Below, one piece after another: positions 1 to 64,000 of a stretch of 64,000 nucleotides of DNA. Origin of the DNA: a virus; IMG/VR virus record IMGVR_UViG_3300026531_000001, positions 1 to 64,000 of that record; one strand, written 5' to 3'. The notes below the pieces were generated by a model that made no database searches, was not told where the DNA came from, and saw only the letters and a program-made list of their open reading frames with translations. The position numbers and the translations under genes are program-made. Every line of letters begins with the position of its first letter. Position 1 is the stretch's first letter.

Positions 1-1
1 C

Positions 2-304
2 GACCGGCCGGAGGTTGCCTACAACGGCCCAACCCGTAACGCACGCAGCGTGTGGACGATCGCCACCAAGCCGTTCCCGGGGGCGCACTCCGCCGTCATG
101 CCGCTCGAGCTCGCCGAGCGCGCGGTGCTGGCCGGGTGCCCCACCGGGGGGACGGTGTTAGACCCGTTCGCCGGCAGTGGCACGACGGGCGTGGCGGCGC
201 TGCGCAACGCCCGCTACTTCATCGGCATCGAGGCAAACCCAGAGTATGCGGAGATGGCACAGCAGCGGCTCGAGGCCACGCCTATGCCGTTGCTAGCGTT
301 CTAG
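2..304 (+). CDS. DNA N4/N6 methyltransferase, C-terminal part (5'-truncated)
   Basis: SVWTI..H.AVMP..LAER followed by the SAM-binding motif [12 protein letters not shown] and GIEANPEY. Confidence 0.85.
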
Positions 305-312
305 GAGATTGC

Positions 313-471
313 ATGGTTCTGTTTTACCTGATCTACACCATCATTTCTTGGATCCTTATCTTCTGGCTCCTGCGCGATGTGCTGACCGGCCGGGAGCGGG
401 CATGGATAGCCCTGGTAGTGCTGGTTTTGGCCGGCGGGTTGGTGTGGTTGATGCGGGGGGTGGGCGTATGA
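313..471 (+). CDS. Small two-TM membrane protein
   Basis: AGGAG RBS; MVLFYLIYTIISWILIFWLL...WIALVVLVLAGGLVWLM; stop overlaps the next ATG. Confidence 0.6.
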   Translation: MVLFYLIYTIISWILIFWLLRDVLTGRERAWIALVVLVLAGGLVWLMRGVGV

Positions 472-833
472 ACGTACAGATGGCCAAGATAGACAAGGCG
501 GAGATCGTTGCCCAGCTCATGCGAGACGGGATTGAGCACGAGCTGGCAGAGTTGATGGTTGACGCTGCTACAAAGCTCATTCCGTCGGCAGCCGTCATTG
601 ATGGGAAACTCGATCCCCTGGCGCTGTTCATGTACGGCGCAGCGGCGGCGTTAGAGCAATCAGCAGCAATGTTCACTAGCGCAGTAAAGGGTGTTGACAG
701 CGGTGAGCCATGCGGTGCCGAAAAACGGGCCACAATGCGACAAACTGCATTCCTGCTCGGTGTGGCTGCAGTAATGACGGACGCCTTGGCTAAGTCGGTT
801 GGAGCTGAGGAACAGGTGGTGCCGCAAGCGTGA
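468..833 (+). CDS. Hypothetical protein
   Basis: ATGA/GTGA translational coupling at both ends; start reassigned to ATG468. Confidence 0.6.
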   Translation: MNVQMAKIDKAEIVAQLMRDGIEHELAELMVDAATKLIPSAAVIDGKLDPLALFMYGAAAALEQSAAMFTSAVKGVDSGEPCGAEKRATMRQTAFLLGVAAVMTDALAKSVGAEEQVVPQA

Positions 834-1861
834 GCATCAGTAGAGGCATCGCGACCCGCGCCTACTACAACGAGCATGACCCGTTCGCGGCGGCGTGGCT
901 ACGGAACCTGATCGCCGCCGGACTCATACCCGACGGCGACGTGGACGAGCGGGACATCAGGGAGGTGGACCCTAGTGAGCTGCACGGATACACCCAGTGG
1001 CACTATTTTGCTGGCATCGGAGGGTGGCCCTACGCCCTGCGACTCGCAGGATGGCCGGACGACTGGCCGGTCCTCACCGGGTCGCCGCCGTGCCAGCCGT
1101 TCTCGAGCGCCGGCAAGCGGCGCGGGGTCGAGGACGAGCGACACCTCGCCCCTATTTGGCTCCGGCACGTCCAGGAGCTCAAACCTAGCGTCCTCTTTGG
1201 TGAGCAGGTTGCAGCGGCGGTTACCCTCCACGACTGGCTCGACGATCTGCTCGATGCGCTGGAGCTGGCGGGCTACGCCGCGGGGGCGGTGGTATTGCCA
1301 GCTTGTAGCGTCGGCGCGCCCCATCTCCGGCAGCGCCTCTGGATCGTCGCAGACCGTTTGGGCGACGCCGGCAGCGCGAGACTGGCGGAGTGGGCGGGCA
1401 TCGCAGGAAACGCTCGCCCGCAACTCGAGGCCGCTCAACGAGCAAGTGGAGATGCTGGCCACATGGCCGACACCGATCGCCGGGGACGAGAGGGACAGCG
1501 ACAGGCACGGGAGCGGCAACCTCAAGCTGCTGGGAGCCGCGAGGCTGGCGGTTTGGCCGACGCCGCAGACGGACAGCTTCCGCAGCCGCGGCGGCGACCG
1601 GAAGCACGAAATGGGCTTGGACCAGCTGGCGCGCAGCATCCCCGAGATGGGGCCGGCGCGGATCACGGCGGATGGGCGGCTCCTGACTGGCTCCTGTGCC
1701 GGGACGGCGCATGGAGGCCGGTTGAGCCCGGCACATTCCCGCTGGTTGATGGGGTTCCCGCGCGTGTGGGACGATTGCGCGCCTACGGAAACGCCATCGT
1801 CCCGCAGGTCGCCGCAGAAGTGATCCGGGCTTGGATGGAAGTGCGCGGGTTGGCGGGGTGA
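830..1861 (+). CDS. C5-cytosine DNA methyltransferase (alpha polypeptide)
   Basis: FAGIGG (motif I), GSPPCQPFS (IV), EQV (VI), HLRQRLWIVA (VIII), LRAYGNAIVPQVA (X); motif IX absent in this frame. Confidence 0.9.
   Translation: MSISRGIATRAYYNEHDPFAAAWLRNLIAAGLIPDGDVDERDIREVDPSELHGYTQWHYFAGIGGWPYALRLAGWPDDWPVLTGSPPCQPFSSAGKRRGVEDERHLAPIWLRHVQELKPSVLFGEQVAAAVTLHDWLDDLLDALELAGYAAGAVVLPACSVGAPHLRQRLWIVADRLGDAGSARLAEWAGIAGNARPQLEAAQRASGDAGHMADTDRRGREGQRQARERQPQAAGSREAGGLADAADGQLPQPRRRPEARNGLGPAGAQHPRDGAGADHGGWAAPDWLLCRDGAWRPVEPGTFPLVDGVPARVGRLRAYGNAIVPQVAAEVIRAWMEVRGLAG
975..1823 (+). CDS. Nested +1-frame polypeptide of the C5 MTase (WPTP repeats and motif IX; true start uncertain)
   Basis: WATP/WPTP/WPTP repeats and GRLSPAHSRWLMGFPRVW (motif IX-like). 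Confidence 0.7.
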   Translation: MSCTDTPSGTILLASEGGPTPCDSQDGRTTGRSSPGRRRASRSRAPASGAGSRTSDTSPLFGSGTSRSSNLASSLVSRLQRRLPSTTGSTICSMRWSWRATPRGRWYCQLVASARPISGSASGSSQTVWATPAARDWRSGRASQETLARNSRPLNEQVEMLATWPTPIAGDERDSDRHGSGNLKLLGAARLAVWPTPQTDSFRSRGGDRKHEMGLDQLARSIPEMGPARITADGRLLTGSCAGTAHGGRLSPAHSRWLMGFPRVWDDCAPTETPSSRRSPQK

Positions 1862-1873
1862 GGGGGCGTAGCC

Positions 1874-2290
1874 ATGGACCACGCACCCATGACCATCGAG
1901 GAGTACGAGCGCCGCATCCCGCCGTGGTGCTCCTTGCGCACTGCGCAGGAGCACGTCGAAGAGATGCTGGGATGCTGGAGCGTGACCGCCGGGTTCGCGG
2001 AGCGCGAGGGCAACTGCAAGGGGTGCGAGTTCTACGCGCCCCAGGGGGTGACAAGAATGGAAAGTGAGAAGAAGCTGCTCGAGCTGGCGCGCGATCTGGC
2101 GCGCGCAAAAAGAGACCTAGCCGAGAAGGAAAAGCACCTGGACTGGTCGCGCGACTACGCCCTCCGGCGCTGGCAGGAGGCCAACGCGGAGGACATTCAC
2201 GAGCACGGCCAGCTCCAAACGGTCGTGGCCGAGCTCGAGCGCCAGCTGATCGAGACGGCGCAGGCGCTCGAGGCTCAGGAGCGGAGGTGA
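1874..2290 (+). CDS. Hypothetical protein (Cys motif plus coiled coil)
   Basis: GAGGGGG RBS; CxxC; heptad-rich C-terminus. Confidence 0.6.
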   Translation: MDHAPMTIEEYERRIPPWCSLRTAQEHVEEMLGCWSVTAGFAEREGNCKGCEFYAPQGVTRMESEKKLLELARDLARAKRDLAEKEKHLDWSRDYALRRWQEANAEDIHEHGQLQTVVAELERQLIETAQALEAQERR

Positions 2291-2333
2291 TCCCCATGCG
2301 CAAGGTCTAAGCCGAGCACCCTACCTCCAGGCG

Positions 2334-2353
2334 ACCGCCCCCACCGCTACGGT
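2334..2353 (+). promoter_or_regulatory. Putative late promoter ACCGCC-N8-TACGGT (representative of about a dozen copies)
   Basis: 6 nt before GTG2360; same geometry upstream of many structural genes. Confidence 0.7.
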
Positions 2354-2359
2354 GGGGGC

Positions 2360-3250
2360 GTGGCACGTTCGGGCAGCTACGACGTTCAGGTGCAGCTCGG
2401 GCTCCCGGGCAAGCTCGAGTCCATGCTGGCCCGGGCCATCGGCGACGTGGGGGCGGTCTTCCCCAACTCGCTACGCGCCATCAGCGCCCTCGCCGAGGCC
2501 GCGCAGCGCCGCTGGATCGCCTACGCTTCGGGGGAGCTTCCGCTGCCGAACGGCCACCGCATGCGGCGCCACACCGGGCAGTACGCCGAGAGCATCCAGA
2601 TCGAGGTGGACACGGGCGACGGCTATGTGCGCTACGTGGTCTACTCGGACGACCCAAAGGCGGCCAGCCTCGAGTGGGGCACCCCGGCGTGGGACATGCA
2701 CAAGCTCCTTTACAGCTCCCACAAGGCGCGGATCAGCAAGAAGGGGCACCGCTACCTGGTGATCCCCTTTCGTTGGGGCACCCCTGGCACGCTGGCCGTA
2801 GGGGCCTACGTTGGACGCGAGATGCCCCAGGCGGTGCACACCTGGTGGTTGCAGCAAGACCGCGAGGACTCATGGATCACCGGGGAATACGAAGAGCCCT
2901 CTATCCAGGACGAAAACGTCAAGGTGCGGCGGTTCACCTACCGCTGGGGCGACCGCCTCACCCCCAAGGACGTTGAGGAGCTGGGTCTCGACCCGAATGA
3001 GGGGGTGGGCAAGCGCCTCGTGGGAATGGTGCGGATGCGCAACCCCGAGTTCGGCTTCCTGCGCAGCGAGTACATGACCTTCCGCACCCTCTCCGAGGCC
3101 AACCCCGAGGGCTGGATGCACCCCGGGACCCCGGAGCTCGGCGTCGCCCGGGCGGTTTACGAGTGGGTGGAGCAGGTGTACCCGTCCATCATGGAGCAGG
3201 CGCTCGAGCACGACATCGAGCAGCTGAAGAAGCGCGTGGGCAACAAGTAA
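2360..3250 (+). CDS. Putative neck/head-tail joining protein
   Basis: Position before the sheath; TGQYAESI, LEWGTPAWDM, YLVIPFR and WMHPG motifs typical of myophage neck proteins. Confidence 0.6.
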   Translation: MARSGSYDVQVQLGLPGKLESMLARAIGDVGAVFPNSLRAISALAEAAQRRWIAYASGELPLPNGHRMRRHTGQYAESIQIEVDTGDGYVRYVVYSDDPKAASLEWGTPAWDMHKLLYSSHKARISKKGHRYLVIPFRWGTPGTLAVGAYVGREMPQAVHTWWLQQDREDSWITGEYEEPSIQDENVKVRRFTYRWGDRLTPKDVEELGLDPNEGVGKRLVGMVRMRNPEFGFLRSEYMTFRTLSEANPEGWMHPGTPELGVARAVYEWVEQVYPSIMEQALEHDIEQLKKRVGNK

Positions 3251-3470
3251 CGCGGGCGCGGCATGGAGCCACGCCCGCGGTGGGAGGTTGAACCCGGCTG
3301 GCGGGGAGGTCGCGCGCTGGCCAAGCGCGCCGCGCCGTTCGCATCGGGCTGGGCGGCCCGTGTCCCTATTTCCCCCTCCCAGGGTTGCGTACACGGGGGC
3401 GCCGCCGGGTTTGCTGGGGCTCGAGCACCCCGCAGCCCAAGCCTACCGCCGGCGGCCGTAGGGTGGCCTC

Positions 3471-4370
3471 ATGCCCGAGATGCGCTTCTACGTCCAGCCC
3501 ATGCCGTCCGGCGCCGCGACCCGGGTCGTGCTGGGCCTCGAGGACGGCCTCGACCCCTACGTCTACGTCACCCGGGACCCGGCACCCCCCGACCCCGCCA
3601 ACCCGGGGCCGGCGCGCGCGCTCGTCACCCCGTCGTCGCGCATCTACCCCGCCGAGGACCCCTTGCGGGTGCACCCCCACCCGCGCCTGAAGTTTCGCCA
3701 GGCCCTCGACCTGGACCGTGAGCTCGAGCTGGGACCGGTCTACTACCACCTCTTCGCCACCCCCGACCGCGGGGCCTCCTTCCTGGGCCCCGTGACCGTG
3801 AGCGTGGACGCGGCCACCCCGTCGCGCACCGCCGCCTCGTTCGCCACTCGCGACCTGGTGCGGCCGCGCCTCGACTACCACCTCGCCCGCTTCGTGGACG
3901 AAGGCCGCATCCAGCCGGCCGCCGGGTATGTTCCCGTGCTCGAGCAGGAGTCCCTGGCCAAGGACGACCCGTTGCCGGCGGTGCTCATCAAGGAGGCCAT
4001 CATCCCGACCACCTACGGGATCGGCCAGCACCGCGGGGAGTGGGTGGACAACGGCGACGGCACCGCCTACCGGGAGTTCGCCTACCGGTATCGGGCGCGC
4101 CTCGACATGCTCGTGGTCAGCGAGAACCCGGCTGAGCGCACCGAGCTCGCCAACGCCCTGCATGATGCCCTGCTCACCGACCAACCCCTGCTCGAGACCG
4201 TAGGGTATCGCGGCCTCACGATCCAGCGCATGACCCACGCCGCCCCCTCCCCTGAGGGCTTCATGGTCTACGGGGAGGAGATTACCCTTGACGGCGAAGT
4301 AGAAATGGTAGCGCGCGAAGAGCTGCGTTATGCAGTAGCCGAAATGGAGACCTTTTTCACACCGCTATGA
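3471..4370 (+). CDS. Putative tail completion/neck protein
   Basis: Leaderless promoter; structural-module position; beta-rich. Confidence 0.5.
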   Translation: MPEMRFYVQPMPSGAATRVVLGLEDGLDPYVYVTRDPAPPDPANPGPARALVTPSSRIYPAEDPLRVHPHPRLKFRQALDLDRELELGPVYYHLFATPDRGASFLGPVTVSVDAATPSRTAASFATRDLVRPRLDYHLARFVDEGRIQPAAGYVPVLEQESLAKDDPLPAVLIKEAIIPTTYGIGQHRGEWVDNGDGTAYREFAYRYRARLDMLVVSENPAERTELANALHDALLTDQPLLETVGYRGLTIQRMTHAAPSPEGFMVYGEEITLDGEVEMVAREELRYAVAEMETFFTPL

Positions 4371-4609
4371 CGCGAGGTGTCACCGTGCTCATACTTACCG
4401 ACCAACGCCACGTCTGCGTGGAGTGCAAGAGTGCTTACTTTGTTACCGCTGACGATACATATGCTGAAGGAGAAGACCTGCTAACCCATGATGTGCACCC
4501 CCTGGATCGTCACCCTACCGACCCCGCGCGCTTCCTATGCCCGGCGTGCGGTGGGGAACTCGTCAACGTCCATTGGGTAGACGAAGCACTCAGCTTGCAA
4601 GATTACTAG
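4367..4609 (+). CDS. Small zinc-ribbon protein
   Basis: CVEC...CPACGG; start overlaps the upstream stop. Confidence 0.55.
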   Translation: MTRGVTVLILTDQRHVCVECKSAYFVTADDTYAEGEDLLTHDVHPLDRHPTDPARFLCPACGGELVNVHWVDEALSLQDY

Positions 4610-4662
4610 GCCGTCTTGTAAACTAGACAGCGAGGAGGGGCCACCCTGCCCCCCTTACAACT

Positions 4663-4958
4663 GGGGCCGAAATGGATTCGACGGGGAGGGGCGATTGGGC
4701 GCTGCGGGCCGAGGAGCCGGTGGCCTCGTAAAAACCGGCACGCCATAACTGGCAACCCCATGCTCAAAGCCGCTTAGCGGCGAACACTATCGGCAAGAGG
4801 CACTGAGACCCTAACCTTCTGGTAAACGTATGCTTGACACCGCCGCACAATGGAGTGCCCGCCCAGCGTGCGGAACACAACATCTGGTAGGGCTACGCTC
4901 GTAGACGCGCTCAGTCTCCCCTTTTCGGACGCGGGTTCGACCCCCGCCGGCTCCACCA
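4663..4958 (+). ncRNA. ssrA: tmRNA; tag reading frame GNPMLKAA* at 4751-4777
   Basis: 5' GGGGCCGAAATGGATTCGAC; 3' GCGGGTTCGACCCCCGCCGGCTCCACCA; G3:U70 pair; ATAACT before the resume codon; tag ends in AA-stop. Confidence 0.93.
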
Positions 4959-4968
4959 GAAACTCACC

Positions 4969-4991
4969 GACCGCCCCGTAATGGGGCGGTC
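4969..4991 (+). terminator. Hairpin after tmRNA
   Basis: GACCGCCCC-gtaat-GGGGCGGTC. Confidence 0.55.
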
Positions 4992-5038
4992 TCACGTTAT
5001 CGGTGGCCAGACCGCACACGCCGCTAGAGTGGCGGTGT

Positions 5039-5233
5039 ATGGCACGGGATAAGGCGGCAAAAACCACGAAGGCACCCGCCCCGCCCGCAGTAATCAGCCT
5101 CGGTCTCTTCCTGCAAGTGCGGCCGCAGGCACCGATGGTCTCGGGCATTCTCCAGGCGCTACACGCCAACGAAAAACACACCCTGGAGGAGTGGGAGCAA
5201 CTGACGGCAGGCACCCTGAAGAAGCGTGTCTAA
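5039..5233 (+). CDS. Small pre-sheath virion protein
   Basis: Late-type motif upstream; ends at the AAGGAGG RBS of the sheath gene. Confidence 0.55.
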   Translation: MARDKAAKTTKAPAPPAVISLGLFLQVRPQAPMVSGILQALHANEKHTLEEWEQLTAGTLKKRV

Positions 5234-5242
5234 GGAGGCAAG

Positions 5243-6982
5243 ATGAGCAAGTTTGGAGTGCTATTTGACGGCCGGGACATCGTACTCCCCGGGGTATATG
5301 CCCGCGTGCGCGCGGACAGCATGACCCCTGAGCGCGGCGTCCCCAGTCGGGCCTTGGCGATTATCGCCCCGGCCCAAGGCGGCGAAGTGGGCGGCATTAC
5401 CCGCGTCACCCGCTTCAACGACATCCGCAAGAAACTAGTCGGAGGTACTGGCGCCAAGCTGGCCGAAGTGGCCATGGGTCCCAGCGGCGAGGTGCCGGGT
5501 GCAACCGAAATCCACTTCGTACGCGTCAACAAGGCAGTGCCCGCGTCGCTCGACCTTGGCGACGTGCTGCTCGAGGCCAAGGTCGCCGGTCGCGTCGGAA
5601 ACGCCGTGCGCGTTCTGCGGGTGCCCAACGGCGGTGCCTATGACCTGCAGGTGGAGGATACCTACCGCGGCCTCTCCGAAACGTACAAGGGACTGGGGCC
5701 GGTGCTCGAGCTCACCTACAACGGCGCCAACTCCAGCCCCACCGTAGCCGTCACCGACAACGCCGGGGTGAAGACCCTCACTCTCACCGGAGACGCCACC
5801 GCAACCTTCGACTCTGACCAGCTCGACACCCTCGAGAAGCTGGCCGACGCGATCAATAACACCAGCGAGTGGAGCGCCCGCGTCGTAGGGCCGCTGGTCG
5901 GAGTGCGCACCGCCGACCTGCCCGCGCAGACCCCCACCCTCGCCGGCACCCCGCCCAAGACCACCCTCGACCTGCAGGGTAAAGCGTATGAGTACGCCCT
6001 CGCCGACAGCGCCATCATCCAGGCCACCGCGCAGGCCGCGGCCCCGAGCGCTACCGCCAGCTGGCAGTTCCTCTCAGCCGGCTCGGAAGGCCCGGCACCC
6101 ACGGTGCAGGACTGGCTTGACGCCCTGGCGCTGATCGAGTCGGTAGACGTATACGGCGTCGTCGTCGGCACGGGCGACCTCGCTGTGCTGGCAGCCGCCA
6201 AGCAGCATGTGCTCGACATGAGCAATACCAAGGCCCGCAAGGAGCGCCAGCTCTACGTCGGTCCCAATCTGCAAAGCAGCAAGACCGCACTCAAAGACGC
6301 GCTCACGCAGATGGCCCAGGTCCTGGGTAGCGCCCGCGTCGTCGTCGCCGGCTTCGAGCCGGAACTCATCAGCGCTACCACCGGCAAGGTGGAGCGCCAG
6401 CCGGCCTACTACTTTGCGGCCATGGCTGCGGGTATGAAAGCCGGAAACCGGCCGGAGATGCCCCTCACCAACAAAAGCGTATCGGTCTACGGCGGCACCA
6501 AGTGGACCACGGTCGAACTTGAGGAGCTGCTCGAGGCTGGCGTCATGCCGGCACACTACGACGCCCCTAACGGCCGCTGGGTCATCACTCACGGCATCAC
6601 GTCCTACACCCGCGACGCCAATGTCATCTACCGCAAGATTGCGGGCATGGACATCGCCGACTGGCTCAACAAGAAAATCCGCAAACGCCTGGGCCGCTTC
6701 GTGGGCCAGGTGGGCGACGCCCTCACTGTGAAGCAGATTCTCAACGCCGTGGTGGGCATGCTACAGGAAGAGGTCCGCGGCCCCAACAACCCCGACGGCG
6801 TACTCACCCCCGGGGTGGACCCGAATACCGGCCAGCCCACACCCGCCTTCCGCAATGTGGAGGCCATCATGGACGGGTTCGATCTGGTCGGCATCCGCTA
6901 TGAGGCACACCCGGTAGGCGAAATCGCCTACATCATGGCCACCGCAAACCTGACGCCCGTAAAGATCGTGGCCAGCGCCTAA
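5243..6982 (+). CDS. Tail sheath protein
   Basis: N-terminal LPGVY, PLTNK, GITSY and RFVG motifs; 579 aa. Confidence 0.92.
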   Translation: MSKFGVLFDGRDIVLPGVYARVRADSMTPERGVPSRALAIIAPAQGGEVGGITRVTRFNDIRKKLVGGTGAKLAEVAMGPSGEVPGATEIHFVRVNKAVPASLDLGDVLLEAKVAGRVGNAVRVLRVPNGGAYDLQVEDTYRGLSETYKGLGPVLELTYNGANSSPTVAVTDNAGVKTLTLTGDATATFDSDQLDTLEKLADAINNTSEWSARVVGPLVGVRTADLPAQTPTLAGTPPKTTLDLQGKAYEYALADSAIIQATAQAAAPSATASWQFLSAGSEGPAPTVQDWLDALALIESVDVYGVVVGTGDLAVLAAAKQHVLDMSNTKARKERQLYVGPNLQSSKTALKDALTQMAQVLGSARVVVAGFEPELISATTGKVERQPAYYFAAMAAGMKAGNRPEMPLTNKSVSVYGGTKWTTVELEELLEAGVMPAHYDAPNGRWVITHGITSYTRDANVIYRKIAGMDIADWLNKKIRKRLGRFVGQVGDALTVKQILNAVVGMLQEEVRGPNNPDGVLTPGVDPNTGQPTPAFRNVEAIMDGFDLVGIRYEAHPVGEIAYIMATANLTPVKIVASA

Positions 6983-6996
6983 AGGAGGAGTGAACC

Positions 6997-7449
6997 GTGT
7001 CCCAGATCAGCACCCAGAACACCCGCCACGCCAACCGCTGCCGCATCATCATTGACGGCAAGATCATGGCGGAAGGAACCAGCTTGCAGGTCTCGGAGGC
7101 CGGCGGCACCTCGGGCGTCTACACCATCGGCTCCGAGTACCCGCACGAGCACATCCACAACCAGTACCAGGCGCAGGGCTCGATCAGCGCCCTCTACTGG
7201 AAGGAAGGGGCGATTGACGACCTCAGCCTCGGCGACGGCGAGCTCGTCGAAATCCCCACCTTCGACATCGAAGCGTACGACGAGAGCGACGGGGCCGTCC
7301 TCTTCGTCCTGCGTGGTTGCACCCTGTCCAACCGCTCGCTGGGCATCAACGCCAACCAGCCCGTCTCGCGCAACGTCCAGTTCATGGCCCTGCGCGTGGA
7401 CGACCGAGGCGCAGGCGGCGCCGCTACTCCGGGGCCCGTCACGATCTAA
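6997..7449 (+). CDS. Tail tube protein
   Basis: 150 aa, beta-rich, directly after the sheath; strong RBS. Confidence 0.85.
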   Translation: MSQISTQNTRHANRCRIIIDGKIMAEGTSLQVSEAGGTSGVYTIGSEYPHEHIHNQYQAQGSISALYWKEGAIDDLSLGDGELVEIPTFDIEAYDESDGAVLFVLRGCTLSNRSLGINANQPVSRNVQFMALRVDDRGAGGAATPGPVTI

Positions 7450-7466
7450 CCCCCACCGCCAGCGAT

Positions 7467-7498
7467 CCGCCGGGGCTAGGTCCCCGGCGGTTTTCTTT
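7467..7498 (+). terminator. Intrinsic terminator
   Basis: CCGCCGGGG...CCCCGGCGG followed by TTTTCTTT. Confidence 0.8.
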
Positions 7499-7527
7499 CA
7501 CGCCACGCCAGCACCTAGGGTGCAGGT

Positions 7528-7914
7528 ATGGATCGCACCGCAACCGGAAGCGTCACTATTACTCACGACAATCCCGACCTAGCAGGGGAAGTCACTTTCC
7601 ACTTGGCCACCCTCTACGAGCAGGTGCGCATCGGCCGCCGCGTCGCGCAGATGTGCGCCCCGGCCCAGTGGGAGCAGCTGCCTCCTGATGACCGCGCTCT
7701 CACGCGCATGCTGGCTACGCTCGAGCACGTCATTGATACCGCCCCCAAAGGCTTCTATGTGGAGGACGGGGGTGGCAAGCCAGTGCTGGCGCCAGGCCAA
7801 CTGCTCGGGCCGGACGTAGACGTGCTATGGGCGATCTACACCGCCTATGTGCAGCTGGAGGATGACTTTCGTGGCCGAAGCCGAGCTACTGGCGGAGCTC
7901 AGGAAACGACCTGA
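7528..7914 (+). CDS. Tail assembly chaperone (G-like)
   Basis: Between tube and tape measure; leaderless TAGGGT-6nt-ATG. Confidence 0.75.
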   Translation: MDRTATGSVTITHDNPDLAGEVTFHLATLYEQVRIGRRVAQMCAPAQWEQLPPDDRALTRMLATLEHVIDTAPKGFYVEDGGGKPVLAPGQLLGPDVDVLWAIYTAYVQLEDDFRGRSRATGGAQETT

Positions 7915-8167
7915 GGCCCGCTGGATCTACGACGCAGCCAAGGCGCTGGGGCGTGACCCTCTGAAGGCACTCGGGATACATGGGCCGCTAACGCTCGAGC
8001 GCACGCGGTTCGTTCTCGAAATGGAAGATCCCAGACTCGCCCAGACCATCGCCGACGAAGAGGCTATTGACGAGTTCCGGCGCCGCGACCAGGCGGAGTC
8101 CGCATGGCGCGCCGCCCTTCCCGGGGGCAAGGGATACCGCGGCGAGCGCGGGGTAGTGGAGGTCTGA
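7862..8167 (+). CDS. Tail chaperone extension (GT-like, probable +1 frameshift at TTT-CGT 7867-7872)
   Basis: Overlapping +1 frame immediately before the tape measure gene. Confidence 0.65.
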   Translation: MTFVAEAELLAELRKRPEARWIYDAAKALGRDPLKALGIHGPLTLERTRFVLEMEDPRLAQTIADEEAIDEFRRRDQAESAWRAALPGGKGYRGERGVVEV

Positions 8168-8168
8168 G

Positions 8169-10763
8169 GTGGAGAAGCGAGTAGAGGTCAACATCGAAGG
8201 GCGCGTACGCGTCACGTCCGATGAGCAGTCCATCGAGGAGGCCAAGCGGCGCGCGGCTGAGGTAGAAGCCGTGGCCGAGAGCGCCGGCGACGGGCTCGAC
8301 CAGACCGCCGAGAAAGCCCGCCAGGTCGCCCGTGAGATTGAGCGCGCCTTCGAGGATGCCGCCAAGGGTATGGGCGACCGCATGCGCAAGGCCCTCGAGG
8401 AGGCCGCAGGCGGAACGACCAGGCCGGGCGCGCTGGGTAAGGTTGACCTAAGTCAGACCAACCCCGCAACCTTGCTATCCCGCGTAGACCGGGGTCTAAT
8501 CACTACCAGCGCCTCTCTAGCCGGAGCCCGTACCTATTCGGAGCTCGAGCGCATCCAAGGGCGTCTCTCGACACTCAGCACCTATCTGGAAGCAGCAAAA
8601 CACGCCGGCGCACCAGACGAACGCATTGAGAGTTTGGAGGAGGCCCTGAAGGAGCTCACCGAGGCGGTGAGCGAACACAAGGAGGCGCTGGAGAAAGAGA
8701 GCGAAAGGGGCACCGAACAGGGGCCCCAGCCGCCAGAAGACCGCTCGGACGATAGTATATTGCGCCGGTTGCTGGAGCGCTTTGGCGGTGGCTCCCTAGC
8801 TCAAATGGGCATGTTGGGGAATGCTATGCGTTTCCTCGGGCCGTTTGGTTTGGCTATCGGCGCCGGGGTCATGGGTTTCCGCATGCTCGAGGGGACGCTG
8901 ACCCGAGCCAATCAAGAGGGTCGCAATGAAGTAGAAATCGCGGCTGACCTGGCTCGCCAGTACGAATACGACCGCAATCCGCTACTCCTATTCCGGCGCC
9001 AGAAGGACTTGCTCACCGACAGGGACTTGCTCCGCCTCGGGTACACCGCTCAGGACGCCGAGCGCTACGCGGCCATGCTCGACCTTCCCGGGGGTATGCG
9101 CGGCGACGTGCGCGCCCTCCTGCGGTTCTCGAGCACCACCGGAATCAGTGAAGACCAGGCGGCCCAGCTCATGCACCAGCTGGGTATGGGCGGCACCTGG
9201 GAACGCGGCAGCCTCTCGCAACCGCTCGAGACCTTCAAGCTAGCCATGGCCGAGGGTGTGCGGCTCGGGATCAGCAAGTCTGACACCATGCAGGGCCTCC
9301 TGCGGGTAACCCAGGAGAGCGCTGCCCGCGGTGTACAGTCCACCCAGGCCACGCTCGCCTTCAACGCCGCTCTGCAGCAGGCGCTCGCCCAGACCGGTAA
9401 CCGCCTCCTTCAGGGGCAGGCGGGCGCGCAGGCGCAGTCCGGGATCAAGTCCGCGCTAGCGGGCGAGGGTGACTTCGGGCTGCAAATGCTGGCCCTGAAC
9501 GCGCTGGGCGGGCAACTTCCCACCGCAGAAGAGCTGGGTTTGAGCGGCGACGTGGCGCGCGGCTACGAAGAAATGGCCCGGGCCAACCCCATGCAGGCGC
9601 TGCCGATCGCGTTAAGGTACATCACCGAGGGCCGCAACCCGCAACTACTCGAGCGGCTGGCGGGCGGCATGGAGGGCGCGTTTGGGAGCGGTCCCCAGGG
9701 TACCTCCCTGATGGTCGCTTGGCTCCAGCAGTATGGCTTGCAGGGCGAGCAGCTGCTCAGCATCATCGGCGGCGGCGGCGTTAGCGGGATCGTCGAAAGG
9801 GCCGGGAAGATCACCCCCGCCATGGCTGAGGGGCAAGACCTCATTGAGGACGTTCAGGGAGCCAACCGCGTCTATTGGCAAACCCGCCAGAACGACGCCA
9901 TGAAGCGCGAGGCGGGCCTGCGCAAGTCCCTAGCTGCGCTTGACCTTACCGGCGACCTCGAGACCGGTATGCGTTCGCTGGCAAACCGGTTTACCATCAA
10001 CACCGCCCTCTTCATGAGCGGCCTCGGGGGAAACGATCTTACCCAGGGCGGGAGCCTGCAAGGACCGGCGGGCGAGATTGACACCGGGGCCTATATCCCG
10101 GGTATGGGACCGAAGCCGACGGCGCAGATGGGCATGGGATCGCTAACACCCGACGGCCGTATCGCCGTGACACTGCCCCCGGGAGCCGAGTACGACCGGG
10201 CCACGCTCGAAGCGTTGCGCGCCAAGGGCGTGGACACCTCCAAGCTGGGGCGGCACCTGGGGTACGACTTCGCCATTGGCGACCGCGGCAAGGGCGGCGA
10301 CCCCATCACCAACCCCTTCGCCCGAGCCACCGTAGCCAAGGTTGGCTATGACCCCGACGGGTACGGGAACTACGTCGTCCTCGACCTCGGCGGCGGGGTC
10401 CAGGCGCGCTTCGCTCACCTGCAAGAAACAAAACTTAAGGCCGGTCAGAAGTTGCATACCGGCGACCTGATCGGCCTCGAGGGGCAGACCGGCGCCGCAA
10501 CCGGCCCCCATCTGCATATGGAGATGATCAAGAACGGTCGCCCCATTCAGGACGCGCTCGATTGGCAAAAACTCTTCGAGCGGTACCTGGGGCGGCCGCA
10601 GGGCGATGCCGGGACCCAGCAGCCGCAAAAGGTGGTGGTGGAGGTGCAGGGCCTCGACAACATCCGCGTAGAGGGCGTGAGCGGCCCGCAGGCCGACCGC
10701 ATCCGCCAGGGCCTCGAGATGATCCTGGGTGCGGCGGTGCCGCAGAACCACCGGGGGGCGTAG
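8169..10763 (+). CDS. Tape measure protein with C-terminal M23 peptidase
   Basis: Ala/Gly-rich helical body; HLGYDF, GYGNYVV, FAHL and GQTGAATGPHLH motifs. Confidence 0.88.
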   Translation: MEKRVEVNIEGRVRVTSDEQSIEEAKRRAAEVEAVAESAGDGLDQTAEKARQVAREIERAFEDAAKGMGDRMRKALEEAAGGTTRPGALGKVDLSQTNPATLLSRVDRGLITTSASLAGARTYSELERIQGRLSTLSTYLEAAKHAGAPDERIESLEEALKELTEAVSEHKEALEKESERGTEQGPQPPEDRSDDSILRRLLERFGGGSLAQMGMLGNAMRFLGPFGLAIGAGVMGFRMLEGTLTRANQEGRNEVEIAADLARQYEYDRNPLLLFRRQKDLLTDRDLLRLGYTAQDAERYAAMLDLPGGMRGDVRALLRFSSTTGISEDQAAQLMHQLGMGGTWERGSLSQPLETFKLAMAEGVRLGISKSDTMQGLLRVTQESAARGVQSTQATLAFNAALQQALAQTGNRLLQGQAGAQAQSGIKSALAGEGDFGLQMLALNALGGQLPTAEELGLSGDVARGYEEMARANPMQALPIALRYITEGRNPQLLERLAGGMEGAFGSGPQGTSLMVAWLQQYGLQGEQLLSIIGGGGVSGIVERAGKITPAMAEGQDLIEDVQGANRVYWQTRQNDAMKREAGLRKSLAALDLTGDLETGMRSLANRFTINTALFMSGLGGNDLTQGGSLQGPAGEIDTGAYIPGMGPKPTAQMGMGSLTPDGRIAVTLPPGAEYDRATLEALRAKGVDTSKLGRHLGYDFAIGDRGKGGDPITNPFARATVAKVGYDPDGYGNYVVLDLGGGVQARFAHLQETKLKAGQKLHTGDLIGLEGQTGAATGPHLHMEMIKNGRPIQDALDWQKLFERYLGRPQGDAGTQQPQKVVVEVQGLDNIRVEGVSGPQADRIRQGLEMILGAAVPQNHRGA

Positions 10764-10766
10764 CGC

Positions 10767-12170
10767 ATGGTCTCCGACGTACGCGTGCGGGTGCTCACCG
10801 ACGACGGCGAGCTCGAGCTCACCGACCACGTGCTCGGGCTCCAGGTCTCGGACGGGCTCGGGCAGGAAGCTCTACCGCAGGGCAATGTGACCCTACCCCG
10901 CTACCGCAGCCTCGACGCTAACACCCGGCATCCATACGCCGACCTAATCCGGGTCGGCGACCTGGTGACGGTGGAGGCGTACGCCTGGACCGGCACCCGC
11001 GGAGGCTGGGAGACGCTGCTCCATGGCCCCGTGACCGCTGTGGCCATTACCGAGGCGGTCAACGACGGCCTGCAGGCCACGGTGCAGCTCTCGGTCGCGT
11101 CCATGGCCCACATCCTGGCACAGGACGCGATCCGACAGTGGATGTACCTCGGCTCGGTGGAGGGCTGGAACCTGGTGCAAAGCAAGCTCACCACCGCCGA
11201 GATGAGCGGCACGCCGGCGGAGGTGGCCTTCCGTTACCTGACCCGCGTGGCGTTTCACCACGCCATGTACCGCTACCAGGGATTGGGGCTGGCCGACCTC
11301 ATGCACCTCGATTTCGACGGGCTCGAGGCCGTCGGGCCCCTGTTCACCGAGCTGGTGGCGGCAGAAGGCACCCACCTCGAGATCATCAGCCGGTTGCTCG
11401 ACTACCCCTTCCACGAGCTCTACGTCACCTCCATGCAGGAAGGCGACATTACCGGTCGCTGGCGCCACCTGGCCGCGAACGCCCCGGGACGGAACAACGG
11501 CGCCACCGCTGTGCGCTGGCGCGCGGCACCATATCCCTACGCCGACCGCAGCGGCCGTGGGGTGCTGAGCGCGTGGGAGGCCCTGCCCCTGCATACGCTC
11601 GAGCAGGATCTGCACTTGGTGCGCGGCCAAAGCCGGGCCCGCACCGACACCGCCGTGCGCAACTTCTTCATGGCCTACCCCGCCCTTTCGTTTACCGACG
11701 ATGAGTTCCTTTTTGGCCTTGGGGCCGTGATCGCGCACCGCGCCTCGATCCAGCGCTACGGCTACCGGCCGATGAACATCCGCACCCACCTCGTGCACAA
11801 CGACGGGCAGGACCGCGAAGGTGTAGCCGACTTCATGTTCGAGCTGACCTACCGCCTAGCCGGACAGTGGAACCGGCTGCATGAGATGATGAGCGGCACG
11901 CTGCAGGTGCCCTTCTACCCATGGATACGCCCCGGGGAACGGGTGCGCGCGCCGAGTCTGTGGGACGCTGAGGAGCTAGCCGAGTACCACGTACGCGGGC
12001 GCACGCTCTCCTGGCAACCCGAAAGCGGCGGCAGTATGACGCTGGCCGTCGAGCGCGGTCTGCCAGTACGGGTCTATGAAGACCCCGACTGGTTCGTGGC
12101 GGGGCTCGAGCGGGTGCGGGTGGGCAGCGACATATACGCCCGACCCTTCGCTTGGCGCGACGGGCGGTAG
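10767..12170 (+). CDS. Baseplate hub-like protein
   Basis: Position; RYGYRP, GTLQV and IRPGERV motifs. Confidence 0.7.
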   Translation: MVSDVRVRVLTDDGELELTDHVLGLQVSDGLGQEALPQGNVTLPRYRSLDANTRHPYADLIRVGDLVTVEAYAWTGTRGGWETLLHGPVTAVAITEAVNDGLQATVQLSVASMAHILAQDAIRQWMYLGSVEGWNLVQSKLTTAEMSGTPAEVAFRYLTRVAFHHAMYRYQGLGLADLMHLDFDGLEAVGPLFTELVAAEGTHLEIISRLLDYPFHELYVTSMQEGDITGRWRHLAANAPGRNNGATAVRWRAAPYPYADRSGRGVLSAWEALPLHTLEQDLHLVRGQSRARTDTAVRNFFMAYPALSFTDDEFLFGLGAVIAHRASIQRYGYRPMNIRTHLVHNDGQDREGVADFMFELTYRLAGQWNRLHEMMSGTLQVPFYPWIRPGERVRAPSLWDAEELAEYHVRGRTLSWQPESGGSMTLAVERGLPVRVYEDPDWFVAGLERVRVGSDIYARPFAWRDGR

Positions 12171-12179
12171 ACTGAGTGC

Positions 12180-12632
12180 ATGAAACGCTTCCTTGCCGGA
12201 TTGCTGCTGCTCATGGCCTTTGCCGTGCTCGCGCAGCAGGGCCGCCCTGGGTCTCCCCTACTTGGCGTTGAGTGGGCGCGCCCGGCCGACCCCATCTTGC
12301 CCATGAATGAGGACATGCACGCGGCGGCCATGACCCACTTCGCCAACATGATCCGCGATCTCTTCGAGACGGAGTGCGCCGCGCAGGAGGAGTACACATG
12401 GGCCGAACCCAACCTGGACCGGCAGCTTGAGATCGTCGCCGAGATCAAAGAGGCCATGATCGCCGCCGGATGGACCGCGCCCGGGCCCATGATAGACACC
12501 TCCCCCTACTACGTTCCGCCTACGGGTTCCGCCCGCCTGCGGCTCTTCAAACGTGGCGGCGAACAGGCGTTGCTCAACGTAGCTGTGTACCTCTACCAGG
12601 GCGTCATGCTCGACATCTGCCTGCTCCCCTGA
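12180..12632 (+). CDS. Secreted/periplasmic hypothetical protein
   Basis: Signal peptide MKRFLAGLLLLMAFAVLA. Confidence 0.65.
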   Translation: MKRFLAGLLLLMAFAVLAQQGRPGSPLLGVEWARPADPILPMNEDMHAAAMTHFANMIRDLFETECAAQEEYTWAEPNLDRQLEIVAEIKEAMIAAGWTAPGPMIDTSPYYVPPTGSARLRLFKRGGEQALLNVAVYLYQGVMLDICLLP

Positions 12633-12659
12633 GACTGTCCTTGCCCCTACCGTAGGGGC

Positions 12660-13730
12660 ATGATCAAGGGCATCCAGCTCGCGCAGGTTGTGGACACGCA
12701 CCCTAATGAATATGCGGTTTCCGTGTACTTCCCGCACATGGTCGCCCTGGCCGGTCGCGGCATCCGGGTCCGCGTCGCCGGGGCGCTCTTCCACCCGGAG
12801 GGGGGCGCGTTCGAGCTGCCCCAGCCAGGCGACTGGGGCTTGGTAGCCTTCTACACCGAGGATGAACGCGCGGGCATCTGGATTACCGGCATCCCCGACC
12901 GTGGCTGGAACTCCGTCCCCCAGGAGCTGCTGCAGCGCGACCCCGGGGCGCGGCTCGAGCAACACGCCTCGGGGCGCTACACGATCACCGAGGGCGACGG
13001 CTCGAGCGAAACCGTGTGGCCAGACGGCACATCACTGCAGGTCCTAGCCAAGAAGGACGGTCAGATCGGCAACCCAAGCTGGCTCGGGCGTTTGTGGGAC
13101 CGCTTCGTCACCCGGCGCCGCAAGCGCGCCTGGAACCCACCGGAGCGCGAAGCCTGGACCCCTAAGCCCCAACCCCCGGTGGACCTGTACCTCAAGCACT
13201 CGAGCGGGGCCGAGCTGCACCTGAGCGCCGACGGCAGCCTGCGGGTGCGTACCGCCGGCGGGCATGTGCTCGAGCTCGACGACGACACCGACGCCGCCCG
13301 CGACCCGGAAACGGGCGACATAACCGCCCAGGAAGACGGGACCCGCGCCGCCGTGCGTGTGACGACGGCCGGCGGCCACGCCCTCACTCTCTACGACGGG
13401 GACGGTACCGACGCCTACGCCGAGCTGGCCACCGACGGCGGCCACAAGCTGGTGCTCGACGACGGCGGCAAGAAGATCACGGCTGAGACCCCCGGGGGGC
13501 GGACCCTCGAGCTCGACGACCAGGGCGGGGCCACCACCGTACGTGATCCTGCAAAGGTCATCGTGGACGCTCCCGCGGTGGAGCTCGCCGGCGAAGGCGG
13601 GGCGGCCGTGGCCCGGGTGGGCGACCCCGTACAGGTCACAGTCAGTGTGCCCTGCTCGAGCGGTGGCACCTGCACTGGTACGGCCACCGGTCAGATCACC
13701 GGTGGATCGGCCAAGGTCAAGGCCCAGTAG
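12660..13730 (+). CDS. Baseplate central spike (gpV/gp5-like)
   Basis: LPQPGDWGLVAF OB-fold; repeated T.GGH.L.LDD beta-helix units; VARVGD...ITGGSAKV tip. Confidence 0.85.
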   Translation: MIKGIQLAQVVDTHPNEYAVSVYFPHMVALAGRGIRVRVAGALFHPEGGAFELPQPGDWGLVAFYTEDERAGIWITGIPDRGWNSVPQELLQRDPGARLEQHASGRYTITEGDGSSETVWPDGTSLQVLAKKDGQIGNPSWLGRLWDRFVTRRRKRAWNPPEREAWTPKPQPPVDLYLKHSSGAELHLSADGSLRVRTAGGHVLELDDDTDAARDPETGDITAQEDGTRAAVRVTTAGGHALTLYDGDGTDAYAELATDGGHKLVLDDGGKKITAETPGGRTLELDDQGGATTVRDPAKVIVDAPAVELAGEGGAAVARVGDPVQVTVSVPCSSGGTCTGTATGQITGGSAKVKAQ

Positions 13731-13764
13731 ACCCACCCACCGCCCGGGAACCTAGGGTGCAGAC

Positions 13765-14391
13765 ATGGCGCACCCGACCCAAACCCATCGCCAGCGGCTA
13801 CGGGAAGCTGCCTACGTGCTGCGCATCCGCGAGGACGGCGCCGCGCACCCGGTACCCGGACACCCCATCGCCGGGCGCGACGGAGTGTTTCCCCTTCCCA
13901 TCCCGCCGCAGTCCGTACGGGTCAACCAGCCCAGCCGCATCGGGGTCATGGACACCCGCTACGGGGCCCTGGCGGATGAGCAGGGCGCGGGGCCGCCGCA
14001 GTGGGAAATCGAGGGGCAGTTCCTGCTCACCCCCCGCAGCGTTGGAGGCGTGGTGCTGGACGCCTATGGGTTGCAGCGAGCGCTCGAGGACTACATCGGC
14101 TACTACCTCGAGGCCAACCGCGACCGGGCCCGGGAACAGCGCCCCCTGCTCACCCTCGAATGGCACGACACCTATCAGGGCCTGAGCTGGGAAGTGGTAC
14201 CGCTCGCCGTCCCCCGCGGGCAGCGGTCGAACGCTGCGCCGCTTGCCGAACGCTGGACGCTCAAGCTCCGGGGCCTGCGTCCCGTAGGCCCCCCGCCGAA
14301 ACCCGCCGACCCCGTTTCAAGCGGCCTCGAGGTCAACCCCGAACGCGTGATAAGTGACTTTTGTGCCGCACAGGAGGTAGCCGGTGGCTAA
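13765..14391 (+). CDS. Putative baseplate/tube initiator protein
   Basis: FPLPIPPQS motif; position. Confidence 0.5.
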   Translation: MAHPTQTHRQRLREAAYVLRIREDGAAHPVPGHPIAGRDGVFPLPIPPQSVRVNQPSRIGVMDTRYGALADEQGAGPPQWEIEGQFLLTPRSVGGVVLDAYGLQRALEDYIGYYLEANRDRAREQRPLLTLEWHDTYQGLSWEVVPLAVPRGQRSNAAPLAERWTLKLRGLRPVGPPPKPADPVSSGLEVNPERVISDFCAAQEVAGG

Positions 14392-15004
14392 GTGCAACCT
14401 GTGCCCCGCTTCTACTTCGCCCGAAACCGCCCAGATGGTGGAAGCCGCGGTTACGCCGCAGGTTGCGGCGCGCATGCGAGCGCGTGCAGCCATCAGCTTG
14501 CGCACCGATCGAAGCGGACGCGTGCGCGCAACCGGCTCAGTCAAGATCGAGGCGGCCAGCCAGCTAATAGAACGCGCCGCCGTGAATGTGACGAACACCG
14601 ATGCCCGGAACATCCTCAGCGGCGTAGCCGCAGTCATGGCTACCGCCAGTATCCGCCTGCGTGACGGCCAGCCCCCGGAGCTCGTGCTCGGGGCCGGCGC
14701 CGGGCTCACGCTGGGCACCTGGGATACCGCCCTCGCCGTTTCCGCGCTCACCAGCGCCCGCAACGAGATCGCCGTGAATGCTTCGCTGCGGGCGAGCTAT
14801 CGGCTCGTGGACAAGCTGCTCGAGCTCACCGTACGCGCCAATGAACGCGGTCTGAGTTGGGGCCTGGGCGTTGAGCTGCCCTTCCTGCAATATGTGACCT
14901 TTCGCGGCCTCTACCGCTGGCAGGCGGGGGGCAACGTCCGCACCGAGCTCACCCTGGGCTGGGCTTGGCGTCAGCAAATCCGCCTTGGAGGGAATAGCCA
15001 GTGA
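14384..15004 (+). CDS. Hypothetical baseplate-region protein
   Basis: Coupled ORF with GGAGG RBS. Confidence 0.45.
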   Translation: MAKCNLCPASTSPETAQMVEAAVTPQVAARMRARAAISLRTDRSGRVRATGSVKIEAASQLIERAAVNVTNTDARNILSGVAAVMATASIRLRDGQPPELVLGAGAGLTLGTWDTALAVSALTSARNEIAVNASLRASYRLVDKLLELTVRANERGLSWGLGVELPFLQYVTFRGLYRWQAGGNVRTELTLGWAWRQQIRLGGNSQ

Positions 15005-15381
15005 CTGACACGCGCGACCTCGGATGGAGCAGCAAGACGCTCGAGCTAATCATGGAGGGCACCGCCCCGGCTATGGAAGGCGGCCACCAGCAGCTTGCCA
15101 AAGCCCTCTACCGGCGCCTTGTCACCTACCCCGGCGAGCTACCGGCCCACCCCACCTATGGCAGCCGCCTGCGGGACTATGTGGGCGAGGTGGCCAGCGA
15201 ATGGCGCGCGCGTCTGGCGGCGCTCGAAGCTAAGGTAGCCCTGGAAGCCGATCCGCGGGTGCGCGCCGTAACCGCGAGCACCGCCAAGTACCGCGCCGAC
15301 GGCGCGCTCGAGATCGCAGTCACCGTTGAACCCGTGGACGCTGAACCCTTGAGCATGACGATCATTGTGGAAGGACCCTGA
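15001..15381 (+). CDS. Baseplate wedge gp25/GPW-like protein
   Basis: RRLVTYPGELPAHPTYGSRL...DPRV. Confidence 0.85.
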   Translation: MTDTRDLGWSSKTLELIMEGTAPAMEGGHQQLAKALYRRLVTYPGELPAHPTYGSRLRDYVGEVASEWRARLAALEAKVALEADPRVRAVTASTAKYRADGALEIAVTVEPVDAEPLSMTIIVEGP

Positions 15382-16442
15382 TGCCGAACGCGACCTATAC
15401 CCCCCTGGAAGACGCCACGCTGGAGATGCTACGGTGGTTTTTCTATCGCACTGGTATTCCACCCAGCGCAGCGGACGGCGACATACTACGTACCATTTTC
15501 GAGGCCGTCGGGTTCGAGATCGAGGATGTGACCAGCCGCTTCGATGAGCAGCTCGAGCTGGCTGTGCCCGAAGCTGCGTTCCGGGCGTTCGGCCTGCCCC
15601 GGGAGACCTCAGTAGCCGCTGTGGTCACGTTGCGCTTCTCGCGCTCAAGCGCCGCCCCCGAGAGCTACCTGATCCCGGCCGGCACCCGCGCGCAGACCCC
15701 CAGCGGCGTACGCTTCGCAACTACCCAGGACACCAGCATTGCGCCAGGTGACACCTTCACCGACGTGCCCGCCCAGGCGGTCGAACCCGGATCGGCGGGG
15801 AATGTGCCGGCCGGCAGCGTGACCGAGCTCGTAGATCTGATCCCCGGCGTGGAAGCCGTCACGAACCCCCAGCCCGCTGTCGGGGGACGCGACCAGGAGG
15901 CCTTGGAGGACCAGCTCGAGCGCTTCGCCCGTTTCTTCGCCAGCTTGCAGAAGGGAACGCTGCAATCCCTCGAGGCCGCCGCGCTCGAGGCCACCAGTCC
16001 CACCGGCGAACGCATTACCCAGGTCCTTGCACGCGACATTACCCGTGATCCTGCTCTACCCCCAGCCGTGGTCGTGCTCTATGTGGACAACGGCTCGGGT
16101 AGCGTGACCCCGGAGATGGTGGCCTACCTGCAGACCGCTCTCGACGCCGGCCGGCCCGCCGGGGTATCTCTCGAGGTCGTCGCTGCAGCCCCGCACTATG
16201 TGGACATTCGCTTCCAGGTGGACGGCAGCGATGAGGCCCTAGCCGCTTGCTATGAGGCCGCGCGCCAGTACGTGCGGGGCCTGCAGATCGGCGAGAAGGT
16301 CAGCCGCGAGAACCTGATCACCGCTCTCACCAATGCCGACCCCGGCGTGCGTGAGATCACCCTGCTCGAGCCCGCCGCAGACGTAATGCTCTCCCCTACG
16401 GAGCGTGCTGTCATAGGTGCCCTGGACGGCACCACAATATAA
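15381..16442 (+). CDS. Baseplate J-like protein
   Basis: IPAGT, F.TT, A.EPG.AGN and VTNP..A.GG.D.E motifs. Confidence 0.9.
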   Translation: MPNATYTPLEDATLEMLRWFFYRTGIPPSAADGDILRTIFEAVGFEIEDVTSRFDEQLELAVPEAAFRAFGLPRETSVAAVVTLRFSRSSAAPESYLIPAGTRAQTPSGVRFATTQDTSIAPGDTFTDVPAQAVEPGSAGNVPAGSVTELVDLIPGVEAVTNPQPAVGGRDQEALEDQLERFARFFASLQKGTLQSLEAAALEATSPTGERITQVLARDITRDPALPPAVVVLYVDNGSGSVTPEMVAYLQTALDAGRPAGVSLEVVAAAPHYVDIRFQVDGSDEALAACYEAARQYVRGLQIGEKVSRENLITALTNADPGVREITLLEPAADVMLSPTERAVIGALDGTTI

Positions 16443-16451
16443 GGAGCAACC

Positions 16452-18425
16452 ATGCCGCAATCGTCTAAGTACGTACCCGCGCCGTTCAAGAAAACCGCCG
16501 GCGATCCGTATGGTGATCCCGAAGAGGTTTTCGCTAGCCGCCTAATGGAAGTGGCCGCTGCCGTCGGTTTGCAAAACGCCTTCTACCCCAGCGACACCGA
16601 CGTGGACAATGGCAGTCCCAACCTGCTCGACCACCCCGACCACACATTCTTCATGACCGGCCCGAAGGGGAAAGTGGTAACGGTCTTCAATCGTAGCAGC
16701 GGCGTAGACCCAACCCCCGGAGCGCCCAACAACTGGCTTCCTCAGCGCATATACAGCTCTTATATCTTCGGTGAAAACTACGGCGCAACGGATGACCTGC
16801 CGAGCGAACCGGCACCGCCAGCATGGTACAAGGGCGGTTCGGTGGACCTTTGGAACTCCAGCAATAATAACTATCTGCTGTGGGACTTTAGCCTAGAGCC
16901 AAACACTACGTACACATTCAGCTTCTACTACAAGAAGCTCGGCGACGACGACTGGACCGCTAACCTGGATGCTGGTTCTGGCACCAGCGGCTCGAGCGCC
17001 TATGACCTGTACCAGGATGCCGACGGCTTGCCAGCCGCGCTGGGCACCTGGGCGCGCAAGGTCATTACATTCACGACTACCAGTAGCGGGGTGGTGCACA
17101 TCTACCTGGGCGGGCGCGGATCGTGGGACGGCTCAGAACACCAGCGTGGTCTACGCGTCGCATTCCCCCAGCTGGAGCAGGGAGACAGCGCTACGGCGTG
17201 GCGGCCGCCGCGGTTCTGGGTATATCACGAGCTACCCGCCCCCATAACGATTGACGAAACGATAGACCCGAACACCAACTACGCGTCATTGCTAACCGTA
17301 GCGCTGCCGGGTAGCGCCGTGGCATTCAAGCTCGACGCGCGTCCCAACTGGACCGATGTGTCCATCTCTCCCCGGTCACGCCGCACCTGGCAAGGTCCGG
17401 TTGCCCCCAATACATCAGACACGACGACGATGGAGCCCAGCTATGACGTTGGTGGGGCCTCTCACCCTATGCTCGCCATGGTGGAACCGCGTCCTAACCC
17501 CGGGCTGGGGCTGCAGTTCTATTCCGTGGTGCGTTATGGATCGGACACCCCACGCACGCGCGTTGAGATACGCGGCGTCTGGGTCAAGCACAAACAGATA
17601 GGCGGCCTCCTAAAGGCCGACTCGAGCGCCACCTCCGGAGCGGGGCACACCAAAACGGTCGCGTGGCGGGTTACGGACCTCGGCAACCACCAATTCCGGG
17701 CGGTGTTCGCAACTACGAACCTCGGCCCATACGCTGAGCACACTCACGCCGTAGATGTCTACTGGCACAGCGCCGCCAATGAGCTGATATACGACAACTC
17801 GCAAAACTCGACCTCCAACCAGTCCGACGTGCGGCCGCATACCTCTATCGGAGTTCTCAGCTTGGACCTCCACCAGGATGAGGATCTCTTCATTGATGCA
17901 ATCGGCAATGCGCAGGGTCTCGCCCTGGCCTTCTACCAAGCCGGCGCATACAAGGTGCCTCTCGTCCTGGCCGACTTCCTCGACCCCCCGGCGCCGGGTG
18001 ACGACGGCAGCGTATGGGCGCGGTGGGGCATGCTAACACCGCACAACCGTGTGGGATACAAAATCGCGGCAGCCGGCCCACTGGCCCGTTCATACCAGAT
18101 CGCGGCCGGGCGCAATTTTCATACTCCCACCGGGTGGAACCACTCATATGCCACCGGGGAAGCGCCTATACCATACTTCGAGTTCACGCTCGGGGTCAGG
18201 GTCATGGATCGCTTGCACCTGTTTGAACCATACGTCGCTCGCTCCGACTCCGTTGCCTCTAACCGAGGGCGCCTAGCCAATATCCGCGTCGCTCGAGGTG
18301 ACGCCTTCAACGCCAACCTTGGCGACAGCTGGCTAGCTCAGGACGGCAGTCGCTATGTGTTCATCTGGAAAGAAGCGATGTTCTACGGCGAGTCGGATGA
18401 GCATTTGCTGTTCATCAAGCCATAG
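16452..18425 (+). CDS. Virion adsorption protein with carbohydrate-binding-like jelly-roll
   Basis: LEPNTTYTFSFY...W.R...TFTT...PQLEQGDSATAWRP. Confidence 0.6.
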   Translation: MPQSSKYVPAPFKKTAGDPYGDPEEVFASRLMEVAAAVGLQNAFYPSDTDVDNGSPNLLDHPDHTFFMTGPKGKVVTVFNRSSGVDPTPGAPNNWLPQRIYSSYIFGENYGATDDLPSEPAPPAWYKGGSVDLWNSSNNNYLLWDFSLEPNTTYTFSFYYKKLGDDDWTANLDAGSGTSGSSAYDLYQDADGLPAALGTWARKVITFTTTSSGVVHIYLGGRGSWDGSEHQRGLRVAFPQLEQGDSATAWRPPRFWVYHELPAPITIDETIDPNTNYASLLTVALPGSAVAFKLDARPNWTDVSISPRSRRTWQGPVAPNTSDTTTMEPSYDVGGASHPMLAMVEPRPNPGLGLQFYSVVRYGSDTPRTRVEIRGVWVKHKQIGGLLKADSSATSGAGHTKTVAWRVTDLGNHQFRAVFATTNLGPYAEHTHAVDVYWHSAANELIYDNSQNSTSNQSDVRPHTSIGVLSLDLHQDEDLFIDAIGNAQGLALAFYQAGAYKVPLVLADFLDPPAPGDDGSVWARWGMLTPHNRVGYKIAAAGPLARSYQIAAGRNFHTPTGWNHSYATGEAPIPYFEFTLGVRVMDRLHLFEPYVARSDSVASNRGRLANIRVARGDAFNANLGDSWLAQDGSRYVFIWKEAMFYGESDEHLLFIKP

Positions 18426-18434
18426 GAGGCACGC

Positions 18435-20582
18435 ATGCCCAAGTATTCTGCAAACCTCGCATCCCCTTTCACCATCGGCCAGCTGGCCGATCAGTACAAG
18501 ACCGCCTTCGACACCCTTGGCTGGGGTACCGGCAAAGTTAGTATTCAGGGCGGCTACCGGTTCACCAGCCAGCAGGCCGACGACTCTGCCGACACGCCGA
18601 TCTCCATTACTCCCGACGGAGCGGTGGCAGCGCCCGACTCCATTACCAGCATCACGGGAGCCGACTGGGTAGACAACTACGCCGGCAAGGTCTACGTCTA
18701 CCCCGTTACCGACGGTCATCACCGCTGGCCGCTGCTCTTCTATCTGCCCGGCTTGCGGGCTTTCCGCATCACGTTTACGCCAGTGCACCGCGCCGACGGC
18801 GCCGACAGCGGCCCCTTTTCCGATCTGGACATACACGCGATGGATTCGGTGTACAGCAACAACGCCAGCGACATCACCACATCGGCTCGAGCCGCCAGCC
18901 TCAAAGACTCCAATTGGGGAAGCGATTACACGATCGGACAGTCCTACACAACGTTATGGAGCCACGACGCCCTTGGCGGCGACGCTGAGGTAGCCCAGCA
19001 CGCCCTGATTTACGCCAAGAACGTCGTCCTGCGGATTGACAAGATCGAGTACATCGTGACCCCGGACGCCTTCGGAGTGCAGGGCCCCAACCTCGACGGC
19101 CCGCTCTTCGAGTTCCGCTTTCTCGACGGTTCCGGCTACGCCTACGGGGTCATGCAGCCGCTACCGGTCAAAGACGCCTATCGGCCGCGCGTGATCCTAT
19201 TGCCCCCGCACTACCAACGCGAGAGCGGCTTTTCGCATCTGGATGATTGGAAGCCGACCCATCTAATAAACCTCCTCTTCAACGCCTTTCGTGAGGACGA
19301 CCTGCAACAGGTTGGCATCTTCAATAGCGGGCTTCCGGTTTATGCAGTAGTCAAGCACTATTCATACGGTGCCGACCTGAACGTGTTTTTGGCGTCCAAT
19401 GACGATCACCGGGGATTTGCCTTGCGCAGTGTCCAGTCCGGCTCGAGCTCCATTCACGTCGTTGCCGATCGGGTAGACAAGTCGTCAATCTATCCCGCCA
19501 ACCCTACGACCGTACCCGAACGGCGCGAACATCTGCGCTGGCTCTATACGGATTACGACAACTACAGCACGGCCACGCGCGCGCCGGCTCGTACCGGATG
19601 GCTCATCAAGGTAGAGGGGCAGACGCGCATACTGCAACGAGGCGGCGTGGATTTGGTGTTTGCTCCGTATAGCAATACCTACACATTCGCGTTATACAGG
19701 GTCAGCCGCAATACAGACGGCGAGCTGATCTATGAGGAAAAAGTGGCCGACATCGCCATGACAGGCAACGGCACTTCAGGCGTCGGCAAGATCAGTTTCG
19801 ATGCGCTTGGCTTGAGCCTCGACACCGGATACTACCTGCTCGTTCCGCCGTCCAACTTGCGACCGGTCGGCACGCGCGGTATTCCCAGCTCTAGGAGCCC
19901 GGTCGGCACCGGAGCGCGCATGCTGGGCCCGGTAGTATGCCGCGATCTATCCGACGACTCCGGCTGGACCGCTGGATCCACGGTGCTCAACGTCACCGGT
20001 AACGACTTTTCTATTGCTCCCAGCAACGCCTCCATACACGGCAGCTTGAGCTTATGGCTCGAGTTCGACGTGGGCGATACCCCAAGCAACCGGGTTACGT
20101 CATATGCCGAAGACTTGGCGCTGGTCACGCACTCGCCCGGTGACAGCACACCCAAACCCCACCAGTATGAGCTCTTGCCGCTGGAAAATACGGAATACAC
20201 CAGCAACGGCAACTGGGCCTATGGCGCCTTCATGCCGTTCATACTCGATCGCGCCCTAGCTGGCGTTGAACCCGGTTACGTCTGGCAACTCTCGCCGCTC
20301 CCTGGGTGGTTCAGCGGTGCTCGCGGCTACTATACGACTGCCCGAAGCGCACCCACACTCGAGTTCGAGCCCGACGTAACCGAGCGCTTCCCCGCCTGGA
20401 TGGACCGGCCGTACCGCGACAGCCTACCGCTCGAGCGGCTAGTTATGCGGCCAACAAGAGACGTCGCGGCTGGCAATAGCCATTCCAACGCCGACGGGTC
20501 GGAGGATTTCGTGGCTTTCATCAGCCGGCGCGACAGCAACCGCCCCTGGAGCGTCTGCTTCCACGTCGAAGCGGAGGACTAG
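18435..20582 (+). CDS. Large putative virion/adsorption protein
   Basis: 715 aa, beta-rich, AGGAGG RBS, within the baseplate operon. Confidence 0.5.
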   Translation: MPKYSANLASPFTIGQLADQYKTAFDTLGWGTGKVSIQGGYRFTSQQADDSADTPISITPDGAVAAPDSITSITGADWVDNYAGKVYVYPVTDGHHRWPLLFYLPGLRAFRITFTPVHRADGADSGPFSDLDIHAMDSVYSNNASDITTSARAASLKDSNWGSDYTIGQSYTTLWSHDALGGDAEVAQHALIYAKNVVLRIDKIEYIVTPDAFGVQGPNLDGPLFEFRFLDGSGYAYGVMQPLPVKDAYRPRVILLPPHYQRESGFSHLDDWKPTHLINLLFNAFREDDLQQVGIFNSGLPVYAVVKHYSYGADLNVFLASNDDHRGFALRSVQSGSSSIHVVADRVDKSSIYPANPTTVPERREHLRWLYTDYDNYSTATRAPARTGWLIKVEGQTRILQRGGVDLVFAPYSNTYTFALYRVSRNTDGELIYEEKVADIAMTGNGTSGVGKISFDALGLSLDTGYYLLVPPSNLRPVGTRGIPSSRSPVGTGARMLGPVVCRDLSDDSGWTAGSTVLNVTGNDFSIAPSNASIHGSLSLWLEFDVGDTPSNRVTSYAEDLALVTHSPGDSTPKPHQYELLPLENTEYTSNGNWAYGAFMPFILDRALAGVEPGYVWQLSPLPGWFSGARGYYTTARSAPTLEFEPDVTERFPAWMDRPYRDSLPLERLVMRPTRDVAAGNSHSNADGSEDFVAFISRRDSNRPWSVCFHVEAED

Positions 20583-20585
20583 ACC

Positions 20586-22784
20586 ATGCCCTTGTGGAGT
20601 CTCACACCGACCGATGAGGACGTACAGCATGCGCGCGCAGCCGCCGCATCTCGATCCCGCATCCAGGCCCGCTACTGGCGCAATGCCAGCACGCCGGGCC
20701 TCATGGACGACGGTACGGGTACCACGTTCCACTTGGCATTCCGGCGCCTAACGGACGCGCCTGCCGGTTCGGTTACCTGGCTCTACGACCAGACCAACGT
20801 AGTCAACTCGCTTTACCCGGCAATCACCCTGCGCAAGGCGCTCTCGCTACGCGCCGGCCTCGTGGCGGCGCTCGAGCCGGCGGTATTGAGCCTCGAGGTC
20901 ACCCCGGTAGATGACGACACCGCGCGACTTACAGTAGTGCTCGACAAACCAGGCTCGATCAGCATGTTCCTCAAGGGACTCGATGCCGATGGCAACGAAA
21001 CTGGCCTCATCACTGCTGGCGACGGGGCAGACGGCACCGGCTCCAAAACCCTCACCATGGACTTCCCCCGGCAGGACGGCCTCTACCGGATCGTGGTGCG
21101 TGCGGGTATGACCAAGTACGCCCGCGACTACAACGCCGACACCCCCACCAGCGCGCTCTCGACCTACGCCTCTGCCGCAAACGACGTGATGGGCGGGAGT
21201 TACCAGACCGGAGTGCTCGACGGGCGCTACGCCTTCGCCAGCGCTATCTATCCTCTGGCCGATCCGTACGGTTTTGATTCGGACGCAGTTCTCAACGGCC
21301 CCGACTGGGACACTGACGCCACCCGGCAGGCCATGGTGCAGACCATCGCCGACCGCTCGAGCATTGATACCGCCAAGCGCTTCCTCGACGCCATGGTGGA
21401 CAAGGGCGCTTCGCCGTATGACGCCAGCAACACTGACCCCGACTACTACAAGAACAAGGCGGTGCCCGCCACCGACGAAGTGTACCAGGCGGGCGGCGTC
21501 GGAGCCTATCACGATGTGTACGGTGCCTACCCGTCGTTTACCTATGACACCACCAGTAACGACGGCAGCTATTTGTCCGGCCTCAAAAACGACTTCATCA
21601 GCGCGATCCAAACAGACGCGGACGCCGCAGGCTACGATCGCGCCTACGGCGAGGTATACCAGGCCGCGCACGACGCCGAGATCACGGGCGGGCTTCCCGA
21701 GGGCGCGACCGCTTGGCCGACCACCACATCTTCGGGGCAGGCAGCGGCCGTCGCTAGGCATGTGTATGAGTCTGGCTTCGCTCGAGCGGCCCAGGAAATC
21801 TACGATGCCGGGCGCACCGACGGCTACGACTGGCGCGTAAGTGTAGACCCGGCGCTCGAGCCCGGCACCAGCGGCTACGTGACCCAGTACCGCAACCAGG
21901 CCGACCCCTACAAGGCCAAGATGCAAGCCACGGGCAAGATTGCGGGGCTCAAGTTCTTCCTGGATTACATCGCCGCACAGTACGCCTACAGCTACGATGC
22001 CAGCAACGCCGCGGGCCTCGACGACGCCGACTACACCACCTACCTCGAGGGCGAACGCAACGGCGCCGTGGGCGTGGTCTACGACACCGGCCGCGCCAAT
22101 GGCTACCGCGAGCTCTATGACGTGGGCGTCAGCCTCTTCAAGTTCAGCTACGACTCCCAGCTCGATGCTGCCGGACTGAGCTCGATCAAGGACTCTTTCC
22201 TGACCGCGGTGTACTCCTATGGGGTGACGGCGGCCCTCCAGGAGCAGTACGACCTCGGGACGAGCACCTACTTCAACGACCTGACCGACTACCCGACCGT
22301 GCGCGACCCCAGCTATGTGACCCGCACCCAGTACCTGGACACGCTGGCCGCGCACCTGCGGGGGCTACAGGGCGACTTTTTCACCCGCGTCTACGAATCG
22401 GGCGTGATCTACGTCTACCGCGACCGCATCTACCCCCTGGCCGAGCCTTTCGGGTTCACCTTCGACCGTACCCAGAAGCAGGCGAGCTACTACGCCGACC
22501 TCGAGCCCGACTTCATTGAGGCGCTCCGGGAAGGCTATGCGGGCGGTCACATCGTTCGCGTAATCCGTAACTACGACCCGGCAACCTACACCGCTCATGT
22601 GGAAGTGGAGCTCTCCCGGCCGGAAGGCGTGGTGCTTTATGTAACCGACGACAACGGCAACCAGATCGGTAGCGTGCTCGAGTCGCTAATCCCCCAAACC
22701 GTGCACACATTCGTCTTCCCCCTCGTTCCCAACGTGGATGAGGTGCTGCTGCACATAGAGCTCAGCAACCTGGAGGAGGATTGA
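20586..22784 (+). CDS. Large acidic Tyr-rich putative virion protein with internal repeats
   Basis: Repeated (V/I)Y..G...(F/Y)(T/S)YD units. Confidence 0.5.
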   Translation: MPLWSLTPTDEDVQHARAAAASRSRIQARYWRNASTPGLMDDGTGTTFHLAFRRLTDAPAGSVTWLYDQTNVVNSLYPAITLRKALSLRAGLVAALEPAVLSLEVTPVDDDTARLTVVLDKPGSISMFLKGLDADGNETGLITAGDGADGTGSKTLTMDFPRQDGLYRIVVRAGMTKYARDYNADTPTSALSTYASAANDVMGGSYQTGVLDGRYAFASAIYPLADPYGFDSDAVLNGPDWDTDATRQAMVQTIADRSSIDTAKRFLDAMVDKGASPYDASNTDPDYYKNKAVPATDEVYQAGGVGAYHDVYGAYPSFTYDTTSNDGSYLSGLKNDFISAIQTDADAAGYDRAYGEVYQAAHDAEITGGLPEGATAWPTTTSSGQAAAVARHVYESGFARAAQEIYDAGRTDGYDWRVSVDPALEPGTSGYVTQYRNQADPYKAKMQATGKIAGLKFFLDYIAAQYAYSYDASNAAGLDDADYTTYLEGERNGAVGVVYDTGRANGYRELYDVGVSLFKFSYDSQLDAAGLSSIKDSFLTAVYSYGVTAALQEQYDLGTSTYFNDLTDYPTVRDPSYVTRTQYLDTLAAHLRGLQGDFFTRVYESGVIYVYRDRIYPLAEPFGFTFDRTQKQASYYADLEPDFIEALREGYAGGHIVRVIRNYDPATYTAHVEVELSRPEGVVLYVTDDNGNQIGSVLESLIPQTVHTFVFPLVPNVDEVLLHIELSNLEED

Positions 22785-22817
22785 GCGATAGCCGACTACG
22801 GCGGCTAGGGTACCCCT

Positions 22818-23525
22818 ATGGCAGATCCCACTCCCCTGACTAACCCGGGCCAGGATCATGTAGTCGTAACGCTGCCCCTGCAATCTGCGGCAGGAGTGGA
22901 TGAGACAACTACATCCGGGCGACAGTGGCGCCTCCCCCCGTGGCTGCCGCTCAAGGGGATCACGGCGGACCTCATGGACGCCCTCGACGCGGGTCTGCAG
23001 CGCGTGGACCTGGGGGCTCTAGACCAGCTCGACGTACAAACGGCTACCTGGGAGTGGCTGGACTACCACGCGCGCCTCTATGGGCTCGAGCCCCGCTTCC
23101 CGGGTGAGGCCGACGCAGTATTGCGCCAGCGCATCCTGGGCGAGCTGCGGCTGCCACGCACTACTCCTGAGGCCATCGAGACCGCCATCGAAATGGCCTT
23201 CCCGGGCACCACGGCCACCGTCTTCGACTGGACCACCGTCGAGACCAAGGGTGGGTACACCATCCGGCGATGGGACGGCACCTACCACTGGGACGGCGCC
23301 GTCAACTTCAACCCCGGGGGGCCCTATGAAAACTTGCGTTACTACCTTGGCGTATTGATAGTGCGGCTCGAGGGCGGCCCCTACGACCTCGAGGTGGTGC
23401 GGAGCATTGTGGACCGCTTCCGTCCCGCCGGGGCGCTGCCGCATTACGAGGTCCTGGGCTCGAGCACCATCCCGCTCGACGGCACCCGTATCCTCAACGG
23501 CAACTGGGTGCTCAACTCAACCTGA
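22818..23525 (+). CDS. Baseplate wedge/tail protein I-like
   Basis: TATWEWLDYHARLYGL..R..GE.D..LRQRI; RPAG; WDG/LDG repeats. Confidence 0.8.
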   Translation: MADPTPLTNPGQDHVVVTLPLQSAAGVDETTTSGRQWRLPPWLPLKGITADLMDALDAGLQRVDLGALDQLDVQTATWEWLDYHARLYGLEPRFPGEADAVLRQRILGELRLPRTTPEAIETAIEMAFPGTTATVFDWTTVETKGGYTIRRWDGTYHWDGAVNFNPGGPYENLRYYLGVLIVRLEGGPYDLEVVRSIVDRFRPAGALPHYEVLGSSTIPLDGTRILNGNWVLNST

Positions 23526-23550
23526 CCGCGCGCGTGAATAGGGTGGCGGC

Positions 23551-24576
23551 ATGGCACTGACCGGCGACCCCAATGGGACTATGAGCCTGGAGCTCTACGA
23601 GGTCCAGACCACGGACCCCGTACATCCCAGCATGGTGAACCCCCAGCTACAAATGCTGGTGACGAACGACGCCGTGTTGAAGAAGCGACTCGACGTTATC
23701 GAGGCGGCCGGCGTGCTGGCGCTTCCAGGCCGCGTGAGCGCGCTCGAGGCCATCAACGCCGAGACCCGGCTGACCGCGCTTGAGGCGGTAAATGCCGGCA
23801 CCCGCTTGGACGCGCTCGAAGCGGTGCGCGCGAACGACCGCCTCAACGTCCTCGAGGGAGCCGTAAACACGCTGGACGGCCGCATCTCCGACCTGGAGGC
23901 CATAGATGCCGACGCGCGACTGGATGCGCTCGAGCAGGCGCAGGGGGCCACTATGGTCTACACCAGCAGTCCGCCCCTGGACGCCGCAATCGGGGCGCGC
24001 TGGCTTCGCCCCTTCAATGGCACGATCATCACGCTCACCAAAGCACGCGTAGAGGGAGGGCGTAACGTCTGGGTCACGGAGCCGCAGGCGATCAGCCTGC
24101 ACGCGGCTTCGATCGGCACCGACGCGGGCGTGAGCGACCGTTGGGCGCTTCCGGGCAGCATGTTCGGCATGACCGTAAACCGCGCCATTGCCACCCGCAT
24201 CAGATACAAATACACGGTGCAGGCGCTAGGTGTGGGGATGGACTATCGGGCTCGAGCGTGGTGGCGCGTTCCCGGGGGCGCGTCGCCGAAGGGTCGCGGC
24301 TCCAGCTCGGGTGTAGACCCCGGAGACGAAGGGGCGCCGAACAACACCTCAGGAGCCACCCTGGTCCTCAACGCCACTGCCAGCGGTTTTCAAAACCACC
24401 TCATAGATCATGAGCAGGGCGAATACACCGTAGACTCGCTCACGCCCCTGACTCCTGGCCTACAGATCTGGGTGCAGGCATGGCGCGACACGGCAGGGTG
24501 GGGGTCCGACAACAACATCCGCGGTAACACACAGGTATTCCTAGACGTGAGCTTCATAGTGGAGCTGCTGCAGTAA
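23551..24576 (+). CDS. Tail fibre 1 (coiled-coil shaft)
   Basis: TTDPVH..NPQ..L..ND anchor; 11-residue RLDALEAINAD repeats. Confidence 0.75.
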   Translation: MALTGDPNGTMSLELYEVQTTDPVHPSMVNPQLQMLVTNDAVLKKRLDVIEAAGVLALPGRVSALEAINAETRLTALEAVNAGTRLDALEAVRANDRLNVLEGAVNTLDGRISDLEAIDADARLDALEQAQGATMVYTSSPPLDAAIGARWLRPFNGTIITLTKARVEGGRNVWVTEPQAISLHAASIGTDAGVSDRWALPGSMFGMTVNRAIATRIRYKYTVQALGVGMDYRARAWWRVPGGASPKGRGSSSGVDPGDEGAPNNTSGATLVLNATASGFQNHLIDHEQGEYTVDSLTPLTPGLQIWVQAWRDTAGWGSDNNIRGNTQVFLDVSFIVELLQ

Positions 24577-24587
24577 CGGAGGCCCTC

Positions 24588-25454
24588 ATGGACCTGATCG
24601 GCAACGAAAACGGAACCTTCAGAGACCGCGTGCGCGCGCTCGAGACGACCGACCCGGCACACCCGAACACCTGGAACCCGCAGTTCCAGGACCTGATCAA
24701 CAATGACGCCATCCTCTACCGGATGGTGCAGGAGCTGGGCGGCGCCGGGGGCTTGGCCCCACGGGTAGCCGCGCTTGAAGCCCTGAACATAGGCCCGCGG
24801 TTGGACGCGCTCGAGGCCATCAATGCCGACGCACGGCTGGATGCGCTCGAGGCGCTCAACCTGGGAGACATAAACAACACCCTCAGCTCCCTCTCCAATC
24901 GCATGGACTCGCTTGAGTCGTGGGCGGCAACGGTGGACCCGGACAACGACGGCATCGGCTGGGACGATGTGCAGAACAAGCCCTCCGAGTTCACCCCCGC
25001 CGCACACACCCACCCTCTCGCCGAAATCAGCGACTGGCCGACGGATGTGGACGCCACGGAAGTGGGCTACCTCGACGGCGTGACCGGTCCCATCCAGACC
25101 CAGCTCGACGCCAAGGCGGACCAGACCGCACTCAACGACCACCTGAACGCCGCCGATCCACACCCCCAGTACCTCACCGAGTCCGAAGGGGACGCGCGAT
25201 ACACCAGGACCAACGCTGCAACGCCGAACGCGCTCACGGTAGGCTCGAGCCCCTATGAGTACCAGAACCCGGGGCCCAACCCCGTCGCCGTGATCGTACA
25301 GGGCGGCGACCCGAGCCTGCTCGAGTTCAGCCGCGATGGGAACACCTACTACGACCTGGGGGTGACGGCGGGCATGGTCTATCTGGCACCCAGCGACCGC
25401 GTGCGAGTCACCTACGGCTCCAACGCGCCAACCATGACGGTAGTGCCGCTATAG
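24588..25454 (+). CDS. Tail fibre 2
   Basis: Same anchor and repeats; WDDVQNKP, AHTH and DPHPQYL fibre motifs. Confidence 0.8.
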   Translation: MDLIGNENGTFRDRVRALETTDPAHPNTWNPQFQDLINNDAILYRMVQELGGAGGLAPRVAALEALNIGPRLDALEAINADARLDALEALNLGDINNTLSSLSNRMDSLESWAATVDPDNDGIGWDDVQNKPSEFTPAAHTHPLAEISDWPTDVDATEVGYLDGVTGPIQTQLDAKADQTALNDHLNAADPHPQYLTESEGDARYTRTNAATPNALTVGSSPYEYQNPGPNPVAVIVQGGDPSLLEFSRDGNTYYDLGVTAGMVYLAPSDRVRVTYGSNAPTMTVVPL

Positions 25455-25488
25455 CCCGTCTGACGGCTACAGACCTGAAGGTGCGGGC

Positions 25489-25938
25489 ATGGAACGCCTC
25501 ACCGCCTTCATTCTCTCGATCGCCGACAGCTTGAGCCGCCTCACCGACCTGCTACTCATCAAACTGATCGTAGGGGTACTGATCTGGGTATATTCCCCAT
25601 GGCGAGAGGCGTACGGCATTTTAGGTGCCCTTGTCGCCCTCGACTTCCTTACCGGCGTGGTAGCCGCCCGGCACAGGGGGCGCCACATCACCAGCGCCAT
25701 CATGGCCACCAAGACCGGCGCCAAGCTGGTGGTCTATGGTACCGCCCTGGCCGCAATCAATCTGGCTGAGCGCGGTGTCGGCCTCGGAGCCCTATTCACG
25801 AGCGTAGGCCTAGGCATGCTGATAGTGACCGAGGCCCTTTCCATCCTGGAAAACCTGCAACTCATCTATCCCGATCTACCCATTCTGCAACGCCTCGAGG
25901 CCATGCTACGAGATCGCGCACCGAGGTCCGACGTTTAG
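25489..25938 (+). CDS. Holin (phage holin 4-like)
   Basis: LDFLTGV, ITS and EALSILEN motifs; TM helices. Confidence 0.85.
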   Translation: MERLTAFILSIADSLSRLTDLLLIKLIVGVLIWVYSPWREAYGILGALVALDFLTGVVAARHRGRHITSAIMATKTGAKLVVYGTALAAINLAERGVGLGALFTSVGLGMLIVTEALSILENLQLIYPDLPILQRLEAMLRDRAPRSDV

Positions 25939-25971
25939 TAGCCTGACCACCGCCGTTTCTACGGTGGCGGC

Positions 25972-26454
25972 ATGGCAAAGCGACTGAAAAACCCCCCTGG
26001 TACTCATACTGAGTTTCTCAAGCAACTCGAGCAAAGCATTAAGGAGGCCCATCTGGACGGCACCCCGGGCGGCATCCACGCCTTCATTCCCGGCACCCCC
26101 GCCGCAGACGCCATAATGTACATTTACGTTCCCACCGAGCGGGTGAAAATCCCGGCAAACGGCAACCACTTCATTTACGCCGATACGCCGCCGCAAAACG
26201 ACTGGACCGCCAGCATCGAAGGCGCCAGCGGGATCATAGTAGCCGGCATTCAGGCTGGCCAGGACGTGGGCAGCTTCGACTTTCCTATGGGCGACGCCTA
26301 CCTCGAGCCGGGCCAACCCCTGGTGATACTGGCACCGTCTACCGCCGACAGCGAAATCAAGGACATCGCAATCGCCATTGAGGTCCAGCGGGCCGAGCCC
26401 GGCGAAGGTCCTGCGGACGGCGGGCTTGGCGGGGTCGGCGTCATAGTCATGTAG
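25972..26454 (+). CDS. Hypothetical late protein
   Basis: ACCACC-N8-TACGGT-6nt-ATG. Confidence 0.55.
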   Translation: MAKRLKNPPGTHTEFLKQLEQSIKEAHLDGTPGGIHAFIPGTPAADAIMYIYVPTERVKIPANGNHFIYADTPPQNDWTASIEGASGIIVAGIQAGQDVGSFDFPMGDAYLEPGQPLVILAPSTADSEIKDIAIAIEVQRAEPGEGPADGGLGGVGVIVM

Positions 26455-26456
26455 CC

Positions 26457-27182
26457 ATGGACCCCACGACAGCCCTCCAGGACAAGGTGCTCCGCATGGT
26501 GCACGCCTTCGAGGGTGGGCACCTGGCCGGCAACTTCGACGGACAGGTGCTCTCCTGGGGGCCGCTGCAGTGGAACCTTGGGCAGGGGACCCTCGGGCCG
26601 GTGCTGCAGCGCATCGTGGAGCTCGAGCCCGAAGCGGCCGCGCGGATCATGGGTGAAGAGTTCGCCGAAGCTGCGCGCGCAGGCAACCTGGCCATGGTCC
26701 GCTTCGCCCGGGCGCGCATCCTCGACCACCGGGGCCGCCCGAAGGCCGAGTGGCGGGACGCCTTCCGCAGGCTGGGCGAGCTCGAGGGCACGCACCGGGC
26801 CTTCCGTGAGGCCGCCCAGCCCTACCTCAAACGCGGGCAGCGCCTCGCTGAGGCCCTGGGATTCGAGACCGAACGCGGCTACGCCCTGGGCGTGGACGTG
26901 GCGGTGCAGAACGGCGCCCCCCGGCGCGACCACATCCGCGAGTACCGGCGCCGCCTGGGGAGCGGCAAGCGCTACCCCATGGAGTGGCAGCGGCTGAAAC
27001 TCTTCGCCCACGTGGTCGCCGACGCCGCCAACCCGCGCTGGCACGACGACGTGCTGAGCCGCAAGCTCACCATCGCCGTGGGACGCGGCCGGGTGCACGG
27101 CAAGGACTACGTGCTCGAGCGCGACTTCGGCATCAGCTACTGGCGCAAATGGTGGGAGGACCCCGACCGCCCCCGTGCGTAG
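26457..27182 (+). CDS. Endolysin (lysozyme-like fold)
   Basis: FEG...AGNFDGQVLSWGPLQWNLGQGTL and D.AVQNG motifs; near the holin. Confidence 0.75.
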   Translation: MDPTTALQDKVLRMVHAFEGGHLAGNFDGQVLSWGPLQWNLGQGTLGPVLQRIVELEPEAAARIMGEEFAEAARAGNLAMVRFARARILDHRGRPKAEWRDAFRRLGELEGTHRAFREAAQPYLKRGQRLAEALGFETERGYALGVDVAVQNGAPRRDHIREYRRRLGSGKRYPMEWQRLKLFAHVVADAANPRWHDDVLSRKLTIAVGRGRVHGKDYVLERDFGISYWRKWWEDPDRPRA

Positions 27183-27195
27183 GGTGCCATAGGAG

Positions 27196-27474
27196 GTGAA
27201 CATGAAGCGACTGATCTCGATCTTGCAGGCGCTAATCCAGGCCGCCGGTCTGGCCGTGACCATCGTGGAGCTGACCGCTGAGGGAACCGGCGAGAAGGGC
27301 AAGGCCAAGGAGGACAAAGCCGTCGCCCAGATGCGCGAGCTCTTCCCCCCGGAGATGCTGCCGGAGGCGTTCCGCGACAGCTACGACATCATTGCGCGCA
27401 TGGTGATCCGCGCCATCGTCGCATTCTTCAACGCCACGGGTTTTTTCGAGAAGTCCGGCGCGCCGCCCAGCTAG
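27196..27474 (+). CDS. Small lysis-region protein
   Basis: AGGAGG RBS; G..K...AV and VAFFNATGFF motifs. Confidence 0.6.
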   Translation: MNMKRLISILQALIQAAGLAVTIVELTAEGTGEKGKAKEDKAVAQMRELFPPEMLPEAFRDSYDIIARMVIRAIVAFFNATGFFEKSGAPPS

Positions 27475-27519
27475 GCGCGGGCCGGGCACGCAAGCGACCG
27501 CGCAGGCCAGGACTACGCA

Positions 27520-27547
27520 GGTAAGGCGGGCTCGAGCCCGCCTTACC
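27520..27547. repeat. Perfect 28-bp palindrome centred on CTCGAG (probable terminator)
   Basis: GGTAAGGCGGGCTC|GAGCCCGCCTTACC followed by CTTT. Confidence 0.8.
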
Positions 27548-27623
27548 CTTTGATACCCGACCGTTACCGCACTGTTCCGCCCCCGCTGCACCCCCTTCCA
27601 CCCTTGTCTGTAGAATAAGACGC

Positions 27624-28013
27624 ATGATAAAGCACCTTATCGCCCCATTGGTGCTGGCGGCTGGCCTCGCTTGGGCCTCGAGTCCTGATGCGGCCGGTTG
27701 GACTGGCTGGGATGTGGAGCTCGGGTGGGAGTGGAGCAACCCCGCCCCGGCCATCACGCAGCCGCCAGACAGCCGCATGCCCTTCTCAGGGCATTATTTG
27801 CGCCTGGACGCCTACTATTTGCTGGGATCGAGCTGGGGCGTGGACGTTTACCTCATGCCGCAGGCCGCTTTCTATCCGGGCTCGCTAGGCCGTTCCTGGA
27901 TAGGGATCCAAGCGCTGGCGGACAGTCCCGATATAACCCTGGGCGTTGAGGCCCAGTACCAACCCGCAGGCACCTACGTGTTCCGCGCCTATGTACGCCT
28001 GGGGGGACGGTAA
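27624..28013 (+). CDS. Secreted, aromatic beta-strand-rich (outer-membrane-like) protein
   Basis: Signal peptide; alternating aromatic strands; TAGAAT-7nt-ATG. Confidence 0.55.
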   Translation: MIKHLIAPLVLAAGLAWASSPDAAGWTGWDVELGWEWSNPAPAITQPPDSRMPFSGHYLRLDAYYLLGSSWGVDVYLMPQAAFYPGSLGRSWIGIQALADSPDITLGVEAQYQPAGTYVFRAYVRLGGR

Positions 28014-29479
28014 TGGCCGGGCCTAAGCGACCCAAGTGGCTCACCCCTGAGCTCGAGCAGGCCGCCCGGGCGTACCTGGCCGCCCACCCGGGCCACGGGC
28101 CCCAGTACCTGAAGAACCACCTGACCGCCAACGGCCATGAGCTCACCTACTACCGCTCGCGGGAGCTCTACCACTTCGTCACCGCCTACACCCCGGAGGG
28201 CATGCCCGCGCCGGCGGCGCCGAAGCCACCAGCACCCAAGGCGGCGGCCGAGCCGAAGCGCCCCGACGTGCGTTTCGAGGAGACCGCCGCGGGCAACGCG
28301 TCCCTCACCTACAAGGGCGAACGGCCGCTCAGCCTCGAGGACGTGCTGCGGCTGGCCCGGGTAGACACCACCGTGTGGGAAGTCGAGCGCTATGTGGTGA
28401 ATACCTGGGAGATGGGCCGGGCCCACACGAAGAAATCGCTCGAGTGGGACGACAGCCGCATGAGCGGCATGATCGAGGACGAAGGCGAGATCAAGAAGGC
28501 CCCCCTGTGGCAAATCAAGGTCTGGCTCCGGCGCAAGAAGGACGTGGACCTCAAGACCGTCTTCGAGGGGCTGATTGAGGACCTGGCCTCACGCGCTACG
28601 CCCCGGCCCACGGGAACGCCAGTACGCGTCAAGCGGCTCGAGCGCGACACCGGCTACCTGGCCGAGATCAGCGTCTACGACCTGCACGTCGGGAAGCTGG
28701 CCGCCATCGAGGAGACCGGCAACGCCTACGACACCAAGCGCGCCCTGCGCGTCTGGCAGGAGGCGGTGGCCTACCTGCTCGAGCAGGTGGCCCTCTACCC
28801 GCTCGAGCGGATCGTCATCCCCCTGGGGAACGACCTGTTCCATGTGGACACCCTCGACAACACCACCACCAAGGGCACGCGCGTGGACGTGGACACCCGC
28901 TGGCAGACCGCGTTCCGGCGAGCCGTAGCCCTTCTGACCGGCGACCTGATAGACCGCGCCCGGGCCATCGCCCCGGTGCAGATCATCATGGTGCCCGGCA
29001 ACCACGACCACCAGCGGACGTACTACCTCGGAGAGGTGCTGCGCGCCTACTACGCCGCGACCCCCGACGTGGAGGTAGACAACGACCCCACGACGCGCAA
29101 GTACCTGCGCTGGGGGCAGGTCATGATCGGCTACACCCACGGCAATGAGGAGAAGCACGCCGACCTGCCGCTGATCATGGCCAACGAGCGCCCCGAGGAC
29201 TGGGCCGGAACCCGCTACCGCGAGTGGCACGTCGGGCACCTGCACCGCAAGAGCGAGCGGGCTTTCCAGCCCCTCGCCGAGAACGGCGGGGTGCGGGTGC
29301 GGGTCCTGCCCTCCCTCTCGGGCACGGACGCCTGGCACCACCGGAAAGGCTTCGTGGCCAACCTGCGCAGCGCCGAGGCCCACGTATTCCACCGGGAGCG
29401 TGGCTACACCGCCATGTTCCCCTACTTCGCCGACCCCGCCCTGTACGGCGGGCTCGAGCACGAGGAGGAAACCGCATGA
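28013..29479 (+). CDS. Calcineurin-like metallophosphoesterase
   Basis: DLHVG, GND, PGNHD, THG and GHLH motifs. Confidence 0.85.
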   Translation: MAGPKRPKWLTPELEQAARAYLAAHPGHGPQYLKNHLTANGHELTYYRSRELYHFVTAYTPEGMPAPAAPKPPAPKAAAEPKRPDVRFEETAAGNASLTYKGERPLSLEDVLRLARVDTTVWEVERYVVNTWEMGRAHTKKSLEWDDSRMSGMIEDEGEIKKAPLWQIKVWLRRKKDVDLKTVFEGLIEDLASRATPRPTGTPVRVKRLERDTGYLAEISVYDLHVGKLAAIEETGNAYDTKRALRVWQEAVAYLLEQVALYPLERIVIPLGNDLFHVDTLDNTTTKGTRVDVDTRWQTAFRRAVALLTGDLIDRARAIAPVQIIMVPGNHDHQRTYYLGEVLRAYYAATPDVEVDNDPTTRKYLRWGQVMIGYTHGNEEKHADLPLIMANERPEDWAGTRYREWHVGHLHRKSERAFQPLAENGGVRVRVLPSLSGTDAWHHRKGFVANLRSAEAHVFHRERGYTAMFPYFADPALYGGLEHEEETA

Positions 29480-29832
29480 GGAAGTTCTACCGCCGCCTGC
29501 GCGCCAAGCTGGGCCTCTACCCCGAGGCCTACGTCGCGCGCGAGCTCGACCGGCGCGCGCAGGTCTACATGAGCGTGCGCAGCGCCTTTCTCAAGGGCCT
29601 CAGCGACCCCAACAAGTCCAGCGAGGAGCACGCGCACGTCGCAGCGGTCCTCTACCGCGCTGCCGCCAGCTTCGACGAGCTGGTGGCCGAAGAGCTCGAG
29701 CTGGTGCAGGCCCTGGCACCGAACCTGATCGGCCTCACGGCCGGCATGGGCACCGCCCCGGCGTTGATCGTCACCGGTAACCCGGCGGCGCAGGCGTACG
29801 CGCCGCCCGCGCGCTCGGGGGTGGAAGCGTGA
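29476..29832 (+). CDS. Hypothetical protein
   Basis: GAGGAGG RBS; ATGA/GTGA coupling. Confidence 0.55.
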   Translation: MRKFYRRLRAKLGLYPEAYVARELDRRAQVYMSVRSAFLKGLSDPNKSSEEHAHVAAVLYRAAASFDELVAEELELVQALAPNLIGLTAGMGTAPALIVTGNPAAQAYAPPARSGVEA

Positions 29833-30473
29833 TCGCCCTCGACCTCGACGGCGTGGTCGCCCTGCTCACCCCTGTGGTGCTGCGGCGCTTGGCAGAACAA
29901 GTGGGCCTCGACCTCGACCAGGTGCGCTACTGGGACCCCGCGCATTACGACGACCTGCTCGCCGAGCTGCCGGAGCCTTACCGCACTGAGGAGGTGGAGC
30001 GCATGGTCTCGGAGCTCTACTGGGACCCTGAGACCTACCGGCAGGCCATGCCCATCCCCGGTGCGCTCGAGGCCGCCCAGTGGCTCGCCCGACGCAAGCT
30101 GCTCACCGCCTACATCACCCGACGCAAGTCCCACACCGAGGCCGTGACCAAAGCGTGGCTGCAAGAGCGCGGCTTTCCCCTGCGACCAGTGCACCACGTG
30201 GAGCGCCCGGCAACCAAGGCCGACGTAGCGGAGCGGATCGGGGCCCGGGTACTCGTGGACGACAGCCCCCGGGAAGCGCTCGAGTTCGCCGAGGCCGGCC
30301 TAGTGCCCATCTTGCTGGCGCACCGCTACAACCGGCACGTGGACGACCCGCGCGTCATGCGCGCGGAGGGCTGGCCGGCGCTGCTCGGGCTCTTGAAGGC
30401 CCTGCCCTTGGACTACCGCGAGCGGCGCGACCCGCTCGGGTACGGGAACAAGCGTGGGAGGAGAAACGGATGA
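29829..30473 (+). CDS. HAD-family 5'(3')-nucleotidase
   Basis: IALDLDGV, PIPGA, ITRR and LVDDSP motifs. Confidence 0.85.
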   Translation: MIALDLDGVVALLTPVVLRRLAEQVGLDLDQVRYWDPAHYDDLLAELPEPYRTEEVERMVSELYWDPETYRQAMPIPGALEAAQWLARRKLLTAYITRRKSHTEAVTKAWLQERGFPLRPVHHVERPATKADVAERIGARVLVDDSPREALEFAEAGLVPILLAHRYNRHVDDPRVMRAEGWPALLGLLKALPLDYRERRDPLGYGNKRGRRNG

Positions 30474-31282
30474 AGCAAGAAAGACTGATCGGCATCTCTG
30501 GCAAGGCTCGAGCGGGCAAGGACAGCTTCTACCGGCTGGTGCTCGCCCCCCGGGGCTACACCCGCATCGCCCTGGCCGACCCCCTGAAGGGGCTGGCGCT
30601 GGCGCTCGAGGCCCTGACCGTCCCCATGACCACCCCGGGGCTCATGGAACAGGTGGCCCGGTACACCACGGAGCTCGCTGAGCGCGAGAAGCGCACGCCG
30701 GAGCCCCAGGAGATCGTGGGCATCTACCTGAAGCCGGTGCTCTCGATGGTGGCCGAGCGCTACTATGCCTACTACGGCGCCCGGAAGGGACCGCGGGAGC
30801 GCCACCTGCTGCAGCACCTGGGTACCGAGATTGGCCGCAACCTGGACCCCGGGCTCTGGCTGATCCCGGCGCTCACCGAAGCCCGCCGCGTCCTGGCCGC
30901 CGGCGGCCGCGTGGCCATCACCGACGTGCGCTTTCCCAACGAGGCGTACGCCGTGCAGGGGAACGTCGAGGCTATGCGCCACTTCTATGAGGCCCACGAA
31001 GCCCTCGAGGGGCATGTGCTCGAGCCGGTGAAGCACGCCCTGACCCACACCTGGGACGAAGAGGGCGGCCTGCTGCCGCCCCCGGGCCTCGGGGCGGTGG
31101 TGCGGGTGGAACGCCCGGACGCCCCCGAGGTTCTGGACCCCGAGGCGCGGCAGCACGCCAGCGAGCGCATGGTGGACGCCATCGAGCCCGACTGGATCCT
31201 CACCGCCAACACGCTCGCCGAGCTCAAAGCGCGCGGCGATGAACTCTTCGGAGACGCCGCAGGCTACCTAGCCGACGCCTAG
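30470..31282 (+). CDS. Deoxynucleoside monophosphate kinase
   Basis: GISGKARAGKD, LADPLK, R.LLQ.LGTE.GR, ITDVRFPNE and H.SE motifs. Confidence 0.88.
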   Translation: MKQERLIGISGKARAGKDSFYRLVLAPRGYTRIALADPLKGLALALEALTVPMTTPGLMEQVARYTTELAEREKRTPEPQEIVGIYLKPVLSMVAERYYAYYGARKGPRERHLLQHLGTEIGRNLDPGLWLIPALTEARRVLAAGGRVAITDVRFPNEAYAVQGNVEAMRHFYEAHEALEGHVLEPVKHALTHTWDEEGGLLPPPGLGAVVRVERPDAPEVLDPEARQHASERMVDAIEPDWILTANTLAELKARGDELFGDAAGYLADA

Positions 31283-31295
31283 CCTTCGTCTCATT

Positions 31296-31340
31296 AGACG
31301 GCCAAGCAACACGTCTTGCATGCTTGGCCGTCTCTCTTTT
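31296..31340 (+). terminator. Terminator between convergent operons
   Basis: AGACGGCCAAGCA...TGCTTGGCCGTCT followed by CTCTTTT. Confidence 0.75.
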
Positions 31341-31396
31341 GCCCCCGCCCCCCCGACCTTACACGCCGAGGCCCTGCGGTTGTAAGGCTCGAGCCC

Positions 31397-33418
31397 CTAC
31401 CGGCGCCGCCACAGCGGGCAGTGGGGCTGATCCTCACCCACTGAAAGATTGATCACGATGTTCTGAGGGTGCGTGCACTTGCCACGGCCACCGGAGAGGG
31501 CGGAGTAATAGCGACATTCCCCGCAGGTGCGGCTGAGCGCCCGTTTGCGCTCGAGCTCGAGGTCGGCAGGTCTGACCCCCCCAGGAACCACGGCATCGAG
31601 CTGGCGAGGCGGCTCAGGCGAGCTCTCAGGCCCCATGTGAATGCCCGTGCCACCCATGCGCCGGGCCAAACCCGCAAGGGCGTAGAGGTGGGCGTGGGCG
31701 AAGTGGGGGTCGAGGGCTAGGTGGCGGTAGATTTGCCGGACCTCACCAGAGTGTACCCGCTCCCCCGTGGGCAGCGTACGGTAAACCGGGATAGTAGCTC
31801 GAGCGATGTTCTCGAGGTGGGTCACGTACTCCTTGGCCACCGGCCATTTTTGGAGCACGCCGCCGATCCGCCGCGGCTGGGTCTTCTCATAGAAGTCCAC
31901 CGGGATACGGATGCGGCGCCGCTGGAACTGGATCAGCGCCCAATCGAGGGCCTTGTAGCGGTCCAGGAGCACCCGGTACTCATACTTAACCTCACCGGTG
32001 GACTTCTGGATGTCCGACCGGCGCCGCTCGTCCTTCCAGGTGATGGCGTGGGGAGAGTCAGCATAGTCTGCTAGCCAAACTACGCCCCGGGGCAGGCGAC
32101 GGGCTAGGTCTACGGCCAGGTCATAAGACGGCTCGCCGTCTATTACCACGATCTTCGCGTGCCAACGCCGCGCTAGGAGTTCGAGCGCCCGGGCCGCCTC
32201 GGAGCCCGACGCCTCGATGACCTCGAGGTGCACCAGGTCGAAGGTGTTCCCGGGACCTAGCTTGTAGACCACGGCGTGCTTTTCCGGGGCGCGCTGGTCT
32301 ATCCCAACGGCCACCCATTCACCCTTGAGGTCTTCTGGGTCGGGCCAGTGGTACTGAGGGTCCATGCATGCCTCAACGGTTTCTCGCGGTGCCGGCACTG
32401 CATCAGGGTCGCGGTAGGGCAACCCCAGGCGCGAGTTATAGAACTCGGGCAGGTTGTCTCCACGCTCCCACGCCTCCCACAGCTCTGGCAGGTACTTGTT
32501 CCCACGTAGGATTTGCGAAAACTGGTAGCCCTCCCATTCGGCACCGGGGTTTTCGGGAACGTAGAAGCCGTGCTTGAGTAGCACGTCGTCGGTGATCTCG
32601 GTCTTGCACTCGGGGCACTGGTAGTGGAGCCTCGAGCCGTCCCGTCCCACTACGTCCGGCCAGCGCAGGGGCATGATGATCCCCTCGCGGTGCAGCTTGC
32701 AGGCCGGGTTCGGGCAGGGGGTGCGCCAGTAGTTCATCGTGGACCGCTGGAACCAGCGGTCTATGTCCATGCCGGGGAAGCCGGCCGTACTGTTCAGCTC
32801 GATCAGGCCCTTGCGCCCCTCCCACTCGAACCTCGAGGCCGAAACGCGCACGAAGGTGCGCTCGATGGTGGCTAGGTCCATGAGGCGCACCTCATCGAAG
32901 AGCAAGGCGTCCGCCGGGAAGGAGTCCACGCCGATCCCGGAGCGCATGCCGCGGAACCGCATCGTGGACACGCCAACGCGCACCAACCCCACAGCGTCCA
33001 CGTCCCCGATCAGCTTCATCATCTTGCTCGAGGACTGCATCATCGGCCGGAAGCGGGACTTGTGCAGATCCAGCACGGCCTCGAGCGTCGGGAACATGAG
33101 GGCGACGTTGAAGCGCACATTCGAGTCTGCCGTCAACCAGCCGGCGCGGTACAGCAGCTTGACCGTGAGGCCCATCTGGGCCGCTTTCATGATCACGAGC
33201 CGGGAATACGGCTTGTCCCGGCGCTCAGCATAGAGATCCCTCAAGTAGGGCCGCCCCTCGAGCGAAAAACGCGGTCCACCAACGCCTTCGGGCCGGATGC
33301 CGGAGGCGTTGGCGAAACCAACCAACGTTTCCAGCTCGGATGCGCTGAAAACGGGCGGCGGCCGGAACATGACCTCAGCCGCAGCGCGTGCAAACTCAGG
33401 CTCGAGCGCCACGCTCAC
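31397..33418 (-). CDS. Terminase large subunit (GpA-like)
   Basis: KAAQMGLT Walker A, LLFDE Walker B, CxxC motifs, GID nuclease and DPHFAHA. Confidence 0.85.
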   Translation of the reverse strand: MSVALEPEFARAAAEVMFRPPPVFSASELETLVGFANASGIRPEGVGGPRFSLEGRPYLRDLYAERRDKPYSRLVIMKAAQMGLTVKLLYRAGWLTADSNVRFNVALMFPTLEAVLDLHKSRFRPMMQSSSKMMKLIGDVDAVGLVRVGVSTMRFRGMRSGIGVDSFPADALLFDEVRLMDLATIERTFVRVSASRFEWEGRKGLIELNSTAGFPGMDIDRWFQRSTMNYWRTPCPNPACKLHREGIIMPLRWPDVVGRDGSRLHYQCPECKTEITDDVLLKHGFYVPENPGAEWEGYQFSQILRGNKYLPELWEAWERGDNLPEFYNSRLGLPYRDPDAVPAPRETVEACMDPQYHWPDPEDLKGEWVAVGIDQRAPEKHAVVYKLGPGNTFDLVHLEVIEASGSEAARALELLARRWHAKIVVIDGEPSYDLAVDLARRLPRGVVWLADYADSPHAITWKDERRRSDIQKSTGEVKYEYRVLLDRYKALDWALIQFQRRRIRIPVDFYEKTQPRRIGGVLQKWPVAKEYVTHLENIARATIPVYRTLPTGERVHSGEVRQIYRHLALDPHFAHAHLYALAGLARRMGGTGIHMGPESSPEPPRQLDAVVPGGVRPADLELERKRALSRTCGECRYYSALSGGRGKCTHPQNIVINLSVGEDQPHCPLWRRR

Positions 33419-33920
33419 GCAACCACCCCCATACGGCCAGGCCGAGCGCGTCTATGACGTGGGGCCAGTCACGACGTGCCAGATCCTGGAAAGCAGCCGC
33501 CGGCCAACCCTCGAGCTCGAGCGCCAGCCGGTTGGCGATGGCTTGGTCATCTTTGCGCACCTTGGGCACGCCGTAGGCGTCCCGGCGGATCATGGCAGCC
33601 CCTGAGCGCATGGCGGGTTTCCAGCGGGAGGCGTAGGTCTCGACCAAGGGCACATTGTAGACCGCAGCCAGGGCCTGGACGTTGCCGAGCACCTGATTGG
33701 CATAGGCGCCGTGGATGTTCGGGCGGCGACCCTGATTTTCCCAGCCCTCGAGCACGACCAGGGTCGGGCGATAATCCCGAAACACTTCATGCAGTCGCTC
33801 AAGTGCCTCACCCCGGGGCACGGCCCCGAGCGCCAGAACCTCACGTCCATGCAGGACGGCATAGCCAGTGGTACCCCCAGGGTCTACGGCGAGAATGCGG
33901 GGAGATCGTCGTCTACTCAC
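33396..33920 (-). CDS. RuvC-like Holliday junction resolvase
   Basis: ILAVDPGGTTGYA, VVLE, WK and H..DALGLA motifs. Confidence 0.8.
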   Translation of the reverse strand: MSRRRSPRILAVDPGGTTGYAVLHGREVLALGAVPRGEALERLHEVFRDYRPTLVVLEGWENQGRRPNIHGAYANQVLGNVQALAAVYNVPLVETYASRWKPAMRSGAAMIRRDAYGVPKVRKDDQAIANRLALELEGWPAAAFQDLARRDWPHVIDALGLAVWGWLRERGARA

Positions 33921-33968
33921 GTCTCCCCTAGCGTACGGACGGGGGCCGTCAGGGACGGCCCCAGCCGG

Positions 33969-34193
33969 TTATTGAAGCAACCCCTGTATGAGCTCGATTA
34001 TGTAGTGGCAGACGCTCGGGTGCCGCACACACCAGCGCAATATGGTCTCAAGCAGCCGCTTGGCTCGAGCGCCGGCCTTGGAAGGCTCCCGTTTTGGGTG
34101 CCGGGGCCTTGGTCGGGTTTGATACTTCGGTTTGCGTGCCTTTTGCCTTGTTCCGCGTCCTCCTTTACTTTGGCTTTTATACATTTTGTTCAA
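33969..34193 (-). CDS. Small basic protein (uncertain)
   Basis: Lys/Arg-rich ORF followed by a GC hairpin at about 33942-33962. Confidence 0.35.
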   Translation of the reverse strand: MNKMYKSQSKGGRGTRQKARKPKYQTRPRPRHPKREPSKAGARAKRLLETILRWCVRHPSVCHYIIELIQGLLQ

Positions 34194-34344
34194 CCATCTA
34201 TAATCTTAGCGTACCCAGATGAACAATTCTGCGAAGGTCGCTAGCATAAGCTGTTAAAAATCCCGGTAAGCGTCATTAACGGGATTTTCCAGCGCAAGAG
34301 AAGCCGCCCCCGAAGGGGCGGCGATCCGCAGGTGGTGAGTCGGG

Positions 34345-35025
34345 TCAGGCGGACGCGAAGCGGGCCTCGTACTCGCGTCGGTGCTCGCCCGTGAGCGCGT
34401 CGGGGTCCTCATCGCCGACCATTTCCAGCGCCTCCAGCAGCTCGGCCTCAAGGTCGCCGTCCAGGAGGTAGCCGTCGCTCGTGGCGTCGGCCTCGAGGGA
34501 CGCGACCGCCTCATCGAGCGGAACGTCCGGGCTCCAGAGGCTGCTCAGCCCGTCGAGGGAGCGTGTGTGCGCGTCCCACAGCCAGCGGCCCGCGTCCGCG
34601 ATCTTGACGAGGCAACTGTCGCACTCGTTGTACTCGCGCTCAAGCAGCGCCTCGAGCTCCTCACTGGCGGCCTCGGCGTCGTCGCTCAGGCGGCCCACGC
34701 GGTTGCTGCCGTCCCACTCGGAGCTCAGGCCGGCGTAGACCCGCTCGAGCAGGGACGCCACCCGATCGTCGTTAGCGAGCGCACGCAGGGCCTCGCGCGT
34801 GAGGCGCGGGTTGAGGGACCAAAGGAGGTCCCGGCCGTGCCAGACCGGCTCCGGCGTGCCGTCCGAGTAGTTAACCCAGAACCCGACCTCGCCGTCCTCG
34901 TTGAGGCGCAGGTAGGCCGGCCGCGGGTGAAGGTCGTTACCGACCCGGTCGTACAGGGGCGCGAGACCGTCACCGAGGGCATCGAGGGCCTTGTTCAACG
35001 CGTTTTTCATCGCTTCTTTCTTCAT
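34345..35025 (-). CDS. Acidic hypothetical protein with its own sigma70 promoter and terminator
   Basis: TTGACA-18-TACAAT, GGGAGG RBS, hairpin GCCGCCCC-cgaa-GGGGCGGC downstream; start reassigned. Confidence 0.7.
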   Translation of the reverse strand: MKKEAMKNALNKALDALGDGLAPLYDRVGNDLHPRPAYLRLNEDGEVGFWVNYSDGTPEPVWHGRDLLWSLNPRLTREALRALANDDRVASLLERVYAGLSSEWDGSNRVGRLSDDAEAASEELEALLEREYNECDSCLVKIADAGRWLWDAHTRSLDGLSSLWSPDVPLDEAVASLEADATSDGYLLDGDLEAELLEALEMVGDEDPDALTGEHRREYEARFASA

Positions 35026-35127
35026 CGTCAACCTCCCTACGTCTGTATTGTAGTACGGTACGCGTACCCGTGTCAATACTTGCGCACGGTACGCGCCCCG
35101 TGATACGGTGAGGGCGGAGGTGCGATC

Positions 35128-35589
35128 ATGCCGATGGAAAACGCCCTGAGAGTCAACACGTCGTTGAGCCCGGAGGTGCGCCCCGGGGCAGACCTGATCC
35201 AGCGCGCCCGCGAGCTCTCCCCTACCGAGGTCGCCCGCCGCGACCTGGCCCGCTACTACGCGATGCTCGAGCGGGCCCGGCGGTCGTTGCGCGGTCGGTT
35301 TTCGGCCCGCGAGCTCGAGGCCCTGGCCCATGCACTCGACTCGATGGCCGGCGTCGAGGCCCCCGAGCTCATCTACCTGGTGCCGGCGACGGTCGAGGAG
35401 GCAGTCGGCGAGGAGCGCCTGTGCGAGCAGGCCGGCCTCGAGGACTGCGGCGGCTTTCTCGAGCGCGTGCGGGGCCTCGACCTGGCCGAGCGGTACGCGC
35501 TGGTGGATGCGGTTGGGGTGTACCTGAGCCTCAAGCCAAGCGAGCGCAGCGCCGACACCTGGGGCGAGCTGGGGCTGCTCTCGAGCTAG
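35128..35589 (+). CDS. Putative regulator (ARRDL.RYY family), paralogue of 45225-45668
   Basis: ARRDLARYYAMLERARRSLRGRFS...ALVDA. Confidence 0.6.
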   Translation: MPMENALRVNTSLSPEVRPGADLIQRARELSPTEVARRDLARYYAMLERARRSLRGRFSARELEALAHALDSMAGVEAPELIYLVPATVEEAVGEERLCEQAGLEDCGGFLERVRGLDLAERYALVDAVGVYLSLKPSERSADTWGELGLLSS

Positions 35590-36329
35590 TCGGTGCCCTC
35601 CGTCCGTTCAGGGAGCTGCAGGCGCTTCGGCGCCAGCAGCTCCCTTCGCAGACGGTCCTCAAAGACGTTTAACGTTTCTTCGTCTGTCAAATCCCACACG
35701 ATGTCCCGCACGCCCTGGGCGAGCTTGACGAACTGCTCGAGGGCGCGGGTCTCAGCCAGCTTCGCGCGGGTCTCGGCGCGCTGCTTTACCGCGTTGATCA
35801 CCTTGATCGCGCCCTCGACCAAGCGGTCGGTCCAGGCGGCGAGCTCGGTAGCAAGCCGCAGCGCTGCGCGGATGTCCTGCCCGATCTCGCGGGCGGTGCT
35901 GGGGTCCTCATACATGCGGGCGTTCTCGGCGGCTTGGGCTAAGGCCTCAGTGAGCTTGTCGAACTTTTCGGCCCTCTCCTTCTGGGTATCCGCTAGGTCC
36001 AGCAGCCACTCGAGGGTGGCCTTGAGCGTAGCTAGGGCGGTGTCGGTCTCGTCGAGCTTTTCTGTGGCGCGCAGGAGCTCGTCACGCAGCTCGCGGATTG
36101 AGGTCATGCCCTTCTTGGTATAGAGACCGTGCACCGGTGGGCGGCCCGGGGGCTTCTTCTTGCCTTCGCGCTCGCGCTTCGCCGAGCCCGCGCCGTGCTT
36201 CCAGCACACGTCATAGCCCTTACGCGCCGGATTTGAGCAGCGTTTCCCAGATTTGAGGATCGCTTTACAGCGTCGAGCGCGGCCGCCATTGGGCAGCTCG
36301 ATGTAGTCCTCGGAACGGTCGCCCATCAT
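35586..36329 (-). CDS. Terminase small subunit-like protein
   Basis: C.A..KSG.RC.NP....C.KHG motif, HGLY, helical oligomerisation region. Confidence 0.65.
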   Translation of the reverse strand: MMGDRSEDYIELPNGGRARRCKAILKSGKRCSNPARKGYDVCWKHGAGSAKREREGKKKPPGRPPVHGLYTKKGMTSIRELRDELLRATEKLDETDTALATLKATLEWLLDLADTQKERAEKFDKLTEALAQAAENARMYEDPSTAREIGQDIRAALRLATELAAWTDRLVEGAIKVINAVKQRAETRAKLAETRALEQFVKLAQGVRDIVWDLTDEETLNVFEDRLRRELLAPKRLQLPERTEGTD

Positions 36330-36399
36330 GACCTACCGTATGCCGCGATACCGTAGGAGTTTTTGCCAAGTTGAGCGGTACATGGGATGTGGTTCAAAT

Positions 36400-36433
36400 G
36401 GTAGACCCTACGGCTGGAACCGTAGGGTCTACC
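36400..36433 (-). terminator. 14-bp inverted repeat after dnaN
   Basis: GGTAGACCCTACGG-ctggaa-CCGTAGGGTCTACC. Confidence 0.65.
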
Positions 36434-36458
36434 GCGATTAGCGGTTGTCGAACCGCGG

Positions 36459-37532
36459 TTAAACGCGGAGCGGTACCACAATAGCCCAGGAAGTTTGCCC
36501 CTTTACCAGCGAGGGCGTTGCGGCGCCGCTGAGCTGAATGGTTACCACGTCGTTCTCCTCGGTTTCCAAATGCTGCAGGGCCTCGAGCATGTAATGCAGG
36601 TTGTAAATGGCAGTGATGGGCTCGCCGTGGGACTCCTCGAGCAGCACCTGATCCTGAGCCCGACCATAGTCGCCTTCGGCCGTGATGCGAACCGCCCGCG
36701 AGTCGAACTCGAGGTCAACCCGCGCGGTCTGACGATCCACCAGCGGCGTCATGCGCTTGAGCGCCGCGATCAGGTCGCTCCGAACCACCTCGTAGTAGTT
36801 CGGATAGTCGGCGGGCACCACGCGCTCATATTCGGGGAACTGGCCCTCCATGAGCGCGGCGACAAAACGCACACCATCCCAGGTCAGGTGCATATGCCCG
36901 CGCCCGAATGCCACCTCAATCAGCTCATCACCATCGGGCAAGAGCTTGGCCATGAGGTCCAACGCCTTTCGCGGGACCACCCATGCTTGCTCTCGCTCGC
37001 CGTCTCGGTCAGGGGTGTCGTAAACCGCCAGCCGGAACCCGTCGGACGCTACCGCGCGCAGCCCTGTTTCGTACTTCTCGAACTGGACACCGCGGAAAAT
37101 GGCGCGGTAATCCTCGCTGCTCGCGGCATAGCGCACGGCCAAGGCCGCCCGCAGTTGGCTGGCCATTGTCTTGAAGCGCGCGTCTTCCTTGTCGGGATCG
37201 AGGGCTGCCGGAAAATCCGCAGGATCCGCTGTGTGGAACTGAGCGCGCGCAGAACCGCTACGCACCGCCAGCACATGCTGCTCAGCATCGAACTCGATAT
37301 GCGGATCAGCCAAGCCAGAAATGAAGCGGTGGAAGCCCTCAACAGGCACTAGCCGGGGCTCTGGCATATCTAGCTCCGACTCGAGCCTGATAGTCAGATC
37401 CACCTCACCATTTGATGCGCGCCCTACCAGCTCCCCATCCCTTCCGCCCAGCCAGATGTGCGTCAAGACCGGGTTTGCGGAACGCGATGGGGCAATGCCC
37501 GCCAGATGTCCTATCGCCTCTTTCAGTTTCAT
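36459..37532 (-). CDS. dnaN: DNA polymerase III beta sliding clamp
   Basis: PVLT, DFP, VASDGFRLA, LMEGQFPEYERVVP and C-terminal VVPLRV. Confidence 0.92.
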   Translation of the reverse strand: MKLKEAIGHLAGIAPSRSANPVLTHIWLGGRDGELVGRASNGEVDLTIRLESELDMPEPRLVPVEGFHRFISGLADPHIEFDAEQHVLAVRSGSARAQFHTADPADFPAALDPDKEDARFKTMASQLRAALAVRYAASSEDYRAIFRGVQFEKYETGLRAVASDGFRLAVYDTPDRDGEREQAWVVPRKALDLMAKLLPDGDELIEVAFGRGHMHLTWDGVRFVAALMEGQFPEYERVVPADYPNYYEVVRSDLIAALKRMTPLVDRQTARVDLEFDSRAVRITAEGDYGRAQDQVLLEESHGEPITAIYNLHYMLEALQHLETEENDVVTIQLSGAATPSLVKGQTSWAIVVPLRV

Positions 37533-37774
37533 CTTTCCCCCCTGTAGACATACCGTTTGAACCCTGCTATTTCGTTCGCTGGCCGGAGCCTGTCACCATC
37601 GGCAACGATCCCGATACCGTGACTGCCCTCGAACTGCCACACCACCACCGGGCGGATTGTGCCGTTCTCATATACGGCGCGCCACCCGGATGCGGGAATG
37701 CGCTGAATGAACGCAGCCATTTCCGCAGGAGGCCCCGAAAGGCCTGGCGTCTTTGCCATTTCTGGCGTCTTCAT
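37529..37774 (-). CDS. Hypothetical protein
   Basis: Coupled ORF; IPASGWRAVY. Confidence 0.55.
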   Translation of the reverse strand: MKTPEMAKTPGLSGPPAEMAAFIQRIPASGWRAVYENGTIRPVVVWQFEGSHGIGIVADGDRLRPANEIAGFKRYVYRGER

Positions 37775-37974
37775 ACGGCACCCCCTCTGTGTTCATGCAT
37801 GAGCGAAACCGCCAGCACCCCCACGAACGCCAAGAGCACGAGTGGACCGAGTACGGCATACACGATCCACCACCCCCAATGCACCCGGCTCTCGAACGTC
37901 AGCTTGACCAGCGCCAAGGAGACCACGCCGGTGAGCGCCCACGCGGCTCCGTAGATGAGGTTTAGGTCGTGCAT
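37771..37974 (-). CDS. Small membrane protein
   Basis: Two TM segments; leaderless TAGACT-6nt-ATG. Confidence 0.6.
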   Translation of the reverse strand: MHDLNLIYGAAWALTGVVSLALVKLTFESRVHWGWWIVYAVLGPLVLLAFVGVLAVSLMHEHRGGAV

Positions 37975-38033
37975 GTGTCTAGTCTATCGGACACGTGAAA
38001 CAGCAGTCAAGCTGCGTGGCTTGTCTGTCTGTC
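37975..38033 (-). promoter_or_regulatory. Early promoter/operator, near-duplicate of 51592-51650
   Basis: GACAGAC box, TTGACT-18-TAGACT, GTGTCCGATA..CT.GACAC. Confidence 0.7.
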
Positions 38034-38513
38034 CTACCACCGCTTCCAGGCCGTCCAGCGGCGCCGGCGCTCCGGTGTGGGCGTGGAGGGGTTTGGCACC
38101 AGCGCCTCCCCCAGCCGGCGATACCAACGACGCGCGGCCCGACGCATGCGGTGATGGAGGCTCCGGGCGTAACCGCGCATCCTCTTGCGGGCCCGAATCG
38201 CCAGCCACCCGCAGCGCTCGCGCAGGGCCGCCGCCAGTTTCGCAGCCCGGGCCATGCGGCGCCGCAGCCCCCACGGCAATGAGCCAGGCACGGTGTACCC
38301 GTTCTTCAGGCCCACTTGGTACCAACGGCGGTAGCGCGCGTTGTGCCGGACCGCCCAACGGTAGGCGATCCGCGCCAGGGGTGCCGGCAGCGTGCCCGTG
38401 ATGCGCTCGAAACGCCACGACCCACCCGCATAGCGCGGGGGCAGGATACCGATCACCTGGGCGGTCAGCACCAGCTGCCGCCGACCAGTATGTGGGTCTT
38501 TCCAGATGTACAT
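38034..38513 (-). CDS. Arg/Trp-rich hypothetical protein
   Basis: AAGGA RBS; highly basic. Confidence 0.45.
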   Translation of the reverse strand: MYIWKDPHTGRRQLVLTAQVIGILPPRYAGGSWRFERITGTLPAPLARIAYRWAVRHNARYRRWYQVGLKNGYTVPGSLPWGLRRRMARAAKLAAALRERCGWLAIRARKRMRGYARSLHHRMRRAARRWYRRLGEALVPNPSTPTPERRRRWTAWKRW

Positions 38514-38545
38514 GCAATCCTTCTTTCTGGCTTGCTCATCTCTCC

Positions 38546-38761
38546 CTATAGACGTATGTCCAGGGCCTCTGCCAAGCCGATGATGTGATGCAGCACTCGC
38601 TCCCCCTTCGGGGTTAGGCGGTCAGCCTCCACTAGACCCTCTTCTTCCCAGAGGAGCCACATAATAGGCGGGCTGACTAAAGTACCGGCACGGGCCGCGA
38701 GCAGATACGGCAGCCCATTCGCCAAATCGAGGCGTTGAATGAGGTCCAGGAGCTCCTTCAT
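38546..38761 (-). CDS. Small winged-helix-like protein
   Basis: GLVE...LTPKG motif; coupled to the upstream gene. Confidence 0.5.
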   Translation of the reverse strand: MKELLDLIQRLDLANGLPYLLAARAGTLVSPPIMWLLWEEEGLVEADRLTPKGERVLHHIIGLAEALDIRL

Positions 38762-39405
38762 ACCGCCTCCAAGTAGTGGGCCCGCTCCGGAAACATGGCG
38801 CGCAGAACGGGCTCGGCTACGCGCTGGTAGGCCGTAATCCCCAACGCGCGCAGCGCTTTGCGCAAGGTCTCTTCACGCACGTCTAGCGCATCGGCGGCAG
38901 CGTGCATCGGCAACGTCCGCGGTAGGGGCTCGAGTAGCCGATACATGAGGTTGCTACGGCTCCACCGCGCCGGAACAACGGCACCATGCTCTGGAATGAT
39001 GACCTCGTCTACACCGCCTTCCACCTCACGGTGGCGGCGAATGCCGTTGTAGCGCTCGCCCCCGTATCCGATGACCACCACCTGATCACCCGGGCGCGGT
39101 ATGAAGCTCATACCAAACTCGCGCAGGTAGTAGTAAATCTTTGACGCCGGAATGTCGAGGTCGCGCTCAACTTCCTCAACGGTGCGCCCATCACGCCGCA
39201 GCAAGGCGTTAATGAGGTGCGCTCGGGCGGGGACGGACGACCACCATATTGTGGCTGCATGGTTGTCCTCACGCGGGCGTTCAGCACGAATAAACCCCAC
39301 CGATTCGGCGTAGGTGGGGCGCTGTTTGACTACAAAGTCGGCCACATCGGGATTGCGCTCAGGATCCCGCCACTCACCCCAAGGGTCCAGATCCCTAGGT
39401 AGCAT
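38758..39405 (-). CDS. HTH-containing DNA-binding protein
   Basis: TVEEVERDLDIPASKIYYYL and MHAAADALDVREETLRKAL. Confidence 0.6.
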   Translation of the reverse strand: MLPRDLDPWGEWRDPERNPDVADFVVKQRPTYAESVGFIRAERPREDNHAATIWWSSVPARAHLINALLRRDGRTVEEVERDLDIPASKIYYYLREFGMSFIPRPGDQVVVIGYGGERYNGIRRHREVEGGVDEVIIPEHGAVVPARWSRSNLMYRLLEPLPRTLPMHAAADALDVREETLRKALRALGITAYQRVAEPVLRAMFPERAHYLEAV

Positions 39406-39616
39406 CCGCCCCCCTGAGAGCCCTTTGCAGCTTGAGCAGCGTACTGCCCCTAGCCCGCTTCAGTGCGTCGGGGCTGCTCCGGTACTGATACAAGGTCGAG
39501 CGCCCGATACCGGTTTGCGCCGCCAGCGCGTCAACCTCTGCGCCATCCATGGCAGCCAAAGCCCTATAAATCGCCCCCAGGCGGATTGTGTCGTCATTGG
39601 AAGTCTGCTGCTTCAT
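39395..39616 (-). CDS. Cro-like HTH regulator
   Basis: VDALAAQTGIGRSTLYQY; divergent from the repressor; start reassigned. Confidence 0.65.
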   Translation of the reverse strand: MKQQTSNDDTIRLGAIYRALAAMDGAEVDALAAQTGIGRSTLYQYRSSPDALKRARGSTLLKLQRALRGADAT

Positions 39617-39748
39617 GTGTCTTATTTTACAGACAGACAGACAGGCGGGCAAGATGGCCAGCATAGCCATTCGTCTTGAATAATCCGATATACTGGACTA
39701 AACTAGTAAACAAGACGCGCGTGAGAGCGCATAGCCAGGGGGGGGCTA

Positions 39749-40381
39749 ATGACACAACGACGACCGCTAGGGCAACTAATACGCGAACGGATGGAGTCGC
39801 GCAAGCTCAGTTTGCGCGACGTTGATGCACTCAGCCGGGGTTTGGCCGAAAAACAACCAGAGCTGTACGAAAGAATATCGCGGCCGACACTGCATGCGCT
39901 CATTCAGGATGAGGGGGCAACGCGAACGCTATCGCCGGCGCGCCTACGCACGCTTGTAGCGCTCCTATGGGACGGCCACTACGAAGACTTCGTGAGCGAA
40001 ACGGGCCTCGCCATCGTGGCCCCCGGAGAAGAACCAACGACCGGTCGCGTTGCGGTTACTGTGCCCGTATATCTCGAGGGCGAATCGGCGGCGGCCGGAG
40101 CCCCGAGGCGGGAGGAGCCAACGTACCCATGCGACATGCTCTATGTGGCCACATCACGCCGCATCCGCTGCTTGCCTGAGGGCGAACCGGTGGGCGTGCG
40201 CGCTACCGACCGCATCGAGAAGGGCGACTTGGTGATCATCGAGCGCTTGGGCAACGGCCTCGAGGCGGTGTGGTCCACGGAGTCAGGGTTTGTGTACGAT
40301 GACGAGCCAGCGGCACCTCCAAAACCGAGCGACCGTGTGGTAGGGGTGGTCGCATGGATCGTGCCAAAGCGGACGGAATGA
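39749..40381 (+). CDS. CI-like repressor (XRE HTH plus degenerate S24-like C-terminus)
   Basis: LGQLIRERMESRKLSLRDV...ISRPTL; GDLVII...VVGVV. Confidence 0.7.
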   Translation: MTQRRPLGQLIRERMESRKLSLRDVDALSRGLAEKQPELYERISRPTLHALIQDEGATRTLSPARLRTLVALLWDGHYEDFVSETGLAIVAPGEEPTTGRVAVTVPVYLEGESAAAGAPRREEPTYPCDMLYVATSRRIRCLPEGEPVGVRATDRIEKGDLVIIERLGNGLEAVWSTESGFVYDDEPAAPPKPSDRVVGVVAWIVPKRTE

Positions 40382-41190
40382 TGATCATCGCCATCGCAGC
40401 CGAGAAGGGCGGGGTAGGGAAGACCACCACCGCCGTCAACCTTTCCGCCTACTTAGCCGAACGCGCAGGCAAAGTGCTACTGGTAGACATGGACTCACAG
40501 GGGCAGGCAGGCATGTTCCTGGGGTTCACTACAGAGGGCGAAGACCGTGCGGGCATGTATGAACTGCTCGTATTTTCGGACCCCCTTTCGCCCATCTATC
40601 GCCCCGCAGAAGAACTCATCACACTAAGCGTGCGGCCTGGGCTCGACCTGATCCCCAACAACCCGCGCATTGCTCAAGCCGAGTTGGAGATCGCCGGGCG
40701 CGAGAACAGGCACATGATCCTGGCCGACCGCTTGCGCGAGGTGAGCGACCGGTACAAGGCCGTGGTGATTGACGTGGGCCCCACAGTCAACCTGGCCAGC
40801 CTGTTGGCCCTGTACGCGGCAGACGCCGTGATCGTGCCCGTAGCTCCCGGTGCCGCCACGCGCGCGGGTGTAGAGGGGCTCAGGACGCGGCTCAGGGCCA
40901 TGCGCGACCGGTTGGAGTACGCCCCGGCGCTCATGGGGGTGCTCGCCACCATGATTGACCGGCGCGAAAAGCTCTCGCGCAACTTGATCCCAGATCTGCA
41001 AGAGAACTACGGTCCCCTCTACGCCGGCCACATCCGCCGCAACGTCCACCTAGCCGAAGCACCGGAGCGGGGCTTGACCATCTTCGAGTACAAACCCAAC
41101 TCGCCCGGGGCCATTGACTACATGGCGCTAGGCGACTGGGTGCTCGAGCGCCTGAACCGCGCGGAGGGAGGAGAGCAGCATGCCCAATAA
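40378..41190 (+). CDS. parA: ParA/Soj partition ATPase
   Basis: KGGVGKTTT, VDMDSQG, IDVGP and IRRNVHLAEAP motifs. Confidence 0.92.
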   Translation: MMIIAIAAEKGGVGKTTTAVNLSAYLAERAGKVLLVDMDSQGQAGMFLGFTTEGEDRAGMYELLVFSDPLSPIYRPAEELITLSVRPGLDLIPNNPRIAQAELEIAGRENRHMILADRLREVSDRYKAVVIDVGPTVNLASLLALYAADAVIVPVAPGAATRAGVEGLRTRLRAMRDRLEYAPALMGVLATMIDRREKLSRNLIPDLQENYGPLYAGHIRRNVHLAEAPERGLTIFEYKPNSPGAIDYMALGDWVLERLNRAEGGEQHAQ

Positions 41191-41596
41191 ATACCAGTAC
41201 GAAGGGCTTATGGGCAGCGATGCTGGTAAGCCGACCGGCCCGAAAGGGCAGCTGCGCCGGGTCGTGTCCTACAAGGTGCCTGAGGATCTGTATACCGAAC
41301 TAAAGCTCGCCGCGCTGGCCGAAGGACTAACCATTCAGGGTTTCGTCGAACGAGCCCTTGCCGACTTCTTGCGGGAAATCCGCCGCAAGCCCGACGCCCT
41401 GCCACGTTATCTGCGCAACCCGCGCCCCTACGACTCGGTACGCAGCCAGCGGCTGCCGGTGGAGCTGGTTAACGTCCTGCACGATACGGTAGAGCGGCTG
41501 AACAAGCAGCGCAAAGAAAAGATCACGCAGAACAGCGTGATCCTCACGGCCATTGAGCGGGCGGTTAGATCCCGCAACGCTACAAAAGCGTCCTAA
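41180..41596 (+). CDS. Tandem ribbon-helix-helix protein (ParG-like partner)
   Basis: VSYKVPEDLYTELKLAA..EGLTIQ and SQRLPVEL...ITQNSVI; coupled to parA. Confidence 0.7.
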   Translation: MPNKYQYEGLMGSDAGKPTGPKGQLRRVVSYKVPEDLYTELKLAALAEGLTIQGFVERALADFLREIRRKPDALPRYLRNPRPYDSVRSQRLPVELVNVLHDTVERLNKQRKEKITQNSVILTAIERAVRSRNATKAS

Positions 41597-41784
41597 ATCT
41601 GAGCCAATAGCTTTCTTACCTTCGCTTGCGCGGCAGGGGGGAGGGTTTGCATTTTTTTCTGAACTACTTGAACCGCCGCAAGGATGTCAAACGTGGTTAG
41701 CTCGTGTGTCAGATGGCCCTCAGTTGCGTTTATCAACTCCCGCGCCTCGCTAGTTTCGGCTATGTTTATATCTTTCACGTTCAT
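41593..41784 (-). CDS. 63-aa helical protein, candidate effector of the peptide system
   Basis: Leaderless TACGAT-6nt-ATG. Confidence 0.6.
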   Translation of the reverse strand: MNVKDINIAETSEARELINATEGHLTHELTTFDILAAVQVVQKKMQTLPPAAQAKVRKLLAQI

Positions 41785-41796
41785 GGCCTAATCGTA

Positions 41797-41872
41797 GCAC
41801 CCACTGCATGGGCAATGGGTGCTTTTGGTGCACGAATAATAACAGTCCCGTAACAGTCGTTTAGTAACAGCC
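41797..41872. promoter_or_regulatory. Inverted repeat (41797-41822) plus three TAACAG direct repeats (41840, 41851, 41865)
   Basis: GCACCCA-c-TGC-atgg-GCA-a-TGGGTGC; TAACAGTC twice at 11-bp spacing, then TAACAGCC. Confidence 0.6.
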
Positions 41873-41953
41873 AGGGCACGGATCCGCCAAAACGTGCGAG
41901 AGCATGAGACCTAGAGCCAGTAGAAGGAGTACGGTTGCAGCTACTCGTTTCAT
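41861..41953 (-). CDS. Secreted pro-peptide MKRVAATVLLLLALGLMLSHVLA|DPCPGCY (putative signalling peptide)
   Basis: Hand-translated; basic n-region, hydrophobic h-region, V-L-A SPase I site; TAGGGT-6nt-ATG leaderless start. Confidence 0.8.
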   Translation of the reverse strand: MKRVAATVLLLLALGLMLSHVLADPCPGCY

Positions 41954-41962
41954 GGCTGTACC

Positions 41963-43399
41963 CTAGACGCTCTTGTGGACAGAACGCAACACAGGGGCGC
42001 GGCCTTCGATCTCATCGAGGACACTAGACCACGCAGACGCCTGCCTGCGGTGCAATTCGCTGGCCCGGTGGTACATTGCCCGGGCCACCCGGTGCAGCGT
42101 TCCCAGGTTCACCACGCGCTCAGGGGAAAGCCCCTCACGCTCGAGGTAACGGCGGTAGCGAGACACTTGGGCATTGTATGCCTTCGGCAGGTCTTCTGTC
42201 GCCCCGCCGGCGGCCTCGAGGAGCATGCGGCGCGTTAGGTTGTCGGGCGCCTTGATTGTAGACCCGTTACGCACGACCTTGCCTTCGGTCAGAAGCGGCA
42301 ACGATGCAAAGGCACCGGCCAAATCGGGGTGCGCTTCGGGGTGAATGGATAACGCCCCAAGTGCGTCGGGCATATATACCGCCATCGCTCGCAAAACACC
42401 GGTAGCCGACACTAGTTCGCCCATGGCATCATTAGCGGTATATATCACCTGCAGCGGGTCATACGGCGTGAACGCATCGCCGCCCACGGCACCGAAGGCA
42501 ACGAGTGCGACCCCAGCCCAGAAGATGCGCTGGTCGGGGTAGGCCGGCGGTTTTTCGCCGATGTGCCGTACGGCCGCGCTGGGATGCCCACGGCGGATCA
42601 TCCCGTAGGCGCGCAACACACGGGCATAGTCGTGATAGGGGGGTGTTTCGATCAGCCCCGGCATAAACGACCGGTCAAGAAGCGCACGCGCTAGTCGTTC
42701 CTGGTGGCTGTCTCCCTCCGGGGGTTCGATTCCTTCGATACACGCTAGCGCACCAGCCAAGGCGCGGATCGGCGGGTCTTCGTTTGCGTCGCGATATGCG
42801 CGCTCATAATCCCCGCGACCGAGCCGCATCTCAACCAAGGTTCGTAACCCCCAGCTACGCAGTCGCGGGTGCTTGCTGCGCAACTCAGCCCATACCCTGG
42901 CCATGGCGTCGGGGTCAGGTGCTCCCATCAGACCCCGAATGCGCAGTTCGTCTGCTCGCAGCATCGGCATGCGCTGCGTGAGCCGCAGCACTCGAGCTAT
43001 ATACGACGCCACGAAGTAGTAACCAAGTGCCTCATAGAAGCGTTTAAGTTCAGTGGCCGCCAACCCGCGCGCCACGGCATCGTACATGGAGTCTTCGAGC
43101 TCGAGGGGGGTCAATACGTCTACCGGGGCCGGCTCAGACGCTAGCACGCGCTCATACGCCCCGACACCCACCCGGGCCAACCGCCGGAGCCCATAAGCCG
43201 GCGGCCCTTCGGCCGGATCGAGTTCGTGAAGGGCATCGTAAAAGCGCCCTTCGCGCATTAGCAATATGGCGCGGCGAGCACGCACGATTGAGTCGTTGTG
43301 GTCAAACCCGTCTAAGTCGCTCAGTTTGAGCGTGTACCCGATAGCGTCCCAGCGGGCAGGATCTTGCAAGTCGTCATAAGTTATCGCTGCTACTGCCAT
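41963..43399 (-). CDS. TPR-like helical protein with possible C-terminal DNA-binding helix (putative peptide receptor)
   Basis: Repeated helices GRFYDAL, KRFYEALGYY, GDYERAY, GHPSAAV; NAQVSRYRRYL near the C-terminus. Confidence 0.6.
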   Translation of the reverse strand: MAVAAITYDDLQDPARWDAIGYTLKLSDLDGFDHNDSIVRARRAILLMREGRFYDALHELDPAEGPPAYGLRRLARVGVGAYERVLASEPAPVDVLTPLELEDSMYDAVARGLAATELKRFYEALGYYFVASYIARVLRLTQRMPMLRADELRIRGLMGAPDPDAMARVWAELRSKHPRLRSWGLRTLVEMRLGRGDYERAYRDANEDPPIRALAGALACIEGIEPPEGDSHQERLARALLDRSFMPGLIETPPYHDYARVLRAYGMIRRGHPSAAVRHIGEKPPAYPDQRIFWAGVALVAFGAVGGDAFTPYDPLQVIYTANDAMGELVSATGVLRAMAVYMPDALGALSIHPEAHPDLAGAFASLPLLTEGKVVRNGSTIKAPDNLTRRMLLEAAGGATEDLPKAYNAQVSRYRRYLEREGLSPERVVNLGTLHRVARAMYHRASELHRRQASAWSSVLDEIEGRAPVLRSVHKSV

Positions 43400-44175
43400 A
43401 CTGTGATCTCACGCTCCCTGAAGTTTTTACCATGTTTGAACGCCAAAACCACTACGGGCTTGAGACGATCCCATATCCGCCCCCCAAGGTACTGCTCGAG
43501 GGAGCCGCTGCGGGTGCTTTTTGCACCAACCGGCAAGTTGGTGGTGATGAGCGTGGGGCGCTGTGCCTGGTTGCGCGCCTCGAGCGCTAGGTAGAGCAGG
43601 CGCCGCTCGAGTTCCGCATTGCGCGTTTCGCCGGCCCCCACATCATCGAGGAGCAGCAGGTCAGGGGCGCTCATGAGCCGTATGGCCTCATTTTCGGAAA
43701 TGCCCTTCCCACCATTCCAGGTCGAGCGCACCTCAACCCCCAAACGACCAATATTGACCACGCGCGCCTCATAACCTGCGCGCACCGCCGCCTTTATCAA
43801 GAGCAGCGCGCTTTGCGTTTTTCCTGATCCGACGGGACCCGTGAACACAGCCGATTCGCCCCGCTGGATCAGATCGCCGACCTTTTCGGCTACCCGCCGT
43901 ATCTTCGGTAGCGGCGGCACCATTTCCAGGTCGTCCCACTCGATTTCTAAGTAACGTTCAGCGATGCCTGCATTCTGCAAACGGCGTTTGAGCATGGCCT
44001 CTGCCTTGCGCGCTTGGCAAATGGGGCAAACCACCCATTGGCCCTCTTCGTTCTCAATCATGCCGTCAGAACATACGTGGTCGCTCTCGGGCGGCTGTGT
44101 TTGTTGTACCGTTCGAGTTTTTAGCTCGGCCAGGAAGGGGTTGATCGTTTCCGCCGCGCGCTTCGCCTCACCCAT
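43390..44175 (-). CDS. DnaC/IstB-like helicase loader ATPase
   Basis: C...CPIC, GPVGSGKT, LLLLDDVG, ITTN and RIWDRL motifs. Confidence 0.88.
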   Translation of the reverse strand: MGEAKRAAETINPFLAELKTRTVQQTQPPESDHVCSDGMIENEEGQWVVCPICQARKAEAMLKRRLQNAGIAERYLEIEWDDLEMVPPLPKIRRVAEKVGDLIQRGESAVFTGPVGSGKTQSALLLIKAAVRAGYEARVVNIGRLGVEVRSTWNGGKGISENEAIRLMSAPDLLLLDDVGAGETRNAELERRLLYLALEARNQAQRPTLITTNLPVGAKSTRSGSLEQYLGGRIWDRLKPVVVLAFKHGKNFREREITVWQ

Positions 44176-44176
44176 G

Positions 44177-45223
44177 TCACTCCTCCTCGATGTAAACGCC
44201 CCGCATGTCCACATCTACGCCGTCGGAGGCGGCGGCAGGAGCCACGACCGCCCCCGATCGTCGAACCCGGCGGCCCGATTTCGGATCGTCACGAACGACG
44301 CTGATGATCCAGGAAAACGGGTGCTGCACGTCAGGCGCGAGCGCCAAACGCTCGACTGCGGTTTTTACCCTCTCGGCGCCGTCGTCATAGTCCGCAACGA
44401 CGCGCGAGAGCTGATCCAGCCAGTCATGCCATGCACGCGCCGAGCGCGCCTCGCGGCGGAGCGCCTTTAAGCCATCCCAGGCATCCGCTTCGAGCAGGGC
44501 GGCCAACATCTGAGCGCGAAGTTCTGGCGCGCCGCGCAGCGCATCATGGAGTACGCGGTCGGCCATCGCCTCCGGGCGCGCGAAGGCGGCGCGGAACGTT
44601 TGAATCGCCGCCAAGGGTTCGCGCGCGCTCCCGTGGTGGGAACCCTGCGCCCCTGGGTCGGGTTGAGCGGGCGTGTCCCTCGATGTTTCATGAGCTGGAT
44701 GAGTGGAGGTAACATCTTCTTCTTCTTCTTCCTTTGTCTTTTTCTCTAGGTCTTTTTCTATTTGTTTTTTTCGGCCGGGATTTTGGGCCTGTTTTTCCCG
44801 TCCAGCACGCGCGCTGTCATGCGCACCATAGGTCTCTCTCTGAGACCCATTAGGTCTCTCTCTGAGACCTATGGGGTCTCTGTGTGATACGTATCCCCCT
44901 GATACGTCTCTCTCTGAGACCTGTTTCACGGTTGGAGTTTGGAGGATTTGATAGACGTTCCGCTTCCCGTCGCGCCAACGGGACACATAGCCGTGCTCTT
45001 CAAGTTGCTTCAGGGCGCGGAACACGGCCGCTCGGCTGATGCCCGTCAAGCGCTCAATGGTTTCGATTTTCGGCCATGCCTGGCGGTCTCGATCCGAGAA
45101 CCGGAGCAGGACGATGTATACCACCGCAGCATGCGGGCCCATTTGCGCCAGGTGGCCATGGTCTACGAAGTCGTTGGGGGCCCACCAAAACCCGCGTGTC
45201 CTGCCATCCTCAAGCCGATCCAT
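44177..45223 (-). CDS. Replication initiator (N-terminal winged HTH)
   Basis: AWPKIETIERLTGISRAAVFRALKQLEEHGYV; internal iterons; upstream of the loader. Confidence 0.82.
   Translation of the reverse strand: MDRLEDGRTRGFWWAPNDFVDHGHLAQMGPHAAVVYIVLLRFSDRDRQAWPKIETIERLTGISRAAVFRALKQLEEHGYVSRWRDGKRNVYQILQTPTVKQVSERDVSGGYVSHRDPIGLRERPNGSQRETYGAHDSARAGREKQAQNPGRKKQIEKDLEKKTKEEEEEDVTSTHPAHETSRDTPAQPDPGAQGSHHGSAREPLAAIQTFRAAFARPEAMADRVLHDALRGAPELRAQMLAALLEADAWDGLKALRREARSARAWHDWLDQLSRVVADYDDGAERVKTAVERLALAPDVQHPFSWIISVVRDDPKSGRRVRRSGAVVAPAAASDGVDVDMRGVYIEEE
44716..44921. repeat. Putative origin: iterons GTCTCTCTCTGAGACC plus T-rich tract
   Basis: Copies at 44832, 44854, 44876 (degenerate) and 44906; T-rich 44716-44772. 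Confidence 0.75.
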
Positions 45224-45224
45224 G

Positions 45225-45668
45225 TCACGCCCCCAGTTCGTCCCACCGCAAGCGGCCGTTGGCAACGAGCTCAGCCGCGTCAACGAGGGCCCAGATTTCC
45301 GCCGAGGACAGCGCGCGAATGCCATCCGCTGGAACGGAAATATCCCCGCGCTCAGCAGCTTCGATGAGGATGTGCGGCGCGACTGCTAGGGCCTCAGGGA
45401 GATCGAGGATTGGGTTAGCGACGAGGACGCGCCCCATTTGTTCGAGCGCGTCCTGCGAAAAACGGCCGACCAGCTCGCGGCGACCGGTTTCGAGGAGGGC
45501 GTAGTAGCGCCCGAGGTCGCGCCGCGCAACGGCCGAATAGCCGCTATCGGCGGTCGTTCGCAGTTCGATGTCGGGGCCAGGCCGCACGCTGGTGATGCGC
45601 ACAGCGGCCGTCGGGACGCGCCTAGCTGGAGCGGTTGTATCTTTCGGTGATTTGTGCGTCGTCTCCAT
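45225..45668 (-). CDS. Putative regulator (ARRDL.RYY family)
   Basis: ARRDLGRYYALLETGRRELVGRFS...ALVDA. Confidence 0.6.
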   Translation of the reverse strand: METTHKSPKDTTAPARRVPTAAVRITSVRPGPDIELRTTADSGYSAVARRDLGRYYALLETGRRELVGRFSQDALEQMGRVLVANPILDLPEALAVAPHILIEAAERGDISVPADGIRALSSAEIWALVDAAELVANGRLRWDELGA

Positions 45669-45766
45669 TTCGAGACCAGTCTATGCACATGCCTAGGCGT
45701 CTGTCAACCCCGCGTCAAATGCTTGCAATCCAGAGTAGTGGACGGTAGATTGAAGGAGGGGGTCGA

Positions 45767-46177
45767 ATGGACAGACAAACAAGCAGCCAAGCAAGCAAGA
45801 TTGGCCCGTACCCGAGACTGCGCGGAGGGCGGCAGCTATTTACGCGCGACGGGGAAACGCTTCTTGTCGAAGACGATCTGCCGCGGGCGCTCTATGTTGT
45901 TTCTGTTGGTGCGGACGGGGAAAATGCACGTATTCTCTCAGGGCCCTTTAGCGAAGAGCGGCGTGCCATTTACCGCGCGCTACTTGATGAGAGCTTTCTT
46001 GGCATTAGCGGAGTGGCCATTCTCGACCTGCGTGAACACGATGCGGAAGGGAACCCGATAGACTGGGTGGATCCAGAACAGGAGGCTAGGCGGCGTGCAA
46101 TAGAGCGCGACCTTGATCGGGGCTCATGGGCGGAGGGCGACTATTGGCAACTAGTCGAAGCGGGGGAGATAGCATAA
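45767..46177 (+). CDS. Hypothetical protein
   Basis: TTGCAA-17-TAGATT promoter; AAGGAGG RBS. Confidence 0.6.
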   Translation: MDRQTSSQASKIGPYPRLRGGRQLFTRDGETLLVEDDLPRALYVVSVGADGENARILSGPFSEERRAIYRALLDESFLGISGVAILDLREHDAEGNPIDWVDPEQEARRRAIERDLDRGSWAEGDYWQLVEAGEIA

Positions 46178-46304
46178 TCTGATAATCCCTCTTATCGTCA
46201 GACGGCACCACTAGATACGTTGAATGCAATAAAGCCCCGGTGCAATAGGCGCGACAGGGGACACAGAGGAAGCAGGGCCTGAAATACCCGGCCCTGCTTC
46301 GTTT

Positions 46305-46379
46305 TGGTAGCGGGAGCGGGAATCGAACCCGCGACCTCCAGGGTATGGGCCTGGCGAGCTACCGCTGCTCCATCCCGCA
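46305..46379 (-). tRNA. tRNA-Met(CAT), initiator-like
   Basis: TGCGGGATGGAGCAGCGGTAGCTCG CCAGG-CCCATAC-CCTGG...GGTTCGATTCC...ACCA; 1:72 mismatch. Confidence 0.88.
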
Positions 46380-46383
46380 GCAT

Positions 46384-46473
46384 TGGCGGTGGGGGCAGGA
46401 TTTGAACCTGCGGCGCCCCAGAGGGCGCGCCCGGTTAGCAACCGGGTGCCTTAAGCCGCTCAGCCACCCCACC
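46384..46473 (-). tRNA. tRNA-Ser(GCT)
   Basis: CCCGG-TTGCTAA-CCGGG, long variable arm, G73, CCA. Confidence 0.92.
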
Positions 46474-46568
46474 GGAGCCCCGTTCACCCCTACGCCTAGC
46501 CACCTGGGGGGGGGTGGACAAGGCGGCAAGCCGGCATACACCGACGGTTCGGCGTAGGGGGTAGGGGT

Positions 46569-46644
46569 TGGTGGACGCGACAGGATTTGAACCTGCAACC
46601 TGCCGGGTGCAAACCGGCCGCTCTCCCGTTAGAGCTACGCGCCC
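46569..46644 (-). tRNA. tRNA-Ala(TGC)
   Basis: GCCGG-TTTGCAC-CCGGC, G3:U70, CCA. Confidence 0.93.
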
Positions 46645-46646
46645 AT

Positions 46647-46732
46647 TGGCGGAGGGGGCAGGACTCGAACCTGCAACGGCTACGCCGCCCCGATTTTCGA
46701 GACCGGTTGCCGCACCTACTGGCGACCCCTCC
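46647..46732 (-). tRNA. tRNA-Ser(CGA)
   Basis: CCGGT-CTCGAAA-ATCGG, long variable arm, G73, CCA. Confidence 0.9.
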
Positions 46733-46949
46733 AAGAGCATCCGAGGGCACCCACCTGCCGACCCGGATAAGGGCGGGGCCCCATGCGTCTGCGCGCTGCC
46801 CCGCTTCCCACAAGCGGCGGTCGTGCTCCCACAACCCAAACCGCAGTCTTTAGGGTAGCGACCAGTGCCGTAGGGTGGCCAACCCCATGGAGCTGAAAAC
46901 GAGACAGACAACCTTGACAGATTGAATGCTTGGTCAATAGTCTATAATC

Positions 46950-47456
46950 ATGGACAGATTAACAAACAGCCTGCGTTTGCTGGCCACGATCGTTTTGGTC
47001 GTTCTTGCAGTGGCGCTCATCCAGTTCATGACTGCGCTAATCGCGCTGGCTCCCCACCGCTCGAGCGACGGACCGGGCACCATCGCCGCCCCCGGTGAGG
47101 TCTGGGTACTGCAGCCGGCACCGAAGAGGGAAACGGCACCTCAACGTATACGGGTACAGCGAGTTAGCTTCTACCAGGCGGTGCCGAGCCAGACGGATGG
47201 CGACCCGGAGTTTTCCGCGTGTGGCCGGACCCGCCAGCCGTGGACGCAGGTCGCGGTGAGCCGCGACCTGTTCGCTGAGCTCGGGTGCGGAACGCGGGTG
47301 CGGTTGATCCTCGACGACGGCCGGGTGATCGATGCGGTGGTGTGGGATACCATGGCACCCCGCTGGCGGGAGACCGTAGATGTGCTCGTCGCTCCCCATG
47401 AGCCCGCCATGGCCTACGGCGTGCGCGCTGGGGTGCTGGAGGTGGCGCGGCAGTGA
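46950..47456 (+). CDS. Membrane-anchored 3D-domain cell wall hydrolase-like protein
   Basis: N-terminal TM; SFY...QTD.DP...ACG, VAVSRDL, DTM and VDV motifs; TTGACA-18-TAGTCT-6nt-ATG. Confidence 0.75.
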   Translation: MDRLTNSLRLLATIVLVVLAVALIQFMTALIALAPHRSSDGPGTIAAPGEVWVLQPAPKRETAPQRIRVQRVSFYQAVPSQTDGDPEFSACGRTRQPWTQVAVSRDLFAELGCGTRVRLILDDGRVIDAVVWDTMAPRWRETVDVLVAPHEPAMAYGVRAGVLEVARQ

Positions 47457-48046
47457 TCGCTATTCCCGTGACCGTTCAGGGCCGCCTACGCCACCTTGCG
47501 ACTGGGCGGGATGGAGGACACCGGTACGCGGTAGGCCCATTTGAGCTGCGTTCGCGGACGCGCCTACAACGAGGTGTGCCAGTAATCGCCACACCGTTTT
47601 ACGGCCCCGATGGGCTACTGGCAGGTATGGACCTTTATCCGCACGATGGGGAGGCTGAGGCCGTGCTCGAGGTGCACAACTCCGGTCTATACACCTTGCC
47701 GCTGAACCGCGTTGCCCAGGTCGTAGCCGTGCGCGACCGCCACACGCTTGTGGTGCACGCTCCGTACCCTGAGCGGACCGTTGTGGTACCACCCACATCA
47801 GTGACGCGACATGCCATAGTGCGCTACCGCCAACGGGTATTGGGTACTCGCGGCACGCTATCCGCCGCCGAAGAGGAGCTGCGCCGCGTCATGACAAATG
47901 CCACGCTTGCACCACCTGCGCTAGCGCAGCAAATGCACCTCAAGCCGCCAGCGGAAAGTCTATGGGTGGCGAACAACGGCTCAGCAAAAATAGGCCTATT
48001 CGTGGACGGAGTAGGCAACGTCGTCACGATCGTTCATCTGCGATAG
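47453..48046 (+). CDS. Hypothetical protein
   Basis: VTRHAIVRYRQR...VVTI (RelE-like signature). Confidence 0.5.
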   Translation: MIAIPVTVQGRLRHLATGRDGGHRYAVGPFELRSRTRLQRGVPVIATPFYGPDGLLAGMDLYPHDGEAEAVLEVHNSGLYTLPLNRVAQVVAVRDRHTLVVHAPYPERTVVVPPTSVTRHAIVRYRQRVLGTRGTLSAAEEELRRVMTNATLAPPALAQQMHLKPPAESLWVANNGSAKIGLFVDGVGNVVTIVHLR

Positions 48047-48184
48047 CAAGAACCGGTATACTGAGATCAAGAAAACCCCTTCTGCTAGGAAAGCCGTCGC
48101 GCTTGACCAGCTCAGAAGGGGGAGTTTTTTGCAGCGACGTATCCGATTATCAGACCGACGGCACCGAGACGTAGGGTACATGGC

Positions 48185-50017
48185 ATGATGAAGCCCAAGG
48201 CCCGGCGCCTTTATTACCCGAACAAGGCGTACCTCGAGGCGGCGCGTACCGCCACCCGGCAGGATGCGCCACCTGATGAGCGCCAGGAGGCAGCGGCGCG
48301 TGCCGCCAAAGAGCTTGTCCCCCTGGCGAAGGCCGTGCCCGTGAATGAAGTGATGCGGTGGGCCCAGGCCCATGCGCCGAAGGAGCTACCCGGGGCGCAG
48401 CTCAATCGCATGGCAAAGGTAAGCCTCGACCTCGAGGACCCCAACTCGCGGTCTGTCTGGTTGGTGCGACCGGTGGGTCTCGATTGGCCGCAGTTGCGCG
48501 CCATCGTCAAAGAAGACCCGGTGCTCAAGAGTGTGATCTGGACGCGCATCAGCCAGGTGCAGCGGTTTCTGCGGCCGTCGCGGCAGGAGTGGAAGCCGGG
48601 GTACCGCATCCGCTTGCGGGATCGCCACCGCAAACCAACCCCTGAGGATGAAGCTCGTATCAGCTGGCTCGAGCAATACATCCTCAACGCCGGAGCCGAG
48701 TTCGACCCGCGCAAGCGCCGTGCGCTCCGGCGCGACAACCTGTGGGACTGGGCCTCGAAGCACCTGCAGGACTCACTCACCCTCGACGCGGCGCCGGTCG
48801 AGCTGGTTTCGACCCCCTCAGGACGCACGCACGGCTGGGTACACGTGGACGGGGGCATGGTCTACCTAGTGGACCCGAATATCGGGGCCGCCGACCGCGA
48901 GCCCCCGAGCCTGCACCAGCGTTACGGGCTCGACATCCCTGATCCCCAGGAGGTTGTGGCGATCCTAGCCCACGAAGGCCGGGTTCAGGCATGGTATACC
49001 CACGAGGACCTGCTCTACCGCGTGCGCCGCCCACATTCCGAGGCCCTAGCGCTGGGCTATGGCCAGCCGGAGCCCGAAGACCTGATCCGCATTGTCACCG
49101 GGTTCGTCAACGCGCTCACCCTAAACCTGCGCGGTTTTACGCACAACTCGATTCCCAAAGGCATCCTGGCGGTGTGGGGCGACTTCAACGGGGATGATGT
49201 AGAGCAGTTCCGCATGGAGTGGGACGCCTACGTCACCGGGGTCACTAACCGCTGGCGCCTACCCGTGCTGATCTCCGAGGACGGATCGCAGAATGCTGGG
49301 GCCAGCTTTATCCCCATTGGCCAAGATTTCAATGAGATGTACTTCGCCCGCTGGATGACGTTCCTCGTAGCCATCAAGGCGGCCCTCTACGGTATGGACC
49401 CTGAGGAGATCAACTTTGAGTCGTTCAGCGCCAAGCCGAGTACGCTTTCGGGCAGCGACACCGAGGAGCGGTTGGCAAGCTCGAAGGACAAGGGCTTGTG
49501 GCCGTTGCTGCAGTTCCTGGCCCAGACCCTCAACGAAATCCTGTACACGGTAGACCCAGACTTCGAGCTCTACTGGACGGGCCTCGAGCAGGACCAGCAA
49601 CTCGCCAAAGCGGACGAAGAGAAGATGCTCACCCTGGGCGAGTTCCGCCGGCGCCGCGGCGAACCCGAGCCGGATTCGGAGGTCCTCGCCAACGCGCCGA
49701 TGAACCCCGCGCTGCTCTCGCTGTACCAGATGGAGCTGCAGGAACAGCAAGCCCAGGAGCAGCAGGCCGCAGGCGTCCCGGACGGGGGGGCGATGCCCCC
49801 CGGGGCCGAAGCGGCCCCGGGGCAGGAGGAAGAGGGGGCTCAGCCCGAAGAGGCCCAGGGCGCGCCGGGTCAGGAAGAGGACGCGCCCCCGGCCGATCCG
49901 CAAGAGGCGGAAGAGTGGGCCCTCGAGCACCATCTGCCGCAGACCCCGGGAGCGGGAGATGAGGACCTGGCCAAGGCCGTGACCGAGATCGAGGTGTGGC
50001 CGGAGGAGGCCGAGTAA
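48185..50017 (+). CDS. Portal protein
   Basis: DSLTLD, VDG, GYG.PE.E, N...F...PKGIL and MDPEEINF motifs. Confidence 0.9.
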   Translation: MMKPKARRLYYPNKAYLEAARTATRQDAPPDERQEAAARAAKELVPLAKAVPVNEVMRWAQAHAPKELPGAQLNRMAKVSLDLEDPNSRSVWLVRPVGLDWPQLRAIVKEDPVLKSVIWTRISQVQRFLRPSRQEWKPGYRIRLRDRHRKPTPEDEARISWLEQYILNAGAEFDPRKRRALRRDNLWDWASKHLQDSLTLDAAPVELVSTPSGRTHGWVHVDGGMVYLVDPNIGAADREPPSLHQRYGLDIPDPQEVVAILAHEGRVQAWYTHEDLLYRVRRPHSEALALGYGQPEPEDLIRIVTGFVNALTLNLRGFTHNSIPKGILAVWGDFNGDDVEQFRMEWDAYVTGVTNRWRLPVLISEDGSQNAGASFIPIGQDFNEMYFARWMTFLVAIKAALYGMDPEEINFESFSAKPSTLSGSDTEERLASSKDKGLWPLLQFLAQTLNEILYTVDPDFELYWTGLEQDQQLAKADEEKMLTLGEFRRRRGEPEPDSEVLANAPMNPALLSLYQMELQEQQAQEQQAAGVPDGGAMPPGAEAAPGQEEEGAQPEEAQGAPGQEEDAPPADPQEAEEWALEHHLPQTPGAGDEDLAKAVTEIEVWPEEAE

Positions 50018-50592
50018 TGCCGCGGTACGTTGTGTACCTCGCCAAGGCGCACGCGACCGGCTACCCCCTCGCCGGCCGCCGCCGCTGGCGCGGGCTCGAG
50101 ATCAGCATAGAGGCCAAGGCCGGCCAGTACCGCCCATGGAAAGATGACCAGGGGCGTGAGGGCAAGACCCTCATGCGCTACGACTACGGGTACATCCGTG
50201 GCACCGAGGGGGTGGACAAGGCCCCGCACAAGAAGCGCCCGGACCACCTCGACTGCTACGTCGGGCCCTATGAGGGCGCGCGCTGGGTCTACATCGTGCA
50301 CCAGATCGTCCCCAAAACGGGCGAGCACGACGAGGACAAGGTGATGCTGGGCTTCCGCTCGGCACGCGACGCCAAGGCCGCCTACCTTGCCCACATCCCG
50401 CGCAGCTACTACGGCGGGATGAGCCGCATGCCGGCTGAGACCTTTGTGCGCCTGGTCAAGGAGGGGAGGCTGCGAGGGCGCGTGGTCCTGGGCGAGCCGG
50501 TGCCGGGGGCCCGGGCCAAGGAGCTGCGCACCCTGCTCGAAATCGCCCGTCGCGGGCGGCTGGCCCGGGTGCCAGATAGGGGAGAGGTATGA
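50017..50592 (+). CDS. Phage inorganic-pyrophosphatase-like (InPase) domain protein
   Basis: MRYDYGYIRGTEG.D...DHLDCYVG...HQ...DEDKVMLGF.S...AK.AY. Confidence 0.8.
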   Translation: MPRYVVYLAKAHATGYPLAGRRRWRGLEISIEAKAGQYRPWKDDQGREGKTLMRYDYGYIRGTEGVDKAPHKKRPDHLDCYVGPYEGARWVYIVHQIVPKTGEHDEDKVMLGFRSARDAKAAYLAHIPRSYYGGMSRMPAETFVRLVKEGRLRGRVVLGEPVPGARAKELRTLLEIARRGRLARVPDRGEV

Positions 50593-51593
50593 GCGTGCTG
50601 GCGGCTTCCGAACGCGACGTATGGAGCCCCGACCCCGACCCGTTCGTGGCCGCGCTCGAGCGCGGCATGACGGCGCTCGGGACGAGCTACCTGTACCACG
50701 TGCACCGCGACCTGCACCGCGTGCTCAAGCTGCCCCCTTTGCCGGCCAGCTACATCCGGGAGCTCTACCATGTGGACACCCTCGCCAAGGCGAGCCAGGC
50801 CGAGGCGCGGCGTAAGGCCCTCGAGCGCGCCCGGGAAACCTACGAGCGGGTGCTGGCCGGGCGATCCCCGGGCGAAGCAGTGCCCCCGGAGGTTTACCGC
50901 GACCTGGTGCAGGCGATCACGGATGAATGGTACGGCCGCGGGCGGCTCGAAACGCGCGCCCAGCAGCGGGCCGTTGCCAGTTACATCACAGGGTTGCTGC
51001 AAGCGGGGTACATGACCCAGGCCAACCCCAAGGCCCTACTCGAGCGGTATGCCGGCGTCCTCGGCGAGCGGCACGCCATGCGCATCGAGTTCGCCCGCGC
51101 CCGAGCAGCCGAGCATATACGCCACCTGGATGAGAATACCCGCCACGCCATCGTGCAGGTGATCTACGCCTGGGAGGAGGACCGCCGCCAGCCCATGGAC
51201 CTAGCCCGGGCACTCGCCGACCAGTTCGGTCGCCTCAACCGCGACTGGCGCCGGGTTGCGCTTACGGAAGTGGCTCGCAACCGCGCGGCCGGCTACCTAG
51301 CAGGGCTCCCCGATGGGGCCGTGGTGGAGTGGAGCGCTGCGAGGGACGCCTGCGACAAGTGCCGCAAGCTCCACGGCCGGCGCTTCACGGTGGTGCCGGG
51401 CCCGGGCGACCCCAAGCTGGACGTATGGCCGGGCAAGAACCCCATCGGCCGGCGCGACCCCGTAGAGCACGCCGCGATCCCGTTGCACCCCCACTGCCGT
51501 TGCCGCTGGATCCACGTCAGCCGCGCCGGGGAGGGTGTGAACCCCGAGTTTGAGCGAAAGCTGCAGGGGCTGATTGCGCTCGCTACTCGATAG
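50589..51593 (+). CDS. MuF-like head morphogenesis protein
   Basis: RDWRRVALTE, CDKCRKL and PLHPHCRCRW motifs. Confidence 0.85.
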   Translation: MSVLAASERDVWSPDPDPFVAALERGMTALGTSYLYHVHRDLHRVLKLPPLPASYIRELYHVDTLAKASQAEARRKALERARETYERVLAGRSPGEAVPPEVYRDLVQAITDEWYGRGRLETRAQQRAVASYITGLLQAGYMTQANPKALLERYAGVLGERHAMRIEFARARAAEHIRHLDENTRHAIVQVIYAWEEDRRQPMDLARALADQFGRLNRDWRRVALTEVARNRAAGYLAGLPDGAVVEWSAARDACDKCRKLHGRRFTVVPGPGDPKLDVWPGKNPIGRRDPVEHAAIPLHPHCRCRWIHVSRAGEGVNPEFERKLQGLIALATR

Positions 51594-51650
51594 ACAGACG
51601 CCCTTGCCAGCTTGACAGCTTTTCCATGTGTCCGATAAGCTGGACACGTG
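51592..51650 (+). promoter_or_regulatory. Early promoter/operator
   Basis: GACAGAC box, TTGACA-18-TAAGCT, GTGTCCGATAAGCTGGACAC. Confidence 0.7.
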
Positions 51651-51661
51651 GGAGGTTGCCT

Positions 51662-52108
51662 ATGAAATCAAAAAAGGTGGTAGCCGAGCATCGGTGTGCC
51701 CTGTGCGGACGCCCGATCAAGGGTACCCGCCGCGCCGTGCCTGGCATCGGCATGCTGGGGCCGCGGTGCTACGCAAAGTTCGGCGCGTACGAGACGGTCT
51801 TAGCGCAGTACGGAGCAGAAGAGCTCTTCCTCACCGGGTCCATGCGGGTGGGGGAGAACGAGGGGCCAGATCGCACCCGTCAGGTGAATGCCCTACTCGA
51901 TCGCTTGAAGAGGGGCGGTGTCCGCTACCAGGTCGAGCACGGCCGCGATGAGAGCACGGGCGAAGGGTATGCGGTGATACGGGTTCTCGGACTACCCAAA
52001 AAAGCCAAATTGCGGAAGCGCGCCATGGATGTATGGACGGAGTGGGCGAAGGAGGTTGAACGCCGCGACATCGAGCGCAAGTTCGGGTTCGGGGAGGTAG
52101 ACAAATGA
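51662..52108 (+). CDS. Zn-finger hypothetical protein
   Basis: CALCGRPI...GPRC; GGAGG RBS. Confidence 0.6.
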   Translation: MKSKKVVAEHRCALCGRPIKGTRRAVPGIGMLGPRCYAKFGAYETVLAQYGAEELFLTGSMRVGENEGPDRTRQVNALLDRLKRGGVRYQVEHGRDESTGEGYAVIRVLGLPKKAKLRKRAMDVWTEWAKEVERRDIERKFGFGEVDK

Positions 52109-52443
52109 ACGCGATCGGATGGGCAATTACCGGCCCGCGGAACAATGCGCAGTTAGTTTTGTGGTCCAAAGAGCAGGGCTGGACGTATCGCACCAGAGGG
52201 GAGCGAAGCGAGCTGGAAGAGCTGGCGCGCGATTTCGCCGATGTGCGCATCGGGGTTGACCCGCTAGAGGCAGAGGTTCGAGCAAAAACCCGCACATTTT
52301 CCGTGCGCTACGATTCCGAGCTCGGGTACTACGGCGAGGCGGAAACGCGCGACGGGCGCACGCTACGCACAAACCGTCAGCCAGAACCTAAAGCGGTCCT
52401 GCGCTACTTCCTGAACCAGCTCAGGGGAGGTATTTCGGCATGA
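52105..52443 (+). CDS. Hypothetical protein
   Basis: Coupled ORF with RBS. Confidence 0.55.
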   Translation: MNAIGWAITGPRNNAQLVLWSKEQGWTYRTRGERSELEELARDFADVRIGVDPLEAEVRAKTRTFSVRYDSELGYYGEAETRDGRTLRTNRQPEPKAVLRYFLNQLRGGISA

Positions 52444-53285
52444 GAGCACAGCGGAGATCGCGTGGCGTGCGGCCAAAAGATCCCACGCTGCGCAACCCGT
52501 GTGGCCGGGCACTGGGGGAGTATGTAGAGGTTGCATGGGTCATTTCTGAGGCCGGCGTTAGCTACGCCGCTTTTCGTGATTGGCGCGTACACCGCGGGTA
52601 TACAAAATGCCCTTCATTTTGGCGGTCTAGCGGTCGCACATTCGTGCGGTGGGAGGTGGCGGAGGAATATCTCAATGGCGACGGGATACCGCGCGTGCCT
52701 AATCCGCCGACGGGATGGGTGCCGATTGCGCGCGCGAAAGAGCTCATGGGAGTCAGCGGTGAGTATTTGACAAAGGCAGCACGGCGGGGAGAGCTAACTG
52801 CCGTTCGTTGCCGCCAGCAGTTTTATTTCGAGCCAGACGCACTAAATCAGATGCGTGAAAACCACAACATACCCGGGGGATGGAAGACGACGGCTGATTT
52901 GGCGCGAGAGTTAGGGCTTGACCCGCGGACAATTCTCAGCCGGGCAAAGGCATTGGGGATAAACAAGCGGCTTGCGCCAGATCGCAGAGCGCAAAGGCGG
53001 GTACGGTGGTTTTCTCCCCTCGAGGCGGAAATGGTGAGGAGTTACCGGGACATACGGCGTAGCGTTCCTGACGGATGGGTGCGATGCGCAGATGAGGCAG
53101 AAAAGCTCGGTTGGAACCGTCGTAGCCCGCTAGCGTGGGCGAAACACCATGGGTACCCGATGGCCTATGTCAGCGTTCCGGGACAGCGCGGAACGGCTAG
53201 CTACTGCCCCAAGTGGGTGTGGGACGAATACGTAAAGCAGCGCAGGCGTAACGAAAGGAAGCGGCGCAGGAGGGAGGCGGCATGA
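52440..53285 (+). CDS. Multi-HTH (MerR/excisionase-like) DNA-binding protein
   Basis: Three P.GW-HTH repeats. Confidence 0.6.
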   Translation: MRAQRRSRGVRPKDPTLRNPCGRALGEYVEVAWVISEAGVSYAAFRDWRVHRGYTKCPSFWRSSGRTFVRWEVAEEYLNGDGIPRVPNPPTGWVPIARAKELMGVSGEYLTKAARRGELTAVRCRQQFYFEPDALNQMRENHNIPGGWKTTADLARELGLDPRTILSRAKALGINKRLAPDRRAQRRVRWFSPLEAEMVRSYRDIRRSVPDGWVRCADEAEKLGWNRRSPLAWAKHHGYPMAYVSVPGQRGTASYCPKWVWDEYVKQRRRNERKRRRREAA

Positions 53286-53590
53286 CGGCAGCTAAGCCAA
53301 AGCTGGTGGAGCTTGCGGGCATGGTTTCCCGCGCGCGTGAGGCACTGCAGGGGCCGGCGACGGAAGCGATCGAGCGGGCCCTGGATGCGATCAAGGTCGT
53401 GGACGGTAGCACCGAAGGCGAACGCGGCGAAGCGCTAGAGGACGCCGTCAGGCATGCCAGGGAAGTGGTGACGAGCGCCTACGGCCAGCTGCGGGCGGCG
53501 GAAACGGTGATGTGGACCCTGCACCACGCCTTGATGGAAGAGCAACGCCACCACCCGGAGGAGCAAGGGGAGTCATCCGATGAGCGTTGA
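53282..53590 (+). CDS. Hypothetical protein
   Basis: Coupled ORF with RBS. Confidence 0.55.
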   Translation: MTAAKPKLVELAGMVSRAREALQGPATEAIERALDAIKVVDGSTEGERGEALEDAVRHAREVVTSAYGQLRAAETVMWTLHHALMEEQRHHPEEQGESSDER

Positions 53591-54092
53591 CGTGCGCGAC
53601 GAGCTGCGTACGGTGCTGGGCGAACTGGCCCGGGTCAGGAGCGAAGCGCAGTCCCTGGGCGCGCGCCTACGTGATCGGGAAGCCGAGTGGCGGGAGCGCT
53701 TCGAGCGCCAGCATGCGGATGAGATCGCTAGACGCGACGCCGCAAGCCAGCGCGCAGCTGAGCTCGAAGAGCGCGCCAAGGAGCTGGCAGTGCAGATCGC
53801 ACGCGAGCGAGGCGACAAGTCACCAGCTCGCGGCATCCGGGTGAAAGTCGTGCGCAAGATTCAGTACGACCCCGACAAGGCGGTTCGGTGGGCCCTCGAG
53901 CGCCGAGCGACGGAGGTTCTGGCGCTGGCGGGGCGCCGCGCCTTTCTCGACTACCTCAAACGGGCGGGTGAAAAGCCCGATTTCATCGAGGAGGAAGAGG
54001 TCTACCAGGCCATGATCACCAAGGAACTGGGTGCCGAGGAACAGGCACCCGCAAAGGAGGAACATAGTGAAGCGAGCGACCTTCCCTTTTGA
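53580..54092 (+). CDS. Gam/Gp157-like coiled-coil protein with acidic DLPF tail
   Basis: Coiled coil; YDPDKAVRWA; C-terminal SDLPF. Confidence 0.55.
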   Translation: MSVDVRDELRTVLGELARVRSEAQSLGARLRDREAEWRERFERQHADEIARRDAASQRAAELEERAKELAVQIARERGDKSPARGIRVKVVRKIQYDPDKAVRWALERRATEVLALAGRRAFLDYLKRAGEKPDFIEEEEVYQAMITKELGAEEQAPAKEEHSEASDLPF

Positions 54093-54282
54093 CCCGCGCC
54101 TCATCGCCCTGCTCGGCCGCGCTGCGCGGCGGTCGGCACCTGGCGAGCGCGAGCGCAAAGACCGGCGCAAGGGCAGCAAGCGGCCATTCCGGGCACTGAG
54201 TGGCCGGAAGAGGGCCGCGCGCAAGCGCCAGCGCCAGGCGCGCCGCGCCGCAGCGCGCCTGCGGCGCGTGAGGGGGCGCTAG
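54067..54282 (+). CDS. Arg-rich small protein
   Basis: AGGAGG RBS plus GTG; RKRAARKRQRQARRAAARLRR. Confidence 0.45.
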   Translation: MKRATFPFDPRLIALLGRAARRSAPGERERKDRRKGSKRPFRALSGRKRAARKRQRQARRAAARLRRVRGR

Positions 54283-54284
54283 CC

Positions 54285-54773
54285 ATGCGGCTCATGCGCG
54301 AGATGTGCGAGAAGACCACCTGCCCGACCTGTGGCGGCGAACGGGTGGTTGCGGACCCCTTCGGTTTCTGGAGCGAAGCGGACAAGCGCGGCATTCAAAG
54401 CGACGACATGGTTGCCCTGCGCCTCCTCGCCGCTGAGCTGGGCATTGCCGACGACCAGTACCCCGATCGCAACCCGGGGTGGCTTCCACCTGAGGAGGAG
54501 CAGTGCCACGCTTGCGGCGGCTCCGGGGAGGTTTGCCAGGAGCGCACGGCCCTGGCCTACGACCGGGATGGCCAGGTGATCGTAGTGCGCGGCGTACCGG
54601 GCGTGGTCGCTGACGACGGGGAGTTCCTTGGGTACTCCGAGGCCACCGTAGAGCGCTTGCAGACACTGGTTCACCGGGCGCGGAGTGAGCACTCGGGCAC
54701 CGAGCTCGTCATGGTCGAGTTTGAGAGCGGGTGCCTCATTCCCATGGAGCGCCAAACCCGGGAGGTGGGATGA
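54285..54773 (+). CDS. Zn-finger protein (DnaJ-like CxxCxG pairs plus MqsA/YgiT-like segment)
   Basis: CPTCGG, CHACGGSG and IVVRGVPG....GE. Confidence 0.55.
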   Translation: MRLMREMCEKTTCPTCGGERVVADPFGFWSEADKRGIQSDDMVALRLLAAELGIADDQYPDRNPGWLPPEEEQCHACGGSGEVCQERTALAYDRDGQVIVVRGVPGVVADDGEFLGYSEATVERLQTLVHRARSEHSGTELVMVEFESGCLIPMERQTREVG

Positions 54774-55240
54774 TGCCGCGCTTGCGCACAATGCTGAACC
54801 GGGCCGTCGGCCACTTCCTGAACTTCACGCGGTTGGGCCAGTGGATCATGGCCCACCGTTTCAAGCTCTTGTACCGCAATGCGCAGAACGACTATGTACG
54901 CGTCGTACTCAGCAACTACTGCCGCTATGTGCTCAGTTACCCCATCATGCCGATGCGGAGCGCACTTTTCCGCCACATGTGCAAGGAGCTGGCTGAGCTG
55001 GACGGGAACCCGTGGGGCAGCGGCCCGCCCACTTTCACGCGTTCCCACGCCGAGCAGCTGGGCTGGCTCGAGCGCGAAGAAGACTGGATCGAGCAAAAGC
55101 TCGCCCTGGGAAACCTTAGCGCGAGCGAGGCGGCGCGGCACCTGGACCGGCTCGAGCGCGTCCGCGCACGCATCGAGGAGCTGCGGCTGCTGCGAAGGGA
55201 AACGCGCGCTCAGGGGGGTTGCAATGACAACAACACGTAA
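54770..55240 (+). CDS. Hypothetical protein
   Basis: GGAGG RBS; coupled. Confidence 0.5.
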   Translation: MMPRLRTMLNRAVGHFLNFTRLGQWIMAHRFKLLYRNAQNDYVRVVLSNYCRYVLSYPIMPMRSALFRHMCKELAELDGNPWGSGPPTFTRSHAEQLGWLEREEDWIEQKLALGNLSASEAARHLDRLERVRARIEELRLLRRETRAQGGCNDNNT

Positions 55241-55568
55241 AAAAACTTATTTACTCATCTCATTCAAAGGTGAAAACGACATACCAGAGCAACTAAGTAG
55301 CCGGAAAGTAGGCACCTACCTAAGAGGCTATTCGTGGCCAATTATAGCTACCACAGGCCATGAGTGGATTGCGAGTGACGCACGACGCATGGGCGGTGGT
55401 CGCCAGTATGCTGTGGCGGCATACGAACTATCCGGCTGTTTCGATGGGAGCCTGCAGGGACAGCTGGCGTGGGTCATCTACCCCGGTAAAATACACGGCC
55501 GCTGGATACCAGGAATGAGGCCTCCGAAAGGCCCTTTTACTCAGGAGGCAGAGCATGATCGGCAGTAG
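55224..55568 (+). CDS. Hypothetical protein, paralogue of 55976-56365
   Basis: Y.VAAYEL.GC..G.L...LA.V shared motif. Confidence 0.55.
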   Translation: MTTTRKKTYLLISFKGENDIPEQLSSRKVGTYLRGYSWPIIATTGHEWIASDARRMGGGRQYAVAAYELSGCFDGSLQGQLAWVIYPGKIHGRWIPGMRPPKGPFTQEAEHDRQ

Positions 55569-56004
55569 CTGCCCGATGGATGCAGATCCAGTGGAGCTTT
55601 ACACTCCTGTGGTGCGTAAGGCGCGAAAACCGCACCTTTGCTACGAGTGCAGCCAGGTGATTGCGCCCGGGACAACGTACACGTACGTGAGCTACAAGGC
55701 AGAAGGCGAGTTTTTCAATCACAAGTTTTGCGGAACGTGCTGGGAGCTTTCGCAGTTTGCCGTTCGGATCGGGATCGAGGTGGTGTTCGGCGAACTGTGG
55801 GAAGCGCTACACGCATGCGGCCGGGACCTGATTGCGCGGCGGTTCGCGCTCTTCAACTATGACCGCGCCTACGCGCACCGGCAACTTGTGCAGCGGGGGA
55901 AGCTGAGCGAAGAAGCTGCCGATGTATTGCTCAACAGGGTGTACAAGCTTGCATTCAGGGAGGAGGGCGATCGGGATGGGAAAGACAACGATCGAGTGGG
56001 TTGA
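55555..56004 (+). CDS. Zn-finger hypothetical protein
   Basis: KARKPHLCYEC...I.PG..Y...C..C. Confidence 0.65.
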   Translation: MIGSSCPMDADPVELYTPVVRKARKPHLCYECSQVIAPGTTYTYVSYKAEGEFFNHKFCGTCWELSQFAVRIGIEVVFGELWEALHACGRDLIARRFALFNYDRAYAHRQLVQRGKLSEEAADVLLNRVYKLAFREEGDRDGKDNDRVG

Positions 56005-56365
56005 GGAGACTGGGAACCCGCCGACGCATGACCAGCTGTACTTGCTCGTCCTCTACCACGAAGGCGACACCCCGCCTGAAGTGCTTGTGGGCCGGCAGGT
56101 CAGGGACCTGCTCGGTTCGCGTGTATGGCCGGAGGTTATGACCACATACCGGATGTGGCTGGAGCCGCACGCCCACAAGATGGGGATGAATGGCAAATAC
56201 ACCGTGGCGGCGTATGAGCTGCGTGGATGCTTGCACGGCGAGCTGAGAGCAACGTTGGCGCGGGTCTACTGGGCAGGCGGGCGCGTAGGTCGCCTGAAGA
56301 CCACGCTGCAGCCGCCCAGCTGGGTGGCGGAGAGGGGGGAGGACCATGGGCAAGACGGCGATTGA
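55976..56365 (+). CDS. Hypothetical chimeric protein
   Basis: N-terminus copies Gp37/68; body is paralogous to 55224. Confidence 0.55.
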   Translation: MGKTTIEWVEETGNPPTHDQLYLLVLYHEGDTPPEVLVGRQVRDLLGSRVWPEVMTTYRMWLEPHAHKMGMNGKYTVAAYELRGCLHGELRATLARVYWAGGRVGRLKTTLQPPSWVAERGEDHGQDGD

Positions 56366-57347
56366 GTGGGCAGAGGAGACCTGGAACCCCGTCGTTGGCT
56401 GTACGAAGGCCTCAACCGAATGCAAAAACTGCTACGCCGAACGGCTGCACAGAACGCGGTACCGGGCGTGGCTAGACGGTTGGACGGACGCACCGGAGCA
56501 GTACCATGAGCCCTTTGAGCGCGTGCGTCTTATCGAGCGGCGGCTGGACGAGCCGAAGCGCTGGCGCAAGCCTAGGGCGGTGTTCTGCTGCTCGATGGGC
56601 GATCTGTTCCATGAGGACGTGCCGGCGCGCGACGTGCTGGCCGTCCTGAACACGATGGAGCAGGTCAACACCGACCGCATCCACGCCGGGCGGGAGCCAC
56701 ACCGGTTCATGGTGCTCACCAAGCGCTCGCGGCGCATGCGCGACATCCTGGAGACCTGGTTCGACGAGTTCCTGGCCAATAGCGTTGAGCCCACGGGCGT
56801 GTACTCGATCTGGTTCGGAGTCTCGGTGGGCGTACAGGGGTCGGTAGACCGCGCCTTCGATCTGGCGAGCATTCGCAGCCCCGTGCCGCTGGTGCGGTTC
56901 GTGAGCGCCGAGCCGCTGCTGGGGCCCGTGGGATTCGCGCAGGCGCAGCGTCGGTGCTGCGACGGCGAGTTTTACAACCTGCTCACCGGCGAACCCCTGG
57001 GGCATGACGGACAACCGCTTCCGGGGCGGATTAACTGGATCATCGTCGGTGGAGAGACTGGGCCGGGCGCGCGGCCCATGCACCCTGATTGGGCGCAGAG
57101 CTTGCGAGACGAAGCAGGCTACTATGGCGTTCCGTTTTTCTTCAAGCAGTGGGGGGAGTATGTACCGGCGTGGGGCGAAAACGATCCCACCATCTGGCTC
57201 GATAGGTACGGGGGGATTGCGACCGATCCGCATGAGCTCAGCGATCTGGAGAACCCGATCCCAATGCGGCGCGTAGGCCGCCGGGCCGCCGGACGCGAGC
57301 TCGACGGGCTCGTGTGGGAGCAGTATCCCGCTCAGGTCACGCCCTAA
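56346..57347 (+). CDS. Gp37/Gp68 (DUF5131) radical-SAM-like protein
   Basis: IEW...WNPVVGC...S..C.NCYA, SMGDLFH, LTKR, SAEPLL, GGETG and FFFKQWG motifs. Confidence 0.9.
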   Translation: MGKTAIEWAEETWNPVVGCTKASTECKNCYAERLHRTRYRAWLDGWTDAPEQYHEPFERVRLIERRLDEPKRWRKPRAVFCCSMGDLFHEDVPARDVLAVLNTMEQVNTDRIHAGREPHRFMVLTKRSRRMRDILETWFDEFLANSVEPTGVYSIWFGVSVGVQGSVDRAFDLASIRSPVPLVRFVSAEPLLGPVGFAQAQRRCCDGEFYNLLTGEPLGHDGQPLPGRINWIIVGGETGPGARPMHPDWAQSLRDEAGYYGVPFFFKQWGEYVPAWGENDPTIWLDRYGGIATDPHELSDLENPIPMRRVGRRAAGRELDGLVWEQYPAQVTP

Positions 57348-57392
57348 GCCCACCTTCGTCTCTCACCGCCCCAATCTCTACGGTGGGGGGCG

Positions 57393-58016
57393 GTGAGAGG
57401 ACGAGCACCAGCTAGCGCAGCAGTGATGGCGCGACGCAATGAGGGCCGCGCTGATTCGCTTGACTATTACCCAACGCCTCCAGGGGCAACGCGCGCACTC
57501 CTGGATTGGCTTGAGGGGCGTGGGCACGCGCTTTCGGAAGCAAGGGTATTTGAGCCGGCGGCTGGTGGCGGGCACATGGCCCAAGTGCTGGCTGAGCGTT
57601 TCGCGGAAGTGACAACAGCCGATATTGTAGATTACGGCTATCCGCTTAATTGTGTAGGTGATTTTCTAAGGGGGCAGTGTGGTCAAGACGCTGATTGGTT
57701 GATTACCAACCCCCCGTTTGTACTGTTTGATGATTTTGCGATCCGGGCCGTTCGCCAGTACCCGAACGTCGCGCTGTTGGCGCGGCTACAAGCGCTTGAA
57801 GGGCAGCGGCGCTTTGCTCGCTTGTGGTCCCAGAATCCCCCATCCGACGTGCTGGTGTTTGTTAACCGCGTTTCCATGGCGAAGGGCGGTATGCCGTGGG
57901 AGGTTGGTACTAGCCATTCTGCCGTCGCGTACGCATGGTTTGTGTGGCGCCAAGCCGCAACCGGGCGCGCCGCAATAGACTGGCTGCATTATTCCGAAGA
58001 CAAACCGCTTCTTTAG
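57393..58016 (+). CDS. Adenine-specific DNA methyltransferase-like protein
   Basis: DYYPTP, EPAAGGG, ITNPPF and YAWFVW motifs. Confidence 0.8.
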   Translation: MRGRAPASAAVMARRNEGRADSLDYYPTPPGATRALLDWLEGRGHALSEARVFEPAAGGGHMAQVLAERFAEVTTADIVDYGYPLNCVGDFLRGQCGQDADWLITNPPFVLFDDFAIRAVRQYPNVALLARLQALEGQRRFARLWSQNPPSDVLVFVNRVSMAKGGMPWEVGTSHSAVAYAWFVWRQAATGRAAIDWLHYSEDKPLL

Positions 58017-58049
58017 CGACTTACCACCCCCGCCCCTACGGTGGGGGCA

Positions 58050-61000
58050 ATGCCATGGACTGCAGACCGCTACCCCGACGCTATGCGCCACCTCTCGCCA
58101 CCGGTGCGTAGGCGCGCCATTCGCATCGCCAACTCATTGCTGCGCAACGGCTACGGCGAGGGGGAGGCCATACGGATCGCTATAGCCCAGGCCAAGCACC
58201 AGCTGGCCAAGGGATACTACTTGGCCTACGACCCCAATGGGTTCGCCCTGGTCTTTTGGCTCGAGCCTGAGGCACCGCTCGCCAAAGCTGAAGGGGGATC
58301 GGACCTAGGCCCGAACGAGCGCTGGGTTACGCTCAAGCCCCATGGACCCGACCATCCCGACTATGTGCACGTCAAGATCAAGGTCAACCCCGACGGCAGC
58401 GCCCATGTGGTCTCCGGCCCAAAGGGGTTGCACGGCTTGCGACTGACGCGCATCGGTGGGAAGAAGGACGGCCGACGCGAGAAGGCCGACGTGCCCCCCG
58501 AGGAGATGGCGCGCCGCAAAGAGCTGGCGCAGCGACTGCAAGAGCACATCCAGGAGGCCCACCGCGCGGCCTTGGCCGCCGCCGCCCGCATCACCGGGAA
58601 CCCCCACCTCGAGCGCTTGCTCGACGACGACACCCGTGAGCAGCTGCGTACGATCGCGCAGCAGGCGGTGGGGGAGGGCCCCGAGGCGAGCCTCGGGGCG
58701 GGCCTGGCCACCGCGCGCCACGTGCGCGCCGCTACCCAAGCGATCAAGCGCATCGAACGCCAAGTGCTCAAGCACCTGGTACGCGACCCCGATCTACGGA
58801 GCGCGGTCCTTGGCGAGCACGACGCAATCCAGCCGGAGGAGGTTCCCGGGGCGGAACCGACCCCAACCCCCAGCCGCGGCTACGGGGGGTCCATGCGCCA
58901 GATGGCCGAAGAGCACGGGCTCACGGATGAGGAGTTCGAGCGCGAGGCCGAGGACGCTTTCCAGGCCCGGCTCGCCCAGTACGCCCCCGAGGTGCAGGCG
59001 CGCATCCTGGCGGCGCGGGAGCGCATGCGGGCTGCGCAGCCCCTGGCGCGCGAAGCCGGCGCCGCCCTGGAGGAAGCGGCACCGAAGCCCGCCGCCCCCA
59101 CCCCCGAAGAGCTGCGCCAGCATGCGGACGACGTGCGCACCTTCCTGGCCGCGTCCCGCAAGCTGCGCCAGCTGCAAAGGGCGAAGCGCCGCGCCCTGCT
59201 CGGGCATGACCCCGAGGCGACCGAAGCCGAGATCAAGGCCCTGGAGGAGGCCCAGCGCGCCGAGGACGGGAGCCCGCTGGTGGTCCACGCCGAAGAGGTA
59301 GACCCCGAGCTGGCCCGCGAGCTGCAGGCGAGGATCGCCGACCTGGCCAAGGAGGACCTGACCCGCAGCTTCCTCGACACCGTGCAGCGCGCCGCTGAGC
59401 CCGGTTGGAGCTACGGGGAGCTGCGGAAGGCCCTCTACAAGCACTACGCAGCCGGAGCCTACGCGCACCTGAGCAATGTGGGTCTGGCCGTACTGGGGCA
59501 CGACACCCTGGACCGGCTGGCCCTGGACGCCCTGGGCCTCGACGCCGGGGCGAAGCTCATGGCCCACGCGCTGCGCCGCGGCCTCAGCGACGAAGAGGTG
59601 GCCAAGGTGCGCAAGGCCCTTGCGGAGCATCACGACCAGACCCTCGAGCCCATGCTCAAGGAGGCCATGGAGTGGGGCACCAAGGCGCTGGAGGCCGCCA
59701 GAGCGATCGAAATCCCGGCGATTACGGCCACCACCGACGCCCTGATGGTCATGGACCTGGTGCGCAAAAAGCGGCGCCTGCTCGAAGAGGCGTACCGCCA
59801 CCTGGGGACCGCGCTCGGGAAAATGGAGGCGTCCGCCGCTCTCAACTACGCCCTGGGGCAACCTCCAAGCGACCACCTCGAGCTCGAGTTCGGCAAGAGC
59901 GCGCGCGAGGTGATCCCGGCGCTGCGGGCCCTGGGTCTGCAGCCGGGCGACTACACCTACGACTGGGAGGGCGACCGCTTCAAGGTGCGCGTCAACCGCG
60001 CCGGCATGGACCGGCTCACCCCCGAAGCCGATCCCGAGGAGCGCGCCCGCGCCGACCGCGTGAAGGCGATCAAAGCGGGCTTGCACGACGAAGCGGACTG
60101 GCTGCCCGCCGGCTTCGCCCGGTACCCAGCCACGGCCTTCGACCAGCAGGAACCCCCGAAGGCCAAGCGCTTGGCTCGGGCCCCCGACTTCAGCCGCGAC
60201 GTGCGCGCCGGCCTTGAGGAGGCCATCGCCAGCCGGTTGGCGGACGGGTGGACCCCCACCGAGCTAAAGCGGCTGCTCACGTCCGCGAGCTTCATCCGCG
60301 ACTGGGTGCCGCCGGAGAAGATGGAGGCGTACGACCAGCACCTTGAGGAGCTACTTCCGACGTGGGCGGGGGAAGAGGTCCGGCGCAACAAGCAGGGTGA
60401 GGAGTACCGGGTGCCGATCCCGGTGGACTACGACCGCCTCGAGGAGAAGCACCCCGAGCTGCACGAGCGGTTGCAGGGCATGGCCCGGGCATTCGTGGAG
60501 AAGGAGCACCCTGGCGAAGCCGACTTCTACAGCCAGACCGTTGCCGACACCCCCGAGGTGCGAAAGGCCCTCTACCTCACCGTCCTCGAGGACCCGCGCA
60601 CTCAGGTGGCCCTCAAGCCGCTGGGCGACCTGACCCACCGCGATCAGCGGGCGATCCGCCACTACTACCTGACCGAGGTCTTGGGCAAGAGCCCCGAGGA
60701 GCTGGCGGCGCGCAAGGAGTCGGTGCGCAAGGCCCTGGCCGCGTACGACGCCAAGCACCCCATGCCCGACAAGTGGGGCGCGCCGTCTGATGGCGGCCTC
60801 TTCGGCGACCCGCAGCCCGTGGACCCCGAGGCCCCGGTGACGCTGCGCTTTCGCCAGCACGTCGCCGCCGACCCCGACCTCAAGGCGGAGACGCTGCGCG
60901 CCATGGGCCTGGGCCACGGCGACTACGTGGAGAACGACGACGGCAGCGTCACCCTCACCGAGGACGGCAAGGCCAACCTCCGGGGCAACCCCTACCCGGA

Positions 61001-63278
61001 CCGGCTGGAGAGCGACCTGCCCCTGAACCCGGACTGGGTGCGGTGGCACCGCGAGCGGCAGCAGACGGCCACCGACGCGCTCGGGGAGCAGGAGGAGCTG
61101 GTCGAGTGGAACAAGTTCGTGGAGGGCCTGGGCGGGCCGCAGCGTGCGTACGAGGCCATCCAGGAGCACATGCGCGGCCAGCTCGCCAGCCGCTACGCCC
61201 ACTACCACGCCAAGCTCACCGGCCAGCCGCTGCGCCTCTCCAAGGTGGCCAACCGCTGGGGCGAGCACTTGTGGGCCGTGCATGACCCGGCCAGCTACCG
61301 CGCCTTCAAGGACGAGATCGCCCGCCAGCAGCACGCCCTGCGCGAGCGCCAGGGTGGGAAGTTCGCCTACATGGGCGGGCGCGGCTCGCTCCTCGAGGCG
61401 TGGCGCAAGAAGAAGGAGGAGGAGCGGGCTGCGCGCATGGCGCAGGGGAGCCTGTTCGCCGGAGCGGGCGATGAGGCCCTGGACCCTGAGGCCCCGGTGC
61501 CGCACCTGGAGCGCCACGCCCTGCCCCCCGCCGTCGAGAAGCGCCTGGCCGCGATCCTGCCGGAGGTCGCCGGCAGCGTGCACTCCGGGATGAGCCCCGT
61601 CCAGATGTACCCCGTAACCATGGGGAAGGGCACCAAGTACGTCAAGCAGCAGCGGGCGATAAAGGCCATTATCGAAGGCCAGAAGCTCGCAGCCTTCCTG
61701 GGAACGGGAAGCGGAAAGACCTCCGTCGCCATCGGCGGTTTCACCGAGCTGCACCACCGCGGCGAGGCCCAGAAGGGCTTCTTCGTCGTGCCCTCGATCG
61801 TGCGCGACCAGTTCGGGGAGGAAATGGCGCGCGTGCTCGAGCCGGGCAAGTACCGCTGGCACGCGCAGGAAGCCGACGGCGAGCAGCGCCGCGCGGCGTA
61901 CAAGGCCCGCGACGTGCACATGGTTGCGGTCACGCACCAAGCGTTCCGCGACGATATGCTGCGCCTCATGGCGGAGCACCACGGGGAAGACCCCGAGGCG
62001 TTCAAGCAGCGCTTCCTCGACGCCGACCTGAGCGAACGCCAGCGCCTGATGCGCGAGGCCCTGGACGCCCACGGCATCCCGCTGCACTACCTGGCCGTGG
62101 ACGAGGCCCACGACGCCCTGAACCGCCAGGGGAAGGCGGAGAGCCTGCTAACGGCGGTGCTGGATACCGCGATGAGCCTTTCCAGGTACGGCACCCTCAT
62201 GACCGGGAGCCCGGTCAAGAACGACGCTTCCGAGATCGGCGACTGGCTGCGCAAGCTGGACCCGAAGCGCTTCGGTGACCCGGCGGAGTTCCGGCGCCGT
62301 TACGGTGTGGACGCGCTCACCGCGCGCGAGGCCCTGAAACGGCTGGCTGACCGCTACGTCTACCACGACGTGGTGCCCTCGGGCGTCACCAAGCGGGTGG
62401 TTTGGGGGGCAGACGGCACGCAGGGCGACACGCCCAGCGGTCATGCCCCCATCCCCCTGCACCCCCAGCAGCAGGCAGGGCTCGAGGCCGTGCGCCATGC
62501 CTACCAGCGGGCCGTGCGCGCCCGCGACCGTGGCGACGTGGACGTGGACGCCCTCAAGCAGCTTTCGCCCCGGTCCTTCGAGGGCGTGCCCGAGGCCCAG
62601 CACGAGGAGATCGCTCGGCGCCTGAACCGCAGCCTGGGCGTGCTGCACGAGGCGGCCAAGGCGCGGGTGATCAACGAAACGCCGGCCGACCAGAACGCCA
62701 AAATCCAGCACCTGCTCAAGCTGGCGGACCAGCGCCGCGGCAAGGGCGGGGTGATCTTCGCCCACAACCGCCGCGCGGTGCACGAGATCGCCCAGGCCCT
62801 CGAGCGCGCGGGTCACAAGGTGGCCGTGCTGCACGGCGGCCACAGCGCCCAGGACAAGGCCCGCATTCGGCAGCGCTTCGATCGCGGCGAGGTGGACGTG
62901 ATCGTCGCCTCGGACGCCGGGGCGACGGGGGCAAACCTGCAGCACCGGGGTGAGTGGCTGGTTCACTACGACCTTCCCATGACGCACAAGACGTGGGAGC
63001 AGCGCTCGGCGCGCATTGACCGGCTGGGGCAGAAGCGGCCGATCGAAATCCACACGCTGATGACCGACTCCGACCACGACCGCACCAGCCTCGAGCGCTT
63101 GGAGCGCAAGCGCCTGCTCGGGACGATCTTCCAGGGGCCCTATGAGCACATGGACGATACCGGCCTGGCGCTGCAGCTGCAGCTGGCTGGCCTCTCCCGC
63201 CCGGAACGTCCCCGGGACGACGACCCGACGCCGCCGCCCGTGCCCCCGCCACCGCAGCAAGGGGCCCTGTTCGGGTAG
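58050..63278 (+). CDS. Large polyvalent protein with SNF2/SF2 helicase; N-terminal YdaT/DUF2188-like domain
   Basis: GTGSGKT, VDEAH, TGSP, GANLQ and QRSARIDR; N-terminal MPWTADRYP..M..L...VR..AI.IAN; start reassigned by promoter geometry. Confidence 0.85.
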   Translation: MPWTADRYPDAMRHLSPPVRRRAIRIANSLLRNGYGEGEAIRIAIAQAKHQLAKGYYLAYDPNGFALVFWLEPEAPLAKAEGGSDLGPNERWVTLKPHGPDHPDYVHVKIKVNPDGSAHVVSGPKGLHGLRLTRIGGKKDGRREKADVPPEEMARRKELAQRLQEHIQEAHRAALAAAARITGNPHLERLLDDDTREQLRTIAQQAVGEGPEASLGAGLATARHVRAATQAIKRIERQVLKHLVRDPDLRSAVLGEHDAIQPEEVPGAEPTPTPSRGYGGSMRQMAEEHGLTDEEFEREAEDAFQARLAQYAPEVQARILAARERMRAAQPLAREAGAALEEAAPKPAAPTPEELRQHADDVRTFLAASRKLRQLQRAKRRALLGHDPEATEAEIKALEEAQRAEDGSPLVVHAEEVDPELARELQARIADLAKEDLTRSFLDTVQRAAEPGWSYGELRKALYKHYAAGAYAHLSNVGLAVLGHDTLDRLALDALGLDAGAKLMAHALRRGLSDEEVAKVRKALAEHHDQTLEPMLKEAMEWGTKALEAARAIEIPAITATTDALMVMDLVRKKRRLLEEAYRHLGTALGKMEASAALNYALGQPPSDHLELEFGKSAREVIPALRALGLQPGDYTYDWEGDRFKVRVNRAGMDRLTPEADPEERARADRVKAIKAGLHDEADWLPAGFARYPATAFDQQEPPKAKRLARAPDFSRDVRAGLEEAIASRLADGWTPTELKRLLTSASFIRDWVPPEKMEAYDQHLEELLPTWAGEEVRRNKQGEEYRVPIPVDYDRLEEKHPELHERLQGMARAFVEKEHPGEADFYSQTVADTPEVRKALYLTVLEDPRTQVALKPLGDLTHRDQRAIRHYYLTEVLGKSPEELAARKESVRKALAAYDAKHPMPDKWGAPSDGGLFGDPQPVDPEAPVTLRFRQHVAADPDLKAETLRAMGLGHGDYVENDDGSVTLTEDGKANLRGNPYPDRLESDLPLNPDWVRWHRERQQTATDALGEQEELVEWNKFVEGLGGPQRAYEAIQEHMRGQLASRYAHYHAKLTGQPLRLSKVANRWGEHLWAVHDPASYRAFKDEIARQQHALRERQGGKFAYMGGRGSLLEAWRKKKEEERAARMAQGSLFAGAGDEALDPEAPVPHLERHALPPAVEKRLAAILPEVAGSVHSGMSPVQMYPVTMGKGTKYVKQQRAIKAIIEGQKLAAFLGTGSGKTSVAIGGFTELHHRGEAQKGFFVVPSIVRDQFGEEMARVLEPGKYRWHAQEADGEQRRAAYKARDVHMVAVTHQAFRDDMLRLMAEHHGEDPEAFKQRFLDADLSERQRLMREALDAHGIPLHYLAVDEAHDALNRQGKAESLLTAVLDTAMSLSRYGTLMTGSPVKNDASEIGDWLRKLDPKRFGDPAEFRRRYGVDALTAREALKRLADRYVYHDVVPSGVTKRVVWGADGTQGDTPSGHAPIPLHPQQQAGLEAVRHAYQRAVRARDRGDVDVDALKQLSPRSFEGVPEAQHEEIARRLNRSLGVLHEAAKARVINETPADQNAKIQHLLKLADQRRGKGGVIFAHNRRAVHEIAQALERAGHKVAVLHGGHSAQDKARIRQRFDRGEVDVIVASDAGATGANLQHRGEWLVHYDLPMTHKTWEQRSARIDRLGQKRPIEIHTLMTDSDHDRTSLERLERKRLLGTIFQGPYEHMDDTGLALQLQLAGLSRPERPRDDDPTPPPVPPPPQQGALFG

Positions 63279-63316
63279 TCGGATTACCGACCACGACGGC
63301 GTATAAGGTGGGCGCC

Positions 63317-63550
63317 ATGAAGGATGACGCCAAGCGCATACTGGCCGAGCTCCGCGCCGAGCTCGGCCGCGCGCGCATTGAGGAGGCCGCCGCCCGCGGT
63401 GCCGCCCGCGCCGTTGCGGAGCGGCACCAGGCCGCCGCCGCCGAAGCCGCCGGGGGCATCGAAGCGCCCCGCGGCAGCGCCCTCGAAGACGAGTACCTGG
63501 AGCACGTACTGAGACGCGGAACCGCCCGCGCACTGGAGGCAGCCGAATGA
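63317..63550 (+). CDS. Small hypothetical late protein
   Basis: ACCACG-N8-TAAGGT-7nt-ATG. Confidence 0.55.
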   Translation: MKDDAKRILAELRAELGRARIEEAAARGAARAVAERHQAAAAEAAGGIEAPRGSALEDEYLEHVLRRGTARALEAAE

Positions 63551-64000
63551 CGCTACGCGAGATCTACGATCTGATCAAGGCCCAGGCCCAGGCCCTGTTC
63601 AACCTGCCCGAACCGCCGGCGAAGCGCACGCGCCCGCGGCGCTCCACTCGGCGCACCCGCAAGCCGAAGGGGGCACCCCCGGACCAGCCCGCCCTGTTCG
63701 GCGACGGGGGCAGCAAGCCGGTCGAGCAACCGGCGCTCCCGTTCGGGAAGCGCGACAAGACGCGCCTGAAACCGGTCAAGAAGGTCGTGCGCGAGAAGGG
63801 CGGGAAAACCCACACGCAGACCTACTGGGAGAAGGTGGGCGACGCGGAACCGGCGCCCAAGCCGGCCGCGCCGAAGCCCGAAGAGAGACAGGAGCCCAAC
63901 CCCGGGGACGCGTTCCGAGCGAAGCTGAGCCAGGACCCGCACGCCGCCCTCGACGAGCTCGAGCGCGAGGTGGAGGGCCTGTTCACCACCCGCAGTGCGG
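63547..64000 (+). CDS. Putative internal head/polyvalent protein (3'-truncated)
   Basis: MTLREIYDLIKAQ...LKPVKKVVREKGGKTHTQTYW; open to the window end. Confidence 0.6.
   Translation, partial: MTLREIYDLIKAQAQALFNLPEPPAKRTRPRRSTRRTRKPKGAPPDQPALFGDGGSKPVEQPALPFGKRDKTRLKPVKKVVREKGGKTHTQTYWEKVGDAEPAPKPAAPKPEERQEPNPGDAFRAKLSQDPHAALDELEREVEGLFTTRSA

Follow-up and report, generated by a model that had tools for sequence, protein, structure and literature searches.

A TPR protein and a predicted Sec pre-peptide are conserved as a pair in phages, proviruses and plasmids of the Deinococcota: a candidate system of viral peptide communication beyond the Bacillus group

The DNA analyzed here, referred to below as the window, is the stretch of 64,000 nucleotides at positions 1 to 64,000 of IMG/VR record IMGVR_UViG_3300026531_000001, a hydrothermal vent phage of the Deinococcus-Thermus group. 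The phage genome (80.7 kb) is complete, with terminal repeats, and is of the temperate type by gene content, as it encodes ParA, an RHH protein, a repressor-like protein and a tyrosine recombinase. An identical phage is also present among the contigs of a second study. A tblastn search of GenBank phages gave no match, and the sole return of a ParA query was the L002 contig, which is filed under a Polyangiaceae MAG.

The locus of interest is encoded on the minus strand, to which all coordinates below refer. A gene for a DnaC-like helicase loader (43390-44214; PHROG 50, E 5.6e-39, and Pfam IstB_IS21) is followed by a gene encoding a receptor-like cytoplasmic TPR protein of 478 aa (41963-43399), identified through HMMER homologues, an AF2 model and structure matches. 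Read from the sequence, the loader stop and the start of the 478-aa gene overlap by 10 nt. The same arrangement is found in the L002 phage, and in two phages translational coupling links the receptor gene to those of the loader and initiator. The ParA, RHH and repressor-like genes adjoin the module on the opposite strand.

Nine nucleotides beyond the receptor stop lies a pre-peptide gene of 30 codons plus stop (41861-41953), MKRVAATVLLLLALGLMLSHVLADPCPGCY, recognized by reading the sequence and by comparison of five loci. It encodes a Sec-type signal peptide (MKR / VAATVLLLLALGLML / SHVLA; 41885-41953) and a predicted mature heptapeptide, DPCPGCY (41864-41884). A −10 element of the TANNNT type, TAGGGT (41960-41965), is found 6 nt before the ATG of the peptide gene, and its first three bases are the stop codon of the receptor gene. 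The peptide ORF is unannotated in the RefSeq plasmids that carry it, and a peptide-profile search gave no scorable match. A RiPP precursor was considered and is unlikely, as a Sec signal is present, no maturase is found nearby and there is no match in PADLOC or NCBIfam.

Tandem direct repeats forming a candidate regulator-binding site (41840-41869) overlap the end of the peptide gene. They consist of TGTTAC at 41864-41869, which coincides with the Cys-Tyr codons, TGTTAC at 41850-41855 and TGTTA at 41840-41844, spaced 14 and 11 nt apart. A 12-bp palindrome or hairpin (AGCACCCATTGC-CCAT-GCAGTGGGTGCT; 41796-41823; z −2.2) abuts a second TANNNT −10 element of the leaderless type, TACGAT (41791-41796), located 6 nt before the ATG of a gene for a 63-aa helical protein (41593-41784). 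The latter has no family match in Pfam or PHROG and stands where arbitrium systems have their output gene; its gene and the RHH/ParA operon are convergent and overlap by 4 nt. About 50 nt past its stop, within the 3' end of the convergent RHH gene, lies a terminator-like hairpin with an 11-bp stem followed by UUUUCUUU (41508-41545), detected by folding and as an inverted repeat. A weaker site overlaps this hairpin. An Rfam search of 41400-42100 returned no family.

A first-pass annotation, made from the sequence alone, had drawn much of this map. It had placed the 478-aa and 63-aa ORFs, and the 30-aa ORF 9 nt behind the former, exactly where we find them. The direct and inverted repeats it reported after the peptide ORF correspond to the TGTTAC repeats and the 12-bp palindrome, and its description of the 63-aa gene as leaderless agrees with the TACGAT element. 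Likewise, the overlap with the DnaC-like loader stop fits the proposed coupling to an initiator/loader operon, the ParA, RHH and repressor-like genes are indeed adjacent, and the guess of a Deinococcus-Thermus host lineage fits. Finally, it had asked whether homologues of the 478-aa protein are followed by a mini-ORF with a signal peptide, which is the case, with a D-P-C-x-x-C end, at all five loci with readable DNA.

These five independent loci, comprising two vent phages, one provirus and two Deinococcus plasmids, account for the DNA of 5 of the 72 homologues of the 478-aa protein detected with HMMER, and it is to these that the pairing count applies. Although the receptors at the five loci are merely 23-49% identical, the homologous gene is followed in each case (5/5) by a small signal-peptide ORF ending in D-P-C-x-x-C, which starts 9 to ~30 nt past the receptor stop or overlaps it. 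Adjacency and gene order are strict in 5/5 loci despite otherwise different neighbours: at the Deinococcus loci the module adjoins a convergent HTH repressor-like gene and a cro-like gene and is not adjacent to replication genes. In six-frame translations, D-P-C-x-x-C occurs once per locus, always at the C-terminal end of the mini-ORF. Each of the six DPCPGC codons is changed in L002 relative to the window, exclusively in synonymous ways, with zero non-synonymous changes.

Most of the conservation falls in the final 6-8 residues, the signal and pro-regions being divergent. All five signal peptides, judged by a heuristic and by eye, combine a basic n-region with an h-region of 11-15 residues and with small residues at −3/−1, and none contains a lipobox; candidate SPase I sites are found between VLA and D and between ANA and D. 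Within the conserved end, the x-x positions read PG, LG or PW, and the tails read Y, V, YL, RP or are missing. The Deinococcus pre-peptides carry in addition a non-hydrophobic pro-region of 20-25 residues between the signal peptide and the conserved C-terminus. A TANNNT element is located 6-7 nt ahead of the peptide start in 5/5 loci (TAAGGT, TATGAT, TATGCT and TACGCT at the other four), against a background of 1.6% of ATG triplets. A TANNNT −10 near the start codon is a signature of leaderless genes (PMC12340547). The comparison thus shows that a TPR protein and a predicted Sec pre-peptide are kept together in phages, proviruses and plasmids of the Deinococcota. It also shows that the peptide gene has a putative leaderless-type −10 of its own, seated on the receptor stop codon.

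The region downstream of the peptide gene is conserved in part. A small gene with its own −10 is present downstream in 4/5 loci. The L002 counterpart of the 63-aa protein is 35% identical and is preceded at equal distance by TAAAAT; at L011 and L004, small genes in matching position are weakly alignable. The pattern TGTKA-N5/6-TGTKA has a single occurrence in the whole 80.7-kb genome and is found once per module, and nowhere else, in related records of 79, 71.5 and 189 kb, in which a reversed control pattern has zero occurrences. The pair always lies past the peptide gene. Its last repeat is separated from the −10 of the small gene by 21, 21, 32 and 42 nt, distances that increase one helical turn at a time. 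In the KNUC1210 plasmid module, the small gene and TGTTAC are both missing. These data show a genome-unique TGTTAC repeat, reported here for the first time, between the peptide gene and the predicted promoter of the small gene and kept in helical phase with it. Reading TGTTAC as a −35 or −10 hexamer is inconsistent with the spacings and key bases, and replication iterons or a partition site are unlikely since the repeat travels with the module in Deinococcus elements without nearby rep or par genes. The palindrome at 41796-41823 was rejected as a conserved operator or terminator, being unique in the window and not conserved in L002, L011 or L004.

The 478-aa protein has no match in Pfam, PHROG, PADLOC or NCBIfam and hence belongs by sequence to no known RRNPP receptor family. 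Generic TPR repeat models are matched by only a few homologues, but the family profile matches consensus TPR with E 6e-10. An AF2 model computed with an MSA (pLDDT 95.6, pTM 0.93) is an all-alpha TPR fold, a single-sequence run (pLDDT 43) being uninformative. The "helical-repeat protein" of the first-pass annotation is therefore a TPR protein, and its closest solved structures are AimR, Rap and NprR. The model comprises a TPR superhelix (~5-365), a beta-meander (369-383) and a helical C-terminal domain (386-476). An N-terminal hydrophobic signal is missing from all 72 homologues, indicating a cytoplasmic receptor. Word-index protein searching returned the window's own protein only, and sub-family alignment searches yielded nothing new in viral or genome contigs and the L002 contig alone in metagenome contigs.

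Foldseek against the PDB gave generic TPR matches only (E > 1e-3), the ESM Atlas gave generic TPR clusters only for the whole protein, and no meaningful match was found among the BFVD viral structures. A structure search independent of Foldseek ranked AimR, NprR and RapI 1-3. In a second-look search, ranks 1-11 were all RRNPP receptors, with generic TPR proteins from 11.6 down. The best match was the TPR domain of AimR (Z 14.3, 287 residues, rmsd 4.2 Å), and phi105 Rap (13.5), RapJ (13.1), NprR (13.0), phi3T Rap (12.8) and PlcR (11.1) were also retrieved; Z-scores of 12-14 are in the range that unrelated helical repeats can reach. There is no N-terminal HTH: no HTH family matches the protein and AimR aligns only from residue 41-43, while Rap structures align from residue 7-10 onward (Z 12-13.5). 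A C-terminal DNA-binding element, NAQVSRYRRYL, had been proposed at first, but the C-terminal 113 residues (366-478) match no DNA-binding fold or family in the ESM Atlas or in a PDB profile search. This domain of ~110 aa is nevertheless conserved and bears VNxG..R and W motifs. No conserved Cys or His able to pair with the peptide cysteines is found in the receptor.

Of the known systems, arbitrium (AimR-AimP-AimX of SPbeta/phi3T-like Bacillus phages) comes closest in layout. It is likewise phage-borne and has the same gene order: receptor, short gap, Sec pre-peptide with the active part at its C-terminal end, spacer and a gene of 50-65 aa. The gaps in phi3T, aimR-(30 nt)-aimP-(132 nt)-aimX, compare with 9 and 76 nt here, and in both cases the module lies in a lysogeny-control neighbourhood. 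In contrast, AimR has an N-terminal HTH, whereas the present receptor has none and carries the extra C-terminal domain of ~110 aa; mature AimP peptides are Cys-free hexapeptides, whereas the peptide here has a D-P-C-x-x-C core with two cysteines. Further differences from arbitrium are the tandem direct repeat as candidate operator, the predicted leaderless genes and a Deinococcota host with an outer membrane. Moreover, hhalign of phi3T AimR against the family profile gives a probability of 0.2%, that is, no sequence homology. Hence, of the initial proposal of an arbitrium-like system, the layout of receptor, secreted pro-peptide and small gene stands, together with the 5/5 pairs and the RRNPP-like fold, but kinship with AimR in sequence does not, and "arbitrium-like" denotes a possible working mode rather than membership.

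Rap-Phr systems, including the Rap proteins of phages phi3T and phi105, resemble this locus in pairing a TPR receptor that has no HTH with a small downstream gene for a secreted pro-peptide, again on mobile elements. Rap proteins differ in that they act on response regulators through an N-terminal 3-helix bundle and have no C-terminal domain of the kind seen here; Phr peptides have no Cys pair, and no sequence similarity between Rap-Phr and the 478-aa family was detected. We know of no Rap-Phr system outside the Bacillota. NprR-NprX and PlcR-PapR also combine a cytoplasmic TPR receptor with a peptide that is exported, C-terminally processed and re-imported, but NprR and PlcR have an N-terminal XRE-type HTH that is absent here. 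Both are chromosomal systems of the Bacillus cereus group regulating virulence and necrotrophism genes and, to our knowledge, occur in Bacillota only.

Taken together, we consider the locus to be, with somewhat more probability than doubt, a peptide-signalling module of the RRNPP/arbitrium type belonging to a temperate phage-plasmid of a Thermales-like host. The pre-peptide would be exported by Sec and cut after VLA to give DPCPGCY, and the longer pro-peptides of the Deinococcus versions would be trimmed to their C-terminal core. The peptide would build up in the surroundings as infected or lysogenic cells become more numerous, perhaps, more speculatively, as a Cys3-Cys6 disulfide loop. Re-imported, for instance by an oligopeptide permease, it would bind the concave TPR groove of the receptor and switch its output. 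As that output we favour regulation, via the TGTTAC repeats, of the predicted leaderless promoter in front of the 63-aa gene. These repeats lie on one helix face upstream of the −10, as activator sites do. That the receptor itself acts there is something we infer, given that an N-terminal HTH is missing and that no DNA-binding family or fold was found for the C-terminal 113 residues. Another protein may bind the TGTTAC repeats. The module is fused to the operon of initiator and loader genes, with the ParA-RHH-repressor operon facing it. Speculatively, the 63-aa product might steer the element toward lytic growth or toward plasmid-like lysogeny or replication. On its way out and back in, the peptide would have to cross the outer membrane and S-layer of the host.

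In its fullest form, which we regard as possible but doubtful as a whole, the proposal is that Deinococcota phages, proviruses and plasmids secrete a signal of the heptapeptide class with a D-P-C-x-x-C core, gated by redox state or metal, and that an HTH-less TPR receptor acts through its C-terminal domain on tandem TGTTAC sites in phase with a leaderless promoter, deciding between lysis and plasmid-type lysogeny in extremophile hosts with an outer membrane. The two cysteines would then form a disulfide loop outside and be reduced inside, and this would be the first phage peptide system outside the Bacillota.

Other readings of the locus were weighed against a signalling module. At the simplest, the 30-codon ORF could be a chance frame in a GC-rich spacer: it has no strong Shine-Dalgarno sequence, and signal-peptide likeness alone is weak evidence since a crude test for such peptides lets through ~2% of the short ORFs in the window. 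This is refuted by the conservation described above. Because position, signal peptide, C-terminal motif and −10 are kept in five loci and the motif changes are synonymous only, the mini-ORF is, as far as comparative sequence data can tell, a real gene, far beyond chance. Given a real peptide, it might act within the cell or its membrane, either as an uncleaved helix (toxin, holin-like or exclusion factor) or sensed before export, with the TPR protein as sensor or antidote of a defence or addiction module. Short hydrophobic peptides do occur beside sensor-like repeat proteins in conflict systems, and plasmids and phage-plasmids would gain from addiction. We nonetheless judge this very improbable, as VLA/D and ANA/D are good SPase I sites, the pro-region of the Deinococcus versions places the conserved part in the exported tail rather than in the helix, and no PADLOC family matches.

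If the peptide is exported, it may still not be a signal. CxxC is a classic redox and metal motif, and the mini-peptide could be an extracytoplasmic effector, namely a periplasmic or secreted thiol-redox or metal-binding peptide or a surface-modifying or exclusion factor, with the TPR protein a cytoplasmic regulator or an unrelated neighbour that never binds it. Arbitrium and Phr peptides diversify into private codes, whereas D-P-C-x-x-C is invariant though the receptors are only 23-28% identical, which fits a chemical constraint better than a private code and could mean a chemical role (redox or metal) instead of a signal; that the receptor has no conserved Cys or His to pair with CxxC points the same way. 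Against this, adjacency and order are strict at all five loci among different neighbours, the fold of the neighbour is matched best by peptide-binding receptors from secreted-peptide systems, and the residues inside and after CxxC vary as specificity positions would. We regard an effector as unlikely. To a similar extent we doubt a Rap-like mode of action, in which a secreted and re-imported peptide frees a protein partner (repressor, initiator/loader, ParA/RHH or a host regulator) that the HTH-less receptor sequesters or inhibits, while some other factor acts on TGTTAC. The missing N-terminal HTH would fit, as would a C-terminal domain without DNA-binding signature, the alignment of phi105 Rap, phi3T Rap and RapJ/RapF from their N-termini (Z 12.2-13.5) and the translational coupling to loader and initiator genes in two phages. 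However, around TGTTAC only the receptor, peptide and small genes are common to four divergent elements, the conserved C-terminal domain is absent from Rap proteins, and the Deinococcus module is not beside replication genes.

Returning to the signalling module, peptide quorum sensing through TPR receptors and its use by phages (arbitrium) are treated as a speciality of the Gram-positive Bacillota (PMC10075063; PMC13389391). The RRNPP_Detector survey (Bernard et al. 2023, PMC10075063), which found candidate systems by the logic applied here, TPR receptors beside small secreted propeptides on chromosomes, plasmids and phages, presents peptide systems as a Gram-positive Bacillota feature. In the literature searched, no paper links RRNPP or arbitrium with Deinococcus or Thermus. 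Our verdict is a putative RRNPP/arbitrium-like module in a new phylum, the conserved pair being a strong candidate for viral "communication" by peptides beyond the Bacillus group. If true, a working Deinococcus-Thermus system would mean that peptide logic arose or spread far more widely and that neither an outer membrane nor high temperature prevents it from working. A new chemical class of signal would be added too, the Cys-x-x-Cys peptide, whose redox state could carry information. The module is directly testable, with short peptides that can be synthesised, a candidate operator and promoter located at the level of single bases, and two cultivable isolates, Deinococcus sp. QL22 and KNUC1210, which carry it on plasmids.

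All ORF coordinates of the first-pass annotation were confirmed when the ORFs were re-read from the window. Starting from a promoter-like site near 45707, a minus-strand operon takes in a 147-aa gene, then the genes of a replication initiator (382 aa) and of a DnaC-like loader (274 aa), and finally the 478-aa receptor-like gene (41963-43399). The start of the latter overlaps the loader stop by 10 nt, bearing out the proposed coupling of the module to the initiator/loader operon; in the vent phages the module is fused to the replication operon. After a 9-nt spacer 3' of the receptor gene lies a 30-codon mini-ORF on the same strand (41861-41953; MKRVAATVLLLLALGLMLSHVLADPCPGCY), followed by 76 nt of repeats and a 63-aa ORF (41593-41784, minus strand). 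This ORF converges, with a 4-nt overlap, on an RHH (ParB-like) gene located on the plus strand after parA and a repressor-like gene.

The virus record is complete (80.7 kb, with direct terminal repeats), 64 kb being covered by the window. It originates from a hydrothermal-vent metagenome, and an identical phage is present in a second study. Besides a large terminase and its own sliding clamp, this tailed phage encodes a tmRNA (tag GNPMLKAA) and four clustered tRNAs (Met, Ser-GCT, Ala and Ser-CGA; window 4663-4958 and 46305-46732), two of which are separated by a 95-nt spacer. A tyrosine recombinase is encoded outside the window (L013, G000 72039-72485; Pfam Phage_integrase, E 1.3e-23) and, alongside ParA/RHH, could be the integrase or dimer-resolution enzyme of a plasmid-type prophage.

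The 478-aa protein has no match in Pfam, PHROG, PADLOC or NCBIfam. An exhaustive HMMER search retrieved 72 full-length relatives, of which one is 50% identical and the others 20-31%. None of these 72 homologues has a hydrophobic signal at the N-terminus, and conserved Cys or His residues are lacking. With the 72-sequence alignment as input, AlphaFold2 returned a model (pLDDT 95.6, pTM 0.93) comprising a TPR superhelix (approximately residues 5-365), a three-stranded beta-meander (369-383) and a helical C-terminal domain (386-476). Together with the match of the family profile to consensus TPR proteins (E 6e-10), the superhelix substantiates the earlier description as a helical-repeat protein. 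The C-terminal domain contains the conserved motifs VNxG..R and W457; searches with this domain gave no informative match.

A structure search independent of Foldseek, covering 48,161 representative chains, placed SPbeta AimR (Z 14.2), NprR (12.9) and RapI (11.9) as the top three, with PlcR, phAimR, phi105 Rap and ComR also among the matches. In a second-look search, RRNPP receptors filled ranks 1-11 (Z 14.3 to 11.7) and generic TPR proteins followed from 11.6, a small margin; Z-scores of about 12-14 can also arise between unrelated helical repeats. Foldseek alone, a check suggested earlier, recovered the TPR fold but only as generic TPR. The alignment includes AimR only from residue 41-43 onward, leaving the AimR HTH domain with no counterpart in the 478-aa protein. 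The arbitrium-like character proposed in the first-pass annotation holds for gene order and fold class but not for AimR sequence membership: when the family profile was compared with phi3T AimR by hhalign, no sequence relationship emerged (probability 0.2%).

Functionally, arbitrium and Rap-Phr, including phage-encoded Raps, are the closest systems. The phi3T layout is aimR-(30 nt)-aimP-(132 nt)-aimX, compared with gaps of 9 and 76 nt in the window. The module does not belong to the arbitrium or Rap-Phr sequence families: it lacks an HTH, shows no detectable homology and has a different peptide chemistry. Peptide systems of this kind are treated as a Bacillota trait (PMC10075063; PMC13389391), and the literature searched contained no paper joining RRNPP or arbitrium to Deinococcus or Thermus.

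A crude test for signal peptides lets through about 2% of the short ORFs in this GC-rich window, so the mini-ORF is unconvincing when taken alone; it is the comparative evidence that settles its reality as a gene. At the DNA level, five independent loci of the 72 homologues were compared: the window, L002 (a sister phage of 79 kb with a receptor that NCBI labels Oceanithermus sp.), an IMG/VR provirus (L011), and the Deinococcus plasmids QL22 (L004; two identical copies) and KNUC1210 (L005). As the earlier proposal anticipated, the receptor gene is directly followed by a small ORF with signal-peptide features in all five loci whose DNA was read: the n-region is basic, the hydrophobic core spans 11-15 residues and positions -3/-1 hold small residues. 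The five ORFs end in DPCPGCY, DPCPGCV, DPCLGCYL, DPCPWCRP and DPCLGC, and in six-frame translation D-P-C-x-x-C occurs once per locus, always at the mini-ORF. The signal peptides of L002 and the window are divergent, and all six DPCPGC codons differ between the two, yet by synonymous changes only, so selection acts at the protein level. The mini-ORFs are unannotated in the RefSeq Deinococcus plasmids.

The 79,030-bp sister contig (L002/L003/L012) is filed both as an IMG/VR virus and in a 'Polyangiaceae bacterium' MAG (JALVDI010000386.1), an assignment that looks like a binning artefact; a near-identical copy sits under Oceanithermus sp. in NCBI. In the 189-kb QL22 plasmid record (NZ_CP097156.1), receptor and TGTTAC site occur twice with identical scores (L006, 3116-4765; L008, 97532-99181), which points to an extensive duplication inside the record or to a phage-like element present twice.

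In Deinococcus-Thermus, about one third of genes are leaderless, with a TANNNT -10 motif some 6-7 bp 5' of the start codon (PMC12340547). TANNNT precedes the peptide start by 6-7 nt in all five loci (TAGGGT in the window, TAAGGT in L002, TATGAT in L011, TATGCT before a GTG start in L004 and TACGCT in L005), whereas only 1.6% of ATG triplets across the window have one as background. In both vent phages the receptor stop codon supplies the first three bases of the motif. The predicted leaderless nature of the 63-aa gene is supported in both vent phages, TACGAT (window) and TAAAAT (L002) each lying 6 nt from the ATG. A terminator-like hairpin with a U-run follows this gene (within window 41508-41600); as it lies antisense within the 3' end of the RHH coding sequence, transcripts of the small gene would extend for about 90 nt antisense to the partition operon. 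Given these separate -10 signatures and the hairpin, the peptide gene and the small gene each look like a leaderless unit with a promoter of its own.

The reported repeats between mini-ORF and 63-aa gene comprise confirmed direct repeats and a confirmed 12-bp palindrome. The palindrome, beside the small-gene -10, occurs only once in the window and is conserved in none of the other loci compared. TGTTAC direct repeats with 11-nt spacing follow the peptide gene in four of the five loci, the first copy in the window being the Cys-Tyr codons of the peptide gene itself. TGTKA-N5/6-TGTKA occurs exactly once in the entire 80.7-kb genome and, in the 79-kb, 71.5-kb and 189-kb records, once per module and nowhere else; the reversed control pattern gave zero matches. 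Gaps from the last repeat to the small-gene -10 (21, 21, 32 and 42 nt) differ in steps of one helical turn, so that the repeats keep to the same helix face at roughly -39/-50/-60/-71, arranged as activator sites are. In the KNUC1210 module neither the small gene nor TGTTAC is present, and a 993-aa STAND/MalT-like AAA-TPR ATPase gene follows instead, which indicates that the repeats go with the small-gene promoter. The binder could be the receptor C-terminal domain, the small protein or a repressor. In this plasmid (NZ_CP092193; L005:6626-6700) the 993-aa gene has its own TANNNT (TAGCAT) 6 nt 5' of the ATG. At this locus TCGTCCA is repeated 31 nt apart, the proximal copy about 21 nt 5' of the -10, the same geometry as that of TGTTAC in the other Deinococcus loci.

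The analysis demonstrates the conserved receptor-peptide pair, its expression signals, the fold class and the unique phased repeats. An RRNPP-type circuit is the best-supported reading of the module. The pre-peptide would be exported by Sec and its C-terminal Cys peptide then released, freed directly by signal peptidase in the vent phages and, in Deinococcus, once a 20-25-residue pro-region had been trimmed off. The Cys peptide would be taken back into the cell and bind the cytoplasmic TPR receptor, and the small gene downstream would thereby be controlled. We strongly infer export and cleavage and, by analogy, infer re-import, receptor binding and DNA contact; disulfide cyclisation of the peptide, and lysis-lysogeny or replication as the output, are speculative.

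One main rival shares the receptor and departs in its output, the receptor sequestering a protein as in Rap systems; another is a membrane or addiction device. In a third, the peptide acts extracellularly, through redox or metal chemistry, and never returns. The strict conservation of DPCxxC across receptors only about 25% identical keeps this last rival alive and is what fits classical arbitrium least well.

In the switch region, CTGT is repeated four times in tandem on the minus strand (39631-39646), directly adjoining a TAAAAT -10 motif (window 39610-39670). This motif lies 7 nt 5' of an internal ATG (MKQQTSNDD...) in a 91-aa HTH-like ORF (39395-39670), probably its true, leaderless start, and the CTGT repeat may serve the region as a regulatory site.
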